Sequence record: LR877332
Length of the DNA stretch: 64,000 bases
Direction: 5' to 3' (one strand)
DNA from: Shigella phage vB_SsoM_JK08
Shown here: positions 1-64,000 of the stretch, in pieces
Layout: the number at the start of each line of letters is the position of its first letter
Position numbering within the stretch: position 1 is the stretch's first letter
The notes under the pieces: generated by a model
What the model saw: the letters and a program-made list of their open reading frames with translations, nothing else
Database searches by the model: none
Told to the model about the DNA's origin: nothing
Program-made: the position numbers and the translations under genes

Positions 1-47
1 TTTTATTTCAGGAATAGTTAATAGATGCTGTCCGGTTGAATATTCCA
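1..47 (-). CDS. hypothetical protein, first 16 codons only (gene runs off the window start)
   Basis: ATG (RC of 45-47) preceded by GGAGG RBS; reading frame open to window edge. Confidence 0.35.
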
Positions 48-103
48 TGTTTTTCCTCCATAGAGATTATACTCTAATAAATTAAAGCATAATCTCTTAT
101 AAA

Positions 104-1786
104 TTAAACCATTACAGTAAATCGACCAACTTTCTTCATTTGAAGATGCTGACCGTATGCTTGCGGGTCATGGTCTCTATGTGAAATAACAAAAACGTTA
201 GTATTTTTTAAACTATCTAAAATAGTTGAAATAGCTTTTACACCTTCAACGTCGGTCGCTGAATCAAAAACTTCGTCAAGAATTAACGTGTTTATTTTAA
301 CACCTGAAACTTTTTCAGCAATATCACGCCAAGTAAATAAAAGAGCAATATCAATTCGTGCTTTTTCACCTTGACTGAATGAAGCATAACTAAAATCTTC
401 GCGACCACGGGATTTAATTGTCTCATTAAATTCTTCATCTAATGTAAACACATAATCCGCTTCCATTATTTTAAGATAATGGTTAATCTGCTTATTAAAT
501 AATGGAATGTACTTTTTAATAATAGCACCTTTAATACCAGAATCTTTGAGCATATCAGTCAAAATTCCTCGGTGGTATTTTTCCATTACTAAATTAGTTT
601 TTGTCTTAACAATTTTATCAAGTTCTTCTTGAAGCAGTGCTATTTCATCAGCATGGTCAATAAACTCAGAAGATGCTTTTTCTATAGCCGCTTTAACCTT
701 TTTAGCTTTATCTACTGCTGCGATCAGAGATTGCTTTTTATTGCGAATATCATTTGCCAACGACTGTTGGGTTTTAATATTATCTCGGTATTCATCAACA
801 AGAACTTTTAAATTATCACGATGTGTTGAAAGCTGTTCAAACGAATGCGTACATTCAGAAACTTTATCTTTAATTTTAGAAACAACTTTATCACCGGAAC
901 TCAATTGTGACAAACAGGTTGGACATAATCCACCTTCGTGATACATATTAATGACTTTATTATACGAGTCAATTTTTGATTTAATTAAAACTGCTTCTTG
1001 ACCGATTTTATTAAATGCATCAGTCGGGTCTTCATCTAAAACAATATTAACTAATCTTTCATTAGCTTCTTCTATTTCCGATTTTAGCGTTCTAGCTTCT
1101 TTTGCCAAATCATCATACATATTTTGCAGACGAGTAAGATTGTCACCCGTTAATTTTTTCTGGCGTTCAACGTTATCATTATATATTTTAATTTGTTGGA
1201 TAATACTATCTTTTTTAACGTCAAGCACTTGGTTTTGTGAATTTAATTCACGTATTAGTGCTTTATTAAGCTTATCCATTTCAGCTAATGTTCCTACCTC
1301 AAGCAGGTCTTCCACAAGCTTTCTTCGCGCAGGGGTCGACAAACCCATGAAAGGGGTATACCCTGCTGTACCAAGGACAACAATCTGCTTGAAACTGGCA
1401 TATGACATTCCGATAAGCTGTTCAAATTCTGCTTGGAAATCTTTACTGCTGGCAGATTCATTAAGACGTGTACCGTTAACGGTGATTTCAAAAACGTTCG
1501 GTTTTTGTCCTCTTTTGATATAGTACTTTTTCTCATCATATTCCATCCACAGTTCAACTAAAAGTTCTTTCTTATTTGTGCTGTTTATTAATTGACCTTT
1601 CTTTACATCACGAAATGGCTTGCCAAAAAGCCCAAATGTGATGGCTTCTAACATAGTAGACTTACCACCGCCATTTCGTCCAGTAATAAGAGTTTTTTGA
1701 ACCTTATCTAATTGAATGTCAATAGGATTTCCACCTACTGACATTATATTTTGATACCTAACTCGGTTTAGTTTAAAATTCTTCAC
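104..1786 (-). CDS. 46: recombination endonuclease subunit gp46 (Rad50/SbcC-like ATPase)
   Basis: 560-aa ORF; Walker A GRNGGGKST near N-terminus, long coiled-coil middle, signature/Walker B at C-terminus; synteny 46-47. Confidence 0.92.
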   Translation of the reverse strand: MKNFKLNRVRYQNIMSVGGNPIDIQLDKVQKTLITGRNGGGKSTMLEAITFGLFGKPFRDVKKGQLINSTNKKELLVELWMEYDEKKYYIKRGQKPNVFEITVNGTRLNESASSKDFQAEFEQLIGMSYASFKQIVVLGTAGYTPFMGLSTPARRKLVEDLLEVGTLAEMDKLNKALIRELNSQNQVLDVKKDSIIQQIKIYNDNVERQKKLTGDNLTRLQNMYDDLAKEARTLKSEIEEANERLVNIVLDEDPTDAFNKIGQEAVLIKSKIDSYNKVINMYHEGGLCPTCLSQLSSGDKVVSKIKDKVSECTHSFEQLSTHRDNLKVLVDEYRDNIKTQQSLANDIRNKKQSLIAAVDKAKKVKAAIEKASSEFIDHADEIALLQEELDKIVKTKTNLVMEKYHRGILTDMLKDSGIKGAIIKKYIPLFNKQINHYLKIMEADYVFTLDEEFNETIKSRGREDFSYASFSQGEKARIDIALLFTWRDIAEKVSGVKINTLILDEVFDSATDVEGVKAISTILDSLKNTNVFVISHRDHDPQAYGQHLQMKKVGRFTVMV

Positions 1787-2046
1787 AAAAGATTCCTTTT
1801 AATGTATCTTTTAGACCATTCTATCATATCATCATAATCTAAAAAGTATTCATCAAATTCAGCCATGCAAACAACGCCTTGTGCTGTTTTTGATGTAATA
1901 TAAATTATTCCAACATATCTAGAATCTTCTTCGGTATAATCAATGTTTGCTATGAATTCATCATTAATGTCAAATGTCGAAAACTTCACAGTATGCATCC
2001 TTAATACAAGATACGGCCATATCTCGTAATGATTTAGGTGTGTCAT
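1783..2046 (-). CDS. hypothetical protein (46.x-like small ORF)
   Basis: 87-aa ORF in compact operon between 47 and 46; overlaps neighbour, true start may be internal. Confidence 0.4.
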   Translation of the reverse strand: MTHLNHYEIWPYLVLRMHTVKFSTFDINDEFIANIDYTEEDSRYVGIIYITSKTAQGVVCMAEFDEYFLDYDDMIEWSKRYIKRNLL

Positions 2047-2233
2047 TATCTAAAATGTTGAAGTTAAAGGATACAGCCCAGTCAGTGCAGACCGTAACCT
2101 TTTTAATACAATTATCTTCAACCTCTAGCGGTTCAAACCAATATTCAATAATTTCTTTATGCCCAATATCATCTTTTACTTCGCATTCAAAATGCTGACT
2201 CATCATAACATTTTTAAATTCATCAAAAGTCAT
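1970..2233 (-). CDS. hypothetical protein (46.x-like small ORF)
   Basis: 87-aa ORF; stop overlaps gp47 start region. Confidence 0.4.
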   Translation of the reverse strand: MTFDEFKNVMMSQHFECEVKDDIGHKEIIEYWFEPLEVEDNCIKKVTVCTDWAVSFNFNILDNDTPKSLRDMAVSCIKDAYCEVFDI

Positions 2234-3249
2234 TGTGTTGCCTCTACATATAACTGATTTGCATATTGAATAAGTGCTTCACGGTCAGAATCAGTGATGT
2301 CTGGAATTGCATTAATGTATTCTTCCATCAACGTCTGAAGAGATTGAACTTCAACCTCTTCGCTGTCATCTGACCCGACAGAGTTATCAATCTTTGACAC
2401 AACTCGTAATGAATGCACAACTTTTTCTAGTTCAGATTCGAACTTCGTCAGATTTTTGTCTACTTCAGTTACTATAACACGTACTGATAGATTTGTAAAA
2501 TCTTTATAGTCAATTTTTCCTTTAAATGGATAATGAATTCTACGATGCCAGGTAGTGTTGTTTGGAATAAATTCCATTCGTTCTGTTTCTGTATCAAACA
2601 TCCAGAACCCACGAGGGTCATTCTCGTCACCTGCTGTTAGTGTCCATGGTGTCCCAATATATCTGACGTTAGCAGCCTCAGAAATAGTATGGAAGTGACC
2701 AGACCACACTTCTTTATAAGTCTTAAGGAAATCAGGTTCAAGACCATGAGATTTCATTCCTTTATAAAAATAAAATCCATTCAGTTCCCAGTGACCGACG
2801 CAAAAAGAAGCAGATGAAGTTTTGATATGCTCAAGAATTTCACCAGTATTTTCTTCACACATCCAAGGAATTAAATCAATTAAACATCCGTCAAAATCTA
2901 CTGTAGTAGGCTTATCATATACTTTAACATTAGGATATTTAGCCAAAAGCTCAGTAGAGGCATTTGGATGCATTACATTTTTGTAGTGGAGATCGTGATT
3001 TCCTACAATAGTATGTAATGTGATTCCAGCGTCATCAAGCATTTGAACTATTTCACGGGCAAACTCCATAGTTTTATGCGTGATTGCTTTTCGCACATCA
3101 AAAATATCACCATATTGAATCCATACAGTAATTCCATTTTTCTTAGAATATTCTATCGCTTGCTTAATTCCATCAATTTGAATACCGCGAATCCACTCAT
3201 CATCAGCTTTAACGCCTAAATGCCAATCACCCAAGTTTAGTATTTTCAT
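2230..3249 (-). CDS. 47: recombination endonuclease subunit gp47 (Mre11/SbcD-like phosphoesterase)
   Basis: 339-aa ORF; N-terminal GDWHLG phosphoesterase motif, GNHD motif; adjacent to gp46. Confidence 0.92.
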   Translation of the reverse strand: MKILNLGDWHLGVKADDEWIRGIQIDGIKQAIEYSKKNGITVWIQYGDIFDVRKAITHKTMEFAREIVQMLDDAGITLHTIVGNHDLHYKNVMHPNASTELLAKYPNVKVYDKPTTVDFDGCLIDLIPWMCEENTGEILEHIKTSSASFCVGHWELNGFYFYKGMKSHGLEPDFLKTYKEVWSGHFHTISEAANVRYIGTPWTLTAGDENDPRGFWMFDTETERMEFIPNNTTWHRRIHYPFKGKIDYKDFTNLSVRVIVTEVDKNLTKFESELEKVVHSLRVVSKIDNSVGSDDSEEVEVQSLQTLMEEYINAIPDITDSDREALIQYANQLYVEATQ

Positions 3250-3850
3250 GGTGTCTTTTCCATCCTAATTTAGCTGCTTTTGAAACCAGTTCTTTAATTT
3301 TTCCTTTTGTCCATTCAGGACCAGGAGGTTCATGACATAACATTTGCTTAACTCCGTTATTATACCATTTTTTACCTTTATTATGTGATGAAGCTTTAAA
3401 TTTATTTGACCTTCCTTTTACATAACCTTCTGGAATATAAGGCAAAAAGGCAGATTTTCCTGTTAATGGATCATGTGAATGTATATTTCCTTTACAATTA
3501 TGAGAACCATATAATGGATGATTTTGTCCTTTATTATCTCTTCCAAACGAACCTTTTGGAGCAGCATATGACATATTAAAGAATAATGGATTTTTAACTG
3601 CATCATGCAATCGTTGATAATATAACTCGCATTTAATAGCTTCTTCACGCGTATCAAATTCAGCTAAAATGCATGAATCAAATAAGTGAGGATTATCTGA
3701 AAGCTCTTTATTATAAATTTTCTTATACTTTTTAGATAAAACTGAACCATGATATCCAGCTAAATGCCTATCTAAAGACGTAGATCCAATATAAAAAGGA
3801 GGAAGTTTATCTCCACTATATATTGTTAAATAAGTTATATATTTTTTCAT
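3227..3850 (-). CDS. GIY-YIG family endonuclease-like protein (putative free-standing homing endonuclease)
   Basis: 207-aa ORF; N-terminus YITYLTIYSGDKLPPFYIGSTSLDRHLAGYHG matches GIY-(10)-YIG spacing with downstream Arg/His and conserved Glu (TREEAIKCE); basic Gly/Lys-rich C-terminal half. Confidence 0.6.
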   Translation of the reverse strand: MKKYITYLTIYSGDKLPPFYIGSTSLDRHLAGYHGSVLSKKYKKIYNKELSDNPHLFDSCILAEFDTREEAIKCELYYQRLHDAVKNPLFFNMSYAAPKGSFGRDNKGQNHPLYGSHNCKGNIHSHDPLTGKSAFLPYIPEGYVKGRSNKFKASSHNKGKKWYNNGVKQMLCHEPPGPEWTKGKIKELVSKAAKLGWKRHHENTKLG

Positions 3851-3999
3851 ATATCAAGAACCGTCATTGAAATGCAAAATAAAATTATTGAAATAAACCC
3901 ATCTGGCGTGCTAAAGAACCCAATCCAACATGCTCTAGTGAATAGATAAAATGCAAGAAAAAGTATCACATATCCAAGAAATATCATTATATCAAACTC

Positions 4000-4028
4000 C
4001 GTATAAAGCTAAAGGGCCGAAGCCCTTT
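4000..4028 (-). terminator. hairpin terminator (UUCG tetraloop on minus strand) at a-gt 3' end
   Basis: aaagggc-cgaa-gcccttt inverted repeat at 4011-4028 followed by U-rich tract on minus strand. Confidence 0.4.
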
Positions 4029-5229
4029 ATTTTGTAATAATGTCAAACTGTTCTTTAAAGCAGAAGCTTGAATCTTGATGCTGATACAAAAATTCATAAG
4101 CTTTTTCGCGTTCACGGTCATAAAGAGTTCGGTCAGATGACAGTTCTTTAATACGTTCAAATGTTGATTCCATGTCATTTTCATCAAACCAAATGATACC
4201 GCTATCATGCGAGGTCAAAGGAGTATTATCAACACGGAATTTTAAATTTTCGCCAGTAGATTTCCAAAATACCGGAATTGTTCCACATGCACCAAGCTCG
4301 AGATGAGTATATTCTAAAGAACGTTGTAGATATTTTTTGTCCAACTTACTCAGCTGATAACCAAATCCGGATTTACTCATGCGTTCAAGCATTTCGCTAT
4401 TTACATAACGGTCAAGAATTTGCGTTGGCAAATTAGGAGCAATTTTAATTTGGTCTACTTGATGAAGACGATAATACTCGTATGGAATTCCTTTTTCTTT
4501 AATAGGAATGAACGCTGGAGAACGTTCCAGACCTTCCATAATAGTACTTAGTCCTGCAGGTTTAAGATGTTTTTCGTGAAAATCAAACATCTGATAAAAA
4601 CCTTTCCATGTAGTCGTACGACCAATCCAACGGTTGACATTCATGTTAATTTCAGAAACATCTTTCCAGTAGGTTGACCGAACCTTCGCAATATCCATAG
4701 GAGGCTGAAAGTTATATACGGTCGGCGCTTCTTCAATATCATCAAACAGAGAAACAGTTTCTGGATACCATTCTTTCATCAGAACTTTATTAAAATCACC
4801 ATTATCAGAATGGCTAAAAATAACATCAGCTCGACGAACAGTTTCTTCTAATCCCAAATTTCGACGCAAAGAAAGAGAAGAATGGTCATGTTGATAAACT
4901 ACAACACGAACAGAAGGTTTAATGTTATCAATAATTTTTTTATAGTTATTAATAGTGTCTTCTTCAACCGAAGTAGCAGGAACTGAATTGATAATTAGAA
5001 TATCACAATCATTTACCAGCTTAAGTGTTTTATCGTATTCTTTTGCCAATAAAACCGGAATTGAAAATGATTTATAATCATGCGCACAGTTACGAGTAAA
5101 TGATTTATCTTTGGCATAAACCAAAGTTACTTCATGACCATTTTTAATAAACCAATCACGTTGCTCAAGAGAAAATTTAGTTACACCGCAACCTTCAAGA
5201 CCTCGAGCCATAAAAATACATACTTTCAT
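4027..5229 (-). CDS. a-gt: DNA alpha-glucosyltransferase
   Basis: 400-aa ORF closely matching recalled T4 alpha-glucosyltransferase along its whole length (e.g. MARGLEGCGVTKFSLEQRDWF). Confidence 0.85.
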   Translation of the reverse strand: MKVCIFMARGLEGCGVTKFSLEQRDWFIKNGHEVTLVYAKDKSFTRNCAHDYKSFSIPVLLAKEYDKTLKLVNDCDILIINSVPATSVEEDTINNYKKIIDNIKPSVRVVVYQHDHSSLSLRRNLGLEETVRRADVIFSHSDNGDFNKVLMKEWYPETVSLFDDIEEAPTVYNFQPPMDIAKVRSTYWKDVSEINMNVNRWIGRTTTWKGFYQMFDFHEKHLKPAGLSTIMEGLERSPAFIPIKEKGIPYEYYRLHQVDQIKIAPNLPTQILDRYVNSEMLERMSKSGFGYQLSKLDKKYLQRSLEYTHLELGACGTIPVFWKSTGENLKFRVDNTPLTSHDSGIIWFDENDMESTFERIKELSSDRTLYDREREKAYEFLYQHQDSSFCFKEQFDIITK

Positions 5230-5261
5230 TTAATATCCTCATTGTTTTGGTTTATTTTACC

Positions 5262-5300
5262 AAAAATTTATAAAGCAATATAGGAGCCGAAGCTCCTATC
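5262..5300 (-). terminator. hairpin terminator (UUCG loop)
   Basis: taggagc-cgaa-gctccta inverted repeat 5281-5300 then U-rich run on minus strand. Confidence 0.4.
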
Positions 5301-5472
5301 CGCATAATACGCCATACAAAGGCTCATTAGAACTTCTAAATTTTATACGCTTATATGTTATAGTTCCTTCTGCTTTAGCTTTATCATGAGACTTTTTAAA
5401 GCGTCTCATCATTTCCTCTTTAGAGGAACGAATTTTATTATAATCTATTTCAGAAGTCTGGGTGTTCATCTT

Positions 5473-5679
5473 TCACAGTTGCCACCATTTTTTGACTTGA
5501 TAAGAATCAACCCACACTTTCATATTAGGGTCTGCTCTTACAATAGGAGGATTAACTTCTTTAATTGAACTATCATGGTATTCTTTTTCAGAAATTTTCA
5601 CACAAAGATGACCATTCAAAGATTCAGTAAATCCTGCATTAATTTTAAGACGCTTGAATTTTACGTGTGTAAGCATCAA
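5473..5679 (-). CDS. hypothetical protein
   Basis: 68-aa ORF in a-gt/55 intergenic operon. Confidence 0.35.
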   Translation of the reverse strand: MMLTHVKFKRLKINAGFTESLNGHLCVKISEKEYHDSSIKEVNPPIVRADPNMKVWVDSYQVKKWWQL

Positions 5680-5962
5680 TCATATCCTCAATCTGCGATC
5701 TAGTAGTCTTCCAAAGAATACTGATGAGTTCATCGTTATATGGCTGTTTCAGAATATCCCGACTTTTCTTGATAGCATATTCGTATTGAGCAAAATTATT
5801 GTTTTCAGCTGCGATCTGAGCGTGCTTATAAAGACGATTCAGTTCGCGTTTGTTTTTAGACAATAACTTATTTGCTTTTCTTTCTGCTTCAAGACGGTTC
5901 TTTTCTTCAATAGAAGAAATAAGCTTTTCCACTTCATCATTAATTTCGGGTTTATCAGTCAT
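5645..5962 (-). CDS. hypothetical protein
   Basis: 105-aa ORF, charged coiled-coil-like composition. Confidence 0.5.
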   Translation of the reverse strand: MTDKPEINDEVEKLISSIEEKNRLEAERKANKLLSKNKRELNRLYKHAQIAAENNNFAQYEYAIKKSRDILKQPYNDELISILWKTTRSQIEDMIDAYTRKIQAS

Positions 5963-5963
5963 A

Positions 5964-6182
5964 TTATTTCTCTAATATAAAATAAAAATCATCATCTGTT
6001 AAATGATACCTGTAATTTAATTCTACACCATTAGATTTAAAAGCGGTATCATACGGATTTTCTGGATCAATATCAATGTCAAGAGCTAAAACTTCCCTGA
6101 GATACATTTTAAGTAAATAGGGAATAGCTTCAACTTCAGGTATTTCTTCCAAGAATCCGGAGAGGTTAATCGTTAGCCTCAT
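5964..6182 (-). CDS. hypothetical protein
   Basis: 72-aa ORF immediately downstream of gene 55. Confidence 0.45.
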
Positions 6183-6729
6183 ATAAAAAATCCAAACTAG
6201 GAGAATCGTCTACAACACTTTTCTTTTCAGCCCCCGGTGTTCTATAGGTTGATTCTTCGTAATGCGTCATTTTATCGTAGATGTCTTGAATAAAAGTTTC
6301 ATCTACTAACGCAACCATATCGTCGTCACGGCTGTCATAGACATTGTGAACGAAGTAACTGTATTTCTTTGCAACTTCCTTACGTTCTTTTTTAATACGT
6401 TGGACGAATGCATTAAAACAAGCTTGAGTTATATATGCATGCGGGTTTTTATATTTCGTTTCATCAAAATTGTGAAGCCCCTTAATAGAAGCTTCTATAC
6501 CATCTGCAATCATTTCTTGTTTCCAAGACTGGGTGTATCCTGAAAAGTTGAAACGTTTAGATAAGCCTTCTGCAATAAGCATAATGGCTAATCCGATAGT
6601 ATCATTCTGACGAACTACTTTATTTGGGTCTTTATTATTTGCTAATTCTGTTTTCCAATCAATAATAGCTTGTAAAAGCTCTTTATTGTTTACGTAATTA
6701 TATTTAGGCTTAGTTTCTGACATTTTCAC
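6166..6729 (-). CDS. 55: late-transcription sigma factor gp55
   Basis: 187-aa ORF matching recalled T4 gp55; position upstream of nrd genes. Confidence 0.88.
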
Positions 6730-6801
6730 CTCTTAGCTCAATTCATAGATCTATTATATCATAATATTTGAAGATCTATCTTAAAGCATAGAGGATATCA
6801 G

Positions 6802-7071
6802 TTATCTAAGTAAACAGTATGCTTGGAACACTTTTTCCATCATCTTTTTAAATTCATGAATATCTATGTAATGACTAGTTAAATCAGCATGATATAAAAA
6901 GTCTAAAAACTTTTCATGTGTACTAACATATTCACTTTCATTTAATTCAGAAACATGGCTTTCCCAATATCCAACACCAGTCTTATTTGGGAAAAATGAA
7001 ATTTTCATGTATTTGTCAACATAGAAAATGCCATAATTTTCAATAGTAATAGAAATATTAATAAATTTCAT
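6802..7071 (-). CDS. hypothetical protein
   Basis: 89-aa ORF. Confidence 0.45.
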   Translation of the reverse strand: MKFINISITIENYGIFYVDKYMKISFFPNKTGVGYWESHVSELNESEYVSTHEKFLDFLYHADLTSHYIDIHEFKKMMEKVFQAYCLLR

Positions 7072-7283
7072 ACATTCATCAACTTAGCCGCTTCAAGAGC
7101 TGCATCTAGTGAATCAAATTGATCAACATATTCAATCAATTCGCCATAATTAGCATATAACCACCATTGGCTAAATTCATACTCAAGGATGAATCCGTTT
7201 CCTTCAATTTGAGTTAAACCAATGCCATTTATATTTACTTCATACCCAGCAAGACGTAAATCGTTAATAAGAGCTTCGTTCAT
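7068..7283 (-). CDS. hypothetical protein
   Basis: 71-aa ORF, ATGA-type overlap with neighbour. Confidence 0.45.
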   Translation of the reverse strand: MNEALINDLRLAGYEVNINGIGLTQIEGNGFILEYEFSQWWLYANYGELIEYVDQFDSLDAALEAAKLMNV

Positions 7284-7285
7284 AA

Positions 7286-7612
7286 TTATACCTTAGTAAT
7301 TTTCAGGTCTGCAAATTTTTTCTTGCGTTGATTTTTCATGCGACGAATAGTTTTATCGGAAATTTCATGCTTTTGATAAGCTTTAGATTCTACACCAAAA
7401 GCTTTAACATCAAATTCTGACAAGATATATTGAACCAACAATTCACGGACAGTATTGCGTCCAATCTTCTGATCATTCTGTTTCATCGTCTGATGAAGCT
7501 CTTTTTCCCATTTATCCAAAATTTGAGGAGTTACAATATCGCCTTTTTCTAGCAAAGAAACTACTTTATCATATGCGTAAGAATTAATGACGTTTTTAAT
7601 TTGAATAGTCAT
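7286..7612 (-). CDS. hypothetical protein
   Basis: 108-aa ORF. Confidence 0.5.
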   Translation of the reverse strand: MTIQIKNVINSYAYDKVVSLLEKGDIVTPQILDKWEKELHQTMKQNDQKIGRNTVRELLVQYILSEFDVKAFGVESKAYQKHEISDKTIRRMKNQRKKKFADLKITKV

Positions 7613-7644
7613 ACATTATCCTCAATTACGTTAAAATTTTATTA

Positions 7645-7666
7645 TCCAAAAAGGGCCGAAGCCCTT
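7645..7666 (-). terminator. intrinsic terminator (UUCG hairpin + U-run)
   Basis: aagggc-cgaa-gccctt at 7651-7666 with A-run 7647-7650 on plus (U-run on minus transcript). Confidence 0.6.
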
Positions 7667-7865
7667 AGCTAAACTTTTTGGCACCCTTCCAGCCTTCGTA
7701 CATCATTGCGACTGACAATGACAAAGCTCCTTCACATGCTGCATACTTATTATTCCAGAACCAATTTAGAAAAACTTCATCCTCAATACCATTGTGTTTC
7801 ATGTTCTGGAAAAATTTGGCGCGTTCTTCAGCAATTCGCTGCGATAATTTAGATTCAGGATTCAT
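7665..7865 (-). CDS. hypothetical protein
   Basis: 66-aa ORF. Confidence 0.45.
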   Translation of the reverse strand: MNPESKLSQRIAEERAKFFQNMKHNGIEDEVFLNWFWNNKYAACEGALSLSVAMMYEGWKGAKKFS

Positions 7866-8081
7866 TTAAATTTCCCAATTGCCATTTTCATCAATAAATT
7901 TAATCCAGTCATTTACTGACCACTTAGTTGTATCGCCTTTTGGAGTAGCATTTAAAGTATATAGCCCTTGCTTAAAAAGCATTCGTTTGATATTCATATT
8001 TTCCTCAGCTGTAACGATAACACTCGTTTGATTTGCGTTTAGCAACTCGTTGAGAAATATTATAATCAAAATCATCGTCAA
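7866..8081 (-). CDS. hypothetical protein (start probably internal, near 7997)
   Basis: 71-aa ORF overlapping the next ORF by 77 nt; internal Met would remove the overlap. Confidence 0.35.
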   Translation of the reverse strand: MTMILIIIFLNELLNANQTSVIVTAEENMNIKRMLFKQGLYTLNATPKGDTTKWSVNDWIKFIDENGNWEI

Positions 8082-8337
8082 TGTAAACTGATTTTTTCAA
8101 CTTTCTTACTTCACCACGTAATTGGCGGTTCAATTCATTCTTAACCTCTGAATCAACACCTCGCATACGTCGCCATTTATCTGAGCGAAAAATGTTTTCA
8201 ACCATATCTTTATGACTTACACCGTCTGGAGCTTTACGCTTTCCGAAATAGTCATAATCACGCACTTTTAAGTCTTTACGACGATACGTTTTACCCATGG
8301 AGTTTAATTTCCTTAGCAACTGAACTAAATGTAGCAC
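8005..8337 (-). CDS. hypothetical basic protein (start probably internal, near 8298)
   Basis: 110-aa ORF rich in Arg/Lys. Confidence 0.45.
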   Translation of the reverse strand: MLHLVQLLRKLNSMGKTYRRKDLKVRDYDYFGKRKAPDGVSHKDMVENIFRSDKWRRMRGVDSEVKNELNRQLRGEVRKLKKSVYIDDDFDYNISQRVAKRKSNECYRYS

Positions 8338-8473
8338 GATCGCAAATCATGCGTTTATGTAACTTGAGTATAATATAGCAAACTTCAAAACTATTTACAT
8401 GAGTAACACGAACAGCATTACCATTAATGAGATAATACTGTCCCTTTTTAATTTCTTTATCAACTACAACCAT
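8291..8473 (-). CDS. hypothetical protein
   Basis: 60-aa ORF directly downstream of an early promoter. Confidence 0.45.
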   Translation of the reverse strand: MVVVDKEIKKGQYYLINGNAVRVTHVNSFEVCYIILKLHKRMICDRATFSSVAKEIKLHG

Positions 8474-8503
8474 ATCAATTCCTCAAAGGTAATTCATATG
8501 TTA

Positions 8504-8532
8504 ATAATACCACGGTTTGAACTTGTTGTAAA
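8504..8532 (-). promoter_or_regulatory. sigma70-type early promoter (-35 GTTTACA, extended -10 TGgTATTAT)
   Basis: RC of 8527-8532 = TTTACA, 17-nt spacer, RC of 8504-8509 = TATTAT preceded by TGG; A-rich UP-like element upstream. Confidence 0.55.
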
Positions 8533-8603
8533 CAACTTTGTGAAAAATATTTTAGGGAATGATAAGAAAGGAACGATAACTTAGAATGGTAATATACAGA
8601 ATG

Positions 8604-8628
8604 TGAGAAAGAAAGGCCCAGAGGGCCC
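8604..8628 (-). terminator. hairpin terminator
   Basis: ggccc-aga-gggcc hairpin followed by U-rich tract on minus strand. Confidence 0.4.
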
Positions 8629-8631
8629 GTC

Positions 8632-8955
8632 TTAATCTTCTATGATATCTCTATCATATCCAAGTGAAATGAGAGTTTCTTTGAAGTGTTTAATGTTCTT
8701 TTGTCTAGAATCATTAATGAAAATGACTGGATAACGAATGTTAAGAGATGTGAATCCAGCGCGTTTAGCAAGAGATACAATCAGTGGACGATCATACTCA
8801 ATCTTACCGTTATTTGTAAGAACTTTATAGAAAGTAAAAGGAGCATTGAGCTCCTTTAGAAGTTTTGTAACTGATTGACATCCAGGACAACGACCTACTT
8901 CATCTGGAATTCCATAGACTTCAATCTTATTCTTTAAGTTCGAGTTTTGTTCCAC
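8632..8955 (-). CDS. glutaredoxin/NrdH-like redoxin (CPGC motif), probable GTG start
   Basis: ORF-track ORF 8632..9084 has no in-frame ATG after its extreme N-terminus and overlaps the upstream ORF; GTG at 8953-8955 lies just past the upstream stop; CPGC active-site-like motif. Confidence 0.45.
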   Translation of the reverse strand: MEQNSNLKNKIEVYGIPDEVGRCPGCQSVTKLLKELNAPFTFYKVLTNNGKIEYDRPLIVSLAKRAGFTSLNIRYPVIFINDSRQKNIKHFKETLISLGYDRDIIED

Positions 8956-9238
8956 GAGAAATAATTCCTTGGTAAGCCCAATAAGGAGGATTAACAGAAT
9001 CCTCGCCAGAGTTTTCTTCAGGAAAATAAACCTGGATAACAAATCCAGATGCATCAAAGGTAAAATAAACCGTAGGCAGTTCACCTAACAATTCGGCACG
9101 AGCATTAATTTCTTCGAGATCTCGTTCACGTCCAGCCCAAAAACTAGGATTTAGACTACATTCGTAAAAATAATAGTCATTACCGAACATATCAAAACCC
9201 TTCCAACTCTCTACCACATACCGCTCAAAACTAATCAT
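8927..9238 (-). CDS. hypothetical protein
   Basis: 103-aa ORF. Confidence 0.5.
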   Translation of the reverse strand: MISFERYVVESWKGFDMFGNDYYFYECSLNPSFWAGRERDLEEINARAELLGELPTVYFTFDASGFVIQVYFPEENSGEDSVNPPYWAYQGIISRGTKLELKE

Positions 9239-9240
9239 AA

Positions 9241-9456
9241 TTAAGCCTTTTTATCAAGAACAGAATTCAGCTTGTTAGTAATTTTATCCAGACGCTCATT
9301 GAACTCGCTAGAAGATAAACCCTTTTCTGGAGAAATCAAACTAATCACGAAAAATATAGCAATAAAAGGAATAAGGAAAATAGCTCCAACTGCCATAAAC
9401 AGAAAGAATGTTACAGTTGTAAGAAAATCAGCTAAACCTTTACGAAATTTATACAT
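9241..9456 (-). CDS. small membrane protein
   Basis: 71-aa ORF with one long hydrophobic segment. Confidence 0.5.
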   Translation of the reverse strand: MYKFRKGLADFLTTVTFFLFMAVGAIFLIPFIAIFFVISLISPEKGLSSSEFNERLDKITNKLNSVLDKKA

Positions 9457-9571
9457 ATTTTACCCTTAATTGATTAACCAAGCATTGATAAGCACTAAAC
9501 TATACTGCGAATAAAATTCTGGACCAAAATGAAAAATCATATCATTTATAGTATCCATAATGTAATTCAAT

Positions 9572-10042
9572 TTAATCATGTGTCCACACCCCATCGGTAT
9601 TTGACCAAAGTCGCTGATTATCTGATCCTCGCCACAGCTTTTTGGTCGGAAGATTTTTCTCATACTTCCCATCAATAATAACATCAACATATTTAAGCAT
9701 TTCTAGTTGTTTAATATCTTCAAACTTATATCCTGTCCACAACCAAATGCTTTTATTTGGATAAAGATTTTTTACTGTTTGAACAATGCAATGAATAACA
9801 TCTCGATTATCAGGATAGAGAGGGTCTCCTCCAGTTATAGTTAATCCTTCTATATAATCATTATTCAAACATTCAATTAATTGTTCTAGTGTTTCACCAG
9901 TGAATGGAATACCATTTCTAGCATTCCATGTTGATTTATTATAACACCCTTCGCATTTATGCAAACAACCTGTAACGAAAAGAACGACCCTGCAACCAGG
10001 GCCATTCACAAAATCGCAAGGATAAAATCTATCATAATTCAT
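9572..10042 (-). CDS. nrdG: anaerobic ribonucleotide reductase activating protein (radical SAM)
   Basis: 156-aa ORF; Cys cluster CRVVLFVTGCLHKCEGC; overlaps nrdD stop. Confidence 0.9.
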   Translation of the reverse strand: MNYDRFYPCDFVNGPGCRVVLFVTGCLHKCEGCYNKSTWNARNGIPFTGETLEQLIECLNNDYIEGLTITGGDPLYPDNRDVIHCIVQTVKNLYPNKSIWLWTGYKFEDIKQLEMLKYVDVIIDGKYEKNLPTKKLWRGSDNQRLWSNTDGVWTHD

Positions 10043-11856
10043 TGGTGTTTAACCCTATGCATGATTTCTTTATTTTTACCGAGATTAAATCCGCGTTCGT
10101 TCGGATTTCCCAAATAACCGCACGTTCTTCTTATTGTGTTCATCTTTTTAGGATCAGTTTCTCCACAAATAGAACAAACAAACCCGTTTTCAGTAGGAGT
10201 CATTTCATGGGTACTTCCACACGTAAAACATTTATCTACTGGCATGTTAACACCAAAATAATCTAAATGTTGTGCAGCATAATCCCAGACAGCCTCAAGA
10301 CCTTTTAGGTTATTTTTCATATCAGGAAGTTCAACATAAGAAATGTGACCACCTGTCGCAATGAAATGATATGGGGCTTCGCGAGAAATCTTTTCAAACG
10401 GAGTAATATTTTCTTCTACTGAAACATGGAAACTGTTAGTGTACCATCCTTTATCGGTAACATCTTTTACACTTCCATATTTTTCTGTATCAAGTTTACA
10501 GAAGCGATAACAAAGGTTTTCAGCAGGAGTCGAATACAAACTAAAAGCAAACCCAGTTCTTTCAGCCCACTGTTTAAGACGAGCATTCATTTTAGTTAAA
10601 ATTTCTTGTCCAATATCACGACCGACAAGAATATTCAATTCATGAATACCAATGTATCCTAAAGACACTGAACTTCTACCGTTTTTAAATAACTCAATTA
10701 TGTCGTCATCAGGCTTAAGACGAACCCCGAATGCACCTTCTTGGTAAAGAATAGGAGCAACAGTCGCTTTAACTCCTTTTAAGGAACTAATTCTACACAT
10801 CAAAGCTTCAAAACATAAATCCATTCGCTCATTGAACAATTCAGTAAATTTCTGTTCATTGAACTGTGTTCCAATATAAGAATCCAACGCAATACGAGGA
10901 AGATTCAGTGTTACAACACCAAGATTATTACGTCCATCAAGAATTTCATTACCGGTTGAATCTTTCCACGCGCTCAAGAAACTGCGGCAACCCATTGGAG
11001 AAACAGGAATAGATGAGCCGGTGATAGCTTTATTGTTCTTAGCTGAAATAATATCAGGATACATCCTTTTGCTTGCACACTCTAGAGCAAGCTGCTTAAT
11101 ATCATAGTTCGGATCGTCTTTATAAAGATTAACACCTTCTTCAACGAACATAACAAGCTTAGGGAAAATAGGAGTTATCCCATCACGACCGAGACCTTTA
11201 ATACGATTTTTCAGAATTGCTTTCTGAATCATTCGTTCAGTCCAGTCAGTTCCCGTACCAAATGTAATTGTTACAAAAGGAGTCTGTCCGTTTGAACTAA
11301 AGAGAGTATTTACTTCATATTCATAAGCTTGGAATGCATCGTATACATCTTTTTCTGTTTTAGATTGAGCATAATTTAACGCATCAGCGATTTGCCATTT
11401 TTCTGCATCCTCAATATGTTTTGCATAGGTGCGTTTAACATAAGGAGAAAGTACTTTATCTACATTAGCAAAAGTCGTTCCGCCATATTGATGGGAAGCA
11501 ACTTGCGCAGTAATTTGTGCCATAATTGCAGTAGCAACGCCAATTGATTTAGGAGTTTCAATCTGTGCATTACCTAGCTTAAATCCGTTTTCAAGCATTC
11601 CTTTTAAATCTACTAAACAACAATTAGTAAATGGAAGAGCAGGGGAATAATCAATATCATGGAAATGAATAATTCCGCTTTCATGCGCTTTCATAATAAA
11701 AGACGGGACCATATTTTTGGCAATGTGTTTAGACACAATACCAGCCATAAGGTCCCGTTGAGTTGGAAAAACACGAGAATCTTTATTAGCATTCTCGTTT
11801 AAAAGGTCTTTATTAGTTTTATGAATCAATCCTTCAATTTCTTTTTCAATTGTCAT
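10039..11856 (-). CDS. nrdD: anaerobic ribonucleoside-triphosphate reductase (glycyl radical enzyme), uninterrupted
   Basis: 605-aa ORF; C-terminal glycyl radical motif RRTCGYLG and Zn-ribbon Cys pairs; single continuous reading frame. Confidence 0.93.
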   Translation of the reverse strand: MTIEKEIEGLIHKTNKDLLNENANKDSRVFPTQRDLMAGIVSKHIAKNMVPSFIMKAHESGIIHFHDIDYSPALPFTNCCLVDLKGMLENGFKLGNAQIETPKSIGVATAIMAQITAQVASHQYGGTTFANVDKVLSPYVKRTYAKHIEDAEKWQIADALNYAQSKTEKDVYDAFQAYEYEVNTLFSSNGQTPFVTITFGTGTDWTERMIQKAILKNRIKGLGRDGITPIFPKLVMFVEEGVNLYKDDPNYDIKQLALECASKRMYPDIISAKNNKAITGSSIPVSPMGCRSFLSAWKDSTGNEILDGRNNLGVVTLNLPRIALDSYIGTQFNEQKFTELFNERMDLCFEALMCRISSLKGVKATVAPILYQEGAFGVRLKPDDDIIELFKNGRSSVSLGYIGIHELNILVGRDIGQEILTKMNARLKQWAERTGFAFSLYSTPAENLCYRFCKLDTEKYGSVKDVTDKGWYTNSFHVSVEENITPFEKISREAPYHFIATGGHISYVELPDMKNNLKGLEAVWDYAAQHLDYFGVNMPVDKCFTCGSTHEMTPTENGFVCSICGETDPKKMNTIRRTCGYLGNPNERGFNLGKNKEIMHRVKHQ

Positions 11857-12326
11857 TTTAAACTCTTTCTAAGCTGCTTCTTAAATGAAGCTATTAATTG
11901 TGTTTTAGTGTCAGATTCATTATATTCAAATCCTCTTTGAAGCATCTCGGCCATCATTTCCTCTTTTCCTAAACGAGAAAATTCCTTTGATTTATCTCCA
12001 ACAAAGTTAGGGTGAATATTATTTTGGGTGTAATCGGATTTTAAATAAGTAAGTAAATTTTCTAACCATTCAAGATAATCAACACCTTGTCCCTTTAAGC
12101 CAGAACGATTAAATTTATGCTTCATTTGACCTTCTGCGGCATTGCATAGATTACAAAGCAATCCACGTACCTTTCCTGCTTTTGGTCCATTTAATTCATG
12201 GTCATGATCAAGATGATTAGCTTGAACATCAGGATTTAGTTCTCGTTGGCAAATTAAGCATTTACCGTTTTGTGCATTATAAAATTTCTGTTTTTCTTCT
12301 TTGTATAATTTGCCAGTCAATAACAT
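11853..12326 (-). CDS. 49: endonuclease VII (Holliday junction resolvase)
   Basis: 157-aa ORF; N-terminal Zn-binding CxxC...CNLC; matches recalled T4 gp49. Confidence 0.85.
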   Translation of the reverse strand: MLLTGKLYKEEKQKFYNAQNGKCLICQRELNPDVQANHLDHDHELNGPKAGKVRGLLCNLCNAAEGQMKHKFNRSGLKGQGVDYLEWLENLLTYLKSDYTQNNIHPNFVGDKSKEFSRLGKEEMMAEMLQRGFEYNESDTKTQLIASFKKQLRKSLK

Positions 12327-12334
12327 AATAAAAC

Positions 12335-12362
12335 CCTTACCTTAAATAGATAAGGGTATTTA
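12335..12362 (-). terminator. hairpin followed by T-run
   Basis: cccttac...ataaggg inverted repeat with flanking T/A runs. Confidence 0.3.
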
Positions 12363-12368
12363 TTATTT

Positions 12369-12545
12369 TTAAGTATTGTAAAACATTCGATGCAATCGTT
12401 TATACTGTCGAATCATCTTTTTAGTAGGACGAGAATAGGTTCCTACGCAAGTGGTCATATGAGGGTCCGTAGAATGTCCTTTAATAAAAAGTTTCCAAAC
12501 CTTACCGCCATTTAACTTTTCAGTATAAACCAATTCGGTTTTCAT
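12369..12545 (-). CDS. small hypothetical protein (58 aa) sharing its C-terminal module with the neighbouring 167-aa ORF
   Basis: ATG (RC of 12543-12545) to TAA (RC of 12369-12371); C-terminus IRQYKRLHRMFYNT encoded by the 44-bp repeat. Confidence 0.4.
   Translation of the reverse strand: MKTELVYTEKLNGGKVWKLFIKGHSTDPHMTTCVGTYSRPTKKMIRQYKRLHRMFYNT
12371..12414. repeat. 44-bp direct repeat copy 1 (encodes the C-terminus and stop of the small ORF)
   Basis: about 90% identical to 12584-12627. Confidence 0.8.
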
Positions 12546-12557
12546 TAAAATGTCCTG

Positions 12558-12586
12558 TCAGAAAAAGAATTTTGAGTTTTTTCAAG
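12558..12586. repeat. flanking direct repeat DR1 (tcagaaaaagaattttgagttttttcaag)
   Basis: near-identical to 12634-12659 with one mismatch and a 3-nt indel. Confidence 0.75.
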
Positions 12587-13085
12587 TATTGTAAAACATT
12601 TGATGCAATCGCTTATATTGCCGAATCTTTTGGTCAGAAAAAGAAATTTGAGTTTCAAGCCATTCAATGTACTCTGCGGCAGCTTGCATCAGGTTACCTT
12701 CATAGCCATCGTTATTTTCTTGTGCAGCTAATTTAGCTAATGCGTATGAAATACGTTCACCTTGAAAATCGGCTTTAGGCTTCTGAACAACTTGATTAGT
12801 TCGCTCTACAACTTCTTCAATTTCGCCATTTTCGACTGATTCAGTATTCCACAAGCACCAATACGTAATTGGCTTATCGTAGATGTTAATAATCTTTCCG
12901 TCGGAAAGTTCAATTTCAATAATTCCAGTGTCAGGCTCTATATCATCTTCACATTCTTTTACAAGTTCACGAACTTTAAAGACAGTACCTGCACTAAGTT
13001 CCGGCCAGTAATTACATAGCCCTGTATCAACACGATTAATTCTAAACCACTTATCTACTGTAATCATGTCCCATCTCCATATCAA
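12582..13085 (-). CDS. hypothetical protein (167 aa)
   Basis: ORF; C-terminal 14 aa encoded by the repeat module. Confidence 0.55.
   Translation of the reverse strand: MIWRWDMITVDKWFRINRVDTGLCNYWPELSAGTVFKVRELVKECEDDIEPDTGIIEIELSDGKIINIYDKPITYWCLWNTESVENGEIEEVVERTNQVVQKPKADFQGERISYALAKLAAQENNDGYEGNLMQAAAEYIEWLETQISFSDQKIRQYKRLHQMFYNT
12584..12627. repeat. 44-bp direct repeat copy 2 (encodes the C-terminus and stop of the 167-aa ORF)
   Basis: about 90% identical to 12371-12414. Confidence 0.8.
12634..12659. repeat. flanking direct repeat DR2
   Basis: matches DR1. Confidence 0.75.
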
Positions 13086-13189
13086 TTAAGTCATTTATCG
13101 TTGGTTCATTATATACTGTTTCTTCATCAGTGTAAACCGGTTCTTCCGGCTCTGGCTCTACAGTTTCCCATCTAGCCGCCCACCAAGGT

Positions 13190-13360
13190 TTAACCCCGAA
13201 GCTTATTAAGTTCTTCATAATCAATCCAGGATTCTAATCCTGATGGCAAATCAGATTCAATTTCCCAAAGAAGCTCTTCAATTTTCTGAAGACGATCTAG
13301 TTCTTCGGCTGGAATAGTAACCATTGACGGAGCTCGTGATACATTAATATCGTAAATCAT
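13190..13360 (-). CDS. small hypothetical acidic protein (56 aa)
   Basis: ATG at 13360 to TAA at 13190-13192; fills a gap between flanking ORFs. Confidence 0.3.
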   Translation of the reverse strand: MIYDINVSRAPSMVTIPAEELDRLQKIEELLWEIESDLPSGLESWIDYEELNKLRG

Positions 13361-13362
13361 AT

Positions 13363-13578
13363 TTACCCCAATTTAACCATACAATCGCCGTATTTCCACT
13401 TAGAAATAGACTTTTCACCATTAGAATAATAAACTTCGAGTTTAGCACGATTATTTTTAATTTGAATAACCTTGGCTGTCATCAAAGTTCCATACCCATA
13501 ATAAACTGCAACTTCATCACCTACATATACCGCGCTTCCGCGGTAATCATGAATATAGTCAGTTCCTTCGAGCATCAT
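13363..13578 (-). CDS. hypothetical protein
   Basis: 71-aa ORF. Confidence 0.45.
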   Translation of the reverse strand: MMLEGTDYIHDYRGSAVYVGDEVAVYYGYGTLMTAKVIQIKNNRAKLEVYYSNGEKSISKWKYGDCMVKLG

Positions 13579-13838
13579 TTAAAATATTCTCGCAGTTGGT
13601 CAAATCCACCAATATGACTTCCATCAGGAGCAAATACCTGAGGCATTGTCAAGCCGATTTGAGTATCACGACCTAGTTTAGTCAGAAGCTCAGCGATTTT
13701 CTCATCATCAAAAACACCTTTTTCCGGCATAATGTTGATAAATTCAAACGGCTGTTTCTTCACAGTCAAAAGACGTTTTGCATTATCGCAATACACGCAT
13801 TTATGAATGTTGCTATCATAACCATATACTTTAAACAT
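13575..13838 (-). CDS. nrdC: thioredoxin/glutaredoxin
   Basis: 87-aa ORF with CVYC active site; matches recalled T4 thioredoxin. Confidence 0.9.
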   Translation of the reverse strand: MFKVYGYDSNIHKCVYCDNAKRLLTVKKQPFEFINIMPEKGVFDDEKIAELLTKLGRDTQIGLTMPQVFAPDGSHIGGFDQLREYFK

Positions 13839-13839
13839 A

Positions 13840-14082
13840 TTATTCCTTAATTCCTAGTACTTGTTTAAAAGTCTCGTCGTAATCAAGACTTTGGCCCGTT
13901 TGTTCTTTATGTTTGTATATAATATCACTTACTTCTGATAGCATATTTTTATATGAACGAGTTAAAGCAGATTTAAGCACGCTGTATCTATCAGGAAATT
14001 TACCGTGTTCATTATAATAAGCTATTGCTAATTCACGGACTGCCTTTTCAGCAGCCTCCATATATTCTTTACGCTTGGTCAT
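13840..14082 (-). CDS. hypothetical protein
   Basis: 80-aa ORF. Confidence 0.5.
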
Positions 14083-14084
14083 TT

Positions 14085-14474
14085 TTAATCCAAAATATTA
14101 TTAGGCATTGGTTGAACACTCACAAGTTCTTTAAAGAACTCAGTAGAGTCAGGCAATTTAACCATTTCCGGAGCATGCTTACTGAATTTATGTTTACATT
14201 GACGGCATTTATATTCAAGCTCTGGTTTACGCCAGTTAATCAACTGAACTTGTTCAGTACCGCATTCAGGGCAATTAGGAACGTTTTTAGAAGCTCTTTC
14301 ACGTCGTTCAACCATAGCCATAATAGCATCCCATGCTGGAGGGTTAAAATCTAAATCGTCGCAGCCGTGAATCTTTCCACGCATTTCCATATCATCTTCC
14401 TCACCAGCCATAATAATTTTAATTAAACTGGAATTACTTGAAGCTGCAATGTCTTCTAATAAACGCTTTTTCAT
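14085..14474 (-). CDS. zinc-ribbon protein
   Basis: 129-aa ORF with CPECG...CRQC Cys pairs. Confidence 0.55.
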
Positions 14475-15400
14475 TTCAATACCTCAATAGCATTACGTAA
14501 ACCATTTGCTTTTGCATTAAGAGCTTTTAACAATTTGGTGTGTTCGGCAATCTGGGCTTCAACTTCAATCAAACGAGCATTGAGATATTCACGTTCTTCA
14601 CTCAGGTTATCAACCTTTTCTACTTTAGGTTCTTTTACAACTTGCTTATATGTATTAGGGTTCTTCAGTTTAATTAGAATGCGTGAACTGTACAGCATTG
14701 AACCATTATCTTCGGTTTCGTCATACATTTCCACTACGTCCATCATCTCCACCATCGTGCAGAGTTTATAAGACAACGAACGAATAATTTTGTTGTGCTT
14801 ATTAATTTCTCTAGCTGTCATGGTGCCGAGATTACGTGAGTAATAATAAGGAACCTGGATATTAATTAATACTGATGAACCACCTGGCTTGTGTGTTACT
14901 TCATCAGCAATAACCCAATCCTTAACATGAACTGTATTTGTACGGTCATCGCCCGCGGTAAATAGTTTACGAGCATGCTTAAAAAGCATATTCACTTGGT
15001 CATTGAATTGACAAGCGAATTTATCAGCAAATTTAGTTTCGGGAATGGTAGATAACCAATCAGCCAAATGGGTCTTTTTAACATCGTTAACAATAGTAAA
15101 TTCAACCAAATCGGTTATAGATGTCGCAGTTTTAATGAATCTCGGCTTCATAAAGTTTTTAATGTTATCACTAGCTACAGTAGAAGATAACAGACGAGAA
15201 CGTTTAAACCATTGAAGCAAATTGCCTAACGAATGAGAATAAGCGTTTTGAGTATCTTTACAGATATGATTTTCCTGGCCAACATATTGAAGGAAATCAC
15301 GAAGAATATTATTGATTACTGCTCTGTGTCCGATCTGATAATTACGGTGTTTAGTAATAAGACTGTCAAAATAATCAATATAATGTTTACGAGTTTTCAT
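14471..15400 (-). CDS. hypothetical protein, paralog family member A (C-terminal coiled coil)
   Basis: 309-aa ORF; shares mid-protein motif and heptad-rich tail with the three upstream ORFs. Confidence 0.6.
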   Translation of the reverse strand: MKTRKHYIDYFDSLITKHRNYQIGHRAVINNILRDFLQYVGQENHICKDTQNAYSHSLGNLLQWFKRSRLLSSTVASDNIKNFMKPRFIKTATSITDLVEFTIVNDVKKTHLADWLSTIPETKFADKFACQFNDQVNMLFKHARKLFTAGDDRTNTVHVKDWVIADEVTHKPGGSSVLINIQVPYYYSRNLGTMTAREINKHNKIIRSLSYKLCTMVEMMDVVEMYDETEDNGSMLYSSRILIKLKNPNTYKQVVKEPKVEKVDNLSEEREYLNARLIEVEAQIAEHTKLLKALNAKANGLRNAIEVLK

Positions 15401-15452
15401 ATTCTTCTCACTTGGTTAATGGTTTATACTCCGAGCCATCCTTGGCTTTAAA

Positions 15453-16454
15453 TTACTTAATTAACTGTAAAGCTTGTTCAAGACGATCAAGACGATTAAC
15501 GGATTCTTCCCAAATCTTTTTAGCCTGCTCATATTCTTTCTGCGCTTTATTAGAAATTTCTAGAACTTCTTTATAAGCTTTTTCTAGTGCAATAACTTCT
15601 GGACGAATTTCTACTGGTTCAGGCGAATCGTCAAGACATTCCATTAGTTCCTCAAGGGTAGTTTCTTCTTTAGGAGTATTCACAATTTCATCACATTTTT
15701 GTTGGTAAATTTCTTTATCAGTCGGTGAGTACGCACACTTTACTTCACGGAGACTAACTACAATTTTATATCCTTCCCAACCGCATATATTCTTAAAAGG
15801 ATAAGTATGAATATTTTCTACTGTTTCCATACAAAGTAATGCGGTCTCTAACTGACGAGTTATATCGCTAGCAATTGAGAAAAATTTATTAATGTTCTTT
15901 TGATTAGCTTCTGGTGTAAAAAATTCATAATTCACAAAAATAGCTGCTTTATTTTTATCAAGCTCATATTCTTTTATGATAATCATATCAGAAGCCCAAG
16001 GATGGATTTGACGATAATCACCATAGCATAATTTAGAAGCTGATTTTAGAATTTGCTTCTTGAAAAGTCTAAAATTACTAATCCAACGACGAGTAAAAAT
16101 ATTCTCAGGGTCTTCTTTATTATTAAGATGATAAGAATTAACATCACCGAACCAACTGTATCCTACTACATCTTTAGTTCGTTTAATTTCTTTCCCAAAT
16201 TTACCAAGAATATCTTGATTAACTAAATATGAAAGAAGACGAGAACCTTTAAAAGTTTCCTTAATATCATCTTTATATTCGCGACTAGAAATTTTATGAA
16301 CTTCATGAATAAATTTGCTTGAAGAAACAATACTTGCATCAATATTATTGAGCCATTGATTGATAATGGAAATAACACTATTCTGACTAAACACAGGTTT
16401 AACTTTATCATCAATAACGCTATTGAATGATTTGATATATTCGTTACGAGTCAT
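15453..16454 (-). CDS. hypothetical protein, paralog family member B (start refined to internal ATG)
   Basis: ORF-track ORF 15453..16505; promoter -10 at 16483-16488 and GAGGAG RBS place the start at 16454 (333 aa). Confidence 0.6.
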   Translation of the reverse strand: MTRNEYIKSFNSVIDDKVKPVFSQNSVISIINQWLNNIDASIVSSSKFIHEVHKISSREYKDDIKETFKGSRLLSYLVNQDILGKFGKEIKRTKDVVGYSWFGDVNSYHLNNKEDPENIFTRRWISNFRLFKKQILKSASKLCYGDYRQIHPWASDMIIIKEYELDKNKAAIFVNYEFFTPEANQKNINKFFSIASDITRQLETALLCMETVENIHTYPFKNICGWEGYKIVVSLREVKCAYSPTDKEIYQQKCDEIVNTPKEETTLEELMECLDDSPEPVEIRPEVIALEKAYKEVLEISNKAQKEYEQAKKIWEESVNRLDRLEQALQLIK

Positions 16455-16482
16455 ATTAATCTCCTCAGTAGAAAGTAAGAAC

Positions 16483-16511
16483 ATTATACCACATCCTTGT
16501 GGCAAAGTAAA
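16483..16511 (-). promoter_or_regulatory. sigma70-type early promoter (-35 TTTACT, extended -10 TGgTATAAT)
   Basis: RC of 16483-16488 = TATAAT with TGG; 17-nt spacer to GTTTAC-like -35. Confidence 0.55.
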
Positions 16512-17531
16512 CTAGTTTAGTGCATTTAGTGCATTGTTCAGTTTAGAACGTTGCTTCGTAAGATTTTTGACTTTTTCTTGAGCTTTTTCTAGCATCTTTT
16601 CAGCTTCTAACACTTCATTAGTTGCTTTAACGAGTTCATCATCTACTGCCTTGATAGACTTCTCAATCGCATCCGCGTGCCATTTTTCAACAGGTTTAAG
16701 ACTCGGATTTTCAACAGGAAGAAAATTCACTTTATTGAATTTCCATGTATCTTTATTACCTGAACTATACATCCAAAATTTAGGATCGTTTGATGAGTAA
16801 TTGGATAAATTTAAGATATCTTGCACTTCCTGCTTTTTCTCTTGCGGGACTTCGTCCTTTCTCAAAAAATCGTATTTAAATGAAACGATCATATCAAGTT
16901 CATACGTTGTTGTATGTTCCCAATTTCGCTCAAAATGAGGTAAAATCTTAGACTGAACCGCGGCAACTACATCCATATACTTAAATGCTTCTGTCAACTG
17001 TGATTTAAGGCATTCACAAATTGAAAGAGAATTTTTTGTATTAGGTTTAAAGCTAATTCGTGCAGTTCTGTTATTTTCTTTTAATGGTCTTACTTCCATC
17101 TGAAGAGTATAACCATCAAATTTCAGATTCTTTAAGTTAATATCAGAACCTTTTAATCGACTAGCCGTCGACAAAATTTGCTTTAATTGTTTACGGAATA
17201 GAGCAATAAATCTCCACTCAATACGATAATGATTTGGATTAAAAAATCCTGTTGATAAATCAACCTTACTCTGACCAACGCCTTGAACAAATAGAGGATT
17301 TTTATAATCAATAGTTTTACAGAAATCGGTGAGCTGCTCACGAGCCGTCATTTGTGTAATATACCCCGCTTTACTAAAATGACGTAACCATTCACTGCTA
17401 TTCATATATTTAAAGTGAATATCACGATTAACTTTATCAGGGTCTAAATTATTTTGGCACAAAAATGTCATAACATCACGAGTATAACTGGCATTACGAA
17501 CCATATCTTCAATTTGAGAACGAGTTTTCAT
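16512..17531 (-). CDS. hypothetical protein, paralog family member C
   Basis: 339-aa ORF; motif WRFIALFRKQLKQILSTASRL resembles member B RRWISNFRLFKKQILKSASKL. Confidence 0.6.
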   Translation of the reverse strand: MKTRSQIEDMVRNASYTRDVMTFLCQNNLDPDKVNRDIHFKYMNSSEWLRHFSKAGYITQMTAREQLTDFCKTIDYKNPLFVQGVGQSKVDLSTGFFNPNHYRIEWRFIALFRKQLKQILSTASRLKGSDINLKNLKFDGYTLQMEVRPLKENNRTARISFKPNTKNSLSICECLKSQLTEAFKYMDVVAAVQSKILPHFERNWEHTTTYELDMIVSFKYDFLRKDEVPQEKKQEVQDILNLSNYSSNDPKFWMYSSGNKDTWKFNKVNFLPVENPSLKPVEKWHADAIEKSIKAVDDELVKATNEVLEAEKMLEKAQEKVKNLTKQRSKLNNALNALN

Positions 17532-17539
17532 GGTGTTCC

Positions 17540-18442
17540 TTAAGATTTAAGTAAATCAACAATTTTAATTAACTTTTCACGCTCAGATTTAGCTTTACTA
17601 CTCAATCCAGATAGTCTGAAAATTTCATCATCATATTGTTGAATAGAAATATTCAGCTCTTCAATTTGCTTATTAAAATAATCAATTTGCTCAGAATGTT
17701 TTTCATTACTACGAACTGGTACAGGTTTTGTAGGCAATTTAGTTGAACTGGATTCATCCGGGCGATAAATTAAAATACAATTTGAACCAATCGGGCATTT
17801 AGCACCAGACACATATTCTAGTGTTCCAGCTTCTTTTAAAACTTCAAAAGCTAAACAGAGATGATGACCCATATTGACATAATCTGTAGAGTGAGCTCTG
17901 ATATAATAATCATCTCCACGAGTACTAAATTTAAAGCATTTAAGGTCTTCTGTATTATTAGTTTTAAAAATCATTTGTTTATCTAGACCTTTAGCTAATC
18001 GAGCGCCTAATGCTAATAATCGTCGTTGATTTTCCCACAAATCTGCGATCATTTGGTCAAATGATAATTTCGGCATTAGTCGACCATAAAGGTCATATCC
18101 TTTATTATAATTGCGAAGGATTTCACTCGCATTAATACGAGACAACGCTCCAATTTTATTAAGGGCTTTCATGATGCGATTAGATAAACCCATTCCAGAT
18201 CCGTTTGTTCGTTGCAAATGTTTATCTAATCCAAACCCAATATCAACTTTAAATTTATCTAAAATTTCAGCATGAACATCTCTGTCAATAACATTCAAAT
18301 CCAAAGTTGGGTTAAATCTATGAAAAAATTTATCTGGCTCTCCACGACGAAGTACAGTCCATTCATTTAATTTTTTATTAACTAAAGATTTAATTACTGC
18401 ATTGACATTATTAATTACTACTGACATATTTTTCTCACTCAA
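17540..18442 (-). CDS. hypothetical protein, paralog family member D
   Basis: 300-aa ORF; similar motif RRLLALGARLAKGLD; coiled-coil tail. Confidence 0.55.
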   Translation of the reverse strand: MSEKNMSVVINNVNAVIKSLVNKKLNEWTVLRRGEPDKFFHRFNPTLDLNVIDRDVHAEILDKFKVDIGFGLDKHLQRTNGSGMGLSNRIMKALNKIGALSRINASEILRNYNKGYDLYGRLMPKLSFDQMIADLWENQRRLLALGARLAKGLDKQMIFKTNNTEDLKCFKFSTRGDDYYIRAHSTDYVNMGHHLCLAFEVLKEAGTLEYVSGAKCPIGSNCILIYRPDESSSTKLPTKPVPVRSNEKHSEQIDYFNKQIEELNISIQQYDDEIFRLSGLSSKAKSEREKLIKIVDLLKS

Positions 18443-18843
18443 TTTTCAATTTTACTAAATACACAGAATATGATGGAAAAGACTATATAAGCACCGCATA
18501 CAGATTGAACTAATACCATTCCAAAGAACCAAACAATATTATCAAACAATGTCTGTTTTACGTCGAAAGGACGTAAACTTACAGTAATATTATCGCCTTT
18601 TTCTATTGATGAATACATCTCTGGTGAAATATATTCACTAAATCTATAACCGTCTTTGAGTTCATATACGGCAATAAACGATAAACTAGACCCCTTTCCT
18701 TGAGTTCCTGTAAGGGTATTAACTACAGTAACATCATAATCTTTATAATGCATATAATCATTAATTGCATAATAACCATATGCAACTACTACACATAAAC
18801 AACATATCAATAAATTCAATCTTTTAATTATCAACTGTTTCAT
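18439..18843 (-). CDS. membrane protein
   Basis: 134-aa ORF with N- and C-terminal hydrophobic helices. Confidence 0.55.
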   Translation of the reverse strand: MKQLIIKRLNLLICCLCVVVAYGYYAINDYMHYKDYDVTVVNTLTGTQGKGSSLSFIAVYELKDGYRFSEYISPEMYSSIEKGDNITVSLRPFDVKQTLFDNIVWFFGMVLVQSVCGAYIVFSIIFCVFSKIEN

Positions 18844-18872
18844 AATAATCTCAATTAAAAGGGCTTAGAACC

Positions 18873-18901
18873 ATTATACCATCCTTGGTATAAAGCGGTT
18901 A
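18873..18901 (-). promoter_or_regulatory. extended -10 promoter (TGgTATAAT), weak -35
   Basis: RC of 18873-18878 = TATAAT preceded by TGG. Confidence 0.35.
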
Positions 18902-19426
18902 TGCGAGTACCGTCTTTAACCGTTCTTCAAACTTCCGAAGAGTATTCTGGCGTTCAGCTCTTTGCTTTTTGTAAGTTTCAATACGCTCTGAAATGAGAGT
19001 GTATCGTTCATTTACTGATTCTTTCATAAAATCAGGAATTTCACGAGAAGCTTTAATCTCATCAAATTTATCAATAACAGCTTGCTCTTCAGCAATTAAG
19101 TTATCATACATCAAAATATCTTTCTTGATGAACTCAATATCTTCTTGAGTTACACGAGATAACTTAGATGCTTTATCCTTTTTGTACTGTTCGTTAGTAT
19201 CACGAGACCAGTGTAATGTACGATTTTTATTCGTATTCTTGTAAATTTCTACAATACCAATCTCATCAATAATAACGATCCAATTCCAACGGGATTTGTA
19301 AATTTGTCCTCCATCAACCGTGATTTCACCACCGATTGAGACATCATTAAAGAACTTGCTTTGAGCTTCAGATTTAAATTTACCATCATTGTAGTTTACC
19401 AAGTTGAAAATATCTTTAGCATTCAT
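18899..19426 (-). CDS. hypothetical protein
   Basis: 175-aa ORF. Confidence 0.55.
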   Translation of the reverse strand: MNAKDIFNLVNYNDGKFKSEAQSKFFNDVSIGGEITVDGGQIYKSRWNWIVIIDEIGIVEIYKNTNKNRTLHWSRDTNEQYKKDKASKLSRVTQEDIEFIKKDILMYDNLIAEEQAVIDKFDEIKASREIPDFMKESVNERYTLISERIETYKKQRAERQNTLRKFEERLKTVLA

Positions 19427-19453
19427 TTTTGTTCCTCCGTAGTTGATAGTTGT

Positions 19454-19482
19454 ATAGTACCACAGAGGAACAGTCTTGTAAA
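19454..19482 (-). promoter_or_regulatory. sigma70-type early promoter (-35 GTTTACA, -10 TGgTACTAT)
   Basis: RC of 19477-19482 = TTTACA, 17-nt spacer, RC of 19454-19459 = TACTAT. Confidence 0.5.
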
Positions 19483-19485
19483 CAA

Positions 19486-19800
19486 CTAAAAGAAACTTCT
19501 TTCACAATTTTTTCCACTGAACCACGCGCTCACTGCTTTCTTAGTCTCAGGAGCAGTGTTATCCATAAACCATTCAAAGGCAGCCTTTTTATGATTCTGG
19601 AGGGCTTCTCGGGCTTTAATCTGCTCACGGTCTATTAACACTAACATATGAGCCTTTCTTGTCACCAGGGGCTTCTTATGATTTTTTGAATACTCCCAAT
19701 CATTTGTCCATCGCATCGTTGTTGCGAATTGAAGTACAGCTTCCTTAATCTTAGTTTCGTAAATTTCACGAGCCTTTGAGTATAACATCATTACCTCCAT
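19486..19800 (-). CDS. hypothetical protein
   Basis: 104-aa ORF. Confidence 0.5.
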   Translation of the reverse strand: MEVMMLYSKAREIYETKIKEAVLQFATTMRWTNDWEYSKNHKKPLVTRKAHMLVLIDREQIKAREALQNHKKAAFEWFMDNTAPETKKAVSAWFSGKNCERSFF

Positions 19801-19891
19801 TTACCAGTTTAATTCTAGTCATCTTTTTGATGGCAGTCCCATATAATCTATTTCTGAACTGCCTTTTTGTCTTAGAAGGCCTCTTATGAAT

Positions 19892-20872
19892 TTATTTCAG
19901 AAGAGTAACCGTAGCGATTTCTTCCCAACCGTTTTTGTCGGTCATAATGAAGTCAGCAAGATAAAGAGCAGTACGCAGTGAAACATTACGTAAACGGTTA
20001 ACATTGACTTTCATCCATGATAATGCTTTATAAGTTTCTTCATCAGAAAGACCGCGCTTTTGCATCATGTCGGTTGAAAGAATAACATCTTCAACCCTGA
20101 CCATAATTTCTTCATTAGTGTGAACACCCAAATCTAAATAAACTGAGCGGGACACTAATGCTTGTAAATGTGGAGCAAGTTTAGTACCACGGTCTAATTC
20201 GCGGTCAATATCAACGTTTGTGATAAAAACAATCGTTCCTTTAAATTCAAACTCACGCTCAATGCCTTTTTCTTCTAAGTAAGAAGATGCAGTGCTCCAG
20301 CAGACTTTACGGGTCTCTCCAGTGTCCAGAGCAGCTTTCAGAAGATTAAGAATGTCCATATCAGAGAAAACATCCACATCATCAATCAAAAGGACAGAAT
20401 TCTCTTCACGATTATTCCAGAGCTGCTCATAAAGACCGATACCTGAGATTTTACCATTAATGCTTTTATACTCAATGTATCCAATATCATTTGCTTTATT
20501 TAAAGCTTTATCTAAAGAATACGTTTTACCAATACCCGCCGCACCAGAGATAATTAATGAACGAATGTTTCCGTTAATAATACCATTCGTCATCATTCCC
20601 ATAACATTAAATCTTTTATTAATGCGGGTTTTCATATCTTCATATGATTCTTTAACTTCTTCAACTTTTACACCATCATATGAAATGTCTGATTTGTAAA
20701 CCCAAACACCGCGACGCTTACCGTCAATTTCAACAAAAACTTTACCATCTCCTTGTGCATCCACCGGAGCATTATCTGGGAACCATTCGCCTAAGAGCTC
20801 AAAAGTTCCAGAGATTTCTTTACCAAAGTAGATACCCTTATTGATAGTTACAGTTTTCATTTTATTCTCCAA
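19892..20872 (-). CDS. P-loop NTPase (AAA-like ATPase) with N-terminal extra domain
   Basis: 326-aa ORF; Walker A GAAGIGKT, Walker B VLLIDDVD, sensor-like FITN. Confidence 0.65.
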   Translation of the reverse strand: MENKMKTVTINKGIYFGKEISGTFELLGEWFPDNAPVDAQGDGKVFVEIDGKRRGVWVYKSDISYDGVKVEEVKESYEDMKTRINKRFNVMGMMTNGIINGNIRSLIISGAAGIGKTYSLDKALNKANDIGYIEYKSINGKISGIGLYEQLWNNREENSVLLIDDVDVFSDMDILNLLKAALDTGETRKVCWSTASSYLEEKGIEREFEFKGTIVFITNVDIDRELDRGTKLAPHLQALVSRSVYLDLGVHTNEEIMVRVEDVILSTDMMQKRGLSDEETYKALSWMKVNVNRLRNVSLRTALYLADFIMTDKNGWEEIATVTLLK

Positions 20873-20894
20873 ATCCGTATCAGTTGATAGTTGT

Positions 20895-20923
20895 ATAGTA
20901 CCATAAAGCTTTATGCTTGTAAA
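20895..20923 (-). promoter_or_regulatory. sigma70-type early promoter (-35 GTTTACA, -10 TGgTACTAT)
   Basis: RC of 20918-20923 = TTTACA, 17-nt spacer, RC of 20895-20900 = TACTAT; A-rich upstream element. Confidence 0.5.
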
Positions 20924-20945
20924 CCGTTTTGTGAAAAATTTTTGA

Positions 20946-20972
20946 AATAAAAAAGGGAGCCCGAAGGCTCCC
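20946..20972 (-). terminator. intrinsic terminator (UUCG hairpin + U-run)
   Basis: gggagcc-cgaa-ggctccc at 20955-20972 with A-run 20948-20954 on plus. Confidence 0.6.
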
Positions 20973-20974
20973 TA

Positions 20975-21988
20975 TCATTTATAATAACTTCGGTGGTTTT
21001 CAAGATAGACCTTCTCAAGGAAGTCATCCCAGAAACCCATGTCTACTTTTTGCTGCATACCGTTCTTAGAAGCTTCAGTAGATGCTGCTTCTACTTGATC
21101 GACCACATCTTCCAAAAACTCTTGAACGGTTTTAAATGGATGTTTACCCAACTTCACGTCGAGAATAAATGGAGCGTCTTGAAGTGGATAGACTAAGTCG
21201 CCAGTTTTGTAAATTTCCAATAGTTGGAGTCCACCACGGCAAGCATGACTCAAAGCTTTCCAGTCAATACCTTCATTGGCTTCGGCCTTACGAGCACGTT
21301 CACCGTATTCAGCATCTAATTTATTCAGTGACTGCTTAAGCTCAATAAGAGAAAGCGTTGTCTGATATTTACGACCCAACACTGTGTAGAACGTTTGTGG
21401 GCCTGTTTTCTCATGATTATGGAACACCCATTCACAGAATTCGTTTTCTGGAAGACGATGCTTAATATCTTCAACTTTAGTACGACGCTGCTTAATGGAA
21501 CCGTCTTCTTGGTAATCAACCCATTGCTCAGGGATTTGATTAACTACTTTCAATACATCACGCAATGCGGCCAAACGAGAACCCTTAACACCATATTTAG
21601 AAGCTTGCTTGCGGACATATCCTAAATAGGATTTCATGTTAGTCGTATAAAAACGAGAACGATTGTCTTGAATAAACTTCCATACATCAGGCAAATCTGA
21701 TTTAACCACTAGCTCAGGTGGAGTGTGAAGCATATCCAACGCTACAGTTTCACCATCTGCTGCTAATTTAAAGAAATATTTAAGACTGTATAGTTCATGG
21801 TCAATATCATCTTTAGTGTTTTTAGATGATGTGTTGTTAGTGTTTTTACTCATGTGCTCTTTGACATTTCCGATAAGAATATCGCGAGCAGGAGGAACAA
21901 AGATTTCTTTAAAATCGACATCAGATTCTGGTGTAGAAGTTCCATAAAGATGACTACCAAAATAACTTTTCATTACTGTTTTCATCAT
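20975..21988 (-). CDS. nucleotidyltransferase-fold protein (Pol-beta/minimal NTase superfamily motif)
   Basis: 337-aa ORF; N-terminal FGSHLYGTSTPESDVDF fits hG[GS]-x(9-13)-DhD; downstream VALDMLH candidate third acidic residue. Confidence 0.55.
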   Translation of the reverse strand: MMKTVMKSYFGSHLYGTSTPESDVDFKEIFVPPARDILIGNVKEHMSKNTNNTSSKNTKDDIDHELYSLKYFFKLAADGETVALDMLHTPPELVVKSDLPDVWKFIQDNRSRFYTTNMKSYLGYVRKQASKYGVKGSRLAALRDVLKVVNQIPEQWVDYQEDGSIKQRRTKVEDIKHRLPENEFCEWVFHNHEKTGPQTFYTVLGRKYQTTLSLIELKQSLNKLDAEYGERARKAEANEGIDWKALSHACRGGLQLLEIYKTGDLVYPLQDAPFILDVKLGKHPFKTVQEFLEDVVDQVEAASTEASKNGMQQKVDMGFWDDFLEKVYLENHRSYYK

Positions 21989-22446
21989 TCAGCCTTATAT
22001 TCAATAACAGGACACACTTTAGCTTTACGAGCTTTTAAAAATTCGACGATAATAGATTTCTTGGGTTGAATAGGAGGTAAACCTTTATACGCCCTATCAA
22101 TATTTTCTACATGTAAAGCATAATCCTTTTTCCATTTATAATCTTTATATTTTTCATGCAGTTGTGCAGGAATAACAAATGAACCAATAATAAGTAAAAT
22201 AAGCAAAATGGCAAGTATAAATGCTGATGGAATAAGAGTCCATAAACTACCAAAAATAAGCCATTTCTGTATGATTTCTGCACAGATAATAGTTAGACCT
22301 GCGAGTATAGTACATCCGAAAAAAGAAACGAAAAATGTAGGGATAACAATAGACCAAAAGTATGCACACAGTGTCTTAGGTCGTTTCCATTCGTCGTTAA
22401 ACAGTTTGAATAATTTATAGTGCCAAGAGTTTTCATTAATAATCAT
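21985..22446 (-). CDS. membrane protein (multi-pass)
   Basis: 153-aa ORF with 3-4 hydrophobic helices. Confidence 0.55.
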   Translation of the reverse strand: MIINENSWHYKLFKLFNDEWKRPKTLCAYFWSIVIPTFFVSFFGCTILAGLTIICAEIIQKWLIFGSLWTLIPSAFILAILLILLIIGSFVIPAQLHEKYKDYKWKKDYALHVENIDRAYKGLPPIQPKKSIIVEFLKARKAKVCPVIEYKAE

Positions 22447-22448
22447 AA

Positions 22449-22970
22449 TTATCCTTTCATTGAAGGTGTAACAGTTGTTAAATACTTAATCATAGCTTCA
22501 GCTTCTGATTTTGATAGTGAAATTTCTCCATTGTTTTGACGAATAGAAATAAAATCCGGATGACGGTCACCACCAGCTTTTAAAACACACATATAAGTAT
22601 CAGTTTCATCTTCAATATTTGAAATGATTGAAGCAGTTCCACATGAATGCGGTTTTTGATAAATCAATACAGCTTTTCTTCCGCCATTTGACTGTTCATA
22701 AACTTTTAATACATCAAACAAATCACTTCTTTTATCAATAGCTAAAATGTTATTTTCATCTTCAATGTTAAATCCTTCGGATACTTCATAAAGTGTCACC
22801 CATAAATCGCCAATATCAATAACAGCGTTCACTTTTCCATGACTTTCAAGAGCATGACAAATTTTCTTGATTTCGTCATAACTCATTTTAATAATATCAT
22901 CTCCTTGAATAAGAAAGATGTCATTTTTAAATTCAACACGAATTAAACCACTTCCACTTGAAATAAACAT
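22449..22970 (-). CDS. hypothetical protein, paralog of 22977..23534
   Basis: 173-aa ORF; C-terminus SKSEAEAMIKYLTTVTPSM resembles neighbour's TKDEAIALKTYLDSVIPTM. Confidence 0.55.
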   Translation of the reverse strand: MFISSGSGLIRVEFKNDIFLIQGDDIIKMSYDEIKKICHALESHGKVNAVIDIGDLWVTLYEVSEGFNIEDENNILAIDKRSDLFDVLKVYEQSNGGRKAVLIYQKPHSCGTASIISNIEDETDTYMCVLKAGGDRHPDFISIRQNNGEISLSKSEAEAMIKYLTTVTPSMKG

Positions 22971-22976
22971 ATTTCC

Positions 22977-23534
22977 TCACTTTGAAATCATAGTTGGAAT
23001 GACAGAATCAAGATAAGTCTTTAGTGCAATAGCTTCGTCTTTGGTAAATGTGACAATATGTGATCGAAAATCGTCGATTTGGCGAATAGTTAAGACATCT
23101 CCCTCTTCATAACATTTTGATACATTTAAAAGAGTTTCATCATTCTGATTGCAAGCGTTAGTAATAATAGCATTGCAATTTTTGAGCCATTTTAAACTAT
23201 GTTTTCTTTCATTAGAATAATAAAAATATTTAATCTTAGCTATAAAACTATCCCAATGGATAACTGATAAACACATTGACTCACTTTTAATATTAAATCC
23301 TGGGCATGAAGAATAAAAATGAATTTTGTGCTCATCATTGATACTTACTATTTTATCAGTATAAGGATATTCAATTTGGGTTAAATGAATGATTTCACTA
23401 GGCGTAAAATATAGCATATCGTCTTCTTGCGTCAAACGATACATGTTATTTACTTTTTCTATAGCCAATTCACCAAAAAGCGGACTAACTTCTAATACTA
23501 ATCGTTTCATATTGATTCTCTTCGACTCACTCAC
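22977..23534 (-). CDS. hypothetical protein, paralog of 22449..22970
   Basis: 185-aa ORF. Confidence 0.55.
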   Translation of the reverse strand: MSESKRINMKRLVLEVSPLFGELAIEKVNNMYRLTQEDDMLYFTPSEIIHLTQIEYPYTDKIVSINDEHKIHFYSSCPGFNIKSESMCLSVIHWDSFIAKIKYFYYSNERKHSLKWLKNCNAIITNACNQNDETLLNVSKCYEEGDVLTIRQIDDFRSHIVTFTKDEAIALKTYLDSVIPTMISK

Positions 23535-23669
23535 AATTACATACTCCTTTGAATAATATCAATAATGTTGTTCACCAGATTATAAGTAAACATTGGATAA
23601 TTATATTGAATCATCACATACACAACAAACAAAACTTTCATTCTCTTCTCCTTGACAGTTGACAAGATT

Positions 23670-23698
23670 ACTATACCATAACCTTGCCAACTTGTAAA
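23670..23698 (-). promoter_or_regulatory. sigma70-type early promoter (-35 GTTTACA, -10 TGgTATAGT)
   Basis: RC of 23693-23698 = TTTACA, 17-nt spacer, RC of 23670-23675 = TATAGT. Confidence 0.45.
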
Positions 23699-23701
23699 CC
23701 G

Positions 23702-23875
23702 TTAAATGTTGTTTTCAATAAAATTATGAAGCTTTGTGTGAGCATCAACCATGATTTTCATTTCTTCCTTTGCGAAAGCTGTACCTCTTTCCCTAGCAGA
23801 ATACTCATAGTCAGAAACTGCATTAGCATATTCTTCAATTAGCTTCATTAAAAACATCTGCTTTTCAGTTTTCAT
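23702..23875 (-). CDS. small hypothetical protein (57 aa)
   Basis: ATG at 23875 with AGGTGG RBS; below the ORF-track size cutoff. Confidence 0.4.
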   Translation of the reverse strand: MKTEKQMFLMKLIEEYANAVSDYEYSARERGTAFAKEEMKIMVDAHTKLHNFIENNI

Positions 23876-24059
23876 TATTCCACCTAATCATTTCAAGATA
23901 TTGAACTAACTTAGCTTTGGATTTATCCAAATCCTTTTTAGCTGCTTCTATACCATCGTATGAGTATCCTTCACAATGCTCAACTGCTAATTGATATGAA
24001 TCTATTTCAACATCACGTGCTAATTTAATAATTTTTTCAAACTGTTCACGTGTTAGCAT
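23865..24059 (-). CDS. hypothetical protein
   Basis: 64-aa ORF. Confidence 0.45.
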   Translation of the reverse strand: MLTREQFEKIIKLARDVEIDSYQLAVEHCEGYSYDGIEAAKKDLDKSKAKLVQYLEMIRWNNEN

Positions 24060-24061
24060 AC

Positions 24062-24265
24062 TTAAACTCTCGTATTATGATCGATAATTTCATCAAGAAA
24101 CATATCTAAAGCTTCTACAGCATTATCAACTTTAGCTTCAAATTTTTCAATACCTTTATTTGCAATGCCTGCCGAAAACCAAGCAAAGTCACTAAGTTCC
24201 TCATCTGCTTTGCGAATTAAAGCTACCAATTCTTTAATTTTATCTGCTTGTTCAATTCTAGTCAT
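24062..24265 (-). CDS. hypothetical protein (start at internal ATG 24265)
   Basis: ORF-track 24062..24301; internal ATG overlaps the upstream stop. Confidence 0.4.
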   Translation of the reverse strand: MTRIEQADKIKELVALIRKADEELSDFAWFSAGIANKGIEKFEAKVDNAVEALDMFLDEIIDHNTRV

Positions 24266-24453
24266 TATTCCACCACATATGAAAGAGAGAATATTGCACA
24301 CGCCATATGAGTTGCAGCTTCATCACACATATCATAACGTTTCTTAAGAAGTTCTACAAGTTCTTCACTAGTAACTTCATCCATGTCGACGAAAAAATCA
24401 CCATTAATGATGACGTAGATATTTCCTTCTTGATTAAGTGCTTCAATTTTCAT
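24265..24453 (-). CDS. hypothetical protein (start refined to 24453)
   Basis: ORF-track 24265..24498; promoter -10 lies inside the longer ORF; ATG 24453 has a GAGGAG RBS. Confidence 0.45.
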
Positions 24454-24481
24454 GATGTTCTCCTCTTTATCCGATAGTTGT

Positions 24482-24511
24482 ATAGTATCACAGCTCAAAT
24501 GGAAAGTAAAC
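24482..24511 (-). promoter_or_regulatory. sigma70-type early promoter (-35 GTTTAC, -10 TGaTACTAT)
   Basis: RC of 24482-24487 = TACTAT; GTTTAC at RC of 24506-24511. Confidence 0.45.
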
Positions 24512-24520
24512 CGGTAAAAT

Positions 24521-24543
24521 GAAAAAAGTCTCCCGAAGGAGAC
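24521..24543 (-). terminator. intrinsic terminator (UUCG hairpin + U-run)
   Basis: gtctcc-cgaa-ggagac at 24528-24543 with A-run 24522-24527. Confidence 0.6.
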
Positions 24544-24548
24544 TAATG

Positions 24549-24935
24549 TTATTCGAGGGAAAGAAGATATTTACTCTGGTAAAACATCCCAGTAATATCA
24601 TCTATCGTGCTTTGAATGGCTGGAGGCATTTCTTTATAAATGCTGTTAGATTGGTCTAGTATGCGATCAATCATTTTAATTGTGTCAGTAGGAAGTTTAC
24701 TGGCATCTGGAATAGAAGGCGTGTATTTTCTACCAGAATACCCCAAATATTGCTCACCAAATTTATCAATCAAATCTGGCAACTCAGAGAAAATAAAATC
24801 GTATGCTTTGTGTCTAGCATAACTTTTAGTTTCAAAATGCGCAGAATGAAAATAAGCTTGTGCAGCCATTAATAAACCTAAGTATTCATCTGCCTTTGAA
24901 GGTTTTCCACTTTGTGAAAAGTCGCTGAATTTCAT
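24549..24935 (-). CDS. hypothetical protein
   Basis: 128-aa ORF downstream of rI. Confidence 0.5.
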
Positions 24936-25225
24936 TCAGTCTCCAATTTAATGTTCATAATTCTAGCGTATGATTGTGCCATCTCCGCGCCTCGCTCTAT
25001 ACATTCAAAATCAGAAGAGCACGGGTCATTTTTATAGGTCGTTCGCATAAAACTATAGAACTGTTCAGATGATTCTACGCTTTTATTTTCAAAAAGCATA
25101 TAAACGTGTCTAATACCAGATTCCATAAATTTATCAAAATGAGGATCGACATTCGCTTCAATTGGTGGAGATAAAGCAAACGCTAATCCTAGCATGGCAA
25201 ATAGTGCCGTTGCTTTTAAGGCCAT
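24932..25225 (-). CDS. rI: lysis inhibition regulator RI (antiholin), signal-anchor protein
   Basis: 97-aa ORF; N-terminal hydrophobic signal-anchor MALKATALFAMLGLAFALSP; matches recalled T4 RI. Confidence 0.75.
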   Translation of the reverse strand: MALKATALFAMLGLAFALSPPIEANVDPHFDKFMESGIRHVYMLFENKSVESSEQFYSFMRTTYKNDPCSSDFECIERGAEMAQSYARIMNIKLETE

Positions 25226-25237
25226 AAAGGCCTCCTA

Positions 25238-25450
25238 TCATTTTTGTCCTGTATTTACTTTATGCCGATGCACGGCCTTAACTTTATCAAGGTATTTTTC
25301 AAAATTTCGCAATCTAGTATAGTCTGCCGGAGATTGGTTGAGTGATACTTCTCGACGCAAAGCTGAAATGATATTTCCAACTTCCCTACGAATTTCATCT
25401 AATTGAAGCACAGTAAGATTGCGAAGTTGCTTTTCAGTTAATTGTAGCAT
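25238..25450 (-). CDS. hypothetical protein
   Basis: 70-aa ORF. Confidence 0.45.
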
Positions 25451-25492
25451 ATATACCCCTTTAGTTAGATAAACCTATTTATAACTTTTGCA

Positions 25493-26074
25493 CTAACCGA
25501 GCTTTTTAGTTAATTCATTCCAATGTTTTCTACACAAAGAAACATAAATTTCATCACCAATACAGATTTGATTACCTTCTTTAACTGGTGTTCCATCTTC
25601 CGTTAATCGAGCTGTCATAATCGCTTTTTTACCGCAATGACAAACCGCCTTTAGTTCAATAAGTTTATCTGCAATCGCTAAAAGTTCTTTAGAACCTTCA
25701 AACAATTTTCCAGCGAAATCAGTCCTTAATCCATAAGCCATAACAGGAACATTATATGTATCAACAATTCGACTTAATTGATGCACCTGTTCAGTTTTTA
25801 AAAACTGAGCTTCATCTACAAATACGCAATGAATATCTTTTTGTGCTTCAGCCCATTTATAGAACTCGAAAATATCCATATCATCTGTAATAATATTTGC
25901 TTCCTGCCTAATTCCAATGCGAGAAACGACTTCACAGACAGAATCGCGAGTATCAATAGCAGGCTTAAGAACTAATACACTCATTCCACGTTCTTTATAA
26001 TTATGTGCAGCAGTCAAAAGAGAAGCAGATTTTCCAGCATTCATTGCTGCATAAGTAAAAATTAAACTCGCCAT
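25493..26074 (-). CDS. tk: thymidine kinase
   Basis: 193-aa ORF; P-loop AMNAGKS, Zn-binding CHCG...C-terminal Cys; matches T4 Tk length. Confidence 0.92.
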   Translation of the reverse strand: MASLIFTYAAMNAGKSASLLTAAHNYKERGMSVLVLKPAIDTRDSVCEVVSRIGIRQEANIITDDMDIFEFYKWAEAQKDIHCVFVDEAQFLKTEQVHQLSRIVDTYNVPVMAYGLRTDFAGKLFEGSKELLAIADKLIELKAVCHCGKKAIMTARLTEDGTPVKEGNQICIGDEIYVSLCRKHWNELTKKLG

Positions 26075-26083
26075 ATCACCTTC

Positions 26084-26269
26084 TTAAAGCGTATTCACAT
26101 AAGCTATTAATTCATTTTCTTTCTTATCAAACCGATCAGCAAATTCTTCCTGCTGTTCGGGAGATAACGGGCCGTATTCATCATAAAAGGTGTTTGCTTC
26201 TGTATGCTCATCTAGAAGTTCATGGATAAGCTCAAATAATTTATCTTTTTGTTCTTTACTCAGACTCAT
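26084..26269 (-). CDS. hypothetical acidic protein
   Basis: 61-aa ORF; ATGA overlap with upstream small ORF. Confidence 0.45.
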   Translation of the reverse strand: MSLSKEQKDKLFELIHELLDEHTEANTFYDEYGPLSPEQQEEFADRFDKKENELIAYVNTL

Positions 26270-26439
26270 ATATTAATTTCCAAAAGTTTTAAAATAATTC
26301 GCTTTTGCTTAAATATTTCCACAGTTAAATGATCAGTATCTTTTTGACCAATTCCAATGGCAAAACCTTTATTAACAGCGAGTTCAATTAAATTATCAAG
26401 TTCACGTAACACTTCATATTGTAACTCAGAACTATTCAT
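26266..26439 (-). CDS. small hypothetical protein (57 aa)
   Basis: ATG at 26439, TGA at 26266-26268 overlapping next start; below ORF-track cutoff. Confidence 0.4.
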   Translation of the reverse strand: MNSSELQYEVLRELDNLIELAVNKGFAIGIGQKDTDHLTVEIFKQKRIILKLLEINI

Positions 26440-26648
26440 TTCGGTTTACCTTCTTTAACGAAATCTGGATAAGGATAAAATCCCGAATAAAACCCTTCAC
26501 CTTTATGATTGATGCATCCTTTATTAGAACAATAGCACCAATAATCGAAATCACAAACCATTTCATCGTTGCATAAAGCAAAAACAACCGGCCACTTACA
26601 CTTTTCACAATGGGCATTTTTAAGAATACTAGTTTGGCTCATAACCAT
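26436..26648 (-). CDS. Cys-rich small protein (putative zinc-binding)
   Basis: 70-aa ORF with 9 Cys (CEKC, CNDEMVC, CYC, C..H). Confidence 0.5.
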   Translation of the reverse strand: MVMSQTSILKNAHCEKCKWPVVFALCNDEMVCDFDYWCYCSNKGCINHKGEGFYSGFYPYPDFVKEGKPK

Positions 26649-26866
26649 GTAACCTTTAAGCAGTATTCTTCTACATGCTGTTTACGACCTTTCTTATCAA
26701 TAAAGGTATATTCAACGAATGTTCCAATGTAGTCTTTATCTACATCATGCGGACTATTAATTGGACATTTAGTACGGCAAATGCGTTCCCATTGACGAAT
26801 AATTACTGCCTTATTCTTTGGGTCATATGGATGTGGATAATGTATATTCATAATAACGGTTCCCAA
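26639..26866 (-). CDS. hypothetical protein
   Basis: 75-aa ORF. Confidence 0.45.
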   Translation of the reverse strand: MGTVIMNIHYPHPYDPKNKAVIIRQWERICRTKCPINSPHDVDKDYIGTFVEYTFIDKKGRKQHVEEYCLKVTWL

Positions 26867-27315
26867 TCAACAATCACAATTTCTAATTTAGAGGAATATG
26901 TATCTAAAATCCCCTCAATAATATCCCAGTTCCCTTTACCTATGCCTGCACCAATCCTAGGCATATAGATTGTAGGTTTAATCAGTTTATTTTCACCAAA
27001 CTCATTTAATTCTAACATACAATTCATTAAAGCGGAATACTCAAAATTTGGCCCTGGTTGAAATTGAGTATAAAGGTTGAAGCAATACGCTTTATGAGTC
27101 CTAAAGTATTTTTCATAGACTGAGTAAGAACCGAGTTTAGTTACATCACCCCATTCAGTCTGTAATTTATCAGCTTCCAAAATTTTAGGGAAAGCTTTGG
27201 TTAATTGACCCGCTACGCCTGAACCCATAGTATGAAAACAATTGCATCCATGCGCAATATTTTTACCTTCAGCGAAAAGGGCGACAATATCGCCCTTGAT
27301 ATATTTTACAATCAT
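26848..27315 (-). CDS. macro-domain-like protein (putative ADP-ribose binding/hydrolase)
   Basis: 155-aa ORF; GDI...AHGCNCFHTMGSGVAGQL and IYMPRIGAGIGKG resemble macro-domain ligand-binding loops. Confidence 0.5.
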   Translation of the reverse strand: MIVKYIKGDIVALFAEGKNIAHGCNCFHTMGSGVAGQLTKAFPKILEADKLQTEWGDVTKLGSYSVYEKYFRTHKAYCFNLYTQFQPGPNFEYSALMNCMLELNEFGENKLIKPTIYMPRIGAGIGKGNWDIIEGILDTYSSKLEIVIVDWEPLL

Positions 27316-27653
27316 CTAGTACTCAATCCTCGATTATAAGAATCTACCAAACGGTCAACCATTGAATGACAAGCGGCTTTATCTTTCTCCTCCGCAACTG
27401 AACATTCTAAGGTATTCCACTTTTTAGCATATCGTTTTAATAATGTATCGTTTTTGTATCTGCTTGATTTATCTCTTTCTCCGTCTTTATATGCATATAT
27501 TAATTTCTGCGCAAATTCAGCTTGGCATGCTTTATTTTTCCCACAATAATCTGCCGCAGTGCGATTTACATATTCTCTAATTTCAGTATATGATGTATCT
27601 GCTAACGCAGAAAATGAAATTAATCCTATACATAAAACCAAAATTTTAGTCAT
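27312..27653 (-). CDS. secreted/periplasmic hypothetical protein
   Basis: 113-aa ORF with N-terminal signal peptide MTKILVLCIGLISFSALA. Confidence 0.5.
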   Translation of the reverse strand: MTKILVLCIGLISFSALADTSYTEIREYVNRTAADYCGKNKACQAEFAQKLIYAYKDGERDKSSRYKNDTLLKRYAKKWNTLECSVAEEKDKAACHSMVDRLVDSYNRGLSTR

Positions 27654-28191
27654 TTACTATTTCCAAAAGTTTATTATTTTTAAGGTAATTAGCCTTTTCT
27701 AGGACTTCAGAAGCATATTTAGAACCTGCTTTAACATTCCATCCCGAATTATAAGATGATATTGCTTTTCTTATATCGCCCTTATGTATATTTAACCAAT
27801 AAGAAAGTTCAATGTACGCCCAGGAAGCTGAATTGGATCGTTTATTCAACATTCTTTTTATTTCAGCATCGGTCATATTATAACCAAGTTCCTTAACTCT
27901 TGCTCGCATAGTAGGCAAATAATTTTGGAACATTCCATAAGCGTGATGCTTTGGTTTAGATTTTAAATTAACTCCGCCAGAGCTTTCTTGCCATAAAATG
28001 GCTGCCATTATATGGCCTAATCCGCTCTTGTGGATGTTTTTGTGTGTTTTATATTTTCCATCCTTAGAAAATTGTTCCCCGAATTGATACGCGTAACGCA
28101 TGTTATCGAGTTGGACATTACTGAAAGTATGCTCGGAGCTATGTGCCATCATTGAAATGGCCAATAGACCAGCGAGTAGTGCTTTTCTCAT
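27646..28191 (-). CDS. secreted lytic-transglycosylase-like protein
   Basis: 181-aa ORF; signal peptide MRKALLAGLLAISMMAHS; ILWQESSGG...AYGMFQ resembles SLT-domain catalytic Glu-Ser motif. Confidence 0.5.
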   Translation of the reverse strand: MRKALLAGLLAISMMAHSSEHTFSNVQLDNMRYAYQFGEQFSKDGKYKTHKNIHKSGLGHIMAAILWQESSGGVNLKSKPKHHAYGMFQNYLPTMRARVKELGYNMTDAEIKRMLNKRSNSASWAYIELSYWLNIHKGDIRKAISSYNSGWNVKAGSKYASEVLEKANYLKNNKLLEIVND

Positions 28192-28198
28192 GCTTACC

Positions 28199-28660
28199 TC
28201 ATTGAGTTTTAATTACTGCTTTAGAAGCCTTTCCTGGTAAACGACGACTGTTGATAATTGCCATCCTGCATTGAAGTGACGGGTTTTTGAACTTCTCATT
28301 AGGCTTACAAACCGTAAATCCAAGCCAAAGATTTCCATCTGTGATTTCTAAACGTCCAGGACGATATTCAACCCCATCAATAAAATCCTCGTCAATGTCA
28401 GGACGCGGAGGCATACTCAGGAATTCATTAACTTCTAAAACATGGTCTTTTATTTTATGGAATAATTCAAAAACATATGTCTCATCAATCTCCCGTTGAA
28501 TTGCACGATCAAGAAGATGTTGAGAATATTTTAGATGAAACGATGAGACTCCTGCTGCTTTTGATGCCTCACGAATCTCATTGTTAATTTGACGAAACTC
28601 CGACTCAAAATGACGACGAAGCTTATTTCGACGGATAAAAACTTCTGTATTGATAGTCAT
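28199..28660 (-). CDS. regB: endoribonuclease RegB
   Basis: 153-aa ORF matching recalled T4 RegB (MTINTE.FIRRNKLRRHFESEF...); own early promoter upstream. Confidence 0.75.
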   Translation of the reverse strand: MTINTEVFIRRNKLRRHFESEFRQINNEIREASKAAGVSSFHLKYSQHLLDRAIQREIDETYVFELFHKIKDHVLEVNEFLSMPPRPDIDEDFIDGVEYRPGRLEITDGNLWLGFTVCKPNEKFKNPSLQCRMAIINSRRLPGKASKAVIKTQ

Positions 28661-28687
28661 GTTGTTCTCCTCTTAACTGATAGAAAA

Positions 28688-28716
28688 ATTATACCACAGT
28701 CAAGAGGAAAAGTAAA
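28688..28716 (-). promoter_or_regulatory. sigma70-type early promoter (-35 TTTACT, -10 TGgTATAAT)
   Basis: RC of 28688-28693 = TATAAT with TGG; 17-nt spacer to RC of 28711-28716. Confidence 0.55.
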
Positions 28717-28719
28717 CAG

Positions 28720-29040
28720 TTATTCTTTAAATCTAATCAATTTATTCATAGACTTTGAAACTTCTGCACGAACCTCATGTAGATTTTTGAGCTGTTCAAG
28801 ACGCTGCGTATAGTAAGCAATTTCATCTTCTTCGAGACAGTCCTGTGAATCTTCTTTAAGATACCGTGCATAGTCCTGGAAAGCGTTACGGACTACTTCC
28901 TGGAAGTCATCAAGACTTTGAATTTTCTTAGGAGCAGCAGACACACGACGAGGGGCAGTATAATACTCATAACCAAACCCTGCGCTTAATTGAGCCATTA
29001 GTATTTTTCCTCTGGTTGGAACACAGCACGACAAGCCCAC
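28720..29040 (-). CDS. hypothetical protein
   Basis: 106-aa ORF. Confidence 0.45.
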
Positions 29041-29264
29041 ATACTGGCTTCTTTGAGTTTCGTTTTAGCAATAGCTAACTGATCGAGGCTTTCAGCATAA
29101 TTCTTCGCGAGTTCAAAGTCTTCGCAATTATCTAGTGCTTCCCAGAATTCATCATATAAAGCATCAAAGATAAGTCCTAAACGAACTTCAGCGTCTTTAA
29201 TAGCATTTACTTTACTGATTTTATCGTCAGTATGTGGTTTATAACCTTTAATGTCTTCAATCAT
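28998..29264 (-). CDS. hypothetical protein
   Basis: 88-aa ORF. Confidence 0.45.
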
Positions 29265-29478
29265 ATTTTACTTCCTCACCTGTTCCCAAATCATATTCAA
29301 CTAAACGAATAGGTTCATGAATGCCATATCCTTGAACAGAAATTTCTGTCGTAGGATAAATTCCATTAATATCACCCATGTTCCATGCTTCGTTAAATTG
29401 CTGTTCGCCTGAATTACTAAACCACTCGGCGAAAGCATTTAGCACATCTTCAGAACCTTCAATAATTATCTTTGCCAT
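29257..29478 (-). CDS. hypothetical acidic protein
   Basis: 73-aa ORF. Confidence 0.45.
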   Translation of the reverse strand: MAKIIIEGSEDVLNAFAEWFSNSGEQQFNEAWNMGDINGIYPTTEISVQGYGIHEPIRLVEYDLGTGEEVKYD

Positions 29479-29840
29479 TACAAACTCTCGGTGAAGGTAC
29501 GAGCGATAACGTCGCGCTGCTGTTCCGGAGTCAGAGAGTTAAAGCGAACTGCATAACCGGATACACGGATGGTCAGCTGCGGATATTTTTCCGGATGCTT
29601 AACTGCATCTTCCAGAGTTTCACGACGCAGAACGTTAACGTTCAGGTGTTGACCACCTTCAATTTTAACTGTAGGCTGTTGCTCAATTTCAATTTCACGG
29701 GCATGCAAACCATAGAAAATTTCTGGGTCTACAAAAGAGTCCTCTTTAAAGGTTTTAGAGACAATAATTCGTGCTTGAATACCATCTTCAAAATAAATAG
29801 TACCTTTATGTGTGCCTTCAAGAATTTGATATGCTTTCAT
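29478..29840 (-). CDS. autonomous glycyl radical cofactor (GrcA/YfiD-like)
   Basis: 120-aa ORF; C-terminal [25 protein letters not shown] matches the pyruvate-formate-lyase glycyl-radical loop (RVSGY). Confidence 0.65.
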
Positions 29841-29846
29841 ATAACC

Positions 29847-30176
29847 TCAATTAGAAAATAAATTTATCCAAGATTGTTCTTTAATTAAAAATGGCTCAGA
29901 ATCATATGCCATTAAACTCTGTGTGATTAGTCCTTTAAAAGGCCCATCAATAAATTCCATGGTAAAATATGGAATTTTATTCATTAGCCGTGCATTAGGA
30001 GCCGTGCACAAAACTCTGCATCCTTTGAATACGCCTTTTTGTAATTTGTATTGCTTGGGATAAAATTCGCTCAAAATGTTATTTTTTGCCAAAATTTCAA
30101 AATGATTCACCAATTTATTTTTAATAGTTTTTGGCGAAAAATAAAGATATTCGAAAAGCTGAGTGTCTGTCATCAT
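29847..30176 (-). CDS. hypothetical protein (start at internal ATG 30176)
   Basis: ORF-track 29847..30227; ATGA overlap with the upstream stop at 30173-30176 supports the internal start. Confidence 0.45.
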   Translation of the reverse strand: MMTDTQLFEYLYFSPKTIKNKLVNHFEILAKNNILSEFYPKQYKLQKGVFKGCRVLCTAPNARLMNKIPYFTMEFIDGPFKGLITQSLMAYDSEPFLIKEQSWINLFSN

Positions 30177-30760
30177 TGCATTCCGATTACGAAAAACTGT
30201 GGACGAGTAATACCACCAATGCAACATTTAATATTACAGCAGCAGTGTACAGTGTCAATATGGACACTATAAATCTTATCCATATCAGGAGATTTGACAG
30301 GCTCATCAATTATATACAAAATTCGCGAAAGCGATAAACCTCTGAACTTGCTTCCTTTATTACCAATAAAACTGCGCACAGAATCAGTAAATAAACGAAA
30401 ACGTATATCATCATTAGAATAACGCGAAAATTCCTTTTTAATATTATCTGCGGAAATTTTAGCGTAAGCTGAAGTATTAGAAAGAACAATAACTGTTCCA
30501 CCGTCATACAACCAATTAGCGGCAAAATTAGTTACTGCAGTTGATTTACCAGATTGACGCCCACCATCTAGTCGAAGTGTACAATACTGTTTAAGTAAGT
30601 CTTCAAATGGCGGGATATATTCGTTTTTACAAATTTCTTCTACTCTAGCATCAGAATGGTGTGTAAAAGCATTCATCAGGGATAGATAAGGACCAGTTAA
30701 AAATGTTCTCATTTTGTTCTCTCTAGGTTTGGGCCATTCCATGGCGCATGAATTGTCCAT
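30173..30760 (-). CDS. P-loop NTPase-like protein
   Basis: 195-aa ORF; Walker A GGRQSGKST; hydrophobic Asp-Glu stretch ILYIIDEP. Confidence 0.5.
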   Translation of the reverse strand: MDNSCAMEWPKPRENKMRTFLTGPYLSLMNAFTHHSDARVEEICKNEYIPPFEDLLKQYCTLRLDGGRQSGKSTAVTNFAANWLYDGGTVIVLSNTSAYAKISADNIKKEFSRYSNDDIRFRLFTDSVRSFIGNKGSKFRGLSLSRILYIIDEPVKSPDMDKIYSVHIDTVHCCCNIKCCIGGITRPQFFVIGMQ

Positions 30761-30857
30761 TTCTGTATTTACCCATTACCGCACTTGGGCTCGACCTTAT
30801 TACAGGTTGGCGGGAATCCCTCACAGAATCATGAGGTCCAGGTTATTCCCATGTTAT

Positions 30858-31274
30858 TTAAATGTAAATATTTTTGCCGTAATACTTATACCAGTGTGGC
30901 TTCATTAAAATTTTTTCATCGAGTCGTTGTTGACTCAACTTAATAGCTGATTTGCATGGATTATAATCATTTTTCCATTCTACTGGAATATCGCTGATGT
31001 CAGGAACTTCAGTATCTTTTATACTGAACCCGCGTTTTAAGCATTCCGTTATAATGTCCGATTGACGCTTTCGCAAAAATTCTAACTTATCGTAAAAGAA
31101 AGTAACATGACCAGAACCTAAAATAAATTTAGAAGATATTTTAAAATCTTTAACGCGCTTACCGTTTGCCACATGCTTACGAACTATACCAAAAACACGC
31201 GGCAATTCACGGTATTCTGCGATTAAATGTTGATCAGCAAGTTCAGATACTAAAGTCAAATTAATACGAGTCAT
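30858..31274 (-). CDS. denV: endonuclease V (pyrimidine dimer DNA glycosylase)
   Basis: 138-aa ORF matching recalled T4 endonuclease V over full length. Confidence 0.9.
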
Positions 31275-31299
31275 TTTATCCCTCCAAGTAACTGTGAAT

Positions 31300-31328
31300 A
31301 TATTATCACAATTCTAGGAGAAAGTAAA
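31300..31328 (-). promoter_or_regulatory. sigma70-type promoter (-35 TTTACT, -10 TGaTAATAT)
   Basis: RC of 31300-31305 = TAATAT with TGA; 17-nt spacer. Confidence 0.45.
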
Positions 31329-31333
31329 CAACT

Positions 31334-31864
<531 letters not shown>

Positions 31865-32320
31865 TTAAAAGAGGCTGTTCATTATTCGGTAAAGTGAAGG
31901 ACCCATCACATATTGCCACTGAGTACGAGGAATAAGAGCAAAAGCATCCATCTCTGGAATCATAACGCCATCTTTATTTTCAAAATAAGACTCGCAATGG
32001 CAATTTCTAAACATCTCATGCTCTACTGGAATCGTATAATAAAATAACTGTAAGTCTTTATTACTAGAATATTTAAATACACCTAGGTCTTCTAGAAGGT
32101 CTGGATTATAATTGCTAAAACCGGTCTCTTCTAAGCATTCTCTTTTTGCAGCTTCCAGTGCATTCAAATCAGAACTTTCTACGCGGCCCTTTGGAATATC
32201 CCAGCGATGTGCCATCATTCCAGGCTTACGAGAACCAGTAACCCGACCCATAAATAAATCTTTATCTTCTGTCATAAAGATAATACCAGCTGATAGTGTT
32301 TTCATTTTAATTTCCTGCAT
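31865..32320 (-). CDS. nudE: Nudix hydrolase
   Basis: 151-aa ORF; Nudix-box-like RECLEETGF. Confidence 0.75.
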   Translation of the reverse strand: MQEIKMKTLSAGIIFMTEDKDLFMGRVTGSRKPGMMAHRWDIPKGRVESSDLNALEAAKRECLEETGFSNYNPDLLEDLGVFKYSSNKDLQLFYYTIPVEHEMFRNCHCESYFENKDGVMIPEMDAFALIPRTQWQYVMGPSLYRIMNSLF

Positions 32321-32790
32321 TCAGTGATAAAGTTATTTAAATTTTGAGTATATTTCTTTTCATCAAAAATCTTTTGTTGTCTGCGTAAACGCCATGGCAT
32401 TTCAATGAACATACGCCATATTCCTGATAATACTGCTGCTGTAAAAATATTAACAAGTATAGTTAAAAGAACCCAATCTCCTATTCTGTCCATTGGATTT
32501 TTTATAAAAAAGTAAAATACGAACGATGATATAGGAAGACTAATGATATACCACAGAAGAACCTTCTTATCTGTGAACCAATCAGCATTCGTTAACTTAG
32601 CGCGACCGTTTTGAATACATACGAACTTATCATCTGTTACAGTAAATGGCTTAGCTGCTTGATATCCCATTCTAAACTCCCTAATCAACAAATTTTTCAT
32701 ATCTTCGGAACAACCATTCCAGTCAACTCTATCAACTGAAATGCCATCATCCCCATCATCTAAATCATACCAGCGAGTTTTTAAAATCAT
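32302..32790 (-). CDS. membrane protein
   Basis: 162-aa ORF with two hydrophobic helices. Confidence 0.5.
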   Translation of the reverse strand: MILKTRWYDLDDGDDGISVDRVDWNGCSEDMKNLLIREFRMGYQAAKPFTVTDDKFVCIQNGRAKLTNADWFTDKKVLLWYIISLPISSFVFYFFIKNPMDRIGDWVLLTILVNIFTAAVLSGIWRMFIEMPWRLRRQQKIFDEKKYTQNLNNFITECRKLK

Positions 32791-33149
32791 TTAATTTTCC
32801 TACAATCACTCACAAACTCTTTCATTGACTCATTTTCAATATAAGACATGTAGCTATTATATTCTTTTAATTGTATTTTGTAATCCTTTTTTCTTTGCCA
32901 ATTTATTTTAAAATTATCATAATGAAAATATAACATGGTACCAAAGAATGAAAATAATGAAATCGCTATAGTAAAACGAAGTTCACTCCAAACCTCTGTT
33001 ATAATTACTGTGCCGTCGATATTTAAAATAAAACAGTCAATTAACAATCCAATAAGACTACCCGCAAGAGCTGTAAATACTGATACAGCAAGAATTAATA
33101 GTGCCTCAGGAAACGAATATTTGACTTTATTTAGTTTTGGCTTTTGCAT
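32787..33149 (-). CDS. membrane protein
   Basis: 120-aa ORF with two TM segments. Confidence 0.5.
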   Translation of the reverse strand: MQKPKLNKVKYSFPEALLILAVSVFTALAGSLIGLLIDCFILNIDGTVIITEVWSELRFTIAISLFSFFGTMLYFHYDNFKINWQRKKDYKIQLKEYNSYMSYIENESMKEFVSDCRKIK

Positions 33150-33544
33150 CGTGATTCCTTAACAAATTTCATAATTTCATCAAATTCATACATATCTAGC
33201 TTAAGCTGGTGTTCCTTTTTAATCTTTTTACACTGAGCTTTCCAATCACGTACACGTTTACGATAATGTCTTCCTTGATACCAGTATCCTACCCAATTTA
33301 CGGGTACTAATAAAAGTGGAACTATTAATGGAAGAATTAGCATTAACACAAGTATTTCGCCAGAATCAATATCAGTCATAACATCTAAAACACCTCCAAT
33401 AATCAATAGAATTACAAATGATATGAGTATAACAGGACCTATTAACACATCAGTAGAAATTATCTGACGCTTTGGTTCATACTTCACAGGTTTACTTGGA
33501 AGGTATAGTGATGGTTTTGACATATTCTCTACATTCCTTAACAA
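33131..33544 (-). CDS. membrane protein
   Basis: 137-aa ORF with TM segments. Confidence 0.5.
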   Translation of the reverse strand: MLRNVENMSKPSLYLPSKPVKYEPKRQIISTDVLIGPVILISFVILLIIGGVLDVMTDIDSGEILVLMLILPLIVPLLLVPVNWVGYWYQGRHYRKRVRDWKAQCKKIKKEHQLKLDMYEFDEIMKFVKESRCKSQN

Positions 33545-34106
33545 ATTTTTCTAGTAATAAATCACTTTCAAAATTGGGATTTTCTACAAATTTATCAAAA
33601 AGATCATCAACAATAGTTAAGATATTCTTTTTACTAAGAATACGTTTATTTTCATGCTTCGTTTCAGAATCAACTATAAGAGTAAAGAAATATTTCTTGC
33701 CCTGAAATTTTACAGTAGTATCAATATAAAATAAATTTGACTTTTGTAAATTACGTTTAAACCATGCGTCACTTAAACTATAAACACCGAGATAATCAAA
33801 ATCGTCGTTTAAATAACAAACCGTCCATTCAGGAGAAATGAAATCAGTAAATTCAACATCAAAATCACACGTCAATGAATGAATTGATTCAATACTGTTA
33901 ATGAGTATTCCAGGACGTATTAAAGACTTTTTACCTCTAGAAAATCTTCCGGAAAGGCTTTCATCAGTTTCATATGAAGACCCCCAATAGTAATTACGTC
34001 CTTCTGCCATGCGTTTAAGAGCATTTAGTAATTGGTCTGGAACATCAACCTGTCTTTGGAACTCTTCAAACATTGAATTGAAATCACTTTGCATTTTCAT
34101 TTTCAT
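33492..34106 (-). CDS. hypothetical protein
   Basis: 204-aa ORF (start may be internal; overlaps downstream by 53 nt). Confidence 0.5.
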   Translation of the reverse strand: MKMKMQSDFNSMFEEFQRQVDVPDQLLNALKRMAEGRNYYWGSSYETDESLSGRFSRGKKSLIRPGILINSIESIHSLTCDFDVEFTDFISPEWTVCYLNDDFDYLGVYSLSDAWFKRNLQKSNLFYIDTTVKFQGKKYFFTLIVDSETKHENKRILSKKNILTIVDDLFDKFVENPNFESDLLLEKFVKECREYVKTITIPSK

Positions 34107-34116
34107 TCCTATTTAC

Positions 34117-34140
34117 TCCAAGTATAAGGGGCCGAAGCCC
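34117..34140 (-). terminator. UUCG hairpin (terminator-like)
   Basis: ataagggg-ccgaag-ccccttat perfect inverted repeat. Confidence 0.35.
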
Positions 34141-34147
34141 CTTATCA

Positions 34148-34741
34148 TTATTTCAGAGAATTAATGTATTCCTGAACATCGGCAGAGGTAGTTTCAACCC
34201 CAGAAATATTACCGTTAAAGGTTTCAACTCGAGCAAGGGTATCTTCAATATCAACCTTAGTCAGTGCTGCAATTTCAACTACATCATCAGCAGTACTAAT
34301 TCCAAGGGCATTTGCTGCACGAGTTTCACGGATATATTCCAATTTAACCGCAAGTTCTTGACGAGCATCATCTAACTCAACTACTTTCTTGGCGATTTCA
34401 ATTCGCATTTCAGCATAACCGTCAGCCTTAGTAGTCAACTGCTCAGCTGTTCGACGATATAGTAAACCGAGTTTAGCATGCATTGTTACATCTTGGCCTT
34501 CGGAAAGAAGTTTACGAATTTCACGCTCTTTTGATTCGGCCTGTCGATTCTTTTCGATAACAAGTTCACGAATACGTTTTTCTTCGTTAATAGATTTAAC
34601 AGAAGCAGTTTTTAGATCTTTAATTTTATCAAGTAGTTTTGCTGCTGCAGCAGTATACTGTTCTTCGACAGATAGATTTTTAGCCATAGCAGAACCAAGT
34701 TTAGTGCGAATAAACTCAACAATTTTCTTCAGTGTGTTCAT
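34148..34741 (-). CDS. coiled-coil protein with PspA/IM30-like architecture
   Basis: 197-aa ORF, continuous heptad-rich helix; composition resembles phage-shock protein A family. Confidence 0.4.
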
Positions 34742-34842
34742 AGTATTTCCTTAGGTTAATTGAGATTTAAAATCCGTAGGAGTATAATACTCTATCGTCA
34801 AATTATAGGCTCATAATATCTCAATCATGAGCCTGCGTAAAC

Positions 34843-35106
34843 TTATTTCATATTATTGAAATATTCTTCTGCGATTTCGTCGTTATCATGGTAAACTTTA
34901 GAAGACAGTTTAACATAACCTTCTGCTGTGAACATATTAATCACAACTTTTACAGTATACCACTGACCGTCTTCATTACCCATTACTGCGTAAGTTTCAA
35001 ACATCGGATGATCAGGACCGATAACTTTAATATCATTCACTGTACGACCGAAATCTTCTGAAACGCATTTCATAAAGAAGTTGAACAGTTCGCCGTAATT
35101 ATCCAT
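34843..35106 (-). CDS. hypothetical protein (88 aa; start refined downstream of promoter)
   Basis: ORF-track 34843..35226; early promoter -10 at 35150 lies inside the long ORF; ATG 35106 has a GGAG RBS. Confidence 0.45.
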   Translation of the reverse strand: MDNYGELFNFFMKCVSEDFGRTVNDIKVIGPDHPMFETYAVMGNEDGQWYTVKVVINMFTAEGYVKLSSKVYHDNDEIAEEYFNNMK

Positions 35107-35149
35107 TTCATTCTCCAAGTTGTTTTCTGTATCAGTAGTTGATAGTTGT

Positions 35150-35178
35150 ATAGTACCATGGAAGAACAGAGATGTAAA
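35150..35178 (-). promoter_or_regulatory. sigma70-type early promoter (-35 GTTTACA, -10 TGgTACTAT)
   Basis: RC of 35173-35178 = TTTACA, 17-nt spacer, RC of 35150-35155 = TACTAT; A-rich UP element. Confidence 0.5.
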
Positions 35179-35302
35179 CAGTTTTGTGAAAAAATTTTTA
35201 GGGAATTCTAGGGCAGGGATGGGCAATTAAAGGATAGGATAATATATTATAAAGGGTATAAACTAAATGATGCCTAGAGAGGTCCAGAAAGGCCTAGATA
35301 CC

Positions 35303-35327
35303 AAAAAGCCCTATCATTTAGATAGGG
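35303..35327 (-). terminator. intrinsic terminator
   Basis: ccctatc-attta-gataggg hairpin with A-run 35303-35307 (U-run on minus). Confidence 0.5.
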
Positions 35328-35335
35328 ATTTAAAA

Positions 35336-35899
35336 TTATTTACCTAGTTTACTTATTATAGCTTCTGCAGCAGCTTTTAGCTTAGATGCAGTGTTAATAC
35401 GATTTTTAATTTCAGTATACGCATCGCCAAGAACATCAAGGCTATCAGAATAAACACTTACACTATTGCGTTCGCTATTTGAAATAGAACCTTTAGTTTT
35501 GCGGTCAAAATCGGTGTACACGTCTTGAAGATCGCGGGCTGCCTTCTTTGCATCATCCAATGCATCAAGAGCTTTATTCAAAGCATTAACGTATTTTTTA
35601 GTGTCGAACATATTCTTAGAAATTTTAACAGGTGCGCGTTCAGGAGTAGCTAACACAGATTTAGGAACCTGAGCGCCAGATGCCAATTTCTTAGAAATTT
35701 TGAAAAATGCTTTATTGAATTTATTTTCTTGACTCATTGTAAAAGAACTATTATCGATGTTGTACATTTCAATAGCTTTAGCTTTCCACTTAAGAAAATC
35801 GCCGCGGTCTTTTGGGTCCAATTGGAAGAATACTTTAGTAAGATCTGCTTCAGATGGTAATTTTGCTGCTTCGGTTAAAAATTCGGCATAGGTTTTCAT
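35336..35899 (-). CDS. internal-protein-like protein with capsid-targeting N-terminus
   Basis: 187-aa ORF; N-terminus MKTYAEFLTE resembles the T4 internal-protein targeting sequence MKTYQEFIAE with an LxE protease-site motif. Confidence 0.55.
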   Translation of the reverse strand: MKTYAEFLTEAAKLPSEADLTKVFFQLDPKDRGDFLKWKAKAIEMYNIDNSSFTMSQENKFNKAFFKISKKLASGAQVPKSVLATPERAPVKISKNMFDTKKYVNALNKALDALDDAKKAARDLQDVYTDFDRKTKGSISNSERNSVSVYSDSLDVLGDAYTEIKNRINTASKLKAAAEAIISKLGK

Positions 35900-35989
35900 T
35901 TAAAATCCTTGAAATAATTTATCGGTTGGTTATTAATTATTTATTACTTTGTTACTATCCGTAACAGCGTTATCCGAGTGATTCAAACT

Positions 35990-36016
35990 AAAAAGCCCCA
36001 ACCTTTCGGTCGGGGC
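35990..36016 (-). terminator. intrinsic terminator (GAAA-loop hairpin + U-run), copy 1
   Basis: gccccaacc-tttc-ggtcggggc with A-run; identical copy at 36545-36572. Confidence 0.6.
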
Positions 36017-36024
36017 TAAGAATG

Positions 36025-36498
36025 TCATTTGATTTGTTTAGCAGACCAAATGCGGTCTTTAATAATTTTTTGGATGTCTTCAACATACTCAAGAGAGTGA
36101 ACATGTGGATTATCTTTGAAACTATAAGCACGGGCTAACTTTTGGCCTTCGGTTTTGATTACTAAAAGCTCTTTAAGGATAGCTTCATATTTGGAGATAA
36201 TTCCTTTAACAATATTTTTCTCTTGTGTGACTTTAGGATCTTCTTTAGGAGCAGGTTTACCTGAAGCCTTTGCAAAAGCAGCTCCAGTAGCAACTAAACT
36301 TTTCCAAGCCATACTAACTGCATTCCCTGTAAATCCTTCGGCTTTCATATCACGAGCAAATTGGAATCGTGATTCATCGGAAGCATCTTTATAGGAATAT
36401 TTACCCGCGGCAATGGCAGCTTTTGCAACAGCTTGAATTTCAGTGCTAGATGCTTCATTTAACACCGCTTCATTTAAAAATTGAGTATATGATTTCAT
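36025..36498 (-). CDS. internal-protein-like protein with capsid-targeting N-terminus
   Basis: 157-aa ORF; N-terminus MKSYTQFLNE; late promoter upstream. Confidence 0.55.
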   Translation of the reverse strand: MKSYTQFLNEAVLNEASSTEIQAVAKAAIAAGKYSYKDASDESRFQFARDMKAEGFTGNAVSMAWKSLVATGAAFAKASGKPAPKEDPKVTQEKNIVKGIISKYEAILKELLVIKTEGQKLARAYSFKDNPHVHSLEYVEDIQKIIKDRIWSAKQIK

Positions 36499-36534
36499 CT
36501 TATTTCCTGTTTTAATTCGGGGTTTTAATATACT

Positions 36535-36542
36535 TATTTATA
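36535..36542 (-). promoter_or_regulatory. late promoter TATAAATA
   Basis: RC of 36535-36542 = TATAAATA, about 37 nt upstream of the ATG at 36498. Confidence 0.55.
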
Positions 36543-36544
36543 CT

Positions 36545-36572
36545 AAAAAGCCCCAACCTTTCGGTCGGGGCT
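36545..36572 (-). terminator. intrinsic terminator, copy 2 (ends the tRNA/stable-RNA transcript)
   Basis: same hairpin sequence as 35990-36016. Confidence 0.6.
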
Positions 36573-36579
36573 AAGCCTT

Positions 36580-36885
36580 GCGGCAACCTTGTCGGGGTTC
36601 CACCTTCTAAGGCAAGTGTTTGTACGAAACGCCGGGATTCGAACCCGGTTATTAAGCAGTTGACGCTACTCAATATTTTTAAAAGGCCATATCTCGACCA
36701 TATCCGAACGTTCCGTCAAAAACGCTACTCGGCTTACGGCAAAGATATTTCCTCGAATCGATAATTCGGTGCGCCGTTTCTGCTGTGATATAAGGGGACA
36801 TTAACAAAACATAAAGATTTATTAATACCAGTCCTTAAACAGGGAACATCAGTCCGACGACTTGCCGGTAGCGACCCGGCTTCTT
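36580..36885 (-). ncRNA. candidate stable small RNA region with a tRNA-like T-arm (cf. T4 stable RNA species 1/2)
   Basis: non-coding stretch between tRNA-Arg and the terminator; T-arm-like ccggg-attcgaa-cccgg at 36632-36648 preceded by a 7-nt acceptor-like segment with a near-complement about 150 nt away. Confidence 0.3.
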
Positions 36886-36888
36886 GTC

Positions 36889-36964
36889 TGGTCGAGGCAG
36901 TAGGGATCGAACCTACGACCCAGGACTTAGAAGGTCCTTGCTCTTCCTTCTGAGCTATGCCTCG
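36889..36964 (-). tRNA. tRNA-Arg (anticodon UCU), CCA encoded
   Basis: manual cloverleaf: acceptor cgaggca/tgcctcg, T-arm gtagg-gatcgaa-cctac, anticodon loop CUUCUAA. Confidence 0.8.
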
Positions 36965-36968
36965 TATT

Positions 36969-37043
36969 TGGCGGACGTGATAGGATTCGAACCTATAACC
37001 AATCGCTTAACAGGCGATCGCTCTGCCATTGAGCTACACATCC
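36969..37043 (-). tRNA. tRNA-Asn (anticodon GUU), CCA encoded
   Basis: manual cloverleaf with 4-bp D stem, GG in D loop, anticodon loop CUGUUAA, T loop UUCGAAU. Confidence 0.65.
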
Positions 37044-37047
37044 AAAT

Positions 37048-37134
37048 TGGTGGGGAGTGGTGGAGTCGAACCACCCGAGTCGCAATGACAATGAATTTAC
37101 AGTCCACACCGCTACCTCTACGGGATAACTCCCC
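37048..37134 (-). tRNA. tRNA-Tyr-like (anticodon GUA), long variable arm, atypical D-arm
   Basis: acceptor ggggagt/actcccc, T-arm ggtgg-agtcgaa-ccacc, anticodon loop CUGUAAA; anticodon stem has 2 G-U pairs and D-arm connector is irregular. Confidence 0.5.
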
Positions 37135-37143
37135 AAATTAATT

Positions 37144-37218
37144 TGGTGGCCCTGGGTGGAATTGAACCACCATCTGGCGATTATGAGTCGCTTGCTTGAA
37201 CCTTCCAGCTACAGGGCC
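37144..37218 (-). tRNA. tRNA with CAU anticodon (Met or Ile2)
   Basis: acceptor ggccctg/cagggcc, anticodon loop CUCAUAA. Confidence 0.75.
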
Positions 37219-37219
37219 T

Positions 37220-37295
37220 TGGTGCTGATTGACGGAATCGAACCGCCGACCTTCTCATTACAAGTGAGTTGCTCTACCTACTGAGCTAAATCAGC
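37220..37295 (-). tRNA. tRNA-Thr (anticodon UGU)
   Basis: acceptor gctgatt/aatcagc, anticodon loop CUUGUAA. Confidence 0.75.
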
Positions 37296-37300
37296 AAAAC

Positions 37301-37390
37301 TGGCGGAGGCGATAGGATTTGAACCTATGAGTCGCCGGAGCGACTGCCGGTTTTCAAGACCGGTGCATTAAACCACTCTGCCACGCCTCC
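37301..37390 (-). tRNA. tRNA-Ser (anticodon UGA), long variable arm
   Basis: acceptor ggaggcg/cgcctcc, variable stem gtcgc/gcgac, anticodon loop CUUGAAA. Confidence 0.75.
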
Positions 37391-37392
37391 AG

Positions 37393-37466
37393 TCTCCGTG
37401 GCAGGATTTGAACCTACGACATTCTGCTCCCAAAGCAGACGCTCTACCAAACTGAGCTACACGGAG
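37393..37466 (-). tRNA. tRNA-Pro (anticodon UGG), CCA not encoded
   Basis: acceptor ctccgtg/cacggag, anticodon loop UUUGGGA. Confidence 0.7.
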
Positions 37467-37476
37467 TAAATTAAAT

Positions 37477-37550
<74 letters not shown>

Positions 37551-37555
37551 AAATT

Positions 37556-37642
37556 TGGTGCGAGAAGTGGGACTCGAACCCACAAGGAAATCATTCCGCA
37601 GCATTTTAAGTGCTGTGCCTTTACCAATTTGGCCATTCTCGC
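37556..37642 (-). tRNA. tRNA-Leu (anticodon UAA), long variable arm
   Basis: acceptor gcgagaa/ttctcgc, variable stem ggaa/ttcc, anticodon loop CUUAAAA. Confidence 0.75.
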
Positions 37643-37643
37643 G

Positions 37644-37716
37644 CTGGGAATAAAGGACTCGAACCTTTGCATCCTGGAATCAAAATCCAGTGCCTTACCA
37701 ACTTGGCTAATTCCCA
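37644..37716 (-). tRNA. tRNA-Gln (anticodon UUG), CCA not encoded
   Basis: acceptor tgggaat/attccca, anticodon stem ctgga/tccag, loop UUUUGAU. Confidence 0.7.
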
Positions 37717-37813
37717 ATTATTAACAAAGGCTCTTAAGCAAGAACCCTTGATGATAGAGGGTATTAATCAGTGCGATATGAGTTAATAATAACAAATAAT
37801 TCTTAAAGCATAT

Positions 37814-38101
37814 TTACCATTTATAATAATACATATTTACGATGCATTCAAGACCCAAAGGATTCTTGAAAATATCATATTCAAGAGGACCTTTTTCTGT
37901 TTCAATAAAGAAATCAAAATTTACTGTATTAAATTTACGTTCTTCCTTCACTAATTTAACTTGAGAAGATGAACGGTCAATGTAAACCTTTTCAACTTCA
38001 AAACATGTTAAAATGCCATAATCATCAATCAAAGCTTTAGCCGCGTCTTGATCATATTTATATCCATTTTCAATGGATGATACTTTCGCATAAAGAATCA
38101 T
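37814..38101 (-). CDS. hypothetical protein
   Basis: 95-aa ORF. Confidence 0.5.
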   Translation of the reverse strand: MILYAKVSSIENGYKYDQDAAKALIDDYGILTCFEVEKVYIDRSSSQVKLVKEERKFNTVNFDFFIETEKGPLEYDIFKNPLGLECIVNMYYYKW

Positions 38102-38103
38102 TA

Positions 38104-38502
38104 TCAGCCTTCATCAACAATAGTGTGAGTATTAGCATTTACGATTTGCCACCAATCAAAGCGATTAGAATCCATCGGTTTGTTTTCATTTTCTTTGATA
38201 ATGTCACGGAGTTCATCTTCAGAGAATGCTTTAGCAATTAAATCGGTATACCCACCACGGGGATAATAATTATCACCTGCAAACAAAAGGAAATTTACCT
38301 TCCCGGAAGCAACATATGCTTCCTTAGGATACTTGTTTCCTGCGTGGTCAACCACTTCAATATAACGGTAAGGAATATCGGTTCTTTCAACCCATTGCCA
38401 TGCCGCCGCAGGGGAATCGAAAGCATCTACACCTAAACGATTATCTTCATCTTTAGACGGATTATTTTCGTAATCCGCATATACATAATATTCAACGTTC
38501 AT
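38104..38502 (-). CDS. hypothetical protein
   Basis: 132-aa ORF. Confidence 0.5.
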   Translation of the reverse strand: MNVEYYVYADYENNPSKDEDNRLGVDAFDSPAAAWQWVERTDIPYRYIEVVDHAGNKYPKEAYVASGKVNFLLFAGDNYYPRGGYTDLIAKAFSEDELRDIIKENENKPMDSNRFDWWQIVNANTHTIVDEG

Positions 38503-38687
38503 TATTCACCTTTAGAAATTTTATCCATAACAATAGCAATTAAACCAATTAAAAATGCTACTACAAGTGAAAACACATTTTCTGCTGTAGTCAATAATCC
38601 ACATATAAATCCAACAAACATTGAAAAACTAAAAGCGGAAGCAGAAATTGCAATAGCAACATTTCGAATTAATTCACAACGTTTCAT
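38502..38687 (-). CDS. small membrane protein
   Basis: 61-aa ORF, almost entirely hydrophobic. Confidence 0.5.
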   Translation of the reverse strand: MKRCELIRNVAIAISASAFSFSMFVGFICGLLTTAENVFSLVVAFLIGLIAIVMDKISKGE

Positions 38688-38716
38688 TTTATTCTCCTCA
38701 GTAGTAGATAGGGTAA

Positions 38717-38744
38717 TAGTATCACTACCCTATCTAAAAGTAAA
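38717..38744 (-). promoter_or_regulatory. early promoter inside stem-loop cassette (PeSL-like)
   Basis: -10 TGaTACTAT (RC of 38717-38725) embedded in inverted repeat gataggg...ccctatc; -35 TTTACT. Confidence 0.5.
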
Positions 38745-38745
38745 C

Positions 38746-38991
38746 TTATTTTTTACGAAAAATTGATTTATTTTCTGCTGCCCATTTTTCAATAACTGCA
38801 GCAGGACCAGTAACAACAATTTTATCACCGTAATCTTCTGCGGCGAGTTGACCGAAATTATCTAATGCATCACGAAGAACTCCATGAGGCATTTCACCCA
38901 TTTTATCTTTCTTGCCAGTGTAAATAAACTCAACTTTTACATCAGCAGTTTCAGCAATAAATTCTTGGTAAGTTTTCATTTTGATTTCCAT
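38746..38991 (-). CDS. internal-protein-like protein (capsid-targeting sequence MKTYQEFIAE)
   Basis: 81-aa ORF; residues 5-14 MKTYQEFIAE match the T4 internal-protein targeting sequence; true start may be the second ATG (38979). Confidence 0.6.
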   Translation of the reverse strand: MEIKMKTYQEFIAETADVKVEFIYTGKKDKMGEMPHGVLRDALDNFGQLAAEDYGDKIVVTGPAAVIEKWAAENKSIFRKK

Positions 38992-39014
38992 TTGGTTTTG
39001 TTTTGATAGGGTAA

Positions 39015-39042
39015 TAGTATCACAACTAAAACCCTATGTAAA
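39015..39042 (-). promoter_or_regulatory. early promoter inside stem-loop cassette (PeSL-like)
   Basis: gtaatagtatcac -10 region flanked by tagggt/accctat; -35 GTTTACA; shared downstream block gtaaacaactttgtgaaattattttaa. Confidence 0.5.
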
Positions 39043-39055
39043 CAACTTTGTGAAA

Positions 39056-39313
39056 TTATTTTAAATCTTCTAATCGTTTCTTCATCTTAGAACCATTTTT
39101 AGCAATTTCTCCTGCATCGGAGCATAATGCTAAAAGTGCTTTAACTTTAGTTTGGTCTCCTTTAAAAGATGAAGGATCGACCGCAGCAGCAAGTTCTTTA
39201 ATACGAGAGAAAAGACGCTCAGCTTCAGCTAAAGCCATTCCAAGCTTTACTTCCATACCGTGGGAAGATTCGGTGATAGTAGTTTTTGTAGCAAACTCTT
39301 TGAAAGTTTTCAT
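39056..39313 (-). CDS. internal-protein-like protein (N-terminus MKTFKEFATK)
   Basis: 85-aa ORF with targeting-sequence-like N-terminus and ITE motif. Confidence 0.5.
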   Translation of the reverse strand: MKTFKEFATKTTITESSHGMEVKLGMALAEAERLFSRIKELAAAVDPSSFKGDQTKVKALLALCSDAGEIAKNGSKMKKRLEDLK

Positions 39314-39344
39314 TTTTATTTTCCTAATTAATTTTGATGAGGTA

Positions 39345-39372
39345 ATAGTATCACTACCTCATCAGTATGTAA
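39345..39372 (-). promoter_or_regulatory. early promoter inside stem-loop cassette (PeSL-like)
   Basis: gatgaggta-atagtatcac-tacctcatc inverted repeat around -10; -35 GTTTACA; near-identical to the cassette at 39001-39060. Confidence 0.5.
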
Positions 39373-39386
39373 ACAACTTTGTGAAA

Positions 39387-40071
<685 letters not shown>

Positions 40072-40072
<1 letters not shown>

Positions 40073-40797
40073 TATAGTACCTTTAGTGTATTTTTAATTT
40101 TAGAAAAAAGTTCTTCAAGAGAACCATCGTTTGTAATTACTAAATCGCCATCACGAATTGGCAATCCAGCTTCTGTAATATGTGTATCATTGGATTTTTG
40201 ACCAGGACGAACTACATGAATTACTGTAGCACCCATCGCCCTAGCCGCATCCATTTCATGATCTTGACGGGTATCAGGAACGATATAATAATCATAACCT
40301 GAGTTAAATTTATCAAGATAATCTAAAGCAAATAATTTTACCCAGTACATGCGGTCGAAGTTATTAACAATCAAATCCGTACCTAGGGCTTGCATCAGAC
40401 GACGGACTGACCATTGATCTTCAATATTATTTATAACGTCAATAATCTTGTTAAATGCTACGGAATTAACTGATTCTTGTCCTTCGTCATCAAAAACAAA
40501 CACACCTTTAATTGGGCTTTTACCATTAAGATAGCAAAATGCTTGTTCCATAATCGTGATTACTTCTAATTTAGTTAGATTTAAATTAGTCTCACGATCA
40601 TAGTCAATTCCTTCAAACTCTTTACGAGTTAAGCAAGGATAGTCGGTATTTGCTGCAAATACTCCCCATGCATAAGCCAATGCATCCTTAATAGGACCAG
40701 CAAGTTGGTATTTAACTGCAGAATAATTGCTCATGATAAAATCAGCAGTAGTATCTTTTCCACTACGCTTTACACCGCTTAAAAAGATTAGTTTCAT
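40072..40797 (-). CDS. 1: deoxynucleoside monophosphate kinase gp1
   Basis: 241-aa ORF; P-loop GVKRSGKDT; synteny 57A-1-3-2-4. Confidence 0.88.
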
Positions 40798-40846
40798 ATG
40801 TTTCTCCTCAAATTTAGTTAAGATTATAACACATGAAACTGAAGCA

Positions 40847-41377
40847 TTAAACTTCCGCTATAATTTTTCCATCTTTTTCTACTTGAAAATACGTATAAGG
40901 AATCGTTGCTGTACATACTAAAGCCGGGTCTGAATCTTCTGTGTAGCTAAATTCTACTTCAGATAGGTCAGAAACCCAAGGCTTATAAAAATTTATTGAC
41001 ATCACGATTTCAGTTTTGCTATTATCTAAAATGTAAAGCGTAATGTATTCAGGACCTGTTTTTTGGGCAGTATTTTCACCTGTAAGATAGTTGCTAGTTC
41101 CTAGCATCCATTCATACATTCCTATCCATGACTTAAGTTCTTCATCAACTATAAATCTCACGATGAGTGGATCGTACTCAAATGTAGCACCTGGACGTTG
41201 TGCTCGGCCCAGTCCAAACGGCCCAGTCACGGTATCAGTAACAGGTATTCTAATTCCTGGAATAGGAACTGACTGAGCATTTAAAGTAAAAGCAGATGTA
41301 GTATTACTATGTGGTATTGATACTACAAAGTTAGTTGTATTTGCTTGGTTAAAAATTTGTTGCAGTGCTTGCGACAT
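40847..41377 (-). CDS. 3: tail completion/sheath stabiliser gp3 (start refined)
   Basis: ORF-track 40847..41458; internal ATG 41377 with GAGGAA RBS gives 176 aa as in T4 gp3. Confidence 0.75.
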   Translation of the reverse strand: MSQALQQIFNQANTTNFVVSIPHSNTTSAFTLNAQSVPIPGIRIPVTDTVTGPFGLGRAQRPGATFEYDPLIVRFIVDEELKSWIGMYEWMLGTSNYLTGENTAQKTGPEYITLYILDNSKTEIVMSINFYKPWVSDLSEVEFSYTEDSDPALVCTATIPYTYFQVEKDGKIIAEV

Positions 41378-41483
41378 ATATTCCTCATAATGCTTTATAA
41401 CTGTTGGTGGTATAATGGGTCTAAGTCCCTTCCATTCAATTCCATTTAGAACAAACAACAGAAAAGAATGGAAGATAATAGAA

Positions 41484-42308
41484 TTAGATATTTGACCAGA
41501 CTTTGTTTGCAGAGAAACGTTTTCCTTTTGAAACGAACTGCTGAAGTGGCATTAACACAACGTTCGCCCAGTCTTTCGGGGCGATTTCAACAAGGCTACC
41601 CATAATATTACCAGGTATATATGCCTTAATCATTTGGTCTGCACCCCTAAATCCTTTCACTTGACTCCAATCAATTTTTAATTTCGTTTTATTAGTAATA
41701 GTAGGTGTATTTGCATATTGCTTTAAAAGCTCTTCTAGAAACTGTTGACGAGCTTTAGGTGGAATATAGTGCAAGTTCAATCCGTACATTAAATTATGCT
41801 TACCTAAACCAAGGTAAATTATCAAAGGAAATTTATCCCAGTAAGGAAGAGTTTCCTTGTGTTTAGCATCATAAGCAAAAGCATATATTCGTCCCGGCTG
41901 CGGGCGAACAACTTTATGTCCTTTTACTTGCTTAATAGTTTCAGCAAACCACTTTCTGGTTTTATTATTAATTGCTGCGCCTTCATTACGAATTTTATCG
42001 CGCAATGTTTGTCTGAATGAATTTATCATAAGCAGTTGTCTTTCTTGCTTATTGAGTTTATTCATTGGTTTTGATTCAAGCTTTTGAATCTTTTCAGCCG
42101 TTTTAATTCCTGAAGCATATTTTGACATTGCTGAAGTAAACGTAGAGTATTTGATTCCTCTTTCTTCAGCAAATTGCTTTCCTGTCATTCCTTTTGCTTT
42201 GGCCTTTTTATATTCAAGACCTATCTGAATCCATTTCTTTTCGTTTAATGATTGCTTAACCTTTGGAACTTGGGGAGTGCTTTCATTAATTATTTGAAAA
42301 ATAGCCAT
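41484..42308 (-). CDS. 2: DNA end protector gp2
   Basis: 274-aa ORF, length and position as T4 gp2. Confidence 0.8.
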
Positions 42309-42760
42309 TATGCCCCCTTAAAGCCAAGAGCTCGTAATCCATCTTCTGTCAGAATTCTAAATTTTATTCCACGCTTTTCAGCTAAAGCTTGCGCTGCTTT
42401 CCATTTGTCGGTATTAACAGAATATGTATAAATTTCATTCATAAATCTTTTCTTCGCTGCGGTTGTTAGATGTGCTGGTTTAACTGGTGGTTGTGTTTCT
42501 TTTTTAGGTTTTATTTCAATAAAAAATTCTTGTCCAGAAGAATCTTTCATCCAAATATCCATGAAGTATCTACGTTTTTTCCCTTCTGCATTACAAAAAT
42601 AAGGAATTACTGCTGTTTCACTACCCCATGCAATAATTTCTGGATTTTTATCTAACCATTCAAAAAAGAATTTTTCCCAATTTGATCTATACGTAATTTT
42701 TTTAGGGTCACCTCTATACTTTGATATATTTTTAGGAACCCATTTTCCAGAATATGCCAT
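42308..42760 (-). CDS. 4: head completion protein gp4
   Basis: 150-aa ORF, ATGA overlap with gene 2. Confidence 0.8.
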
Positions 42761-42771
42761 TGGATTCTCCT

Positions 42772-42779
42772 TATAAATA
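42772..42779 (+). promoter_or_regulatory. late promoter TATAAATA for gene 53
   Basis: exact TATAAATA about 28 nt upstream of the gene 53 ATG. Confidence 0.6.
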
Positions 42780-42786
42780 GATAATA

Positions 42787-42794
42787 TATTTATA
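42787..42794 (-). promoter_or_regulatory. late promoter TATAAATA for gene 4 (divergent, interleaved with the gene 53 promoter)
   Basis: RC of 42787-42794 = TATAAATA about 27 nt upstream of the gene 4 ATG. Confidence 0.55.
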
Positions 42795-42807
42795 AACAGG
42801 AGGGCCC

Positions 42808-43398
42808 ATGCTCTTTACATTTTTTGATCCGATTGAATATGCGGCCAAAACGGTGAATAAAAACGCGCCGACTATTCCTATGACAGATATTTTTAGAAAC
42901 TATAAAGACTATTTTAAACGCGCTCTTGCGGGATACCGCTTACGTACTTATTATATCAAAGGTTCACCACGCCCGGAAGAATTAGCAAATACTATATATG
43001 GAAATCCACAGTTGTATTGGGTTTTATTGATGTGTAATGATAATTATGACCCGTATTATGGATGGATTACTTCACAAGAAGCAGCTTATCAAGCATCTAT
43101 ACAAAAATACAAAAATGTAGGTGGAGACCAAATAGTATATCATGTGAATGAGAACGGTGAAAAATTTTATAATTTAATATCATACGATGATAATCCATAT
43201 GTTTGGTATGATAAAGGTGATAAAGCTAGAAAATATCCTCAATATGAAGGAGCACTTGCTGCTGTTAATACGTATGAAGATGCTGTTCTTGAAAATGAAA
43301 AACTTCGTCAAATAAAAATAATAGCAAAATCAGACATTAATTCATTTATGAACGACCTTATACGTATAATGGAGAAATCTTATGGAAATGATAAGTAA
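42808..43398 (+). CDS. 53: baseplate wedge protein gp53
   Basis: 196-aa ORF, position before gene 5. Confidence 0.8.
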   Translation: MLFTFFDPIEYAAKTVNKNAPTIPMTDIFRNYKDYFKRALAGYRLRTYYIKGSPRPEELANTIYGNPQLYWVLLMCNDNYDPYYGWITSQEAAYQASIQKYKNVGGDQIVYHVNENGEKFYNLISYDDNPYVWYDKGDKARKYPQYEGALAAVNTYEDAVLENEKLRQIKIIAKSDINSFMNDLIRIMEKSYGNDK

Positions 43399-45109
43399 TA
43401 ACCTTAATTGGTTTGTTGGTGTTGTTGAAGATAGAATGGACCCATTAAAATTAGGTCGTGTTCGTGTTCGTGTGGTTGGTCTGCATCCACCTCAAAGAGC
43501 ACAAGGCGATGTAATGGGTATTCCAACTGAAAAATTACCATGGATGTCAGTTATTCAACCTATAACTTCTGCAGCAATGTCTGGAATTGGAGGTTCTGTT
43601 ACTGGACCGGTAGAAGGAACTAGAGTTTATGGTCATTTTTTAGACAAATGGAAAACTAACGGAATTGTCCTTGGCACGTATGGTGGAATAGTTCGCGAAA
43701 AACCGAATAGACTTGAAGGATTTTCTGACCCAACTGGGCAATATCCTAGACGTTTAGGAAATGATACTAATGTATTAAACCAAGGCGGAGAAGTAGGATA
43801 TGATTCGTCTTCTAACATTATCCAAGATAGTAACTTAGACACTGCAATAAATCCCGATGATAGACCACTATCAGAGATTCCAACCGATGATAATCCAAAT
43901 ATGTCAATGGCTGACATGCTTCGCCGTGATGAAGGATTAAGACTAAAAGTTTATTGGGATACTGAAGGATATCCGACAATTGGTATTGGTCATCTTATCA
44001 TGAAGCAGCCAGTTCGTGATATGGCTCAAATTAATAAAGTTTTATCAAAACAAGTTGGTCGTGAAATTACTGGAAACCCAGGTTCTATTACGATGGAAGA
44101 GGCGACGACTTTATTTGAACGTGATTTGGCTGATATGCAACGGGACATTAAATCACATTCTAAAGTAGGACCAGTCTGGCAAGCTGTCAACCGTTCTCGT
44201 CAAATGGCGTTAGAAAATATGGCATTTCAAATGGGTGTTGGCGGTGTAGCTAAATTTAACACAATGTTAACTGCTATGTTAGCCGGAGATTGGGAAAAAG
44301 CATATAAAGCCGGTCGTGATTCATTGTGGTATCAACAAACAAAAGGCCGTGCATCCCGTGTTACCATGATTATTCTTACGGGGAATTTGGAATCATATGG
44401 TGTTGAAGTGAAAACCCCAGCTAGGTCTCTATCAGCAATGGCTGCTACTGTAGCTAAATCTTCTGACCCGGCTGACCCTCCTATTCCAAATGACTCGAGA
44501 ATTTTATTCAAAGAACCAGTTTCTTCATATAAAGGTGAATATCCTTATGTGCATACAATGGAAACTGAAAGCGGACATATTCAGGAATTTGATGATACTC
44601 CTGGGCAAGAACGATACAGATTAGTTCATCCGACTGGAACTTATGAAGAAGTATCACCGTCAGGAAGAAGAACAAGAAAAACTGTCGATAATTTGTATGA
44701 TATAACCAACGCTGATGGTAATTTTTTGGTAGCCGGTGATAAAAAGACTAACGTCGGTGGATCAGAAATTTATTACAACATGGATAATCGTCTTCACCAA
44801 ATAGATGGAAGCAATACAATATTTGTACGTGGCGATGAAACTAAGACAGTTGAAGGCAATGGAACTATCCTAGTTAAAGGTAATGTTACTATTGTAGTTG
44901 AAGGTAATGCTGACATTACAGTTAAAGGAGATGCTACCACTTTAGTTGAAGGAAATCAAACTAACACAGTAAATGGAAATCTTTCTTGGAAAGTTGCTGG
45001 GACAGTTGATTGGGACGTTGGTGGTGATTGGACAGAAAAAATGGCATCTATGAGTTCTATTTCATCTGGTCAATACACAATTGATGGATCGAGGATTGAC
45101 ATTGGCTAA
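43382..45109 (+). CDS. 5: baseplate hub/tail lysozyme gp5
   Basis: 575-aa ORF; lysozyme domain DEGLRLKVYWDTEGYPTIGIGHL parallels e; C-terminal VxGxxxxx beta-helix repeats. Confidence 0.93.
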   Translation: MEMISNNLNWFVGVVEDRMDPLKLGRVRVRVVGLHPPQRAQGDVMGIPTEKLPWMSVIQPITSAAMSGIGGSVTGPVEGTRVYGHFLDKWKTNGIVLGTYGGIVREKPNRLEGFSDPTGQYPRRLGNDTNVLNQGGEVGYDSSSNIIQDSNLDTAINPDDRPLSEIPTDDNPNMSMADMLRRDEGLRLKVYWDTEGYPTIGIGHLIMKQPVRDMAQINKVLSKQVGREITGNPGSITMEEATTLFERDLADMQRDIKSHSKVGPVWQAVNRSRQMALENMAFQMGVGGVAKFNTMLTAMLAGDWEKAYKAGRDSLWYQQTKGRASRVTMIILTGNLESYGVEVKTPARSLSAMAATVAKSSDPADPPIPNDSRILFKEPVSSYKGEYPYVHTMETESGHIQEFDDTPGQERYRLVHPTGTYEEVSPSGRRTRKTVDNLYDITNADGNFLVAGDKKTNVGGSEIYYNMDNRLHQIDGSNTIFVRGDETKTVEGNGTILVKGNVTIVVEGNADITVKGDATTLVEGNQTNTVNGNLSWKVAGTVDWDVGGDWTEKMASMSSISSGQYTIDGSRIDIG

Positions 45110-45638
45110 TATACTTCCAATGAGCGCTGATTTAGGAGAATCCATGGAAGGTTCTTCTATCGACGTCACCTTTACCGCTCAATTAGAAACAGGTGAAACG
45201 TTAGTATCTATAAATATAACTAGTTACGAAGAAACTCCTGGGGTTTTAGTAGAAGAAAATCGCTTATACGGAACATATGAATCTGTGTTTGGATTTGGAA
45301 ATGACGCGTTGAAATATCGTTTAGGCGATGAATTTAAAACTGCTGCTTCATGGGAAGAACTTCCTACTGATTCTGATACTCAGTTGTATTTATGGAAAGC
45401 TCCTCAAAACCTCCAGAAGACATTCACTTACGAAGTAACATTAATATATGACTACCAAGAACAAAGTGAATCTGGAGGTTCTGGCAGTAATTCTAGGTCA
45501 TCTTCTGATACTACTGAACCGACAGATCCTCCTGCTCCAGTAAGAAAAACTCTCGTTAAAAATTATACTAAAACTATAGTTGGAAATTGGAGTCGTTGGG
45601 CTAATAAATTAAGAAGCTATGTGTATGAGAGGTCATAG
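45081..45638 (+). CDS. hypothetical protein (5.1-like), Ser/Gly-rich
   Basis: 185-aa ORF overlapping the gp5 3' end; start may be a downstream ATG. Confidence 0.55.
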
Positions 45639-45932
45639 ATGTCAGGATTAAGTTATGATAAATGTGTTACTGCTGGTCATGAAGCATGGCCTCCAACAGT
45701 TGTGAATGCTACACAAAGTAAAGTATTCACTGGAGGAATTGCTGTTCTCGTAGCAGGTGATCCAATTACAGAACATACAGAAATTAAAAAGCCATATGAA
45801 ACACATGGCGGAGTGACACAACCCAGAACTTCTAAGGTATATGTCACTGGAAAGAAAGCCGTTCAAATGGCTGATCCAATATCATGCGGTGATACTGTGG
45901 CTCAGGCATCATCTAAAGTATTCATTAAATAG
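45639..45932 (+). CDS. 5.4: PAAR-repeat spike tip protein gp5.4
   Basis: 97-aa ORF with PAAR-like VxxGxP repeats and Cys/His residues. Confidence 0.8.
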
Positions 45933-45940
45933 GATTTAAA

Positions 45941-47923
45941 ATGGCAAATACCCCTGTAAATTATCAATTAACAAGAACAGCAAATGCTATTCCCGAGATA
46001 TTCGTCGGGGGTACGTTTGCTGAAATAAAACAAAACCTCATTGAATGGCTTAATGGCCAAAATGAATTTTTGGATTATGATTTTGAAGGCTCAAGATTAA
46101 ACGTTCTGTGTGACCTTTTAGCTTATAATACATTGTACATTCAACAGTTTGGTAATGCTGCTGTGTATGAAAGCTTTATGCGTACTGCTAACTTACGAAG
46201 TTCAGTTGTTCAAGCTGCACAAGATAACGGATATTTACCTACTTCAAAATCCGCTGCGCAGACCGAAATTATGTTAACATGCACCGACGCATTGAATAGG
46301 AATTACATTACTATTCCTCGCGGAACTCGCTTTTTAGCATATGCAAAAGATACTTCTGTTAATCCATATAACTTCGTTTCTACCGAAGACGTTATTGCTA
46401 TTCGTGATAAAAATAACCAATATTTTCCGCGTTTAAAATTGGCCCAGGGACGTATAGTAAGAACTGAAATCATTTATGATAAATTAACACCTATTATCAT
46501 TTATGATAAAAATATTGATAGAAACCAGGTTAAATTATACGTTGATGGAGCAGAATGGATTAACTGGACAAGAAAGTCAATGGTTCATGCTGGTTCTACA
46601 TCGACAATTTACTACATGCGTGAAACTATTGATGGAAATACTGAATTCTATTTTGGTGAAGGTGAAATTTCTGTTAATGCTTCTGAAGGAGCTTTGACCG
46701 CTAATTATATCGGAGGTCTTAAACCTACTCAGAACTCTACGATTGTTATTGAGTACATCAGTACTAATGGTGCTGACGCGAACGGAGCAGTCGGATTTTC
46801 ATACGCAGATACATTAACAAATATAACTGTCATCAATATTAATGAAAATCCAAACGATGACCCAGATTTTGTTGGGGCAGATGGCGGCGGTGATCCAGAA
46901 GATATTGAGCGTATCCGCGAATTGGGTACTATTAAACGCGAAACCCAGCAACGCTGCGTAACTGCGACTGACTATGATACATTCGTTTCAGAGAGATTTG
47001 GTTCTATTATTCAAGCAGTTCAGACTTTCACTGATTCTACTAAACCTGGTTATGCATTTATTGCTGCTAAACCTAAATCAGGTCTGTATTTAACTACTGT
47101 ACAGCGTGAAGATATTAAAAATTATCTCAAAGACTATAATTTAGCTCCTATTACGCCATCAATTATTTCTCCTAATTATCTTTTTATTAAGACTAATTTA
47201 AAAGTCACATATGCTTTAAATAAGCTGCAAGAATCCGAACAGTGGCTCGAAGGTCAAATAATTGATAAAATTGATCGTTATTATACCGAAGACGTAGAAA
47301 TTTTTAATTCATCTTTCGCTAAATCTAAGATGTTGACATATGTAGATGATGCAGATCATTCTATCATTGGCTCATCAGCGACAATTCAAATTGTTCGTGA
47401 AGTACAAAACTTCTATAAAACGCCTGAAGCAGGTATTAAATACAATAATCAAATAAAAGATTGTTCTATGGAATCTAATACGTTTTCATTTAATTCTGGA
47501 CGAAAGGTTGTAAATCCTGATACTGGTTTAGAAGAAGATGTATTATATGACGTTCGCATAGTATCAACAGACCGAGATTCTAAAGGAATTGGTAAAGTTA
47601 TTATTGGTCCATTTGCTTCTGGCGATGTTACAGAAAATGAAAACATTCAGCCATATACAGGCAACGATTTTAACAAATTAGCAAATTCTAATGGACGCGA
47701 CAAATACTATGTTATCGGTGAAATAAATTATCCAGCTGATGTGATTTATTGGAATATCGCTAAAATTAATTTAACATCTGAAAAATTTGAAGTTCAGACC
47801 ATCGAATTATATTCTGACCCAACCGATGATGTTATCTTTACTCGCGACGGTTCACTGATTGTATTTGAAAATGACTTACGTCCACAATACTTAACTATCG
47901 ATTTGGAGCCTATATCACAATGA
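45941..47923 (+). CDS. 6: baseplate wedge protein gp6
   Basis: 660-aa ORF. Confidence 0.9.
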   Translation: MANTPVNYQLTRTANAIPEIFVGGTFAEIKQNLIEWLNGQNEFLDYDFEGSRLNVLCDLLAYNTLYIQQFGNAAVYESFMRTANLRSSVVQAAQDNGYLPTSKSAAQTEIMLTCTDALNRNYITIPRGTRFLAYAKDTSVNPYNFVSTEDVIAIRDKNNQYFPRLKLAQGRIVRTEIIYDKLTPIIIYDKNIDRNQVKLYVDGAEWINWTRKSMVHAGSTSTIYYMRETIDGNTEFYFGEGEISVNASEGALTANYIGGLKPTQNSTIVIEYISTNGADANGAVGFSYADTLTNITVININENPNDDPDFVGADGGGDPEDIERIRELGTIKRETQQRCVTATDYDTFVSERFGSIIQAVQTFTDSTKPGYAFIAAKPKSGLYLTTVQREDIKNYLKDYNLAPITPSIISPNYLFIKTNLKVTYALNKLQESEQWLEGQIIDKIDRYYTEDVEIFNSSFAKSKMLTYVDDADHSIIGSSATIQIVREVQNFYKTPEAGIKYNNQIKDCSMESNTFSFNSGRKVVNPDTGLEEDVLYDVRIVSTDRDSKGIGKVIIGPFASGDVTENENIQPYTGNDFNKLANSNGRDKYYVIGEINYPADVIYWNIAKINLTSEKFEVQTIELYSDPTDDVIFTRDGSLIVFENDLRPQYLTIDLEPISQ

Positions 47924-50900
47924 CAGTAAAAGCACCTTCAGTCACTAGTCTCAGAATTTCCAAGTTATCCGCAAATCAGGTGCAAGTACGCTGGGATGAC
48001 GTTGGTGCTAATTTCTACTATTTTGTAGAAATCGCTGAGACAAAAACGAACTCGGGGGAAAATCTCCCGAGTAATCAATACAGATGGATTAACTTAGGAT
48101 ATACTGCAAATAACAGCTTCTTTTTTGATGATGCTGACCCATTGACATCATACATTATCAGAGTAGCTACAGCTGCGCAAGATTTTGAGCAGTCTGATTG
48201 GATTTATACCGAAGAGTTTGAAACTTTTGCTACAAATGCTTATACATTTCAAAACATGATTGAAATGCAATTAGCCAATAAATTCATTCAGGAAAAATTT
48301 ACTCTTAATAATTCTGATTATGTTAATTTTAACAATGACACTATAATGGCTGCATTGATGAATGAATCATTTCAATTCAGCCCATCGTATGTTGATGTTT
48401 CATCAATAAGTAATTTTATTATTGGTGAAAATGAGTATCATGAAATACAAGGTTCTATTCAGCAAGTATGTAAGGATATTAACCGAGTTTATTTGATGGA
48501 ATCAGAAGGAATTCTATATCTTTTTGAGCGCTATCAACCTGTAGTTAAAGTATCCAATGATAAAGGACAAACCTGGAAAGCCGTAAAGCTCTTCAATGAC
48601 CGTGTAGGATATCCTTTATCTAAGACAGTATATTACCAATCTGCGAACACAACATACGTTCTAGGATACGACAAGATTTTCTATGGCCGTAAATCGACTG
48701 ACGTTAGATGGTCAGCAGATGATGTCAGATTCAGTTCGCAGGATATAACATTTGCTAAACTTGGCGACCAGTTACATTTAGGATTTGATGTAGAAATCTT
48801 TGGTACTTATGCGACTTTACCAGCGAATGTATATCGTATAGCTGAAGCCATTACTTGTACGGATGATTATATCTATGTTGTTGCCAGAGATAAAGTTAGA
48901 TATATAAAAACGAGCAATGCACCTATAGATTCTGATCCATTATCTCCAACATATTCGGAAAGGCTATTTGAATCTGATACAATGACTATAACTGGAAATC
49001 CTAAAGCAGTATGCTATAAAATGGATTCTATTGGTGATAAAGTTTTTGCTCTTATTATCGGTGAAGTTGAAACATTAAATGCTAATCCTAGAACGTCAAA
49101 AATAATTGATTCTACTGATAAAGGAATATATGTTTTAAATCATGACACAAAAACGTGGAAAAGAGTTTTTGGCAACACTGAAGAAGAAAGAAGACGTATT
49201 CAACCTGGGTATGCGAATATGTCAACTGATGGTAAATTAGTTTCTCTATCTTCGAGTAATTTTAAATTTTTAAATGATAACGTTGTTAATGACCCTGAAA
49301 CTGTAGCAAAATATCAGTTAATCGGTGCCGTTAAATATGAATTTCCTCGTGAATGGTTAGCTGATAAGCATTATCATATGATGGCATTTATAGCAGATGA
49401 AAAGTCTGATTGGGAAACTTTTACGCCTCAGCCAATGAAATACTACGCAGAACCGTTCTTTAATTGGTCTAAAAAATCTAACACACGCTGTTGGATAAAC
49501 AACTCTAATAGAGCTGTAGTAGTTTATGCTGATTTAAAATACACTAAAGTTATAGAAAATATTCCGGAAACATCACCAGATAGATTAGTTCATGAATACT
49601 GGGATGATGGTGATTGTACGATAGTAATGCCAAATGTTAAATTCACGGGATTTAAAAAATATGCGTCTGGGATGCTTTTTTATAAATCTTCTGGTGAAAT
49701 AATTTCTTATTATGATTTTAACTATCGTGTGAGAGATACAGTAGAAATTATTTGGAAGCCGACTGGAGTATTTTTAAAAGCATTTTTACAAAACCAAGAG
49801 CATGAGACTCCTTGGTCGCCAGAAGAAGAGCATGGATTAGCTGACCCTGATTTAAGACCATTAATTGGCACAATGATGCCTGATTCTTATTTGTTGCAGG
49901 ATTCGAATTTTGAGGCATTTTGTGAAGCATATATTCAATATCTTTCTGACGGATACGGAACTCAGTATAATAATTTACGAAATTTAATTCGTAATCAGTA
50001 TCCACGAGAAGAGCATGCGTGGGAATATTTGTGGTCAGAGATATATAAAAGAAACATTTATTTAAATGCTGACAAACGTGATGCTGTTGCAAGATTTTTT
50101 GAATCACGTAGTTATGATTTTTATTCTACTAAAGGAATTGAAGCATCATACAAATTTCTTTTTAAAGTTCTTTATAATGAAGAAGTTGAAATTGAAATTG
50201 AATCTGGGGCTGGTACTGAATATGACATAATCGTTCAATCTGATTCTTTGACTGAAGATTTAGTAGGACAAACGATTTATACAGCCACAGGAAGATGTAA
50301 TGTTACTTATATAGAAAGAAGTTATTCTAATGGTAAATTGCAATGGACCGTAACTATTCATAATCTTTTGGGAAGATTAATTGCTGGTCAAGAAGTTAAA
50401 GCAGAAAGACTCCCTAGTTTTGAAGGCGAAATTATTCGTGGAGTTAAAGGAAAGGATTTGCTTCAAAACAATATAGACTATATTAATAGAAGTAGATCAT
50501 ACTATGTAATGAAAATTAAATCCAATTTACCTTCTTCCCGCTGGAAATCTGACGTTATTCGTTTTGTTCATCCAGTAGGATTTGGATTTATAGCAATTAC
50601 CCTTTTAACGATGTTTATTAATGTTGGTTTAACTCTTAAACATACAGAGACTATAATTAATAAATACAAAAACTATAAATGGGATTCTGGATTGCCTACT
50701 GAATATGCTGATAGAGTAGCTAAATTAACTCCAACCGGTGAAATTGAGTATGATTCAGTAACAGGCGAAGCAATTTATGAGCCTGGCCCAATGGCTGGTG
50801 TAGAATATCCTCTTCCTGATGACTATAATGCTGAAAATAATAATTCAATATTTCAAGGTCAATTGCCGTCTGAACGACGTAAATTAATGAGTCCCCTATT

Positions 50901-51018
50901 TGATGCTTCTGGAACAACATTTGCGCAATTTAGGGATTTAGTTAATAAACGTCTAAAAGATAATATAGGAAATCCAAGAGACCCTGAAAATCCAACACAG
51001 GTTAAAATAGATGAATGA
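47920..51018 (+). CDS. 7: baseplate wedge protein gp7
   Basis: 1032-aa ORF. Confidence 0.9.
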   Translation: MTVKAPSVTSLRISKLSANQVQVRWDDVGANFYYFVEIAETKTNSGENLPSNQYRWINLGYTANNSFFFDDADPLTSYIIRVATAAQDFEQSDWIYTEEFETFATNAYTFQNMIEMQLANKFIQEKFTLNNSDYVNFNNDTIMAALMNESFQFSPSYVDVSSISNFIIGENEYHEIQGSIQQVCKDINRVYLMESEGILYLFERYQPVVKVSNDKGQTWKAVKLFNDRVGYPLSKTVYYQSANTTYVLGYDKIFYGRKSTDVRWSADDVRFSSQDITFAKLGDQLHLGFDVEIFGTYATLPANVYRIAEAITCTDDYIYVVARDKVRYIKTSNAPIDSDPLSPTYSERLFESDTMTITGNPKAVCYKMDSIGDKVFALIIGEVETLNANPRTSKIIDSTDKGIYVLNHDTKTWKRVFGNTEEERRRIQPGYANMSTDGKLVSLSSSNFKFLNDNVVNDPETVAKYQLIGAVKYEFPREWLADKHYHMMAFIADEKSDWETFTPQPMKYYAEPFFNWSKKSNTRCWINNSNRAVVVYADLKYTKVIENIPETSPDRLVHEYWDDGDCTIVMPNVKFTGFKKYASGMLFYKSSGEIISYYDFNYRVRDTVEIIWKPTGVFLKAFLQNQEHETPWSPEEEHGLADPDLRPLIGTMMPDSYLLQDSNFEAFCEAYIQYLSDGYGTQYNNLRNLIRNQYPREEHAWEYLWSEIYKRNIYLNADKRDAVARFFESRSYDFYSTKGIEASYKFLFKVLYNEEVEIEIESGAGTEYDIIVQSDSLTEDLVGQTIYTATGRCNVTYIERSYSNGKLQWTVTIHNLLGRLIAGQEVKAERLPSFEGEIIRGVKGKDLLQNNIDYINRSRSYYVMKIKSNLPSSRWKSDVIRFVHPVGFGFIAITLLTMFINVGLTLKHTETIINKYKNYKWDSGLPTEYADRVAKLTPTGEIEYDSVTGEAIYEPGPMAGVEYPLPDDYNAENNNSIFQGQLPSERRKLMSPLFDASGTTFAQFRDLVNKRLKDNIGNPRDPENPTQVKIDE

Positions 51019-52015
51019 TTCAAGTGTTATCTATCGTGCGATAGTTACTTCAAAATTTAGAACAGAAAAAATGTTGAATTTTTATAATTCAATTGGAAGT
51101 GGTCCGGATAAAAACACTATCTTTATCACATTTGGAAGATCAGAACCGTGGTCATCAAATGAAAATGAGGTGGGCTTTGCCCCACCTTATCCAACCGATT
51201 CTGTATTAGGCGTAACTGACATGTGGACGCATATGATGGGAACAGTAAAGGTTCTTCCATCAATGCTTGACGCAGTTATTCCTCGTCGAGATTGGGGAGA
51301 TACTAGATATCCGGATCCATACACATTTAGAATTAACGATATTGTAGTGTGTAACTCAGCTCCTTACAACGCTACTGAATCAGGCGCAGGCTGGTTAGTA
51401 TATCGTTGTTTAGATGTTCCTGATACTGGAATGTGTTCAATCGCATCTTTAACTGATAAGGATGAATGCCTTAAATTAGGCGGAAAATGGACACCTTCTG
51501 TTAGGTCAATGACTCCTCCTGAAGGTCGAGGAGATGCTGAAGGAACAATTGAACCTGGGGACGGGTATGTATGGGAATATCTTTTTGAGATTCCACCCGA
51601 TGTATCTATAAATAGATGCACGAATGAATATATTGTGGTTCCTTGGCCTGAGGAATTAAAAGAAGACCCGACTAGATGGGGATATGAAGATAATCTCACT
51701 TGGCAGCAAGATGATTTTGGATTAATTTACCGGGTTAAGGCAAATACTATCCGTTTTAAAGCATATTTAGATTCAGTTTACTTTCCTGATGCTGCATTGC
51801 CAGGAAATAAAGGATTTAGACAAATATCAATAATCACAAATCCTCTTGAAGCTAAAGCTCATCCAAATGACCCAAATGTTAAAGCTGAAAAGGATTATTA
51901 TGATCCAGAAGATTTAATGAGGCATTCGGGCGAAATGATTTATATGGAAAATAGGCCACCTATTATCATGGCAATGGATCAGACAGAAGAAATCAATATT
52001 CTGTTTACATTTTAA
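51011..52015 (+). CDS. 8: baseplate wedge protein gp8
   Basis: 334-aa ORF. Confidence 0.9.
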   Translation: MNDSSVIYRAIVTSKFRTEKMLNFYNSIGSGPDKNTIFITFGRSEPWSSNENEVGFAPPYPTDSVLGVTDMWTHMMGTVKVLPSMLDAVIPRRDWGDTRYPDPYTFRINDIVVCNSAPYNATESGAGWLVYRCLDVPDTGMCSIASLTDKDECLKLGGKWTPSVRSMTPPEGRGDAEGTIEPGDGYVWEYLFEIPPDVSINRCTNEYIVVPWPEELKEDPTRWGYEDNLTWQQDDFGLIYRVKANTIRFKAYLDSVYFPDAALPGNKGFRQISIITNPLEAKAHPNDPNVKAEKDYYDPEDLMRHSGEMIYMENRPPIIMAMDQTEEINILFTF

Positions 52016-52018
52016 ATT

Positions 52019-52045
52019 AAGGGAGCCCATGGGCTCCCTTTTTCT
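52019..52045 (+). terminator. intrinsic terminator after gene 8
   Basis: palindrome gggagcccatgggctccc followed by TTTTT. Confidence 0.6.
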
Positions 52046-52046
52046 T

Positions 52047-52054
52047 TATAAATA
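52047..52054 (+). promoter_or_regulatory. late promoter TATAAATA for gene 9
   Basis: exact TATAAATA about 25 nt upstream of the gene 9 ATG. Confidence 0.6.
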
Positions 52055-52078
52055 CTATAAACTCATAAGGAAACCGCT

Positions 52079-52945
52079 ATGTTCATTCAAGAACCAAAGA
52101 AATTGATTGATACCGGCGAAATTGGTAACGCTTCTACTGGTGATATCTTATTCGACGGTGGTAATAAAATTAATAGTGATTTTAACGCAATTTATAATGC
52201 GTTTGGCGATCAGCGTAAAATGGCAGTAGCAAATGGCACTGGAGCAGATGGTCAAATTATCCATGCTACTGGATATTATCAAAAGCACTCTATCGCGGAG
52301 TACGCAACTCCAGTGAAAGTTGGCACTAGACATGATATTGATACCTCTACTGTAGGTGTTAAAGTTATTATTGAAAGAGGAGAACTTGGCGATTGTGTTG
52401 AATTCATTAACTCTAATGGATCAATATCAGTTACTAATCCTTTAACGATTCAGGCTATTGATTCAATTAAAGGCGTTTCAGGTAATTTAGTAGTAACTAG
52501 CCCATATAGTAAAGTAACTTTACGCTGTATTTCATCTGATAATTCTACATCGGTTTGGAATTATTCTATTGAAAGTATGTTTGGACAAAAGGAATCACCA
52601 GCTGAAGGTACATGGAATATTTCTACATCCGGATCAGTTGATATTCCACTATTTCATCGCACTGAATACAATATGGCTAAATTGCTAGTTACGTGCCAAT
52701 CAGTAGATGGAAGAAAAATTAAAACAGCAGAAATAAATATTCTTGTGGATACTGTTAATTCAGAAGTTATTTCTTCTGAGTATGCTGTCATGAGAGTTGG
52801 AAATGAAACAGAAGAAGACGAGATTGCTAATATTGCATTTAGTATTAAAACCAACTATGTAACGGCGACTATAAGTTCTTCTACCGTTGGCATGAGAGCA
52901 GCAGTTAAAGTTATCGCTACGCAGAAAATCGGGGTGGCTCAATAA
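52079..52945 (+). CDS. 9: baseplate wedge/long tail fibre socket gp9
   Basis: 288-aa ORF. Confidence 0.9.
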   Translation: MFIQEPKKLIDTGEIGNASTGDILFDGGNKINSDFNAIYNAFGDQRKMAVANGTGADGQIIHATGYYQKHSIAEYATPVKVGTRHDIDTSTVGVKVIIERGELGDCVEFINSNGSISVTNPLTIQAIDSIKGVSGNLVVTSPYSKVTLRCISSDNSTSVWNYSIESMFGQKESPAEGTWNISTSGSVDIPLFHRTEYNMAKLLVTCQSVDGRKIKTAEINILVDTVNSEVISSEYAVMRVGNETEEDEIANIAFSIKTNYVTATISSSTVGMRAAVKVIATQKIGVAQ

Positions 52946-54750
52946 TGAAACAAAATATTAATATCGGTAATGTTGTTGATGATGGTACCGGTGACTACCT
53001 GCGTAAAGGTGGTATAAAAATAAATGAAAACTTTGATGAACTTTATTATGAACTTGGCGATGGAGATGTTCCATATTCAGCCGGTGCCTGGAAAACTTAT
53101 AATGCTTCATCTGGTCAAACATTAAAAGCTAAGTGGGGAAAATCATACGCTATTAATACCTCTTCTGGAAGAGTAACTTTACAACTTCCTAAAGGAACTG
53201 TTAATGATTATAATAAAGTAATTAGAGCTAGGGATGTATTTGCAACATGGAACATTAATCCAGTTACTTTAGTAGCTGCTTCTGGAGATACAATTAAAGG
53301 GTCGTCATCATCGGTTGAAATTAATACTCAATTTAGTGATTTAGAGCTCGTTTATTGCGCTCCAGGACGTTGGGAGTATGTCAAAAACAAACAAATTGAC
53401 AAAATTATTAGTTCAGATATTAGTAATGTAGCACGTAAAGAATTTTTAGTCGAAGTTCAAGGACAAACGGACTTTTTAGATGTTTTCCGCGGAACTAGCT
53501 ATAATGTTAATAACATCCGAGTAAAACACCGTGGTAATGAATTATATTACGGCGATGTATTTAGTGAAAACAGTGACTTTGGCTCTCCTGGGGAAAATGA
53601 AGGAGAATTGATTCCTCTTGATGGATTTAATATTAGGTTAAGACAGCCTTGTAATATTGGTGACACTGTTCAAATTGAAACATTTATGGATGGTATATCA
53701 CAATGGAGAAGTTCATATACAAGACGCCAAATAAAAGTATTAGATTCAAAATTAACGTCAAAAACTTCTTTAGAAGGAAGTATTTACGTTACTGATTTAT
53801 CAACAATGAAATCAATTCCATTCTCTGCATTTGGATTAATTCCTGGAGAACCTATTAATCCTAATTCTCTTGAAGTTCGTTTTAATGGAATTTTACAACA
53901 ACAAGCTGGAACAGCAGGATATCCTCTGTTTTTGTGTGAAGGTGCTAACTCAGATACGCAAGCAGGATGTATATCTCTTGGTGGTGAATGGAAAGAATCG
54001 AACACAGATTATTCTATAGAATATGAAGATGGAAAACCTGTCAGTCTTTTATTTGATAGAAAATTTGAATCAGGTGATATAATCGTTATAACATGGTTTA
54101 ATAATGATTTAGGAACTCTTTTAGAAAAAGATGACATTATTGAATTAACTGATGACCGTTATGTTAGTAAAGGATCATCTACTGAAGTTACTGGGGATGT
54201 AGCCTTAACAGATTTTGATAAAATCGGTTGGCCAAATGTTGAAAAAGTTGATTCTTATACTAGAACGTATAATTCAATATCATCTATTTTCGATAGCATT
54301 TATCCCGTAGGTTCAATTTATGAAAATGCTATAAACCCAAATAATCCGGTGACTTATATGGGGTTTGGTTCGTGGAAATTATTTGGTAAAGGACAAGTTT
54401 TAGTAGGATGGAATGATGATGTTACGGATCCAAACTTTGCTTTAAACAATAATGATTTAGATTCTAGCGGAAATCCTTCACATACTGCCGGTGGAACAGT
54501 TGGAACAACATCGGTGACACTTGAGAACGCAAATCTTCCTGCGACTAAAACTGATGAAAAAGTTTTAATTGAAGATGAAAACGGATCAGTTATTATTGGA
54601 GGTTGTCAATATGACCCAGACGAAACTGGTCCTATATATACAAAATATCGTGAAGACTACGCAACAACAAACTCTTCACATACTCCTCCTACTAATATTA
54701 GTAATATTCAACCGTCTATTACTGTATACCGTTGGATAAGGATTGCATAA
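52945..54750 (+). CDS. 10: baseplate wedge protein gp10
   Basis: 601-aa ORF. Confidence 0.9.
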
Positions 54751-55409
54751 TGAGTTTACTTAATAATAAAGCGGGAGTTATTTCCCGCTTAGCAGATTTT
54801 CTTGGTTTTAGAACTAAGAAAAATGATATTTCGGTTATGAATAATCAGCCAGTAGGCGCTGTAACAATTTCACAAATAGCAAAAGGTTTTTATGACCCGA
54901 ATGTAGAATCTGCTATCAATGATGTTAGAAATATGGCAGAGCAACCGGTTGGAGCTGTATTAGTTAATATAAGCGGCGTATCTCCTACTGGCGTGCAACA
55001 AACCGACTATTGGTCATTTGAAGGAACTGTTACTGATACTTCAGTCAAATCAGGTGACCCAGTTATTGTTAACATGTTTGGTATTCCAGTTAAAGCTACT
55101 AATGGAATGACTTCAATTGAATTTACTAGTGCCGTTAGAATAGCTCTACAGGAAATGGTTGTAAAATTTATTGCAATTGATTCATTTGAAGACCATCCTA
55201 CCATAGGAAATAAAATACAAGTTAAGTATTTAGATAACCAAGAACATATCTTAGAACAATACTCTGATAAAGGAATTACTTTCAAACAGGAAATAATTTC
55301 TCCTTCTAAACCTGGGTATGGAACTTGGCAATTATTAGGTGCGCAAACTGTTACGCTAGATAGTCACACACAACCTACAGTATTTTATTATTTTGAGAGA
55401 ATAGCATGA
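54750..55409 (+). CDS. 11: baseplate wedge/short tail fibre connector gp11
   Basis: ATG 54750 overlaps the gp10 stop; 219 aa ([20 protein letters not shown]...) matching recalled T4 gp11; ORF-track version starts 18 nt upstream. Confidence 0.88.
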
Positions 55410-55512
55410 GTAACAATACATATCAGCACGTATCAAATGAATCAAAATATGTTAAATTCGATCCTACTGGATCGAATTTTCCTGGCACTGTTACGACAGT
55501 ACAGTCTGCATT
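54896..55512. repeat. tandem duplication copy 1 (617 bp: gene 11 codon 50 to end plus first 35.7 codons of gene 12)
   Basis: 100% identical to 55513-56129 by direct comparison. Confidence 0.9.
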
Positions 55513-56026
55513 CCCGAATGTAGAATCTGCTATCAATGATGTTAGAAATATGGCAGAGCAACCGGTTGGAGCTGTATTAGTTAATATAAGCGGCGTATCT
55601 CCTACTGGCGTGCAACAAACCGACTATTGGTCATTTGAAGGAACTGTTACTGATACTTCAGTCAAATCAGGTGACCCAGTTATTGTTAACATGTTTGGTA
55701 TTCCAGTTAAAGCTACTAATGGAATGACTTCAATTGAATTTACTAGTGCCGTTAGAATAGCTCTACAGGAAATGGTTGTAAAATTTATTGCAATTGATTC
55801 ATTTGAAGACCATCCTACCATAGGAAATAAAATACAAGTTAAGTATTTAGATAACCAAGAACATATCTTAGAACAATACTCTGATAAAGGAATTACTTTC
55901 AAACAGGAAATAATTTCTCCTTCTAAACCTGGGTATGGAACTTGGCAATTATTAGGTGCGCAAACTGTTACGCTAGATAGTCACACACAACCTACAGTAT
56001 TTTATTATTTTGAGAGAATAGCATGA
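55406..56026 (+). CDS. chimeric ORF: gp12 residues 1-35 fused in frame to gp11 residues 50-219
   Basis: 206-aa ORF; N-terminus identical to gp12 ([35 protein letters not shown]), remainder identical to the gp11 C-terminus; created by the tandem duplication. Confidence 0.6.
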
Positions 56027-56129
56027 GTAACAATACATATCAGCACGTATCAAATGAATCAAAATATGTTAAATTCGATCCTACTGGATCGAATTTTCCT
56101 GGCACTGTTACGACAGTACAGTCTGCATT
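55513..56129. repeat. tandem duplication copy 2
   Basis: 100% identical to 54896-55512. Confidence 0.9.
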
Positions 56130-57573
56130 ATCAAAAATAAGTAATATCGGCGTAAATGGTATTCCTGATGCAACTATGGAAGTTAAAGGAATAGCAATGA
56201 TTGCATCAGAGCAAGAGGTTTTAGATGGAACAAATAATTCTAAAATCGTTACACCAGCTACATTAGCAACAAGATTATTGTATCCAAATGCTACTGAAAC
56301 TAAATATGGTTTAACGCGCTATTCAACAAATGAAGAAACATTAGAAGGCTCAGATAATAATTCATCAATAACGCCGCAAAAACTGAAATACCATACTGAT
56401 GATGTGTTCCGAAATAGATATTCATCTGAGTCATCAAACGGGGTTATTAAAATATCATCTACGCCTGCGGCTTTGGCTGGTGTTGATGATACTACGGCGA
56501 TGACTCCGCTAAAAACCCAAAAACTCGCAATAAAATTAATTTCACAAATAGCTCCTTCCGAAGATACTGCATCAGAATCTGTGAGAGGTGTGGTTCAATT
56601 ATCAACTGTTGCGCAAACTCGTCAAGGAACTCTCCGCGAAGGATATGCAATTTCTCCGTATACCTTTATGAATTCTGTTGCAACACAAGAATATAAGGGT
56701 GTTATACGTTTAGGAACACAATCGGAAATTAACAGTAATTTAGGAGATGTTGCAGTAACAGGTGAAACACTAAATGGTCGAGGAGCTACTGGTTCTATGC
56801 GTGGAGTAGTTAAATTAACGACGCAAGCCGGTATTGCCCCTGAAGGTGATAGTTCTGGAGCATTAGCGTGGAACGCAGATGTAATTAATACGCGTGGTGG
56901 ACAAACTATTAATGGTTCTTTAAATTTAGACCATCTTACAGCAAATGGAATTTGGTCACGCGGTGGAATGTGGAAAAATGGCGATCAACCTGTTGCCACT
57001 GAAAGATATGCGTCCGAACGAGTTCCGGTTGGAACTATTATGATGTTTGCGGGTGATTCAGCACCTCCAGGTTGGATTATGTGTCATGGTGGAACCGTGT
57101 CAGGTGACCAATTTCCTGATTATAGAAACGTAGTTGGAACAAGATTTGGTGGCGATTGGAATAATCCTGGCGTTCCTGATATGCGGGGTCTTTTCGTCAG
57201 AGGAGCTGGCACAGGCGGTCATATTTTAAATCAACGAGGACAAGATGGTTATGGAAAGGATAGACTTGGCGTAGGATGTGACGGAATGCATGTTGGTGGT
57301 GTTCAAGCACAACAAATGTCATACCATAAACACGCCGGTGGTTGGGGGGAACATAACAGAAGTGAAGGCCCATTTGGCGCGTCTGTTTATCAAGGATATC
57401 TTGGAACTAGAAAATATGCCGACTGGGATAATGCTTCATACTTCACTAATGATGGATTTGAATTAGGCGGACCGAGAGATGCCCTTGGTACACTTAATCG
57501 TGAAGGATTAATTGGTTATGAAACTAGACCATGGAATATATCATTAAACTATATTATTAAAGTTCATTACTAA
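56023..57573 (+). CDS. 12: short tail fibre protein gp12
   Basis: 516-aa ORF matching recalled T4 gp12 ([20 protein letters not shown]...[13 protein letters not shown]). Confidence 0.9.
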
Positions 57574-57582
57574 GGATTACAA

Positions 57583-59040
57583 ATGATTGAATTAAAAGAT
57601 TTACCTTTTGTTGATAGCGTTCCTGATGAAGGTCAGGAACGTATTTCATGGATTAAAAATGGTGAAGAAATACTAGGAGCTAGCACTAAGTATGGAAACG
57701 ATGGATCAATGAATAGACCAATTGTTTCCGTGTTTAAAAATGTTGAGGTTCTTGACGAAAATATAGGAATTCTTAAAACTGCCATTGAAACATCGCAGAA
57801 AGATATTAAAACAATTCAAGGAGTTTTAGATGTATCAGGAGATATAGAAGCACTATCGCAGATCAGTGTTAATAAAAATGACATATCAAATTTAAAGACA
57901 CTTACTAATGAACACACTGATATATTAACTGGAACTAATAATACAGTTGACAAAATTATTGCTGATATAGGTCCATTTAATGATGAAGAAAACTCTGTTT
58001 ATAGAACAATTAGAAATGATTTATTGTGGATTAAACAAGAACTAGGGCAATATTCTGGCCAAGACATTAACGGTCTTCCTGTTGTTGGTAATGCTAGCAC
58101 AGGAATGAAACATAGAATAATAACAAATAGTACATTATTATCTTCACAAGGCATTCGTTTAAGTGAATTAGAAAATAAATTTACTGAATCTGACGTAGGA
58201 TCATTGACGGTTGAAGTTGGTAAATTACGCGATGAACTTGGTAATAAACCAGTAGATTTTGGACCAAATATTTATAATAGATTAAACACTATAGATGATA
58301 AACAAACTTTAATAAATTCTGATATAGCAGAAATTAAATCTTCTATTGGATACCCAGAAAATGTTTCTATAATAACAGAAATTAATAATAACAAAAGTAG
58401 CATTGAATCTATTAATAATGAATTAAATCAGAGTGAAGGTGTTAAACAGCGCTTAACGGCTATTGAAACTTCTATAGGTTCAGATGATATTCCTTCTAGT
58501 ATTAAAGGAAAAATTAAAAATCACACAACTTCTATTGAGTCTTTAAACGGAATTGTTGGTGAAAACACTTCGTCTGGTTTAAGAGCGAATGTTTCGTGGT
58601 TAAATCAAATTGTTGGAACTGACTCCAGCGGAGGACAACCGTCTCCTTCTGGATCTCTATTAAATAAAGTTTCAGTGCTTGAAGGAGAAGTTTCAGTTTT
58701 AAACAATAATGTTCAAAATATACAAGTTGAAATAGGAAATAATAGAACAGGAATTAAAGGTCAAGTTATTGAACTTACTTCACTTATAAATGGAAATAAT
58801 CCTGACGGATCAACTGTTGAAGAACGAGGATTAACTAATTCTATAAAAACGAATGAAACTAACATTGCGGCAGTCACGCATGAAGTAAATACAGCTAAAG
58901 ACAATATATCCTCTTTACAGAGCAGCGTTCAAGCTCTACAAGAAGCAGGTTATATTCCTGAAGCTCCAAAAGATGGCCAAGCTTACGTTCGTAAAGACGG
59001 CGAATGGGTACTACTTTCTACCTTTTTATCACCAGCATAA
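57583..59040 (+). CDS. wac: fibritin (whisker antigen control)
   Basis: 485-aa ORF, coiled-coil segments and C-terminal foldon [27 protein letters not shown]. Confidence 0.92.
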
Positions 59041-59063
59041 CATGGGGCCGCAAGGCCCCAAAG
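59041..59063 (+). terminator. hairpin after wac (weak terminator/attenuator)
   Basis: ggggcc-gcaa-ggcccc hairpin, no strong U-run. Confidence 0.3.
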
Positions 59064-59071
59064 GATTTTAA

Positions 59072-60773
<1,702 letters not shown>

Positions 60774-60814
60774 TAAATATTATAAACTAATTAAAGCCCA
60801 GATTAGGAGAAATC

Positions 60815-63952
<3,138 letters not shown>

Positions 63953-63984
63953 ATATATTAAAGCATATTAAAGAGGATTAAAAA

Positions 63985-64000
63985 TGACTTTATTATCTCC
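63985..64000 (+). CDS. 18: tail sheath protein gp18, first 5 codons only (runs off window end)
   Basis: ATG at 63985 with GAGG RBS; MTLLS matches the recalled T4 gp18 N-terminus. Confidence 0.5.

Follow-up and report, generated by a model that had tools for sequence, protein, structure and literature searches.

A putative Seg-type GIY-YIG homing endonuclease gene at the 47.1/47 junction of T4-like phages

The locus and its empty counterparts

Why does an open reading frame of 207 codons sit on the very start of gene 47, a conserved recombination gene, in a T4-like phage? The question arises from Shigella phage vB_SsoM_JK08 (record LR877332), of which we analyzed a stretch of 64,000 nt, called the window hereafter. 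The window is a Tequatrovirus (T4-like) segment colinear with positions 33,199-98,552 of T4, and its minus strand carries, in this order, gene 46 (104-1786), 46.1, 46.2, gene 47, the ORF in question (ORF207), 47.1, and a-gt. The first-pass annotation of this DNA had placed a 207-aa ORF at 3227-3850, between gene 47 and a-gt, with a 23-nt overlap at the gene 47 start. The ORF listing confirms the frame, on the minus strand, and the overlap, and gene 47 is indeed the neighbour on one side, but on the other side the true neighbour is 47.1 and not a-gt.

2230..3249, minus strand: gene 47, encoding a Mre11/SbcD-like recombination nuclease subunit, 96% identical to T4 gene 47
3227..3850, minus strand: ORF207, predicted Seg-like GIY-YIG endonuclease gene, with an ATG start and 207 aa plus stop codon (ORF listing)
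3847..3987, minus strand: gene 47.1, encoding a predicted membrane protein of 46 aa, the upstream neighbour of ORF207 (T4 annotation and alignment)
4010..4029, both strands: GC-rich, terminator-like hairpin between a-gt and 47.1
4027..5229, minus strand: a-gt, beyond 47.1 as seen from ORF207

The ATG of ORF207 overlaps the stop codon of 47.1 by 4 nt (ATGA, 3847-3850), and its last 23 nt (3227-3249) are shared with the start of gene 47, whose first codons translate as MKILNLGDWHLG and include the phosphoesterase motif I. In Yersinia phages fPS-2 and fPS-90 the hairpin carries a terminator annotation. No separate promoter of ORF207 was detected, as sigma-70 and late-promoter scans gave nothing convincing and the late-promoter motif TATAAATA is absent near the gene. 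ORF207 is no chance ORF, since it is found at 95% identity or more in about 68 phage records and its distant homologues are under purifying selection. As a side observation, none of the six mobile endonuclease loci that T4 has in this stretch (mobB, mobC, the nrdD intron with I-TevII, mobD, segB, and segC) is present in the window, where a search with 13 Seg, Mob, and I-Tev proteins of T4 detected no relative other than ORF207.

We surveyed the locus in GenBank phage records rather than in IMG/VR, where a scan anchored on gene 47 gave only 6 loci, all of them ORF-less. A query of 1.6 kb over the locus matched 523 phage records. Sixty-eight of them cover ORF207, and the other matches, T4, T2, RB9, and RB33 among them, align in two pieces with 601 nt missing. 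Empty sites are thus abundant among the relatives: in Tequatrovirus about 430-435 records have the empty 601-nt site, against the 68 with ORF207. These clean empty sites, in T4, T2, RB9, RB33, and some 430 other Tequatrovirus records, bear out the earlier suggestion of an insertion between conserved genes. The first pass had also suggested that T4 has no seg or mob gene at this position, and this is correct: the T4 site is empty, and a-gt separates it from mobB.

The alignment of the window with T4 gives the anatomy of the insertion. In T4, as in the ORF-less phages in general, the stop codon of 47.1 overlaps the start codon of gene 47 (...CTTGATATATGAAAATTTTAAATTTAGGTGATTGG...). In the window, the corresponding sequence (...CTTGATATATGAAAA) now opens ORF207 (MKKYITY...), and 601 nt downstream ...GACACCATGAAAATACTAAACTTGGGTGATTGG restores the gene 47 start within the last codons of ORF207 (...HENTKLG*). 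The insert is therefore flanked by a direct repeat of 7 nt, ATGAAAA.

3844..3850, minus strand: left ATGAAAA copy, the original gene 47 start site and now the start of ORF207, overlapping the 47.1 stop codon
3243..3249, minus strand: right ATGAAAA copy, the new gene 47 start at the 3' end of the insert, 601 nt from the left copy

ORF207 uses the old initiation site of gene 47 and brings a replacement start for that gene.

Linked silent changes, scar alleles, and damaged copies

The first codons of gene 47 differ between phages with and without the insert.

3232..3241, minus strand: four synonymous substitutions within codons 3-6 of gene 47, at 3241, 3240, 3235, and 3232

These codons read ATA CTA AAC TTG in the window and ATT TTA AAT TTA in T4. 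We compared 7 loci with ORF207 and 14 loci lacking it over about 700 nt of either flank, and the four changes were the only sites that segregated with the ORF (6/7 against 0/14). The 120-nt right junction is at least 99% identical in 65 of the 68 records that carry ORF207. Conversely, 422 ORF-less records show about four mismatches to a chimeric query made of the empty site with ORF-type codons, and were assigned to the T4 type by these mismatch counts rather than by codon-by-codon reading.

About nine ORF-less records combine an empty site with the ORF-type codons, an allele that we call a scar. They include SHFML-26, BCPEco_001, BCPSen_003, PBM-1, Ec_YwIITB1, UGKSEcP1, UGKSEcP2, and EPIMAM01; of these, SHFML-26 was confirmed by reading its sequence. 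The scar sequence matches the product expected from a precise deletion between the ATGAAAA repeats. Alternatively, the scar may be a pre-existing resistant allele. The four synonymous changes are candidate mutations for immunity of the target site, although they may instead be donor sequence carried along with the 3' end of ORF207 and not selected for immunity.

The single ORF-bearing genome with T4-type codons is ERS-1, whose ORF has four homopolymer indels and whose record is flagged as unverified. P922 was considered as a second such genome and rejected, given that its ORF207 is intact, if slightly divergent, and that it shows three of the four changes. Frameshifted copies of ORF207 occur in ESh36, ZCEC15, and ERS-1. 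The first two match in two pieces, and ESh36, which we read directly, has a +1 frameshift in a run of A. An apparent internal deletion of the ORF in KNP1 and KNP5 was discarded as evidence of decay, as it is an assembly gap of Ns.

The two halves of the predicted protein

The protein divides into an N-terminal domain and a C-terminal half of similar length.

3536..3850, minus strand: N-terminal GIY-YIG catalytic domain, residues 1-105 (TIY 9-11, YIG 20-22, E75, N92)
3230..3535, minus strand: C-terminal, presumed DNA-binding half, residues 106-207 (two beta-hairpin/PEG[YW]xKG[RK] modules and a terminal helix)

A GIY-YIG-type N-terminus had been proposed from the motif string, which is present. 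The Pfam evidence for it is borderline, and the comparisons of profiles and of folds are firm. More precisely, PF01541 matches residues 4-84 with 21.4 bits (E=3.1e-4), which is 1.2 bits short of the gathering score of 22.6, and it matches 12 of 42 relatives at E<0.01. The comparison by hhalign of the ORF207 family profile with a profile of T4 SegA-G and I-TevI gave a probability of 97.7% (E=2e-12) over 93 columns. NCBIfam had no relevant match. Neither sequence nor profile searches with ORF207 gave anything useful in the Protein Data Bank, so that a comparison of folds was needed. The predicted structure has the GIY-YIG alpha/beta fold, and the top Foldseek match of this predicted fold is the catalytic domain of I-TevI (probability 0.99-1.0).

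A database search identified 170 relatives, many of which have only the first 112 residues or so in common with ORF207, followed by NUMOD3 repeats. When 42 relatives are aligned, the invariant positions are Y7, Y11, G13, P17, Y20, I21, G22, S23, Y33, G35, S39, E75, and N92. The joint alignment places Y11, Y20, G22, and N92 on Y6, Y17, G19, and N90 of I-TevI, with E75 one column off the I-TevI E75. R28 of ORF207 aligns near the I-TevI R27, a position where the relatives have K, R, N, or S; in the joint alignment, the active T4 Seg proteins (SegA-E) also lack an alignable arginine there. The nearly invariant K40 and R68 might replace this arginine.

The C-terminal half has two modules, "...IHSHDPLTGKSAFLPYIPEGYVKGR" (IPEGYVKGR) and "KKWYNNGVKQMLCHEPPGPEWTKGK" (KKWYNNG...PGPEWTKGK), followed by a helix. 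The second hairpin (161-172) and the helix (186-202) are confident in the structural model. Pairwise comparison shows a weak resemblance to the C-terminal parts of T4 SegE and SegB (VPEGFVKG, IPEGWFKGR, FWVNNG). The Pfam search of the ORF207 protein found neither NUMOD3 (PF07460) nor a zinc finger or helix-turn-helix of the I-TevI type. NUMOD3 is present in 21 of the 42 relatives, and the only stretch of ORF207 that aligns with the start of their first repeat is GQNHPLYGSH. The type of C-terminus follows the site of insertion: the ORF207 type is confined to homologues at gene 47, and other C-termini are found next to other genes, as expected if this half of the protein sets the choice of target. 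Relatives that share only the catalytic domain lie directly upstream of the topoisomerase gene 39 in Yersinia phage TG1 and E. coli phage IME281, and between genes 19 and 20 in a Klebsiella phage. From the resemblance to SegE and SegB and from this genomic pattern, we infer that the C-terminal half of ORF207 binds DNA.

Spread across genera and relation to known endonucleases

Immediately 5' of gene 47, and usually overlapping it, full-length homologues of ORF207 with 50-76% identity are found in at least 8 other T4-like lineages.

Klebsiella phage SmallBear_ER8: 70% identity, 17 nt shared with gene 47
Serratia phage LC53 (Winklervirus): homologue at this place
QL01 (Dhakavirus): 14 nt shared with gene 47
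AV109 (Mosigvirus): homologue at this place
Aeromonas phage L9-6 (Biquartavirus): 23 nt shared with gene 47
Erwinia phage FBB1: 14 nt shared with gene 47
Two metagenomic lineages: 76% and 73% identity, 23 nt shared with gene 47

In these genera the tail of the homologue ("...HEN..") is again encoded by the start region of gene 47. The gene is sporadic there as well, with 5 occurrences in about 150 Mosigvirus-like records and 4 in about 127 records of related Klebsiella phages, so that its frequency is 13% in Tequatrovirus and about 3% in each of the two other groups. A comparison of gene 47 codons between phages with and without the ORF is uninformative in the Klebsiella and Mosigvirus groups because their background divergence is too high.

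Taken with the GIY-YIG profile match and the abundance of empty sites, these data support the first-pass proposal of a putative free-standing homing endonuclease. We consider that ORF207 is probably a Seg-type enzyme of this kind, with a GIY-YIG domain that is predicted from sequence and structural models, and that its likely target is the conserved 47.1/47 junction. Our confidence is higher for its description as a Seg-like GIY-YIG mobile gene, and lower for the exact target and for the role of the four silent changes in immunity. In a mixed infection, the C-terminal half would bind the junction of an ORF-less genome (..CTTGATATATGAAAATTTTAAATTTAGGTGATTGGCAT..), which encodes the N-terminal metallophosphoesterase motif of gp47, and the tethered GIY-YIG domain would cut nearby. 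The true cleavage site could also be further away, as is reportedly the case for SegF and SegG. Repair of the break by recombination from the ORF-bearing genome would then copy the ORF together with some flanking DNA. The several flanking haplotypes on which ORF207 occurs, and the divergent gene 47 5' end beside its homologue in AV109, are indirect indications of such co-conversion. The carrier would be protected in two ways, as the insertion splits the site and the synonymous changes in codons 3-6 would alter the half that remains. In Tequatrovirus, ORF207, for which no promoter of its own was detected, would be translated from the former gene 47 start, coupled to 47.1.

Some of the same observations could be accounted for by a resident or relic gene, once mobile and now unable to home by itself, whose patchy occurrence reflects vertical inheritance, deletion between the repeats, and ordinary recombination. 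Scar-type empty sites show that loss happens, frameshifted copies exist, and the occupation of one locus in many genera also fits an ancient residence. There is a precedent in T4 SegD, which is reported to no longer promote its own homing. We find this explanation unlikely, as copies of ORF207 from many ICTV species share 98% identity or more and lie within flanks that differ by 5-10% and have shuffled haplotypes. Polymorphisms in a-gt and gene 47 are distributed among genomes with and without the ORF, which share the same haplotypes, and the flanks of OES_C-3 are 98.8% identical to those of the window around an empty site. Such shuffling of the flanks could nevertheless stem from ordinary recombination between T-even phages instead of homing. 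For either half of the protein the dN/dS between genera is 0.1-0.4, a rough estimate because dS is saturated, and together with the invariant catalytic residues this argues for an enzymatic function that has been kept; the Tequatrovirus copies are nearly identical, and selection cannot be told from recent spread among them. The low frequency of the gene in the three groups is also more easily explained by recurrent invasion and loss than by residence.

The nuclease might instead serve mainly the phage, by excluding competitors, by promoting recombination or amplification near genes 46 and 47, or by tuning the translation of gp47 through the overlap, with homing being incidental. Roles of this type have lately been assigned to other phage homing endonucleases: SegB reportedly drives the amplification of anti-defence loci (PMC13096335), and an intron endonuclease is reported to act in interference competition (PMC11620839). 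Although ORF207 precedes and overlaps an essential recombination gene, nothing specific to it supports such a role, most Tequatroviruses lack it, and the exclusion of competitors is a consequence of the homing mechanism rather than an alternative to it, which makes this explanation quite improbable.

Finally, databases point to another enzyme family. GenBank labels ORF207 either "putative homing endonuclease", in BASEL phages such as PaulHMueller, or "HNH endonuclease", in RefSeq, and its best PHROG match is phrog_10820 (E=1e-94), also labelled "HNH endonuclease", ahead of a weaker match to phrog_314, "homing endonuclease" (E=5e-18). We reject an HNH identity, which has these labels as its sole backing and is next to impossible, since motifs, profile comparison, and predicted fold all indicate GIY-YIG; even at E up to 10, Pfam has no HNH-type match to ORF207, so that this widespread label is a misnomer for the whole family.

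ORF207 has the architecture and the behaviour of the T4 Seg endonucleases, a well-known class of selfish phage genes. Like SegA-SegG, it is a free-standing gene among conserved genes that is sporadic in close relatives, it has an N-terminal GIY-YIG domain with the Seg-type YIG...GY.GS layout ("GY.GS" as in SegA-E), and its carriers have silent polymorphisms at the presumed target. Its C-terminal PEG[WFY]xKG[RK] and WxNNG modules resemble those of SegB and SegE. However, it is orthologous to none of the T4 Seg proteins (the top pairwise scores, with SegG and SegE, are of 13-14 bits), its site at the 47.1/47 junction is empty in T4, and its hairpin from GIY to YIG is shorter, with 9 residues from Y11 to Y20 instead of 11-12. 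Contrary to these proteins, it captures the start codon of the host gene, with which it shares 23 nt, and its function is putative. With I-TevI, the endonuclease of the T4 td intron and its top structural match, it has in common a two-part design of catalytic domain, linker, and DNA-binding domain, and equivalents of Y6, Y17, G19, E75, and N90. It differs from I-TevI in not being encoded in an intron, in having no detected zinc finger or helix-turn-helix, and in that the equivalent of R27 is not conserved in its family.

Genes of the SegH/Hef and MobE type are alternative alleles between conserved T-even genes, and targeting of the conserved neighbour is expected of them (Edgell et al. 2010, PMC2988022; see also Sandegren et al. 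2005). ORF207 resembles them in this expectation and in its presence or absence at a fixed intergenic spot beside an essential gene. It differs from them in locus and sequence family, and in that its site is filled in 9 or more lineages of Straboviridae. The table of T4 homing endonucleases in that review has no entry at the 47/47.1 site, and our literature search returned neither a description of a homing endonuclease at this site nor a paper on ORF207.

The T-even model system gains an uncharacterised putative homing endonuclease of the Seg type, whose proposed target is defined and can be tested. To our knowledge, only about a dozen such T-even enzymes have been studied so far. Start-codon capture, scar alleles, and fidelity to one site across genera make it a neat and handy experimental system, and none of them should surprise specialists. 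Nature provides a series of alleles (the presumably sensitive empty site, the filled site and the empty site that both have the silent changes, and copies with frameshifts) that eases direct tests of target recognition, of immunity mutations, and of the cycle of gain, decay, and loss. The element would also bias the inheritance of the 46/47 and a-gt region in mixed infections, which bears on mosaicism in therapeutic T4-like phages.

A broader reading, which we put forward tentatively as possible and just short of probable, is that one GIY-YIG lineage has kept the start and first codons of gene 47 as its target across at least 9 lineages of Straboviridae from 6 or more genera, even where protein identity falls to about 50%. 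The start codon of gene 47 would always come from the 3' end of the ORF, and the scars would be natural cleavage-resistant variants that record invasion, decay, and loss. The codons targeted encode the Mre11-type motif I, GDxHxG. If this reading is right, a single locus offers all the classes of allele with which homing, resistance, and loss could be measured in T-even phages in nature. In several genomes of the other genera, inspection by eye revealed a TATAAT-like -10 motif 5' of the homologue, often just past a terminator-like hairpin.

Possible codon footprints and conversion next to gene 47

The four silent changes in codons 3-6 of gene 47 that accompany ORF207, the putative GIY-YIG homing endonuclease gene at the 47.1/47 junction, also occur in genomes that lack the ORF. 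Shigella phage SHFML-26 (NC_031011) carries these ORF-linked synonymous codons at positions 836-860 of its locus L033 (ATGAAAATACTAAACTTG), and so do about eight further ORF-less records, where the junction is otherwise empty. Either the ORF was lost precisely between the ATGAAAA repeats and left these codons as footprints, or the alleles were already resistant beforehand. In the Mosigvirus Escherichia phage AV109 (L029 3301-3560), the 5' part of gene 47 shares only about 75% identity with its counterpart in NRG-P0074, an ORF-less Mosigvirus, whereas identity over the remainder of the region reaches about 96%. This divergent part adjoins the gene 47-associated endonuclease gene of AV109 and looks, from the sequence comparison, like a foreign co-conversion tract.

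Several database records show irregularities within the ORF. ERS-1 (PP337211) has several homopolymer indels within it, ESh36 (ON528746) is frameshifted by an additional A, ZCEC15 gives a two-piece protein match as ESh36 does, and KNP1 and KNP5 (NC_055713) have a run of N inside the ORF. We regard these as record-quality issues at the locus, which provide no firm evidence of pseudogenisation.

Related endonucleases at other sites

Paralogues with the ORF207 catalytic domain were found in three other phage loci:

L039 2501-3184, Yersinia phage TG1
L040 2501-3178, E. coli phage IME281
L041 2501-3088, Klebsiella phage contig

They lie immediately upstream of the topoisomerase gene 39, with an 8-nt overlap, or between the tail-tube gene 19 and the portal gene 20. 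Their C-termini are NUMOD3-type and differ from that of ORF207. The comparison suggests that domains have been shuffled, and sites switched along with them, in this GIY-YIG subfamily.

Relative to the colinear stretch of T4 (33.2-98.6 kb), the window lacks all the mobile endonuclease loci that T4 has there, namely mobB, mobC, the nrdD intron with I-TevII, mobD, segB and segC (window coordinates 5220-5245, 10022-10042, 11318-11321, 21989-22952, 36934-37199 and 45635-45640). A tblastn search of the window with 13 Seg, Mob and I-Tev proteins of T4 gave no match apart from ORF207. The position of mobD is occupied by two unrelated ORFs, of 153 aa (membrane-like) and 173 aa.

Hairpin upstream of 47.1

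One further element was identified near the junction:

4010-4029, perfect GC-rich hairpin between a-gt and 47.1 (TAAAGGGCCGAAGCCCTTTA)

This nearly palindromic element has a terminator-like score on the plus strand, and two Yersinia phage records annotate it as a minus-strand terminator.

Follow-up and report, generated by a model that had tools for sequence, protein, structure and literature searches.

A probable two-step recombination scar between pin and gene 49 in a T-even phage

Introduction

The Lon inhibitor PinA of phage T4 (Pin; PF10465, UniProt P07068) is described, with its C-terminal tail in place, as a biochemically characterised and active protein (PMC8835725). The pin gene of Shigella phage vB_SsoM_JK08 (sequence record LR877332) likewise encodes 161 residues and shares its chimeric C-terminus with those of T4 and T6, and its product is essentially no different from T6 Pin. 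Throughout, the window is the whole 64,000-nucleotide stretch of this phage DNA that was analysed. We propose that two successive recombination steps in a T-even phage shaped the region around the end of pin, where pin meets a DUF7279 gene and gene 49, and we assign this reading a probability of about 70%.

Results

Organization of the locus

The window is a Tequatrovirus (T4-like) genome, and the 601 bases around the locus share 99.8% identity with Yersinia phage PYps5T and many Escherichia phages. On the minus strand, pin is followed by a 58-aa DUF7279 gene, here called orfX, and by gene 49 (Table 1). The T4 version of nrdD is annotated as two joined pieces (group I intron with I-TevIII); the reading frame is uninterrupted in the window, so this phage is without the nrdD intron. 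On the minus strand, 13108-13136 is a strong match to a sigma70-like promoter (TTTACA-17-TATAAT, 11/12). The site falls inside the 49.1 coding region, some 40-70 nt before the start of pin, and may serve as an early promoter of pin, orfX and gene 49.

Table 1. Features of the pin–gene 49 region in the window.
Feature	Position	Strand	Description
nrdD	10039-11856	minus	uninterrupted 605-aa ORF
gene 49 (endonuclease VII)	11853-12326	minus	downstream anchor of the locus
gene 49 control region	12333-12365	minus	late-promoter-like AATAAATA at 12357-12364 and 10-bp-stem hairpin at 12333-12357
orfX, 58-aa DUF7279 gene	12369-12545	minus	PF23945, phrog_3272
D2, original 3' end of orfX (IRQYKRLHRMFYNT, stop)	12369-12414	minus	
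A2, non-coding remnant of native pin 3' end (..TQNSFSDRTF, stop)	12546-12581	minus	36 nt
D1, last 14 codons and stop of DUF7279, now the pin C-terminus (IRQYKRLHQMFYNT, stop)	12582-12627	minus	
A1, native coding 3' end of pin (..LETQISFSD), still used	12628-12660	minus	T6 alignment
pin (PinA, putative Lon protease inhibitor), 161 aa, chimeric	12582-13067	minus	Inhibitor_I24

Both pairs of repeats on which the original prediction was built are present. The two copies of module D agree at 41 of 46 positions and each encodes IRQYKRLH[R/Q]MFYNT and a stop codon on the minus strand, and the two copies of repeat A (12557-12579 and 12633-12655) agree at 22 of 23. Pairs of this quality would be expected by chance about 4e-9 times in the whole window for D and about 6e-6 times within 1.4 kb for A. 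The direct repeats D1 and D2 stand exactly 213 bp from each other; of their five differences, four are silent in the common reading frame. The module had been assigned to a 58-aa and a 167-aa reading frame; the former stands, but the latter was read from a TTG at 13085, and pin actually begins with the ATG at 13067, which gives 161 aa as in T4 and T6. An assembly artefact is ruled out by the same D1/A2 junction in 113 independent phage records.

A1 is joined to D1 at GAC CAA AAG/ATT (here and below, a slash within a sequence marks a join), the D1/A2 junction lies within a run of A at 12577-12582, and the stop codon of A2 overlaps the ATG of orfX (TAATG). From its position within A2, 7 nt before this ATG, AGGA at 12553-12556 would be the orfX Shine-Dalgarno sequence.

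Excision of 12557-12632 (76 bp) in silico restores the anticipated alternative ending, a 148-aa Pin terminating in ...EWLETQISFSDRTF, which is exactly the pin ending of phages SP1, Sa45lw and HY01. These relatives lack the module; their pin ends in ...SFSDR(T/A)F and the 58-aa gene is directly next. The 44-46-bp module is thus the 3' end of the DUF7279 gene in two copies. The 23-27-bp repeats that appear to flank it had been read as part of a footprint of insertion or illegitimate recombination; they mark no insertion, but represent the pin 3' end once in its fused and once in its native form. A mobile 76-bp element, made up of the module and one repeat and inserted in pin, would explain why direct repeats bracket the module, as target-site duplications or recombination sites, and why removal restores an intact alternative pin end. 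However, both of its parts are local (the 3' ends of pin and of its neighbour), it has two copies only in the 64-kb window, at adjacent sites, and the locus has no transposase, integrase or homing endonuclease gene. The repeats, 23-27 nt and 96% identical, exceed the typical length of target-site duplications and are not identical, and T4 and T6 carry the module with one repeat only. Such an element is highly improbable.

The Pin tail matches the DUF7279 family

The window Pin matches Pfam PF10465 (Inhibitor_I24; MEROPS I24) over residues ~3-140 with 160.6 bits (cutoff 27, E 2.6e-47), and the match to phrog_2167 spans residues 1-145. Residues 146-160 match positions 44-58 of phrog_3272, the family of orfX (E 0.0097), and in tblastn the Pin tail is identical to orfX at 13 of 18 residues (E 1.5e-6). 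On the basis of these alignments, residues 1-145 of Pin are native and the last 14-16 residues come from the neighbouring DUF7279 gene. The end of the window tail is identical to that of T6 Pin, and the window pin DNA is ~96% identical to T4 pin; this identity, together with the literature on T4 PinA, suggests that the window Pin is a Lon protease inhibitor.

orfX itself matches PF23945 (DUF7279) with 62.7 bits (cutoff 24.5) over profile positions 1-53 of 53 and residues 7-56, the tail included, and matches phrog_3272 with E 3.4e-34. In the AlphaFold prediction, three beta-strands precede one helix, which spans residues 42-56; pLDDT is 81.6 for the best model and 52-56 for the remaining four. 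This is the only predicted helix of orfX, and the duplicated module therefore corresponds to the C-terminal helix of DUF7279. Whether the shared peptide is a localisation or degradation tag had been raised as a point to test; it belongs to this DUF7279 helix and is not a free-standing tag, and tblastn over the 64-kb window finds it at the two sites only, so that a tag shared elsewhere in the window is rejected. The prediction for the 161-aa Pin is poor (mean pLDDT 61, tail ~50), with the C-terminal helix merely extended. Relatives of Pin or orfX with solved structures are absent from the PDB.

DUF7279 homologues lie just upstream of gene 49 in Tequatro-, Mosig- and Gapriverviruses. Deposited genomes annotate orfX merely as 'hypothetical protein' and pin as 'protease inhibitor', and our search of the literature found no mention of DUF7279. 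In Mosigviruses, a second, divergent DUF7279 paralogue lies directly upstream of pin, which places pin between two family members (loci L004, 1371-1541; L010, 1671-1841; L013, 1329-1499). In two ENA metagenome contigs (L014/L015, 1501-2076), this upstream paralogue is fused at full length to pin by the loss of one base, giving 191 aa; isolate genomes keep the two as separate genes.

The module copies could also be similar because they form a conserved element of regulatory or RNA type, such as one for gene 49 expression, rather than through a coding duplication. D2 does lie directly upstream of the late-promoter-like box and hairpin of gene 49, but D1 is followed by neither promoter nor hairpin, and 11800-13300 contains no above-threshold Rfam match (best E 0.21 and 0.88). 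The predominance of silent differences between D1 and D2, and the position of the peptide within a Pfam domain that is conserved at the protein level across genera, also speak against this explanation, to which we give an almost negligible probability.

The C-terminus of the 148-aa Pins is ...SFSDRAF. Pins with only ~45% identity (QLEFSSKSF, QLAFSDRGF) and the Pin of Gaprivervirus VR20 (FSDEVF) keep this native ending, ...F(S/N)(D/S/A)(R/K)xF or, more generally, ...F-x-x-x-x-F, which is therefore ancestral. In VR20 (L008, 1063-1690; L022), pin has shrunk to 57 codons from its C-terminal side, with FSDEVF still at the end; downstream come an unrelated ORF of 89 aa and, after it, a DUF7279 gene of 61 aa. 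The functional core of Pin may lie in its conserved, helical C-terminal part.

Four alleles among related phages

The locus is matched by about 700 phage records, which split into discrete coverage classes; about 20 loci were read base by base, and the class sizes given here are those of the BLAST coverage classes. Allele 1 has a 148-aa pin ending in ...ETQ(I/K/N)SFSDR(A/T)F, the TAATG overlap and then orfX (SP1, Sa45lw, HY01 and KIT03); it accounts for ~73 records, that is, the 186 records with at least 80% coverage minus the 113 of allele 4. Allele 2 has the same 148-aa pin with orfX cleanly deleted (ECP2301; ~70 records in a spread sample). In allele 3, found in T4 and T6 and in ~250 records, a 161-aa pin ends in the last 15-16 orfX codons, to which it is joined in frame, and orfX itself is absent. 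Allele 4, that of the window, has the order A1-D1-A2-orfX(D2), namely a T6-type fused pin, a 36-nt remnant of native pin and orfX, with one and the same D1/A2 junction in its 113 records.

The segments of the window allele divide between two of these alleles. A1 is identical to T6 at 33 of 33 positions and D1 to the T6 pin tail at 46 of 46. A2 matches SP1 at all 34 aligned positions, where it is the true end of the 148-aa pin, and the orfX body (129/131) and D2 (44/44 aligned) match SP1 as well. Deletion of 76 bp in silico renders the window collinear with SP1 (344/345 aligned), and deletion of 213 bp renders it collinear with T6 (207/208). These matches and deletions indicate that the window allele combines a fused pin of the T6 type with an SP1-type cassette of pin 3' end plus orfX. 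As judged from these alignments, homology can be followed piece by piece, and both parental alleles are extant. D1 also agrees with the HY01 orfX 3' end at 44 of 46 positions, which suggests that the four silent differences between D1 and D2 are mostly standing variation among orfX alleles and not the result of selection on the tail within Pin.

The T4 junction reads GAC CGA/ATG ATT (SDR/MI...) and joins R146 of Pin to M44 of orfX, which corresponds to a 137-nt deletion from an HY01-like allele. The other fusion junctions differ by point changes only: DRM in T4, DQM in P0011, G9062 and EC.W5-4, and DQK in T6 and the window. All fused tails carry HQMF and all orfX copies HRxF; together with the series of point changes, this argues for a single fusion event in Tequatrovirus. 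DQM and DQK are each found with and without orfX, so the alleles are not cleanly nested, and an attempt to read the order of events from the nesting of junction variants failed for this reason. In the window-type genomes that were read, the remnant keeps AGG or AAGG 7-9 nt before the ATG, and the former R-A/T-F codons vary (AGGACA, AAGGCA, AGGGCA).

Proposed history of the locus

From these alleles we infer an order of events, a mechanism for the junctions and a rationale based on the orfX ribosome-binding site. The starting point would be an SP1/Sa45lw/HY01-type arrangement, in which a 148-aa pin overlaps the start of the 58-aa DUF7279 gene (TAATG). In the first step, an illegitimate deletion of 137 nt would have removed the last three codons of pin together with codons 1-43 of the DUF7279 gene and joined the two frames. 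The product would be the 161-aa Pin of T4 and T6, with the DUF7279 C-terminal helix as its last 16 residues, and T4 would retain the primary junction, which shows ~1 nt of microhomology. The original prediction of a C-terminus swap by recombination is thus supported insofar as the 3' end of the neighbouring gene was used to replace the C-terminus of pin; the postulated insertion of a 44-bp module gives way to an in-frame deletion-fusion that is already found in T4 and T6.

In the second step, a genome with the fused pin would have regained the DUF7279 gene from an SP1-type phage by unequal crossover. The left join would be illegitimate and lie in the A-run just past the stop codon of the fused pin, and the right join would be homologous, in or beyond the gene 49 leader. 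Alternatively, a circle of 210-213 bp may have integrated through module D, with the same product. Because the ribosome-binding site and ATG of orfX in allele 1 lie inside the last codons of pin, a functional cassette would have to bring ~36 nt of pin with it; the final 36 nt of native pin would have arrived from the donor as part of the cassette, and the product would be A1-D1-A2-orfX(D2). At the left join, T6 reads ...CTTGAAAA/TAAT, SP1 reads ...GGCTTG/AAACTC and the window reads ...CTTGAAAAAACTC. The D1/A2 junction has six A's (five in phage F1) versus the three expected from an in-register CTTGAAA join, and the join therefore appears to have been only loosely guided by microhomology.

The same D/A junction could have arisen if duplication came first. 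An SP1-type phage would then have undergone tandem duplication of the segment from the pin 3' end to orfX, an internal deletion in the first copy would have produced the window allele, and homologous deletion between D1 and D2 (213 bp) would have led to T4 and T6. The spacing of D1 and D2 as direct repeats suits this order, since removal of 213 bp gives the T6 arrangement; a tandem duplication is on record at the locus (UPWr_E4), and DQM and DQK variants in both allele classes are what would be expected in freely recombining phages. However, this order requires three events to reach T4 and T6, two of them illegitimate, versus one deletion in the favoured history, and no A-C-D-A-C-D intermediate occurs among the loci read. 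Moreover, the D module of T6 equals D1 at all five positions that distinguish D1 from D2, stop codon included, which would confine the crossover to the last few bases, and the T4-specific CGA/ATG junction is seen only without orfX. We consider a duplication intermediate rather unlikely and favour an unequal crossover between T6-type and SP1-type phages.

A rearrangement hotspot bounded by the gene 49 control region

In the classical T4 model, late transcripts begin inside a hairpin and so unmask the translation of gene 49. A promoter and regulatory role at T4 gene 49 was reportedly described by Barth et al. in 1988. The window hairpin includes the gene 49 Shine-Dalgarno sequence and is directly preceded by AATAAATA, which is a perfect TATAAATA in Mosigviruses; in some records the hairpin is labelled 'terminator'. 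By their sequence and arrangement, the hairpin and the late-promoter-like box are consistent with the classical model. The locus is a hotspot of deletion and insertion whose right boundary is this box and leader hairpin: 12333-12365 is kept in every deletion allele examined and thus sets the right-hand limit of tolerated rearrangements.

orfX is cleanly deleted in Mosigvirus PhAPEC2 as well, and the clean deletions of PhAPEC2 and ECP2301 show microhomologies of the TTTTA/TTA type. A Mosigvirus-like Logan contig, SRR20302901 (L013, 1501-1926), contains an independent in-frame fusion, ...YIEYLERR/FHRDFYNVY and stop, with a 6-nt microhomology (ACGTTT) at both breakpoints. By comparison with L010 and L004, this fusion joins pin to the last nine codons of the downstream DUF7279 gene; no isolate genome has it, and L013 is the only metagenome contig that does.

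Escherichia phage UPWr_E4 (L012; PP418987.1, 7466-9266) has a ~695-bp tandem duplication that comprises the 3' part of D1, A2, orfX and most of gene 49. The first of its two copies of gene 49 breaks off after ...EYNES and continues in the other frame of D1/A2 into RIKCFTILEKTQNSFSDRTF and a stop codon. The duplication could be real or an assembly artefact.

Discussion

By sequence comparison, the T4 PinA of Lon biochemistry is a chimera whose last 16 residues come from a neighbouring gene. We know of no description of this origin of its C-terminus, and what is new here is the recognition that residues ~146-161 fall outside the Pin family, which calls for caution among annotators and structure modellers. 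The more widely conserved native Pin is the 148-aa form. The exchange itself is ordinary mosaicism of the known T4-like kind, in a region known to be plastic, and the window arrangement is common in deposited genomes. It is nevertheless a clearly readable recombination scar, and it provides a base-by-base case of T-even phages losing, fusing and regaining small accessory genes while parental and recombinant alleles all still circulate.

The amphipathic basic C-terminal helix of DUF7279 might be a module with a function of its own, retained by selection after the loss of its gene. This reading draws on the capture of the helix onto Pin at least twice independently, in the T4/T6 lineage of Tequatrovirus and in the Mosigvirus-like contig, and on the joining of a whole upstream DUF7279 paralogue to Pin in the two metagenome contigs; we regard it as improbable. 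If it held, Pin and DUF7279 would share a host target (Lon or a partner), and the tail would tune inhibition by T4 PinA. A 'Rosetta-stone' link between Pin and DUF7279 is weakened by more distant T4-like loci, where different ORFs, or no ORF at all, separate pin from gene 49. The full-length N-terminal DUF7279-pin fusion is weakened as evidence for such a link, since it is one base off the isolates and comes from low-coverage metagenome contigs.

Among described systems, the shuffling of PeSL cassettes in the hyperplastic regions of T4-type phages (Arbiol et al. 2010, PMC2839356; Comeau et al. 2014, PMC4122927) has the same outcome, namely the presence or absence of a small non-essential ORF among close T4-like phages, and there, too, a small circle can be looped out between direct repeats. 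PeSLs are sigma70-promoter-plus-stem-loop cassettes, whereas the window repeats are coding fragments. No sigma70-like promoter occurs at A or D (12546-12660), which rules out a cassette of the PeSL type, and the only hairpin is that of the gene 49 leader (12333-12357). Microhomology-mediated deletion is a known source of gene fusions, and the L013 fusion, with its 6-nt ACGTTT, is a textbook case. For the Tequatrovirus events the case is weak: the fusion junction has ~1 nt of microhomology, and D1/A2 lies in an A-run beside a 7-nt CTTGAAA repeat but out of register with it. For this fusion, the parental, undeleted alleles are extant.

Follow-up and report, generated by a model that had tools for sequence, protein, structure and literature searches.

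The window analysed here, a 64,000-nucleotide stretch of Shigella phage vB_SsoM_JK08 (LR877332), is 100% identical to Yersinia phage PYps35T and belongs to the genus Tequatrovirus. Four adjacent, co-oriented open reading frames on its minus strand correspond to the T4-type early genes nrdC.3, nrdC.4, nrdC.5 and nrdC.6. These genes, which neighbour nrdC, are part of a co-oriented accessory block that spans the region from gene 49 to nrdC.11 and includes 49.2 and nrdC.1.

14471-15400, minus strand: nrdC.3, 309 aa, PF26897 / PHROG 1435 type
15453-16454, minus strand: nrdC.4, 333 aa from ATG, with a GAGGAG Shine-Dalgarno sequence
16483-16511, minus strand: match, by pattern only, to a sigma-70-like promoter consensus (TG-extended TTTACT-17-TATAAT), located between the nrdC.5 and nrdC.4 genes
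16512-17531, minus strand: nrdC.5, 339 aa, DUF7235
17540-18427, minus strand: nrdC.6, 295 aa from ATG (5 residues longer if translation began at the TTG at 18442)

The mechanical ORF of nrdC.6 (17540-18442) comprises 300 aa from TTG, but the ATG is the more likely start because the orthologues invariably begin at the downstream ATG (MSQAIN.., MSITSD..). The mechanical ORF of nrdC.4 likewise extends upstream, to a TTG at 16505. The number of sigma-70-like sites in the region does not exceed that in shuffled sequence.

Homology of the four proteins

In Pfam and PHROGs, the proteins of this type are split into three families, PF26897, PF26899 and DUF7235 (PHROGs 1435, 2351 and 2257), which are treated as unrelated and have no assigned function. 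Both nrdC.3 (E=2e-115) and nrdC.4 (E=2e-166) match PHROG 1435, and PF26897 (Phage_T4_Y04OP) is found on all 64 of the 64 nrdC.4 homologues; together with the profile similarity between the two proteins (hhalign, E=1.7e-12), these matches identify them as PF26897 members. A match of nrdC.6 to PHROG 2257 (E=7e-153) is accompanied by PF26899 (Phage_T4_Y05B) on 105/105 of its homologues, and nrdC.6 is accordingly a member of that family. The only curated match is that of nrdC.5 to the uncharacterised family PF23882 (DUF7235), which covers residues 1-339 with 420 bits (cut-off, 30 bits); PF23882 gives no match to nrdC.3, nrdC.4 or nrdC.6, so that nrdC.5 is the sole member among the four. Searches of Pfam, NCBIfam and PADLOC yielded no significant enzyme or defence-family match for any of the proteins, the sole PADLOC match being one of the coiled-coil type between residues 258-331 of nrdC.4 and BrxC (E=0.005).

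Unlike in the databases, the three families are joined here into one superfamily. The initial annotation had described the four ORFs as diverged tandem paralogues, a description upheld by profile comparisons, iterative searches with tail-less profiles and a bridging protein. In hhalign comparisons, nrdC.3 matched the nrdC.4 family with a probability of 97.7%, and nrdC.3/4 matched nrdC.5 with 91.9-93.8% (E=7e-7 to 1.7e-7) and, after removal of the coiled-coil tails, with 75% (E=2.5e-5). For nrdC.6, the comparison with nrdC.3/4 depends on its direction: the stronger match reaches 89.9% (E=1.7e-6) and covers nrdC.6 residues 67-168, outside the tail, and the reverse comparison gives 38% (E=3.3e-4). 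With nrdC.5, the two directions give 63% (E=7e-5) and 16% (E=1.6e-3). A Jiaodavirus protein bridges nrdC.3/4 (94%) and nrdC.6 (78%). Iterative HMM searches without the tails, seeded with nrdC.3 or nrdC.5, collected all four proteins and 0 decoys among 366 ORFs; the corresponding search seeded with nrdC.6 stalls.

Alternatively, the likeness could be compositional or convergent, a product of AT-rich phage ORFs of similar length that each carry a coiled coil, with no paralogy involved. In line with this possibility, only one of the six BLASTP pairs is significant (nrdC.3 vs nrdC.4, E=7e-7, 24% over 229 aa), HMMER searches of profiles against the 241 ORFs of the window give only weak links (E=0.023 and 0.15), and the reference databases hold three separate families. 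However, the profile-profile scores (32-60) are 2-4 times those of reversed-template controls (12-20), also without the tails; similarity beyond compositional bias, on which the initial annotation had made the paralogy depend, is thus present. Moreover, collinear alignments extend over 83-257 columns, and the three motifs that they share fall on matching secondary-structure elements in the independent models of nrdC.4 and nrdC.6; the four proteins are connected by common structural neighbours and by the bridging sequences P0234 and the Jiaodavirus ORF; and the iterative searches drew in no decoy. A compositional or convergent origin is highly improbable, and for nrdC.3, nrdC.4 and nrdC.5 it is largely refuted. 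The four proteins are therefore true homologues that constitute one superfamily, with nrdC.6 as the weakest link. The genes themselves were already known; uniting them is modestly new.

Common architecture and predicted fold

The superfamily alignment and the models of nrdC.4 and nrdC.6 point to a common plan for all four proteins, in which a helical N-terminal part is followed by an alpha/beta core, a disordered linker and, over the last 49 residues, a heptad tail. Superfamily-wide conservation falls for the most part on hydrophobic or structural residues. The features shared by the four proteins, all on the minus strand, are the following:

16014-16091: mid-protein motif in nrdC.4 (residues 122-147), from the superfamily alignment; equivalents at 14945-15022 (nrdC.3), 17154-17216 (nrdC.5) and 17981-18058 (nrdC.6)
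16197-16253: second motif, F-K-x-S-R-L-L-S...A..[DE].L..F, in nrdC.4 (residues 68-86), where the N-terminal helical domain ends; equivalents at 15152-15208 (nrdC.3), 17322-17378 (nrdC.5) and 18107-18163 (nrdC.6)
15456-15602: C-terminal 49-residue heptad (coiled-coil) tail of nrdC.4, from the heptad test; equivalents at 14474-14620 (nrdC.3), 16515-16661 (nrdC.5) and 17543-17689 (nrdC.6)

The AlphaFold2 models of nrdC.4 (pLDDT 82.6) and nrdC.6 (pLDDT 78.4) display an identical order of secondary-structure elements. The mid-protein motif, already noticed in the initial annotation, aligns in all four proteins and in the models maps to a helix-turn-helix pair of the core (nrdC.4 residues 119-142, nrdC.6 residues 123-144); the second motif is aligned in every hhalign comparison as well as in the superfamily alignment. 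The Foldseek neighbours common to the two models (E of 1e-4 to 1e-7) are T4-like phage proteins of 280-374 aa, and the searches cross between families: the nrdC.4 model retrieves NrdC.6 of JS10 (E=1.4e-5), and the nrdC.6 model retrieves nrdC.3 of fPS-65. Global TM-scores are low (0.2-0.5), owing to the flexible tail.

The heptad-rich C-terminal helix that had been proposed from the sequence is borne out in each protein: within the last 49 residues, the heptad a/d positions are 86-93% hydrophobic vs 17-29% elsewhere (shuffle p<=0.0025 in all four). Counted from the C-terminus, the heptad register is identical in all four, and the tails close with a similar L-x-x-A-[LI]-x-x-L-K motif. Long C-terminal helices appear in the models of nrdC.4 (285-332, with a pLDDT of only 61-74) and nrdC.6 (242-271 and 277-294). 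The tail is the best-conserved region inside each family. The tails look family-specific, because tail-only profiles share little or nothing across families: the similarity is weak between nrdC.3/4 and nrdC.5 and between nrdC.5 and nrdC.6, and no similarity is detected between nrdC.3/4 and nrdC.6 (score 10).

Distribution and divergence of the array

The superfamily is restricted to Straboviridae. Tequatro-, Mosig- and Dhakavirus have the gene order nrdC.6-nrdC.5-(nrdC.4/nrdC.3) in common and differ in copy number, and the array is accordingly ancient, its order predating the split of these genera. Genes have been gained and lost both between and within genera: nrdC.4 is missing from the Tequatroviruses EC121 and RPN226 and from Mosigvirus, and nrdC.3 is missing from Dhakavirus.

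Relative to T4, most flanking genes are 92-100% identical, and nrdC.5, which occupies the same array position, is 92% identical; nrdC.3, in contrast, is only 60% identical, with ends at 77-90% and a core at 37-57%, and exists within the genus as two alleles that differ in the core only. Between genera, identity falls to 23-28% for nrdC.5, 32-52% for nrdC.6 and 46-51% for nrdC.4, compared with 69-90% for nrdC, nrdC.8, nrdC.10, nrdC.11 and gp49. The core diverges far faster than the flanking genes. Gene-wide dN/dS is 0.13-0.30 for nrdC.3-5, vs about 0-0.12 for most flanking genes, and 0.07-0.09 for nrdC.6, which within the genus does not evolve faster than some flanking genes. The local expansion with rapid divergence envisaged in the initial annotation is therefore retained in part: the core is fast and dN/dS is raised in nrdC.3-5, but the expansion is ancient and dN/dS remains below 1 for all four genes. 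The divergence, along with gene gain and loss, is counted here as an arms-race signature in favour of the explanation preferred below.

Putative anti-defence functions

A role in host interaction or anti-defence, likewise put forward in the initial annotation, has direct published support for nrdC.5 and may extend to the other three genes by their relationship to it. Dsr1 is a SIR2-TPR NADase that senses the major capsid protein via its TPR domain (PMC12803255) and is neutralised by nrdC.5 of T4, which is described as an early gene: expressed from a plasmid, it enables a T4 deletion mutant to plate again on Dsr1-carrying cells (PMC9391042). The anti-Dsr1 activity is thus established genetically for T4 and may be ascribed to the copy in the window as a 92%-identical orthologue; nothing on binding or mechanism of nrdC.5 was found in the literature searched. 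For two neighbouring genes, inhibition of a defence system has been published: 49.2 acts against OLD and nrdC.1 against Septu. Their products are small, dispensable and encoded in the same co-oriented block, but they are much shorter than nrdC.3-6, are not homologous to them and were recruited by no profile.

Because nrdC.3, nrdC.4 and nrdC.6 share the protein design of the anti-Dsr1 protein, they are good anti-defence candidates and may act on other targets, although T4 NrdC.5 has been tested only genetically and the three are related to it at the profile or fold level only. The explanation considered probable here is that the nrdC.3-6 proteins form one family that inhibits immune sensors of the host by non-enzymatic means and with the aid of coiled coils, with different targets for each copy. 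The four ancient paralogues are dispensable accessory genes within an anti-defence island, and each would encode a stoichiometric inhibitor that binds a different immune sensor or effector of the host; the variable alpha/beta core would confer target specificity, and the conserved coiled-coil tail would mediate oligomerisation and hence avidity. Under this scheme, nrdC.5 may bind its target directly and could, for example, occlude the capsid-recognising TPR sensor or lock the SIR2 domain. A functional analogy, and only that, is offered by DSAD1 of SPbeta, which is reported to inhibit DSR2, a SIR2 NADase and defence-associated sirtuin activated by a phage structural protein (PMC10981675, PMC11087589, PMC11263360), just as nrdC.5 counters Dsr1, for which the activator is the major capsid protein. 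Profile and structure searches detected no sequence or fold similarity of the nrdC family to DSAD1, and in comparison with it the nrdC proteins are of ~300 aa and carry a coiled-coil tail.

Two other readings appear unlikely. The four proteins could be subunits of one hetero-oligomeric complex with a single function, in which the register-matched tails are bundled; the adjacency and co-orientation of the genes, the register anchored at the C-terminus together with the similar terminal motif, and the conservation of the tails within each family are all compatible with such an assembly. However, plasmid-borne nrdC.5 alone sufficed on Dsr1 cells (with the proviso that the deletion phage may still encode paralogues), there are natural genomes that lack nrdC.4 or nrdC.3, and the family-specific appearance of the tails speaks against a common bundle. 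Similarly doubtful is the conjecture that the core is a domesticated phage structural fold, of the tail-terminator or tail-completion kind, which would be made before the virion proteins and serve, in oligomeric form, as a decoy with which host pattern-recognition sensors become saturated, with paralogues and core alleles, such as the two nrdC.3 types, each tuned to another sensor class, beginning with the TPR sensor common to Dsr1 and Avs7. If this were the case, the inhibitors would not be unrelated to one another, and T4-like phages would possess in the array a general "anti-sensor" toolkit.

A role in morphogenesis instead of immunity, as accessory assembly or virion-related proteins in which the coiled coil is a scaffold and the core has diverged from a tail-terminator or tail-completion domain, is very unlikely given the position in an early accessory block and the dispensability of the genes. 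The similarity to the fold of lambda gpU, SPP1 gp17-like proteins and T5 p142 yields grey-zone scores that are equally given by unrelated alpha/beta sandwiches; in contrast to gpU-like terminators, to which they show no sequence similarity, the nrdC proteins possess additional N-terminal helical and C-terminal coiled-coil parts and are encoded in the early accessory region. Finally, a function in nucleotide metabolism or redox reactions, suggested by the "nrdC.x" names, by the proximity to nrdC and by the "thioredoxin" label in many GenBank records, is practically untenable: searches of Pfam and NCBIfam returned no thioredoxin or glutaredoxin model for any of the four proteins, the predicted folds of nrdC.4 and nrdC.6 are not thioredoxin-like, so that a thioredoxin or glutaredoxin identity is refuted by sequence and predicted fold alike, and the label, attached in those records to all genes from nrdC.1 to nrdC.11 without distinction, looks like annotation carry-over.

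The superfamily, with its variable core and conserved coiled-coil tail, bears on the biology of T4-like phages in several respects. Even in T4, which is studied better than any other lytic phage, no function has been assigned to nrdC.3, nrdC.4 or nrdC.6; the superfamily turns these three genes into specific anti-defence candidates and corrects the widespread mis-annotation of nrdC.3-6 as "thioredoxin". For work on the mechanism of nrdC.5, it provides a domain map in which the core is the proposed determinant of specificity and the tail the proposed oligomerisation module. The two core alleles of nrdC.3, along with the fast-diverging orthologues in Mosig-, Dhaka-, Karam-, Jiaoda- and Tegunavirus and in Acinetobacter phages, are natural specificity variants for mapping the host sensors that these proteins may target.

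Identity and gene layout of the nrdC.3-6 locus

In segment 14000-19000, identity reaches 100% to Yersinia phage PYps35T and is 92-98% to hundreds of Tequatrovirus genomes, from which the names nrdC.3, nrdC.4, nrdC.5 and nrdC.6 (hereafter also A, B, C and D) were taken for the four tandem genes at 14471-18442 on the minus strand. The coordinates and lengths of the four ORFs in the initial annotation hold except for the start of nrdC.6, for which orthologues use the ATG at 18427 rather than the TTG at 18442, yielding a protein of 295 aa. The neighborhood is arranged as follows:

Minus strand throughout: gene 49 (endonuclease VII), pin, nrdC, nrdC.1, nrdC.2, nrdC.3-6, nrdC.7 to nrdC.11

Several of the neighbors show features of their own. 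A 63-nt direct repeat (12352-12414 and 12565-12627, 83% identity) copies the 3' end of pin (ORF 12582-13085) onto the 3' end of a small downstream ORF (12369-12545), and the two products share the C-terminal end IRQYKRLH(R/Q)MFYNT. The nrdC.2 gene (14085-14474) encodes a zinc-ribbon protein with two CxxC pairs and a C-terminus that varies between phages: the long form, 129 aa in both the window and EC121, is 96% identical over the full length, whereas the short form of T4 (104 aa) and RPN226 matches over only ~77% of the length of the window protein. The product of nrdC.8 (18899-19426, 175 aa), which weakly matches a head scaffolding protein in PHROG, ends in a heptad-like C-terminal helix (...ERQNTLRKFEERLKTVLA) and is picked up by none of the nrdC.3-6 profiles.

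A promoter and terminator scan of the locus yielded no enrichment over shuffled sequences. A sigma-70-like consensus with a TG extension, a pattern match only, lies in the nrdC.5-nrdC.4 gap (16483-16511, minus strand) and overlaps a small hairpin (16487-16504). The Rfam scan produced no match within the locus itself and detected, elsewhere, only a cluster of nine tRNA genes (36892-37716, minus strand) that represents the T4-type tRNA region.

Homology and domain architecture of the four proteins

Among the pairwise BLASTP comparisons of the four proteins, only that of nrdC.3 with nrdC.4 is significant (E=7e-7), which is too weak a basis to decide on paralogy. Profile-versus-sequence searches with HMMER within the window connected nrdC.4 with nrdC.5 as reciprocal best but weak matches (E=0.023 and 0.15), whereas nrdC.6 was linked to none of the others. 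The databases likewise split the array: PHROG 1435 unites nrdC.3 and nrdC.4, with nrdC.5 and nrdC.6 in separate PHROGs families; in Pfam, nrdC.5 is DUF7235, and the precomputed labels on homologues are PF26897 ‘Phage_T4_Y04OP’, PF23882 and PF26899 ‘Phage_T4_Y05B’. Family alignments were therefore built from database homologues, with divergent orthologues from annotated phage genomes added subsequently, and compared profile to profile:

Profile-profile comparisons of the families
nrdC.3 versus nrdC.4: probability 97.7%, E=1.7e-12
nrdC.3/4 versus nrdC.5: 35%, 76%, 92% and 93.8% with added diversity; final E=1.7e-7
nrdC.3/4 versus nrdC.5, tails cut: 75%, E=2.5e-5
nrdC.6 to nrdC.3/4: 89.9%, E=1.7e-6; opposite direction 38%
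nrdC.6 to nrdC.5: 63%, E=7e-5; opposite direction 16%; controls 14-20

The match between nrdC.3/4 and nrdC.5 scores 59.5, compared with 16-18 for reversed-template controls, and is not driven by the C-terminal tails given that it persists after their removal; that the similarity is merely compositional is accordingly the less well supported explanation. The weakest link among the four paralogues is nrdC.6: its initial profile scored only 1-14%, the final values being obtained after Karamvirus and Tegunavirus relatives joined the alignment. Two sequences bridge the families, namely a 324-aa ORF of Klebsiella phage PKO111 (Jiaodavirus), with probabilities of 94% to the nrdC.3/4 profile and 78% to the nrdC.6 profile, and a metagenomic protein (P0234) that combines an nrdC.3/4-type body with an nrdC.5-type tail. 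The PKO111 ORF (NC_031095, 12145-13119) is absent from the RefSeq annotation, in which it corresponds to a gap between gp069 and gp070. Another metagenomic sequence (P0056), corresponding to window 14471-17096, is a chimeric ORF in which residues 146-270 of nrdC.5 are joined to residues 137-309 of nrdC.3, that is, a natural deletion that removed nrdC.4 and fused two paralogues.

In iterative HMM searches of a local set of 366 ORFs, with all window ORFs as decoys, tail-less profiles seeded with nrdC.3 or nrdC.5 gathered all four proteins and no decoys. The tail-less search seeded with nrdC.6 stalled after one step and required the tail to get through, so that its membership rests on the reciprocal searches and the profile-profile scores, along with the bridging sequences and the structural models. 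Taken together, the scores above reversed controls, the tail-less match of nrdC.3/4 with nrdC.5, the bridging ORFs and the decoy-free searches bear out the original proposal that the four genes are paralogous.

AlphaFold2 models of nrdC.4 (pLDDT 82.6) and nrdC.6 (pLDDT 78.4), built from separate alignments and compared by element order, agree in the predicted succession of elements. In both, N-terminal helices lead into a helix-turn-helix pair, which is followed by a beta hairpin and a long helix; another beta hairpin comes next, and a low-confidence linker connects it to a long C-terminal helix. The nrdC.4 model additionally contains a beta meander of three strands, placed after the N-terminal helices and ahead of the helix pair, that is almost missing from nrdC.6. 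When compared with BFVD using Foldseek, the nrdC.4 model matches NrdC.6 of phage JS10 (E=1.4e-5), and a single 308-aa protein of fPS-65, probably nrdC.3, is matched both by the nrdC.4 model and by the nrdC.6 model (E=3e-3 for the latter); the neighbors common to both models come from T4-like phages of Enterobacter, Pectobacterium, Acinetobacter and Serratia and are all 280-374 aa long. Together with the superfamily alignment of all four proteins, the common element order upholds the shared architecture described in the initial annotation. The mid-protein motif reported there coincides in this alignment exactly with the helix pair in each of the four proteins, and two additional motifs, FKxSRLLS...A..D.L..F and L..AL..M..V, are aligned across the superfamily. 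The heptad-rich C-terminal helix is likewise recovered, with heptads unbroken over the last 49 residues of all four proteins (p<=0.0025 versus shuffles) and an identical register when counted from the C-terminus; no other region is as well conserved within the individual families. In the nrdC.6 protein of Shigella phage Sf25 (P0122, 378 aa), an internal stretch of 83 residues is duplicated in tandem (IRAHSTDY...NKQIEEL occurs twice); the duplication, which extends over the latter half of the core into the first part of the tail, may be real or an assembly artefact.

Distribution and divergence

The nrdC.3/4 family is very small: an exhaustive HMMER search of 1.84 billion cluster representatives retrieved just 10 members at E<=1e-3, none of them bacterial or with a functional annotation. 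Matches to the four proteins in the phage collection number 553-741 records, versus 1311 for the conserved neighbor nrdC.10. Gene orders are as follows:

Tequatrovirus: D-C-B-A
Dhakavirus and phage P8: D-(small ORF)-C-B
Mosigvirus: D-C-A

In Moon-, Jiaoda-, Karam- and Tegunavirus, as well as in Acinetobacter phage Acj61, this region harbors more remote members. The conservation of gene order across genera implies that the duplications are ancient. Copy number also differs within a genus, nrdC.4 being missing in EC121 and RPN226; an obligate hetero-complex of the four proteins is less well supported than independent action.

The divergence of the array between genera is far above that of most neighbors: nrdC.5 retains 23-28% identity, versus 69-90% for nrdC, nrdC.8, nrdC.10, nrdC.11 and gp49. 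Between the window and T4, nrdC.3 is only 60% identical, whereas most flanking genes are 92-100% identical, and the difference is limited to the core (37-57%), with the ends conserved (77-90%), a distribution that reads as a cassette-like allele pattern. Gene-wide dN/dS values are 0.13-0.30 for nrdC.3-5, 0.07-0.09 for nrdC.6 and about 0-0.12 for most flanking genes; by this measure positive selection is not detected, the values for nrdC.3-5 being raised yet below 1.

Functional implications

Searches of Pfam, NCBIfam and PADLOC detected no functional or enzymatic domain in nrdC.3-6, and when the nrdC.3/4 profile was searched against PDB sequences, only designed helical-repeat proteins came up. 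Weak matches to PHL, BrxC, DUF4164 and SEC10/PgrA, and to the XerC/XerD N-terminal domain (nrdC.3 residues 30-88), fall far under the cut-offs and were regarded as noise or coiled-coil composition. In many GenBank records of related phages, nearly every nrdC.x gene (window 13840-21988) is labeled ‘thioredoxin’; since nrdC.3-6 match no thioredoxin model in Pfam or NCBIfam, the label is rejected as a carry-over from nrdC. A thioredoxin-like function is less well supported than the inhibitor model given below, as is a role in morphogenesis.

Expression of T4 nrdC.5, termed an uncharacterised early gene, enables a T4 deletion clone to plate again on cells with Dsr1 of ECOR17, a SIR2-TPR NADase of host defence (PMC9391042). 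According to a 2026 preprint (PMC12803255), the trigger that the TPR domain of Dsr1 senses is the major capsid protein of the phage. Two neighbors in the same block are also inhibitors, gp49.2 of OLD (PMC13096335) and NrdC.1 of Septu (bioRxiv 10.1101/2025.11.20.689424). The literature search returned no function for nrdC.3, nrdC.4 or nrdC.6 and no mention of the Pfam or PHROG families. The observation in the initial annotation is thus confirmed, and its interpretation as a host-interaction or anti-defence family is supported by the nrdC.5 genetics; for the other three genes we infer it.

Under the most economical model, nrdC.3-6 are a family of proteins that inhibit host immunity non-enzymatically, in which the fast-evolving core would recognize the target, the conserved coiled coil would mediate oligomerisation, and nrdC.3, nrdC.4 and nrdC.6 would be aimed at targets different from that of nrdC.5; beyond the nrdC.5-Dsr1 genetics, the whole of this model is an inference. 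The genes themselves, and the function of one of them, had been described before. What is new and testable is the joining of three database families in a single superfamily, the domain map, and the nomination of nrdC.3, nrdC.4 and nrdC.6 as candidate anti-defence proteins.

Follow-up and report, generated by a model that had tools for sequence, protein, structure and literature searches.

A 64,000-nucleotide stretch of Shigella phage vB_SsoM_JK08 (LR877332; hereafter the window) carries, side by side, an ORF with a short nucleotidyltransferase (NTase) motif and an ORF with the Walker motifs of a P-loop ATPase. A first-pass annotation had proposed the pair as a candidate host-takeover or anti-defence module. 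Two questions follow: do these genes work together, and what might the NTase do during infection?

The locus corresponds to nrdC.11 and nrdC.10 of phage T4

Both ORFs are present where they were first placed, at 20975..21988 and 19892..20872 on the minus strand. The source phage is a Tequatrovirus, and phages a15 and PYps35T match the region 19400..22500 at 100% DNA identity. The orthologs that the first-pass annotation had suggested seeking in T4-like phages were found in T4 itself: the 337-aa ORF corresponds to nrdC.11 (98.9% protein identity, for the part lying within the T4 stretch compared) and the 326-aa ORF to nrdC.10 (99.4% over the aligned part). T4 NrdC.11 is recorded as NP_049709, with the label 'nucleotidyltransferase', and NrdC.10 as NP_049708. 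Gene order, strand and the neighbours nrdC.8 and nrdC.9 are common to T4 and JK08. Upstream of nrdC.11, however, T4 has the homing-endonuclease gene mobD, which is absent from JK08; in its place is a gene for a 153-aa membrane protein that overlaps the nrdC.11 start.

COG3541 NTase and AAA matches for T4 nrdC.11 and nrdC.10 were published in 2006, in a comparison that found nrdC.10 orthologs in three of six T4-like phages and gave nrdC.11 domain counts out of the same six (PMC1524935). The locus is an already known gene pair of T4, annotated and interpreted before, and not a new system. Laboratory T4 can lose the nrdC.11-mobD.3 block (PMC9825161), which fits an accessory role and is uninformative on function.

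NrdC.11 is a divergent RlaP-family protein

The gene and the elements considered in this section are:

20975..21988, minus strand: nrdC.11 ortholog, RlaP-family (NrdC.11-type) nucleotidyltransferase of the Pol-beta superfamily, 337 aa
21911..21961, minus strand: NTase active-site motif FGSHLYGTSTPESDVDF, G11 S12 ... D23 x D25 (337-aa numbering)
21800..21802, minus strand: candidate third catalytic carboxylate D63 (D62 in the 336-aa form), in KDDIDHE
21236..21265, minus strand: conserved helical-domain motif DWKALSHACR (family pattern DWKAx[SH]HAxR)

The protein begins with MMKTVMKSYFGSHLYGTSTPESDVDF; a second ATG at 21985 gives a 336-aa form and is the start used in many records. The pattern hG[GS]-x9-13-DhD, characteristic of the helix-turn and strand 2 of the fold, is matched by F10-G11-S12 ... 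D23-V24-D25; an alignment of 43 homologs (34-54% identity) shows no variation at its G, its S or either D. Against NrdC.11, the Pfam RlaP profile (PF10127) scores 44.2 bits with a cutoff of 23 (E 2.5e-11), in a match that covers only residues 7-135, or profile positions 23-142 of 249. PHROG 388, 'nucleotidyltransferase', matches at E 8e-137. Given these profile scores, the GS...DxD element from which the NTase was first recognized is no chance motif.

An AlphaFold (AF2) model with a pLDDT of 93 has the alpha/beta NTase fold, with an N-terminal Pol-beta NTase domain, a C-terminal helical domain ending in a long helix (316-335), and an extra beta-rich insert of ~60 residues (about residues 150-210) in the C-terminal half. 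The top matches in fold searches with this model were all NTases. Sequence searches of the PDB, with the single sequence and with the family profile, gave no meaningful match. The closest solved structures, kanamycin nucleotidyltransferase / 3c18-type and Hailong HalB, have identities of 9-14%; the kanamycin enzyme and HalB show no sequence-level kinship with NrdC.11 and differ from it in substrate and genomic context. The original NTase-fold call was correct, and its type can be specified: among Pol-beta nucleotidyltransferases, NrdC.11 is placed in the RlaP branch (PF10127), where it is divergent. A 2025 preprint likewise assigns T4 NrdC.11 to the RlaP family, as part of cluster 5 (PMC12776372).

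For the third acidic residue of the active site, conservation and the model point to D63 as a candidate. This residue is invariant in the same 43 homologs and lies near the beginning of beta-strand 61-67 of the model. Alignment of the NrdC.11 family with canonical RlaP by hhalign, used solely for mapping catalytic residues, was confined to residues 5-92 and had low probability; in it the two GS/DxD motifs line up and D63 faces the D that canonical RlaP conserves in 'LDISGWD'. Two further acidic residues, D61 and D85, are kept in at least 90% of homologs. The DWKALSHACR motif probably lines the NTP/RNA cleft.

What is known of RlaP biochemistry comes from two enzymes, those of P. fluorescens and P. 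aeruginosa, which add one or two NMPs to an RNA 3'-OH, with a preference for Mn2+ (PMC12776372). Given a mimic of cleaved tRNA, they used its 5' half in preference to the acceptor 3' end. They showed little NTP specificity, also labelled full-length tRNAs, and did not use E. coli proteins or DNA as substrates; with them, aminoacylation of repaired tRNA that had been one nucleotide short was higher (PMC12776372). We found no experiments on T4 NrdC.11 itself in the searchable literature. NrdC.11 shares with RlaP its Pfam membership, the N-terminal position of the NTase domain and, with D63 as candidate third Asp, the GS...DxD core. Its model also has a helical domain towards the C-terminus and the long helix 316-335, which may correspond to the final helix that packs back in the PfRlaP crystal structure (PMC12776372). 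Genes for RtcB, Pnkp and Hen1 are found near those of its bacterial relatives. NrdC.11 and RlaP differ in size (~336 aa versus ~255-260 aa) and in the beta-rich insert, which is not described for PfRlaP, and the family model aligns to the N-terminal ~130 residues of NrdC.11 alone. NrdC.11 also falls in a sequence cluster separate from the characterized RlaP enzymes, and hence its substrate could differ from theirs.

NrdC.11-type genes of bacteria and archaea are associated with RNA repair

To describe the genomic context, we took 80 bacterial and archaeal loci, each with a full-length NrdC.11-type gene, and catalogued neighbours within 8 kb. An RNA-repair gene (RtcB, Pnkp, Hen1, Ro60 or canonical RlaP) was present in 35 of the 80. 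By gene, canonical RlaP was found in 26 loci, RtcB in 10, Pnkp in 8, Hen1 in 7 and Ro60/TROVE in 4. One locus (L194) is an RNA-repair super-operon of Nitrosospira with the order Ro60-RtcB-RtcA-NrdC.11-type-RlaP-Hen1-MoxR-VWA-Pnkp. This association of bacterial and archaeal NrdC.11-type loci with RNA repair is a new result. Because the NrdC.11-type gene often stands in tandem with canonical RlaP in bacteria, we regard it as a paralogous type and no simple ortholog; for the same reason, NrdC.11-type proteins might be a second RlaP paralog of distinct specificity, a reading that we consider improbable.

Viral loci yielded an RNA-repair gene, an RtcB, in 1 of 158 cases. Among 44 phage loci with nrdC.11 and no nearby nrdC.10 (see below), no RNA ligase or kinase recurred as a neighbour. 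Recurrent neighbours in these loci resemble, as read from sequence, NadR, NAMPT, macro-domain and thymidine-kinase genes, and this neighbourhood is a variable region.

NrdC.10 is a complete AAA+ ATPase

19892..20860, minus strand: nrdC.10 ortholog, AAA+ ATPase, 322 aa from ATG 20860
20522..20545, minus strand: Walker A GAAGIGKT (G106-T113); G106, G109, G111, K112 and T113 invariant in 34 homologs
20372..20395, minus strand: Walker B VLLIDDVD; D160 and D161 invariant in 34 homologs

The ATPase ORF exists as first reported, and only its start needs revision: translation almost certainly begins at ATG 20860 and not at TTG 20872, which had given 326 aa. Three lines of evidence favour the ATG, namely a GGAG Shine-Dalgarno sequence at 20870-20867, the alignment of homolog N-termini to MKTV, and the annotation of phage a15. 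The Walker A GAAGIGKT and Walker B LLIDDVD elements of the first-pass annotation belong to a genuine AAA+ fold. They satisfy the patterns GxxGxGK[ST] and hhhhD[DE], and Walker B lies on strand 155-160 of the structure model. The protein begins with a beta-rich domain (residues 1 to about 62); a linker joins it to the AAA+ core and helical lid, in which both sensors (1 and 2) and a putative arginine finger (SRS) can be recognized. No Pfam AAA family scored above its gathering score, and PDB searches by single sequence and by family profile gave no meaningful match. NrdC.10 is a complete but unclassified AAA+ ATPase, with no firm placement among the MoxR, clamp-loader or DnaA/ORC groups. It has in common with MoxR-type (NorQ, CbbQ) and initiator/clamp-loader AAA+ ATPases the alpha/beta core, lid, Walker A and B, sensor 1, an Arg before beta5, and sensor 2, whereas its N-terminal beta domain is unique in this comparison. 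Unlike the MoxR type, it has no VWA partner that we noticed in the list of adjoining ORFs.

NrdC.10 is widespread, appearing in 1311 phage records. In 51 loci, a distant NrdC.10-like gene is followed by a UvsW-like helicase gene and preceded by UvsY and UvsX. This context may be the gene order of one lineage, and we take it to be absent from the T4 map. We base no function for NrdC.10 on these neighbours.

nrdC.11 and nrdC.10 are separate transcription units

20954..20973, minus strand: intrinsic terminator at the end of the nrdC.11 transcription unit, AGGGAGCC-TTCG-GGCTCCCT then TTTTTTATTT
20895..20924, minus strand: T4-early-type promoter for nrdC.10, GTTTAC-N14-ATGGTACTAT, from a consensus scan and direct sequence reading

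The terminator and early promoter that had been noticed between the ORFs are indeed there. The former is a GC-rich hairpin with a stem of 8 bp, followed by a T-run, and comes directly after the nrdC.11 stop. Phage ASO78A, which is 98% identical, was annotated independently with both signals, a terminator and a T4 early promoter, in the same position; its genome has additional genes inserted between nrdC.11 and nrdC.10. The two genes are separate transcription units.

To gauge linkage, we collected 78 NrdC.11-anchored and 80 NrdC.10-anchored phage loci and sought the partner within 10 kb. NrdC.10 was found in 34/78 NrdC.11-anchored loci and was missing in 44/78; even some relatives at 82% identity lack it. 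Starting from NrdC.10-like genes, NrdC.11 was found in 4/80 loci and was missing in 76/80. Aeromonas phage 25 has both genes, far apart on its genome, and none of the 80 bacterial and archaeal NrdC.11-type loci contains an NrdC.10-like gene. We thus see neither co-transcription nor conserved co-occurrence of the NTase/ATPase pair, and the two-gene module originally proposed is not supported. NrdC.10 is no obligate partner of NrdC.11; we infer that the two are functionally independent, and attribute their adjacency to a gene order handed down among the T4-like phages of enterobacteria and Acinetobacter.

In the 34 paired loci, order and orientation are kept, with a spacing of 0.1-3.3 kb. The order nrdC.11 then nrdC.10 persists over a range that starts with Tequatrovirus and reaches Acinetobacter phages (about 52% identity), so there could still be some functional tie. 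NrdC.10 might, for example, remodel damaged RNA or RNP or deliver it to NrdC.11, by analogy with the MoxR-type AAA+/VWA accessory pairs of some bacterial RNA-repair operons. Such a functional module would be consistent with this conserved arrangement, with the presence of a MoxR-like AAA_5 ATPase and a VWA protein beside the NrdC.11-type gene of L194, and with an hhalign match between the NrdC.10 core and that ATPase (Prob 54%, E 1.3e-4). It is nonetheless unlikely, in view of the terminator and separate promoter, the intervening genes of ASO78A, the many loci with one gene and no nearby partner, the unlinked genes of Aeromonas phage 25, and the bacterial loci, where MoxR-like ATPases occur in 2/80 and NrdC.10-like genes in none. 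We dropped a general link between NrdC.11-type genes and MoxR because of the former count. Restricted to enterobacterial and Acinetobacter T4-like phages, the idea becomes one of an ATP-driven RNA/RNP repair pair of NrdC.11 and NrdC.10, the latter with its MoxR-like fold. Such a pair would parallel the MoxR/VWA/Ro60 accessory genes of Nitrosospira; we consider it quite improbable.

Proposed role of NrdC.11

The explanation that we favour, and judge probable, is that of two independently transcribed early genes, of which RlaP-type NrdC.11 repairs RNA and NrdC.10 is a separate function. We infer both an RNA substrate and a repair role for NrdC.11 in T4 infection, and its likely task is to refill nucleotides on cleaved tRNA ahead of ligation. 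In this scheme, an anticodon nuclease, with RloC as the model case, would cut a tRNA and excise the wobble nucleotide; NrdC.11 would restore the missing nucleotide(s) before ligation; and phage polynucleotide kinase and RNA ligase 1 could afterwards join the halves into a functional tRNA of full length. Phage a15, identical over the region queried, encodes RNA ligase 1 elsewhere in its genome. In jumbo phages, the distribution of RlaP mirrors that of RNA ligases (PMC7824862). Of the activities listed in the first-pass annotation, tRNA repair is the likely form of the NrdC.11 role. An anti-defence function is plausible for the NTase, probably as RNA repair against anticodon nucleases, and is not upheld for a paired module.

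NrdC.11 might instead maintain or mature tRNA 3' ends (CCA repair or completion for phage tRNAs) and not act on anticodon-loop breaks. Characterized RlaP enzymes do label full-length tRNAs and add one or two nucleotides to any RNA 3'-OH, and the window contains 10 tRNA genes, at 36889-37716. The same enzymes, however, have little NTP specificity and prefer the cleaved 5' half to the acceptor 3' end, and bacterial NrdC.11-type genes lie beside the break-repair genes RtcB, Pnkp and Hen1, not beside tRNA-maturation genes. We see a slim chance for this role. That NrdC.11 is no RNA-end enzyme, and is a signalling/decoy oligonucleotide synthase (HalB-/CD-NTase-like) or an MNT-like protein AMPylase neutralizing a host HEPN toxin, is very unlikely: the weak MntA motif match in its favour (NCBIfam, E 0.06) reaches 13.2 bits where the cutoff is 60 and is confined to the GS..D motif, the likeness to HalB, at 14% identity, is of the kind shared by NTase folds in general, no PADLOC family matched NrdC.11 or NrdC.10 at E <= 0.1, no CD-NTase Pfam profile matched NrdC.11, the ORF list of the window has no separate HEPN gene adjacent to nrdC.11, tested RlaP enzymes modified neither E. 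coli proteins nor DNA, and bacterial NrdC.11-type genes have an RNA-repair context. The nucleotide-signalling and toxin/antitoxin identities considered earlier accordingly find no support in these searches.

Implications

Phage RNA repair was first exemplified by T4, whose Pnkp and Rnl1 counter the damage done by the anticodon nuclease PrrC. By removing the wobble nucleotide too, RloC-type nucleases are believed to overcome Pnkp/Rnl1 repair (PMC2610378), and refilling of that nucleotide has previously been proposed as a counter-move (PMC7824862, PMC12776372). If NrdC.11 does refill the missing nucleotide, T4 would already be equipped for the following round of the arms race.

The nrdC.11–nrdC.10 locus

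Two adjacent genes, proposed in the first-pass annotation to encode a nucleotidyltransferase (NTase) and a P-loop ATPase, were found on the minus strand at the expected positions, both in the ORF listing and in the raw sequence. The two ORFs, with the three intergenic features read from the sequence, are:

20975..21988, minus strand: NTase ORF, 337 aa, begins MMKTVMKSYFGSHLYGTSTPESDVDF
20973..20954, minus strand: terminator (8-bp GC hairpin, UUCG loop, T-run), immediately 3' of the nrdC.11 stop codon
20924..20895, minus strand: T4 early-promoter pattern GTTTAC-N14-ATGGTACTAT, between the two genes
19892..20872, minus strand: ATPase ORF, 326 aa, with GAAGIGKT and LLIDDVD
20870-20867, minus strand: GGAG, 8 bases 5' of ATG 20860

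The locus is the annotated and already known nrdC.11/nrdC.10 pair of phage T4 (NP_049709, annotated 'nucleotidyltransferase', and NP_049708). Protein identity to T4 is 98.9% for NrdC.11 (over the part of nrdC.11 within the fetched T4 stretch) and 99.4% for NrdC.10; gene order is the same, and nrdC.9 and nrdC.8 adjoin. T4 carries the homing-endonuclease gene mobD at the junction upstream of nrdC.11, whereas the window phage has no mobD there. The 3.1-kb region is 100% identical in Yersinia phage PYps35T and Escherichia phage a15 and 95–99% identical in 486 further phage records, labelled almost exclusively as Escherichia, Shigella, Yersinia or other enterobacterial phages; the best matches with taxonomy read are Tequatrovirus.

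A 153-aa predicted membrane protein (21985-22446, minus strand; PHROG 944) is encoded just ahead of nrdC.11; its stop codon and the nrdC.11 start share bases (ATGATG), which makes nrdC.11 the final gene in that upstream unit. The nrdC.9 ortholog (19486-19800, minus strand) matches Pfam DUF7203 (E 2e-15) and PHROG 1931. Because GGAG stands eight bases before it, translation of the ATPase probably begins at ATG 20860 (322 aa), in agreement with the phage a15 annotation and the N-termini of homologs. The intergenic terminator and early promoter were marked independently, at the same position, by the annotators of ASO78A, a 98%-identical phage (rho-independent terminator, T4 early promoter). ASO78A has two extra small ORFs between nrdC.11 and nrdC.10 (L241:1731-2140 of the fetched locus), which makes this intergenic stretch with the terminator and promoter a hotspot for insertions. 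Identical promoter-like sites (TTTACA-17-TACTAT, upstream TG) at 19454-19482 and 20895-20923 (minus strand) precede the nrdC.8 and nrdC.10 orthologs, respectively, suggesting repeated early-promoter cassettes.

Many GenBank phage records name the nrdC.10 and nrdC.11 orthologs 'thioredoxin', a label that probably spread from the locus name nrdC.x; 'HNH homing endonuclease' appears once, and further records have 'clamp loader'. A Pfam profile search found no thioredoxin domain in either product. A partial NrdC.10 (protein P0124), with 100% identity across the aligned part, is filed under Enterococcus faecalis, and a 97.5%-identical T4-like genome (hit H8/H20) is listed as coming from a phage of Pseudomonas coronafaciens; both appear to reflect contamination or unusual host assignment.

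NrdC.11 is a long relative of RlaP

The NTase assignment, made initially from a short motif, was correct: NrdC.11 scores 44.2 bits with Pfam RlaP (PF10127), whose cutoff is 23, and matches PHROG 388 at E 8e-137. An exhaustive HMMER search (E <= 1e-3) returned 3424 cluster representatives, many of them full-length (∼310–350 aa) with 36–58% identity. Across 43 aligned full-length homologs (336-aa numbering), G10, S11, S21, D22, D24, N56, D62, G78, Y123, Y131, R230, K243, H247, R250, P267 and K278 are invariant, and D60 and D84 are kept in at least 90%. The AlphaFold model built on this alignment (mean pLDDT 93) has an N-terminal α/β NTase domain followed by a long helix, a β-rich insert (∼residues 150–210) where the alignment is least conserved, and a C-terminal helical bundle with a long helix at its end. 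For the third catalytic acidic residue, which the first-pass annotation had not located, the best candidate is D63 (337-aa numbering; 21800-21802). D63 is invariant, lies on a β-strand of the model and aligns with the conserved Asp of a canonical RlaP, and from this we infer its role.

The Pfam match is limited to residues 7–135, the hhalign alignment with canonical RlaP to residues 5–92, and NrdC.11-type proteins are longer by ∼80 residues. Because the matches are partial and these residues are extra, the comparison shows that the predicted NrdC.11-type enzyme is not simply canonical RlaP.

RNA-repair context and proposed function

In a prokaryote scan of one genome per species, we found 80 loci with full-length NrdC.11-type genes (32–54% identity), in hosts that include Desulfobacterales, Nitrospirota, Alphaproteobacteria and some archaea. 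RNA-repair genes lie within 8 kb in 35 of these: canonical RlaP (255–260 aa) in 26, RtcB in 10, Pnkp in 8, Hen1 in 7 and Ro60/TROVE in 4. In about half of the 26, canonical RlaP is immediately downstream with a few-base overlap, and this co-occurrence (L161-L240) suggests two RlaP paralogs with divided roles. T4-like phages keep the long type only. A ∼13-kb RNA-repair super-operon in an uncultured Nitrosospira contig (CAADGK010000054; L194:3555-16626) runs Ro60/TROVE-vWA, RtcB, RtcA, NrdC.11-type, canonical RlaP, Hen1, MoxR-like AAA_5 ATPase, DUF2201 VWA/metallopeptidase and Pnkp. Given these neighbours, the NrdC.11-type is a distinct RlaP paralog, embedded in RNA repair in cellular genomes, and this context supports extending the function of RlaP to it. 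Among the phage loci examined, RNA ligase is not a recurrent neighbour of nrdC.11; however, phage a15, whose sequence matches the window exactly across the queried region, encodes RNA ligase 1 elsewhere in its genome. T4 also has a polynucleotide kinase.

Two Pseudomonas RlaP enzymes, characterised in a December 2025 preprint, add one or two NMPs to RNA 3'-OH ends from any NTP, or dATP, with a preference for Mn2+; DNA and protein are not substrates (PMC12776372). Of a cleaved-tRNA mimic they prefer the 5' half, and they raise aminoacylation of a ligated tRNA from which one anticodon-loop nucleotide had been lost. Its authors explicitly assign T4 NrdC.11 to the RlaP family (cluster 5 of their similarity network) and propose RlaP as an antidote to cut-then-trim ribotoxins such as RloC (PMC12776372). 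Iyer et al. made the same prediction in 2021, and reported that in jumbo phages RlaP distribution mirrors that of RNA ligases (PMC7824862).

The window contains 10 tRNA genes (36889-37716, minus strand; Arg, Asn, Tyr, Met-type CAT, Thr, Ser, Pro, Gly, Leu, Gln), whose products could be substrates of tRNA repair by the phage or could benefit from it. A role for NrdC.11 in maintaining tRNA CCA ends is possible, given these genes and the labelling of full-length tRNA by the characterised RlaP enzymes (PMC12776372), although the bacterial context of NrdC.11-type genes is one of break repair. Other activities received little support: signalling of the CD-NTase or another defence type (no match in PADLOC or Pfam), MNT-type protein AMPylation (13 bits, cutoff 60) and HalB-like oligonucleotide synthesis (generic fold similarity only, 14% identity).

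Linkage of NrdC.10 and NrdC.11

NrdC.10 belongs to PHROG 1250 (annotated 'unknown function') and is widespread: it has 991 clusters at 90% identity, and 1311 phage records contain a match. Among 34 homologs (54–89% identity), the invariant positions are Walker A, Walker B (D160, D161), N215, R238 (in SRS), R291 and R296. The model (pLDDT 89) comprises a five-stranded N-terminal β domain joined by a low-confidence linker to an AAA+ core and lid, with N215 after the sensor-1 strand, R238 before β5 and R296 in the lid; judged by these positions, NrdC.10 has a full predicted AAA+ catalytic set. In distant phage contigs (IMG/VR, L085-L160), NrdC.10-like AAA+ genes (30–44% identity) lie inside a recombination block, with UvsY-like and UvsX-like genes upstream and, in 51 loci, a UvsW-like helicase downstream. 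This arrangement may be particular to one lineage.

The first-pass annotation regarded the pair as a candidate host-takeover or anti-defence module; that the two genes form a module was not supported when HMMs of both families were run over the fetched loci. NrdC.10 was within 10 kb in 34 of 78 NrdC.11-anchored phage loci, NrdC.11 within 10 kb in 4 of 80 NrdC.10-anchored ones, and the family HMM found an NrdC.10-like gene in 0 of the 80 bacterial and archaeal loci. All 34 linked loci are from enterobacterial or Acinetobacter T4-like phages, with NrdC.10 always downstream in the same orientation, 0.1–3.3 kb apart. The other 44 include relatives with 82%-identical NrdC.11 (L007, L009, L039) and almost all NrdC.11 loci below 50% identity. 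In Aeromonas phage 25 the two genes are far apart: on the 161-kb genome, nrdC.10 lies at 149 kb, whereas the stretch with nrdC.11 has its centre near 44 kb. Nolan et al., who published the domain content of both genes in 2006, counted nrdC.10 orthologs in only 3 of 6 T4-like phages, whereas they gave nrdC.11 domain counts out of 6 (PMC1524935). These counts, and the terminator and promoter that separate the genes, point to an inherited gene order and speak against functional coupling. There is a hint, by analogy, of a tie in RNA repair: NrdC.10 looks MoxR-like by fold, and a MoxR-type ATPase is present in the Nitrosospira operon. However, such ATPases occur in only 2 of the 80 bacterial loci, and hhalign gives a probability of 54% between that ATPase and the NrdC.10 core.

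The RNA-repair interpretation had been proposed by 2021 (PMC7824862) and 2025 (PMC12776372). On this interpretation, NrdC.11 would allow T4-type phages to repair tRNAs trimmed by RloC-type nucleases.

What the first reader, a model, noticed from the sequence alone, without database searches (positions are those of the whole stretch)
26848..27315. Macro-domain-like protein among small secreted/cysteine-rich ORFs between regB and tk
The 155-aa ORF contains GDI...AHGCNCFHTMGSGVAGQL and IYMPRIGAGIGKG segments resembling the two ligand-binding loops of macro domains (ADP-ribose binding/hydrolysis). T4-type phages encode ADP-ribosyltransferases, and bacterial defence systems also use ADP-ribosylation and NAD-derived signals, so a phage macro domain could reverse or sense such modifications (inference). 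Neighbours include two signal-peptide proteins (27312..27653 and a lytic-transglycosylase-like 27646..28191) and a 9-Cys small protein (26436..26648).
Basis: partly seen in the sequence, partly recalled or inferred. Interest (0 to 1): 0.5.

Follow-up and report, generated by a model that had tools for sequence, protein, structure and literature searches.

The report
Phage T4 Tk.4/AdfM macrodomain gene

Summary
The ORF is real. It lies on the minus strand at 26848..27315, encodes 155 aa, and sits in the early regB-vs.1-vs-tk.4-tk.3…tk gene string of a Tequatrovirus. Its protein is 155/155 identical to T4 Tk.4 (NP_049723), long annotated "phosphatase; A1pp motif".

It is a true macrodomain:
- Pfam Macro scores 27.7 bits against a cut-off of 22.
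- The AF2 model has pLDDT 94.9.

A bioRxiv preprint (HIDEN-SEQ, Nov 2025) found tk.4 as the only transposon hit under DarTG2. A clean knockout sensitised T4, and the gene was renamed adfM.

What this analysis adds: Tk.4 is not a DarG-type enzyme. The catalytic Lys of DarG, TARG1 and PhiKZ AdfM aligns to an invariant Gln84 (119/119 relatives), paired with Asn25. This matches S. coelicolor SCO6735, which cleaves thymidine-ADP-ribose by a Gln-dependent mechanism. Tk.4 lacks SCO6735's long mobile loop. No Tk.4 biochemistry was found in the papers searched.

Corrections to the finding: the "9-Cys" neighbour has 7 Cys and is absent from T4, and 27312..27653 is vs.

The parts
26848..27315 (-). tk.4 / adfM coding sequence: 155-aa stand-alone macrodomain of the ALC1/TARG1-like class
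27217..27252 (-). Codons for residues 22-33 (HGCNCFHTMGSG): first ligand-binding loop, including Asn25, the equivalent of DarG N22, PhiKZ AdfM N23 and SCO6735 N27
   Evidence: N25 is found in 118/119 relatives and G33 in 119/119. Alignment A2. The N23A and N27S mutant data come from PMC13309987 and PMC9411070.
27064..27078 (-). Codons for residues 80-84 (N-L-Y-T-Q). Gln84 occupies the position of the catalytic Lys of TARG1 (K84), TaqDarG (K80) and PhiKZ gp104 (K78), and of Gln85 of SCO6735
   Evidence: HMMER profile alignments to TARG1, SCO6735 and Bt_1257. MAFFT alignment A2. Q84 is invariant in 119/119 relatives, Y82 in 119/119 and N80 in 118/119.
26932..26961 (-). Codons for residues 119-128 (PRIGAGIGKG): Gly-rich phosphate-binding loop. 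Gly126 sits where TARG1 has the catalytic Asp125
   Evidence: P119, I121, G122 and G124 are invariant. Alignment to TARG1 'PRIGCGLDRL'.
27312..27653 (-). Context: vs (valyl-tRNA synthetase modifier). Its stop codon overlaps the tk.4 start codon (ATGA)
   Evidence: PHROG 1256 E=5e-40. T4 annotation. Junction sequence.
26639..26851 (-). Context: tk.3 (DUF7202). Its ATG overlaps the tk.4 stop codon (ATGA), suggesting translational coupling
   Evidence: 100% identical to T4 Tk.3. Pfam DUF7202 E=2e-38. Junction sequence.
28688..28716 (-). Context: best sigma-70-like promoter match upstream of regB (TTTACT-17-TATAAT with TG), a candidate early promoter for the regB…tk.4 string
   Evidence: (10/12 match), but the number of promoter-like sites in the region is not above the shuffle expectation. 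X04567 annotates a potential -10 before the regB ORF and describes the region as 'early'.

Best explanation
This is gene tk.4 (recently renamed adfM, anti-DarT factor macrodomain) of a T4-type phage. The phage is a Tequatrovirus whose local DNA is identical to Yersinia phage PYps35T and Escherichia phage a15. The gene encodes a 155-residue protein that is nothing but a macrodomain of the ALC1/TARG1-like class. It is made from the early regB-vs.1-vs-tk.4 transcription unit. Proposed mechanism: the host toxin DarT2 (of the DarTG2 toxin-antitoxin defence) attaches ADP-ribose to N3 of thymidines in single-stranded phage DNA and blocks replication. Tk.4 binds the ADP-ribose in its cleft (loops 22-33 and 119-128) and hydrolyses the thymine-ribose bond, releasing free ADP-ribose and restoring replicable DNA. 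It thus acts as an 'orphan antitoxin'. The active site is not DarG-like. The catalytic lysine is replaced by an invariant Gln84, held by invariant Asn25, as in Streptomyces SCO6735. In that enzyme the Gln positions the distal ribose and a backbone-held water starts catalysis. What is shown: gene identity, fold, class and residue pattern (this work), and the requirement of tk.4 for DarTG2 resistance of T4 (preprint genetics). What is inferred: that Tk.4 itself hydrolyses dT-ADP-ribose, and that it does so by the SCO6735-type Gln mechanism.
Against: No biochemical assay of Tk.4 was found in the searched literature. The in vivo evidence is one preprint, obtained under special conditions (M9 glucose, 30 °C). 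Tk.4 lacks the catalytic Lys of DarG and TARG1. It also lacks the 5-residue-longer mobile loop, and the K34/K89 equivalents, that the SCO6735 study linked to DNA binding. So transfer of the SCO6735 mechanism is by analogy only. Tk.4 scores far below the DarG equivalog cut-off (30.3 against 250 bits). It is only marginally similar to the biochemically proven PhiKZ AdfM (BLASTP over 23 residues, E=0.005). The protein is mildly acidic (pI 5.9), but so is PhiKZ gp104 (pI 5.05), so this is not informative.
Confidence: 0.8

Rival explanations
1. Tk.4 protects mainly by binding rather than by catalysis. It would act as a stoichiometric inhibitor of DarT2, or as a shield or reader of ADP-ribosylated DNA. 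The hydrolytic activity would be weak or absent because the catalytic lysine is missing.
For: Catalytically dead SCO6735 Q85A, DarG K80A and TARG1 K84A all inhibit DarT in vitro by interaction, and SCO6735 does so most strongly (PMC9411070). Tk.4 has Gln instead of Lys at the catalytic position. No Tk.4 hydrolysis data exist.
Against: Invariance of N25, Q84 and the Gly loops across 119 divergent relatives is what an enzyme active site looks like. In SCO6735 the same Gln/Asn pair is required for hydrolysis. Tk.4 lacks the C-terminal DarT-binding domain that DarG uses for toxin binding: it is 155 aa and matches only positions 2-146 of the 338-position DarG model. Binding and hydrolysis are not mutually exclusive.
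Confidence: 0.1
2. Tk.4 is a small-molecule ADP-ribose-derivative hydrolase, as its old annotation says. It would act as an ADP-ribose-1''-phosphate phosphatase (Poa1p-like) or an O-acetyl-ADP-ribose deacetylase that clears by-products of RNA repair or NAD metabolism. DarTG2 protection would then be a side activity.
Against: The only phenotype reported is DarTG2 sensitivity. The conserved motif N-x-Y-T-Q matches SCO6735/Bt_1257 (N-M-I-G-Q), not Poa1p (L-F-T-S-S). The 'phosphatase' label is an annotation by motif, not an assay. In this window the gene is not next to RNA-repair genes.
Confidence: 0.07
3. Tk.4 is the eraser for the phage's own ADP-ribosyltransferases (Alt, ModA, ModB). It would trim or time the ADP-ribosylation or RNAylation of host proteins during infection.
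For: T4 encodes three such transferases (established knowledge) and no other dedicated eraser is known to me. The gene is expressed from an early region (X04567 description).
Against: Alt, ModA and ModB modify arginine, and ALC1/TARG1-like macrodomains are not known to cleave Arg-ADPr (own knowledge, not tested here). No essentiality or phenotype without DarTG2 was reported in the HIDEN-SEQ screen. The family is present in about 2750 phage records of many genera, including Felixounavirus- and Pakpunavirus-like phages. I did not check whether these carry Alt/Mod homologues.
Confidence: 0.03

Closest known systems
Bacteriophage T4 Tk.4 = AdfM (NP_049723.1; 'ORF 60.5' of X04567)
   Same: Identical protein (155/155) in the same position between vs and tk.3, with 98% identical flanking DNA.
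   Different: Nothing in the protein. The host genome is a different Tequatrovirus (local DNA 100% identical to PYps35T and a15). It carries a different gene cassette between tk and tk.3.
Streptomyces coelicolor SCO6735 / Bacteroides Bt_1257 (Gln-type ALC1-like macrodomains; PDB 5E3B, 2FG1)
   Different: Only 22-30% identity. Tk.4 lacks the 5-residue-longer 'mobile loop' that defines that subclass, and lacks its Lys34/Lys89 equivalents. Its motif is N-x-Y-T-Q rather than N-M-I-G-Q. It is phage-borne rather than chromosomal.
DarG antitoxin macrodomain (T. aquaticus 5M3E, M. tuberculosis 5M3I)
   Different: The catalytic Lys80 is replaced by Gln84. There is no C-terminal DarT-binding domain and no adjacent darT gene. 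Tk.4 scores 30 bits against a 250-bit equivalog cut-off.
PhiKZ gp104 'AdfM' (chimallivirus DarG2-like macrodomain, Cell Rep 2026)
   Same: Same name and the same proposed role: a phage stand-alone macrodomain against DarTG2. The Asn is conserved.
   Different: It comes from a different lineage. gp104 is a close DarG relative (E=1e-24 to MtbDarG; PADLOC DarG 133 bits) and keeps the catalytic Lys78. Tk.4 and gp104 are barely alignable by BLASTP (23 aa, E=0.005). gp104 has in vitro evidence and Tk.4 does not.
Human TARG1/OARD1 and yeast Poa1p
   Different: The TARG1 catalytic dyad K84/D125 corresponds to Q84/G126 in Tk.4. Poa1p has S at the Gln position and a large insertion.

Membership tests
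Macro domain superfamily (Pfam PF01661) | Profile match above the curated gathering score | tested here: met
   27.7 bits against cut-off 22, E=2.9e-6, covering profile positions 2-113 of 118.
Macro domain superfamily (Pfam PF01661) | Alpha/beta/alpha macro fold | tested here: met
Macro domain superfamily (Pfam PF01661) | Conserved Gly-rich ADP-ribose/phosphate-binding loops | tested here: met
   G31, G33, P119, I121, G122 and G124 are invariant or nearly so in 119 relatives.
ALC1/TARG1-like macrodomain class | Closest structural and sequence neighbours are members of this class, separated from MacroD-type and viral macrodomains | tested here: met
T4 Tk.4/AdfM orthologue | Sequence identity and conserved gene order vs - tk.4 - tk.3 | tested here: met
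   155/155 identity. The flanks are 98.2% identical to T4 60712-62500. T4 annotation.
T4 Tk.4/AdfM orthologue | Required for phage growth on DarTG2-expressing hosts | not testable with these tools
   Reported for T4 in bioRxiv 10.1101/2025.11.20.689424. Not shown for this phage, but the protein is identical.
DarG antitoxin (NCBIfam NF048014 equivalog) | Score above the equivalog cut-off | tested here: not met
   30.3 bits against cut-off 250.
DarG antitoxin (NCBIfam NF048014 equivalog) | Catalytic lysine (TaqDarG K80) | tested here: not met
   It aligns to the invariant Gln84.
DarG antitoxin (NCBIfam NF048014 equivalog) | C-terminal DarT-binding domain and an adjacent darT toxin gene | tested here: not met
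   The protein is 155 aa and matches only model positions 2-146 of 338. Its neighbours are vs and tk.3.
SCO6735/Bt_1257 subclass of ALC1-like macrodomains | Gln in place of the catalytic Lys, locked by a conserved Asn | tested here: met
   Q84 (119/119) and N25 (118/119) align to Q85 and N27 of SCO6735. The role of these residues is described in PMC9411070.
SCO6735/Bt_1257 subclass of ALC1-like macrodomains | Mobile loop five residues longer than in DarG/TARG1 (stated as characteristic of the subclass in PMC9411070) | tested here: not met
   In alignment A2 the Tk.4 family has a 6-7 column gap where Bt_1257 and SCO6735 carry 'HG-IYKDSKGL'. Its loop length equals that of DarG/TARG1.
TARG1-type glycohydrolase | Lys84/Asp125 catalytic dyad | tested here: not met
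   Q84 and G126 occupy the aligned positions.
Thymidine-ADP-ribose DNA glycohydrolase (functional class) | Removes ADP-ribose from DarT2-modified ssDNA in vitro | not testable with these tools
   No published assay for Tk.4 was found. The activity is shown for SCO6735, DarG, TARG1 and PhiKZ gp104.

The most novel reading that the evidence does not exclude
The Tk.4 family is found in about 2750 phage records. The two 'bacterial MAG' members I checked both lie on T4-like phage contigs. The family may be a third, uncharacterised active-site configuration within the ALC1/TARG1-like class: the Gln/Asn centre of SCO6735 on the short-loop scaffold of DarG/TARG1, with its own invariant N-x-Y-T-Q motif. 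If so, it may have a substrate range or mode of action that differs from DarG. For example, it might also clear uracil-ADPr from RNA, as SCO6735 and TARG1 do. It might act on other DarT-like or CmdT-like toxins, or combine hydrolysis with direct DarT2 inhibition. In that case it would not be a simple captured antitoxin.
Probability: 0.25. Interest if true: 0.45.

Novelty: already known. Interest (0 to 1): 0.2.

Why it matters
The gene matters as an example of phages carrying 'orphan antitoxin-like' erasers against DNA ADP-ribosylating defences. T4 now has AdfN (a NADAR protein, against DarTG1) and Tk.4/AdfM (a macrodomain, against DarTG2). That story is already in the literature, so this window adds no discovery. 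The one useful point for specialists concerns the comparison drawn in the preprint, which likens Tk.4 to M. tuberculosis DarG. Tk.4 in fact lacks DarG's catalytic lysine and shares its Asn/Gln centre with SCO6735. This predicts which point mutants should be dead (Q84A, N25A). It also shows that the two phage proteins both named 'AdfM' (T4 Tk.4 and PhiKZ gp104) are only distantly related lineages within the class, not orthologues.

Tried and rejected
1. I first took the Cys-rich ORF 26436..26648 to be T4 tk.3 and the DUF7202 ORF to be an insertion. blastn and blastp against T4 showed the reverse. DUF7202 (26639..26851) is Tk.3, and the Cys-rich ORF belongs to a cassette absent from T4.
2. I looked for cellular homologues that might sit beside a darT gene, to test the 'captured antitoxin' idea. 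The two 'bacterial MAG' hits examined (P0072, P0118) lie on T4-like phage contigs carrying Rnl1, PNKP, dCMP deaminase and spanin genes. They give no information on a cellular origin.
3. The promoter/terminator scan found 15 promoter-like sites against 15.2 expected from shuffles, so it gives no independent evidence. Only the site upstream of regB matches the old T4 annotation.
4. Net charge and pI as a test for DNA binding were uninformative. Tk.4 has pI 5.9, but the proven DNA de-ADP-ribosylase PhiKZ gp104 has pI 5.05.
5. Literature searches for biochemistry on Tk.4 found none. The terms were tk.4, AdfM, anti-DarT factor, SCO6735, DarG and TARG1. The CmdTAC paper and the two 2026 hydrolase-specificity papers do not test it.
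6. Direct BLASTP of Tk.4 against PhiKZ AdfM gave only a 23-residue match, so the shared name does not reflect orthology.
7. I did not use the remaining large database searches. They could not change the verdict.

Full report
**Observation.** The ORF is real. The ORF listing gives a 155-aa ATG ORF at window 26848..27315 on the minus strand, and the plus-strand translation of the same coordinates is full of stops. It lies in a head-to-tail string of minus-strand genes:
- regB, 28199..28660 (Pfam REGB_T4, E=6e-69)
- vs.1, 27646..28191 (SLT domain, E=1.4e-5)
- vs, 27312..27653 (PHROG 'valyl tRNA synthetase modifier', E=5e-40)
- the ORF itself
- tk.3, 26639..26851 (DUF7202)
- three small ORFs
- tk, 25493..26074 (Pfam TK, E=1e-60)

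The start codon of the ORF overlaps the stop of vs, and its stop overlaps the start of tk.3, both as ATGA. This is typical of translationally coupled T4 early genes.

**Identity.** The 3.3-kb region is 100% identical to Yersinia phage PYps35T and Escherichia phage a15. It is 95-99% identical to about 470 other Tequatrovirus records. The protein is 155/155 identical to T4 Tk.4 (NP_049723.1), which RefSeq annotates as 'phosphatase; Tk.4; contains A1pp phosphatase motif'. It was first deposited as 'ORF 60.5' of the '58.3 to 65.5 kb early region' of T4 (X04567). Other records already call it 'macro domain protein' or 'Poa1p-like family protein'.

**Is it a macrodomain?** Yes, by three independent tests.
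1. *Profile match.* Pfam Macro scores 27.7 bits, above the gathering score of 22.
2. *Sequence searches of the PDB.* The single sequence finds Bt_1257, yeast Poa1p, SCO6735, DarG and TARG1. A 48-sequence family profile raises these to E=1e-17 to 3e-10, while coronavirus Mac1 reaches only 2.5e-3.

So the protein belongs to the ALC1/TARG1-like class.

**What is known about its function.**
- A bioRxiv preprint of November 2025 (HIDEN-SEQ, 10.1101/2025.11.20.689424) screened a T4 transposon library on a DarTG2-expressing host. tk.4 was the single significant hit.
- The same preprint showed that a clean tk.4 knockout becomes DarTG2-sensitive. It renamed the gene adfM and proposed that it removes ADP-ribose from DNA.
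- This fits the earlier report that T4 lacking adfA and adfN is still DarTG2-resistant, so a further factor must exist (PMC11825919).
- Independently, a Cell Reports 2026 paper gave the same name, AdfM, to PhiKZ gp104. It showed in vitro that gp104 removes thymidine-linked ADP-ribose, and that an N23A mutant is impaired (PMC13309987).

**What this analysis adds.** Tk.4 is not a DarG-type enzyme.
- *Missing catalytic residues.* In the HMMER profile alignments and in a MAFFT alignment with Bt_1257, SCO6735, Poa1p, TARG1, two DarGs and PhiKZ gp104, the catalytic lysine (TARG1 K84, TaqDarG K80, gp104 K78) aligns with Gln84 of Tk.4. TARG1's Asp125 aligns with Gly126.
- *Conservation.* Gln84 is invariant in all 119 relatives retrieved, within an N-x-Y-T-Q motif. 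Asn25, the equivalent of DarG N22, gp104 N23 and SCO6735 N27, is present in 118 of 119.
- *Comparison with DarG and gp104.* Tk.4 scores 30 bits against the 250-bit cut-off of the NCBIfam DarG equivalog. It covers only the macro part of the DarG models. PhiKZ gp104 scores 133 bits on the PADLOC DarG model and E=1e-24 against MtbDarG. Tk.4 and gp104 are barely alignable by BLASTP. The two 'AdfM' proteins are therefore distant lineages, not orthologues.
- *The SCO6735 precedent.* The Asn/Gln arrangement is exactly that of S. coelicolor SCO6735, which has Gln85 at the lysine position. SCO6735 nevertheless cleaves DarT-made thymidine-ADP-ribose efficiently and protects cells from DarT. It is inactivated by Q85A/E and nearly so by N27S, and the proposed mechanism is water-initiated and backbone-assisted (PMC9411070).
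- *Where the analogy stops.* Tk.4 lacks the five-residue-longer 'mobile loop' that the same paper describes as characteristic of the SCO6735/Bt_1257 subclass. It therefore combines the Gln-type centre with the short-loop scaffold of DarG/TARG1.

**Mechanism proposed.** Tk.4 is made early in infection. It binds ADP-ribose attached by DarT2 to thymidines in single-stranded phage DNA and hydrolyses the N-glycosidic link. Gln84, positioned by Asn25, orients the distal ribose. Free ADP-ribose is released and replication can resume. Gene identity, fold, class and residue pattern are shown here. The need for tk.4 against DarTG2 is shown by preprint genetics. The hydrolysis itself and the SCO6735-type chemistry are inferred.

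**Rivals.**
- *Protection by binding or inhibiting DarT2.* Dead SCO6735, DarG and TARG1 mutants do inhibit DarT in vitro.
- *A small-molecule Appr-1''-p or OAADPr hydrolase.* This is the old annotation. Poa1p is structurally close, and homologues lie near Rnl1/PNKP in two T4-like contigs.
- *An eraser for the phage's own Alt/ModA/ModB marks.*

None of these has direct support, and the strict conservation of the active-site pair argues for catalysis.

**Distribution.** tblastn finds homologues in 2750 of 50,697 phage records across many genera (Escherichia, Klebsiella, Salmonella, Pseudomonas, Vibrio, Acinetobacter and others). The identity distribution has gaps: 220 records at 95% or more, 159 at 80-90%, and 2361 below 60%. 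The two 'bacterial MAG' homologues I examined are on T4-like phage contigs.

**Corrections to the finding.**
- The strand is minus.
- The '9-Cys' ORF 26436..26648 has 7 Cys and is a Pfam Phage_zn_bind protein.
- That ORF, together with the 57-aa ORF 26266..26439, has no counterpart in T4. Window 26075..26637 does not align to T4. T4 has tk.1 and tk.2 there, and 26084..26269 is a 54%-identical Tk.2 homologue.
- 27312..27653 is vs.

**Verdict.** Interest is low. The residual open point is the untested Gln-type mechanism of the Tk.4 family.

Noticed in passing
window 26075..26637 (minus-strand ORFs 26084..26269, 26266..26439, 26436..26648): The interval between tk and tk.3 is a replaced cassette relative to T4 and does not align to T4 by blastn. 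T4 has tk.1 and tk.2 here. This phage has a 54%-identical Tk.2 homologue, a 57-aa ORF with no T4 match among tk.1-tk.3, and a 70-aa 7-Cys Phage_zn_bind (PF23895) protein. The flanks are 98% identical to T4.
   Followed up: partly
window 27312..27653 (vs) and 27646..28191 (vs.1), minus strand: Vs is historically the cytoplasmic 'valyl-tRNA synthetase modifier'. It starts with a signal-peptide-like sequence (MTKILVLCIGLISFSALA|D), as does the SLT-domain protein Vs.1 (MRKALLAGLLAISMMAHS). A secreted Vs would be hard to reconcile with its textbook role. The HIDEN-SEQ preprint reports vs as conditionally required in minimal medium. No signal-peptide predictor was available.
   Followed up: no
phage collection, tblastn of Tk.4: Tk.4 alleles fall into discrete identity bands: 220 records at 95% or more, 159 at 80-90%, almost none at 60-80%, and 2361 below 60%. 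Some phages that keep the vs-tk.4 synteny carry a roughly 58%-identical allele (for example PinkRuby and ECO4). This suggests allele replacement or diversifying selection at this counter-defence locus.
   Followed up: no
L003 344..2397 and L004 6001..8941: In two T4-like contigs binned into bacterial MAGs, the Tk.4 homologue lies near RNA-repair genes. In L003 these are DUF4326, Rnl1, a Dda-like helicase and PNKP. In L004 they are a DNA ligase, SLT and PNKP. The NCBI label 'MAG: macro domain-containing protein [Bacilli bacterium]' is thus attached to a phage contig.
   Followed up: partly
window 27277..27297: A perfect 8-bp GC-rich hairpin (AAGGGCGA-CAATA-TCGCCCTT) lies inside the 5' end of the tk.4 coding sequence, at the codons for KGDIVALF. 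The scan flagged it as terminator-like on the antisense (+) strand. Three such sites were found in the region against 1.9 expected, so it may be chance.
   Followed up: no
literature: Two only distantly related phage macrodomains have independently been given the same name, AdfM. One is T4 Tk.4 (Gln-type, genetics only, bioRxiv Nov 2025). The other is PhiKZ gp104 (Lys-type and DarG-like, with biochemistry, Cell Rep 2026). This is a nomenclature clash that could mislead annotation transfer.
   Followed up: yes
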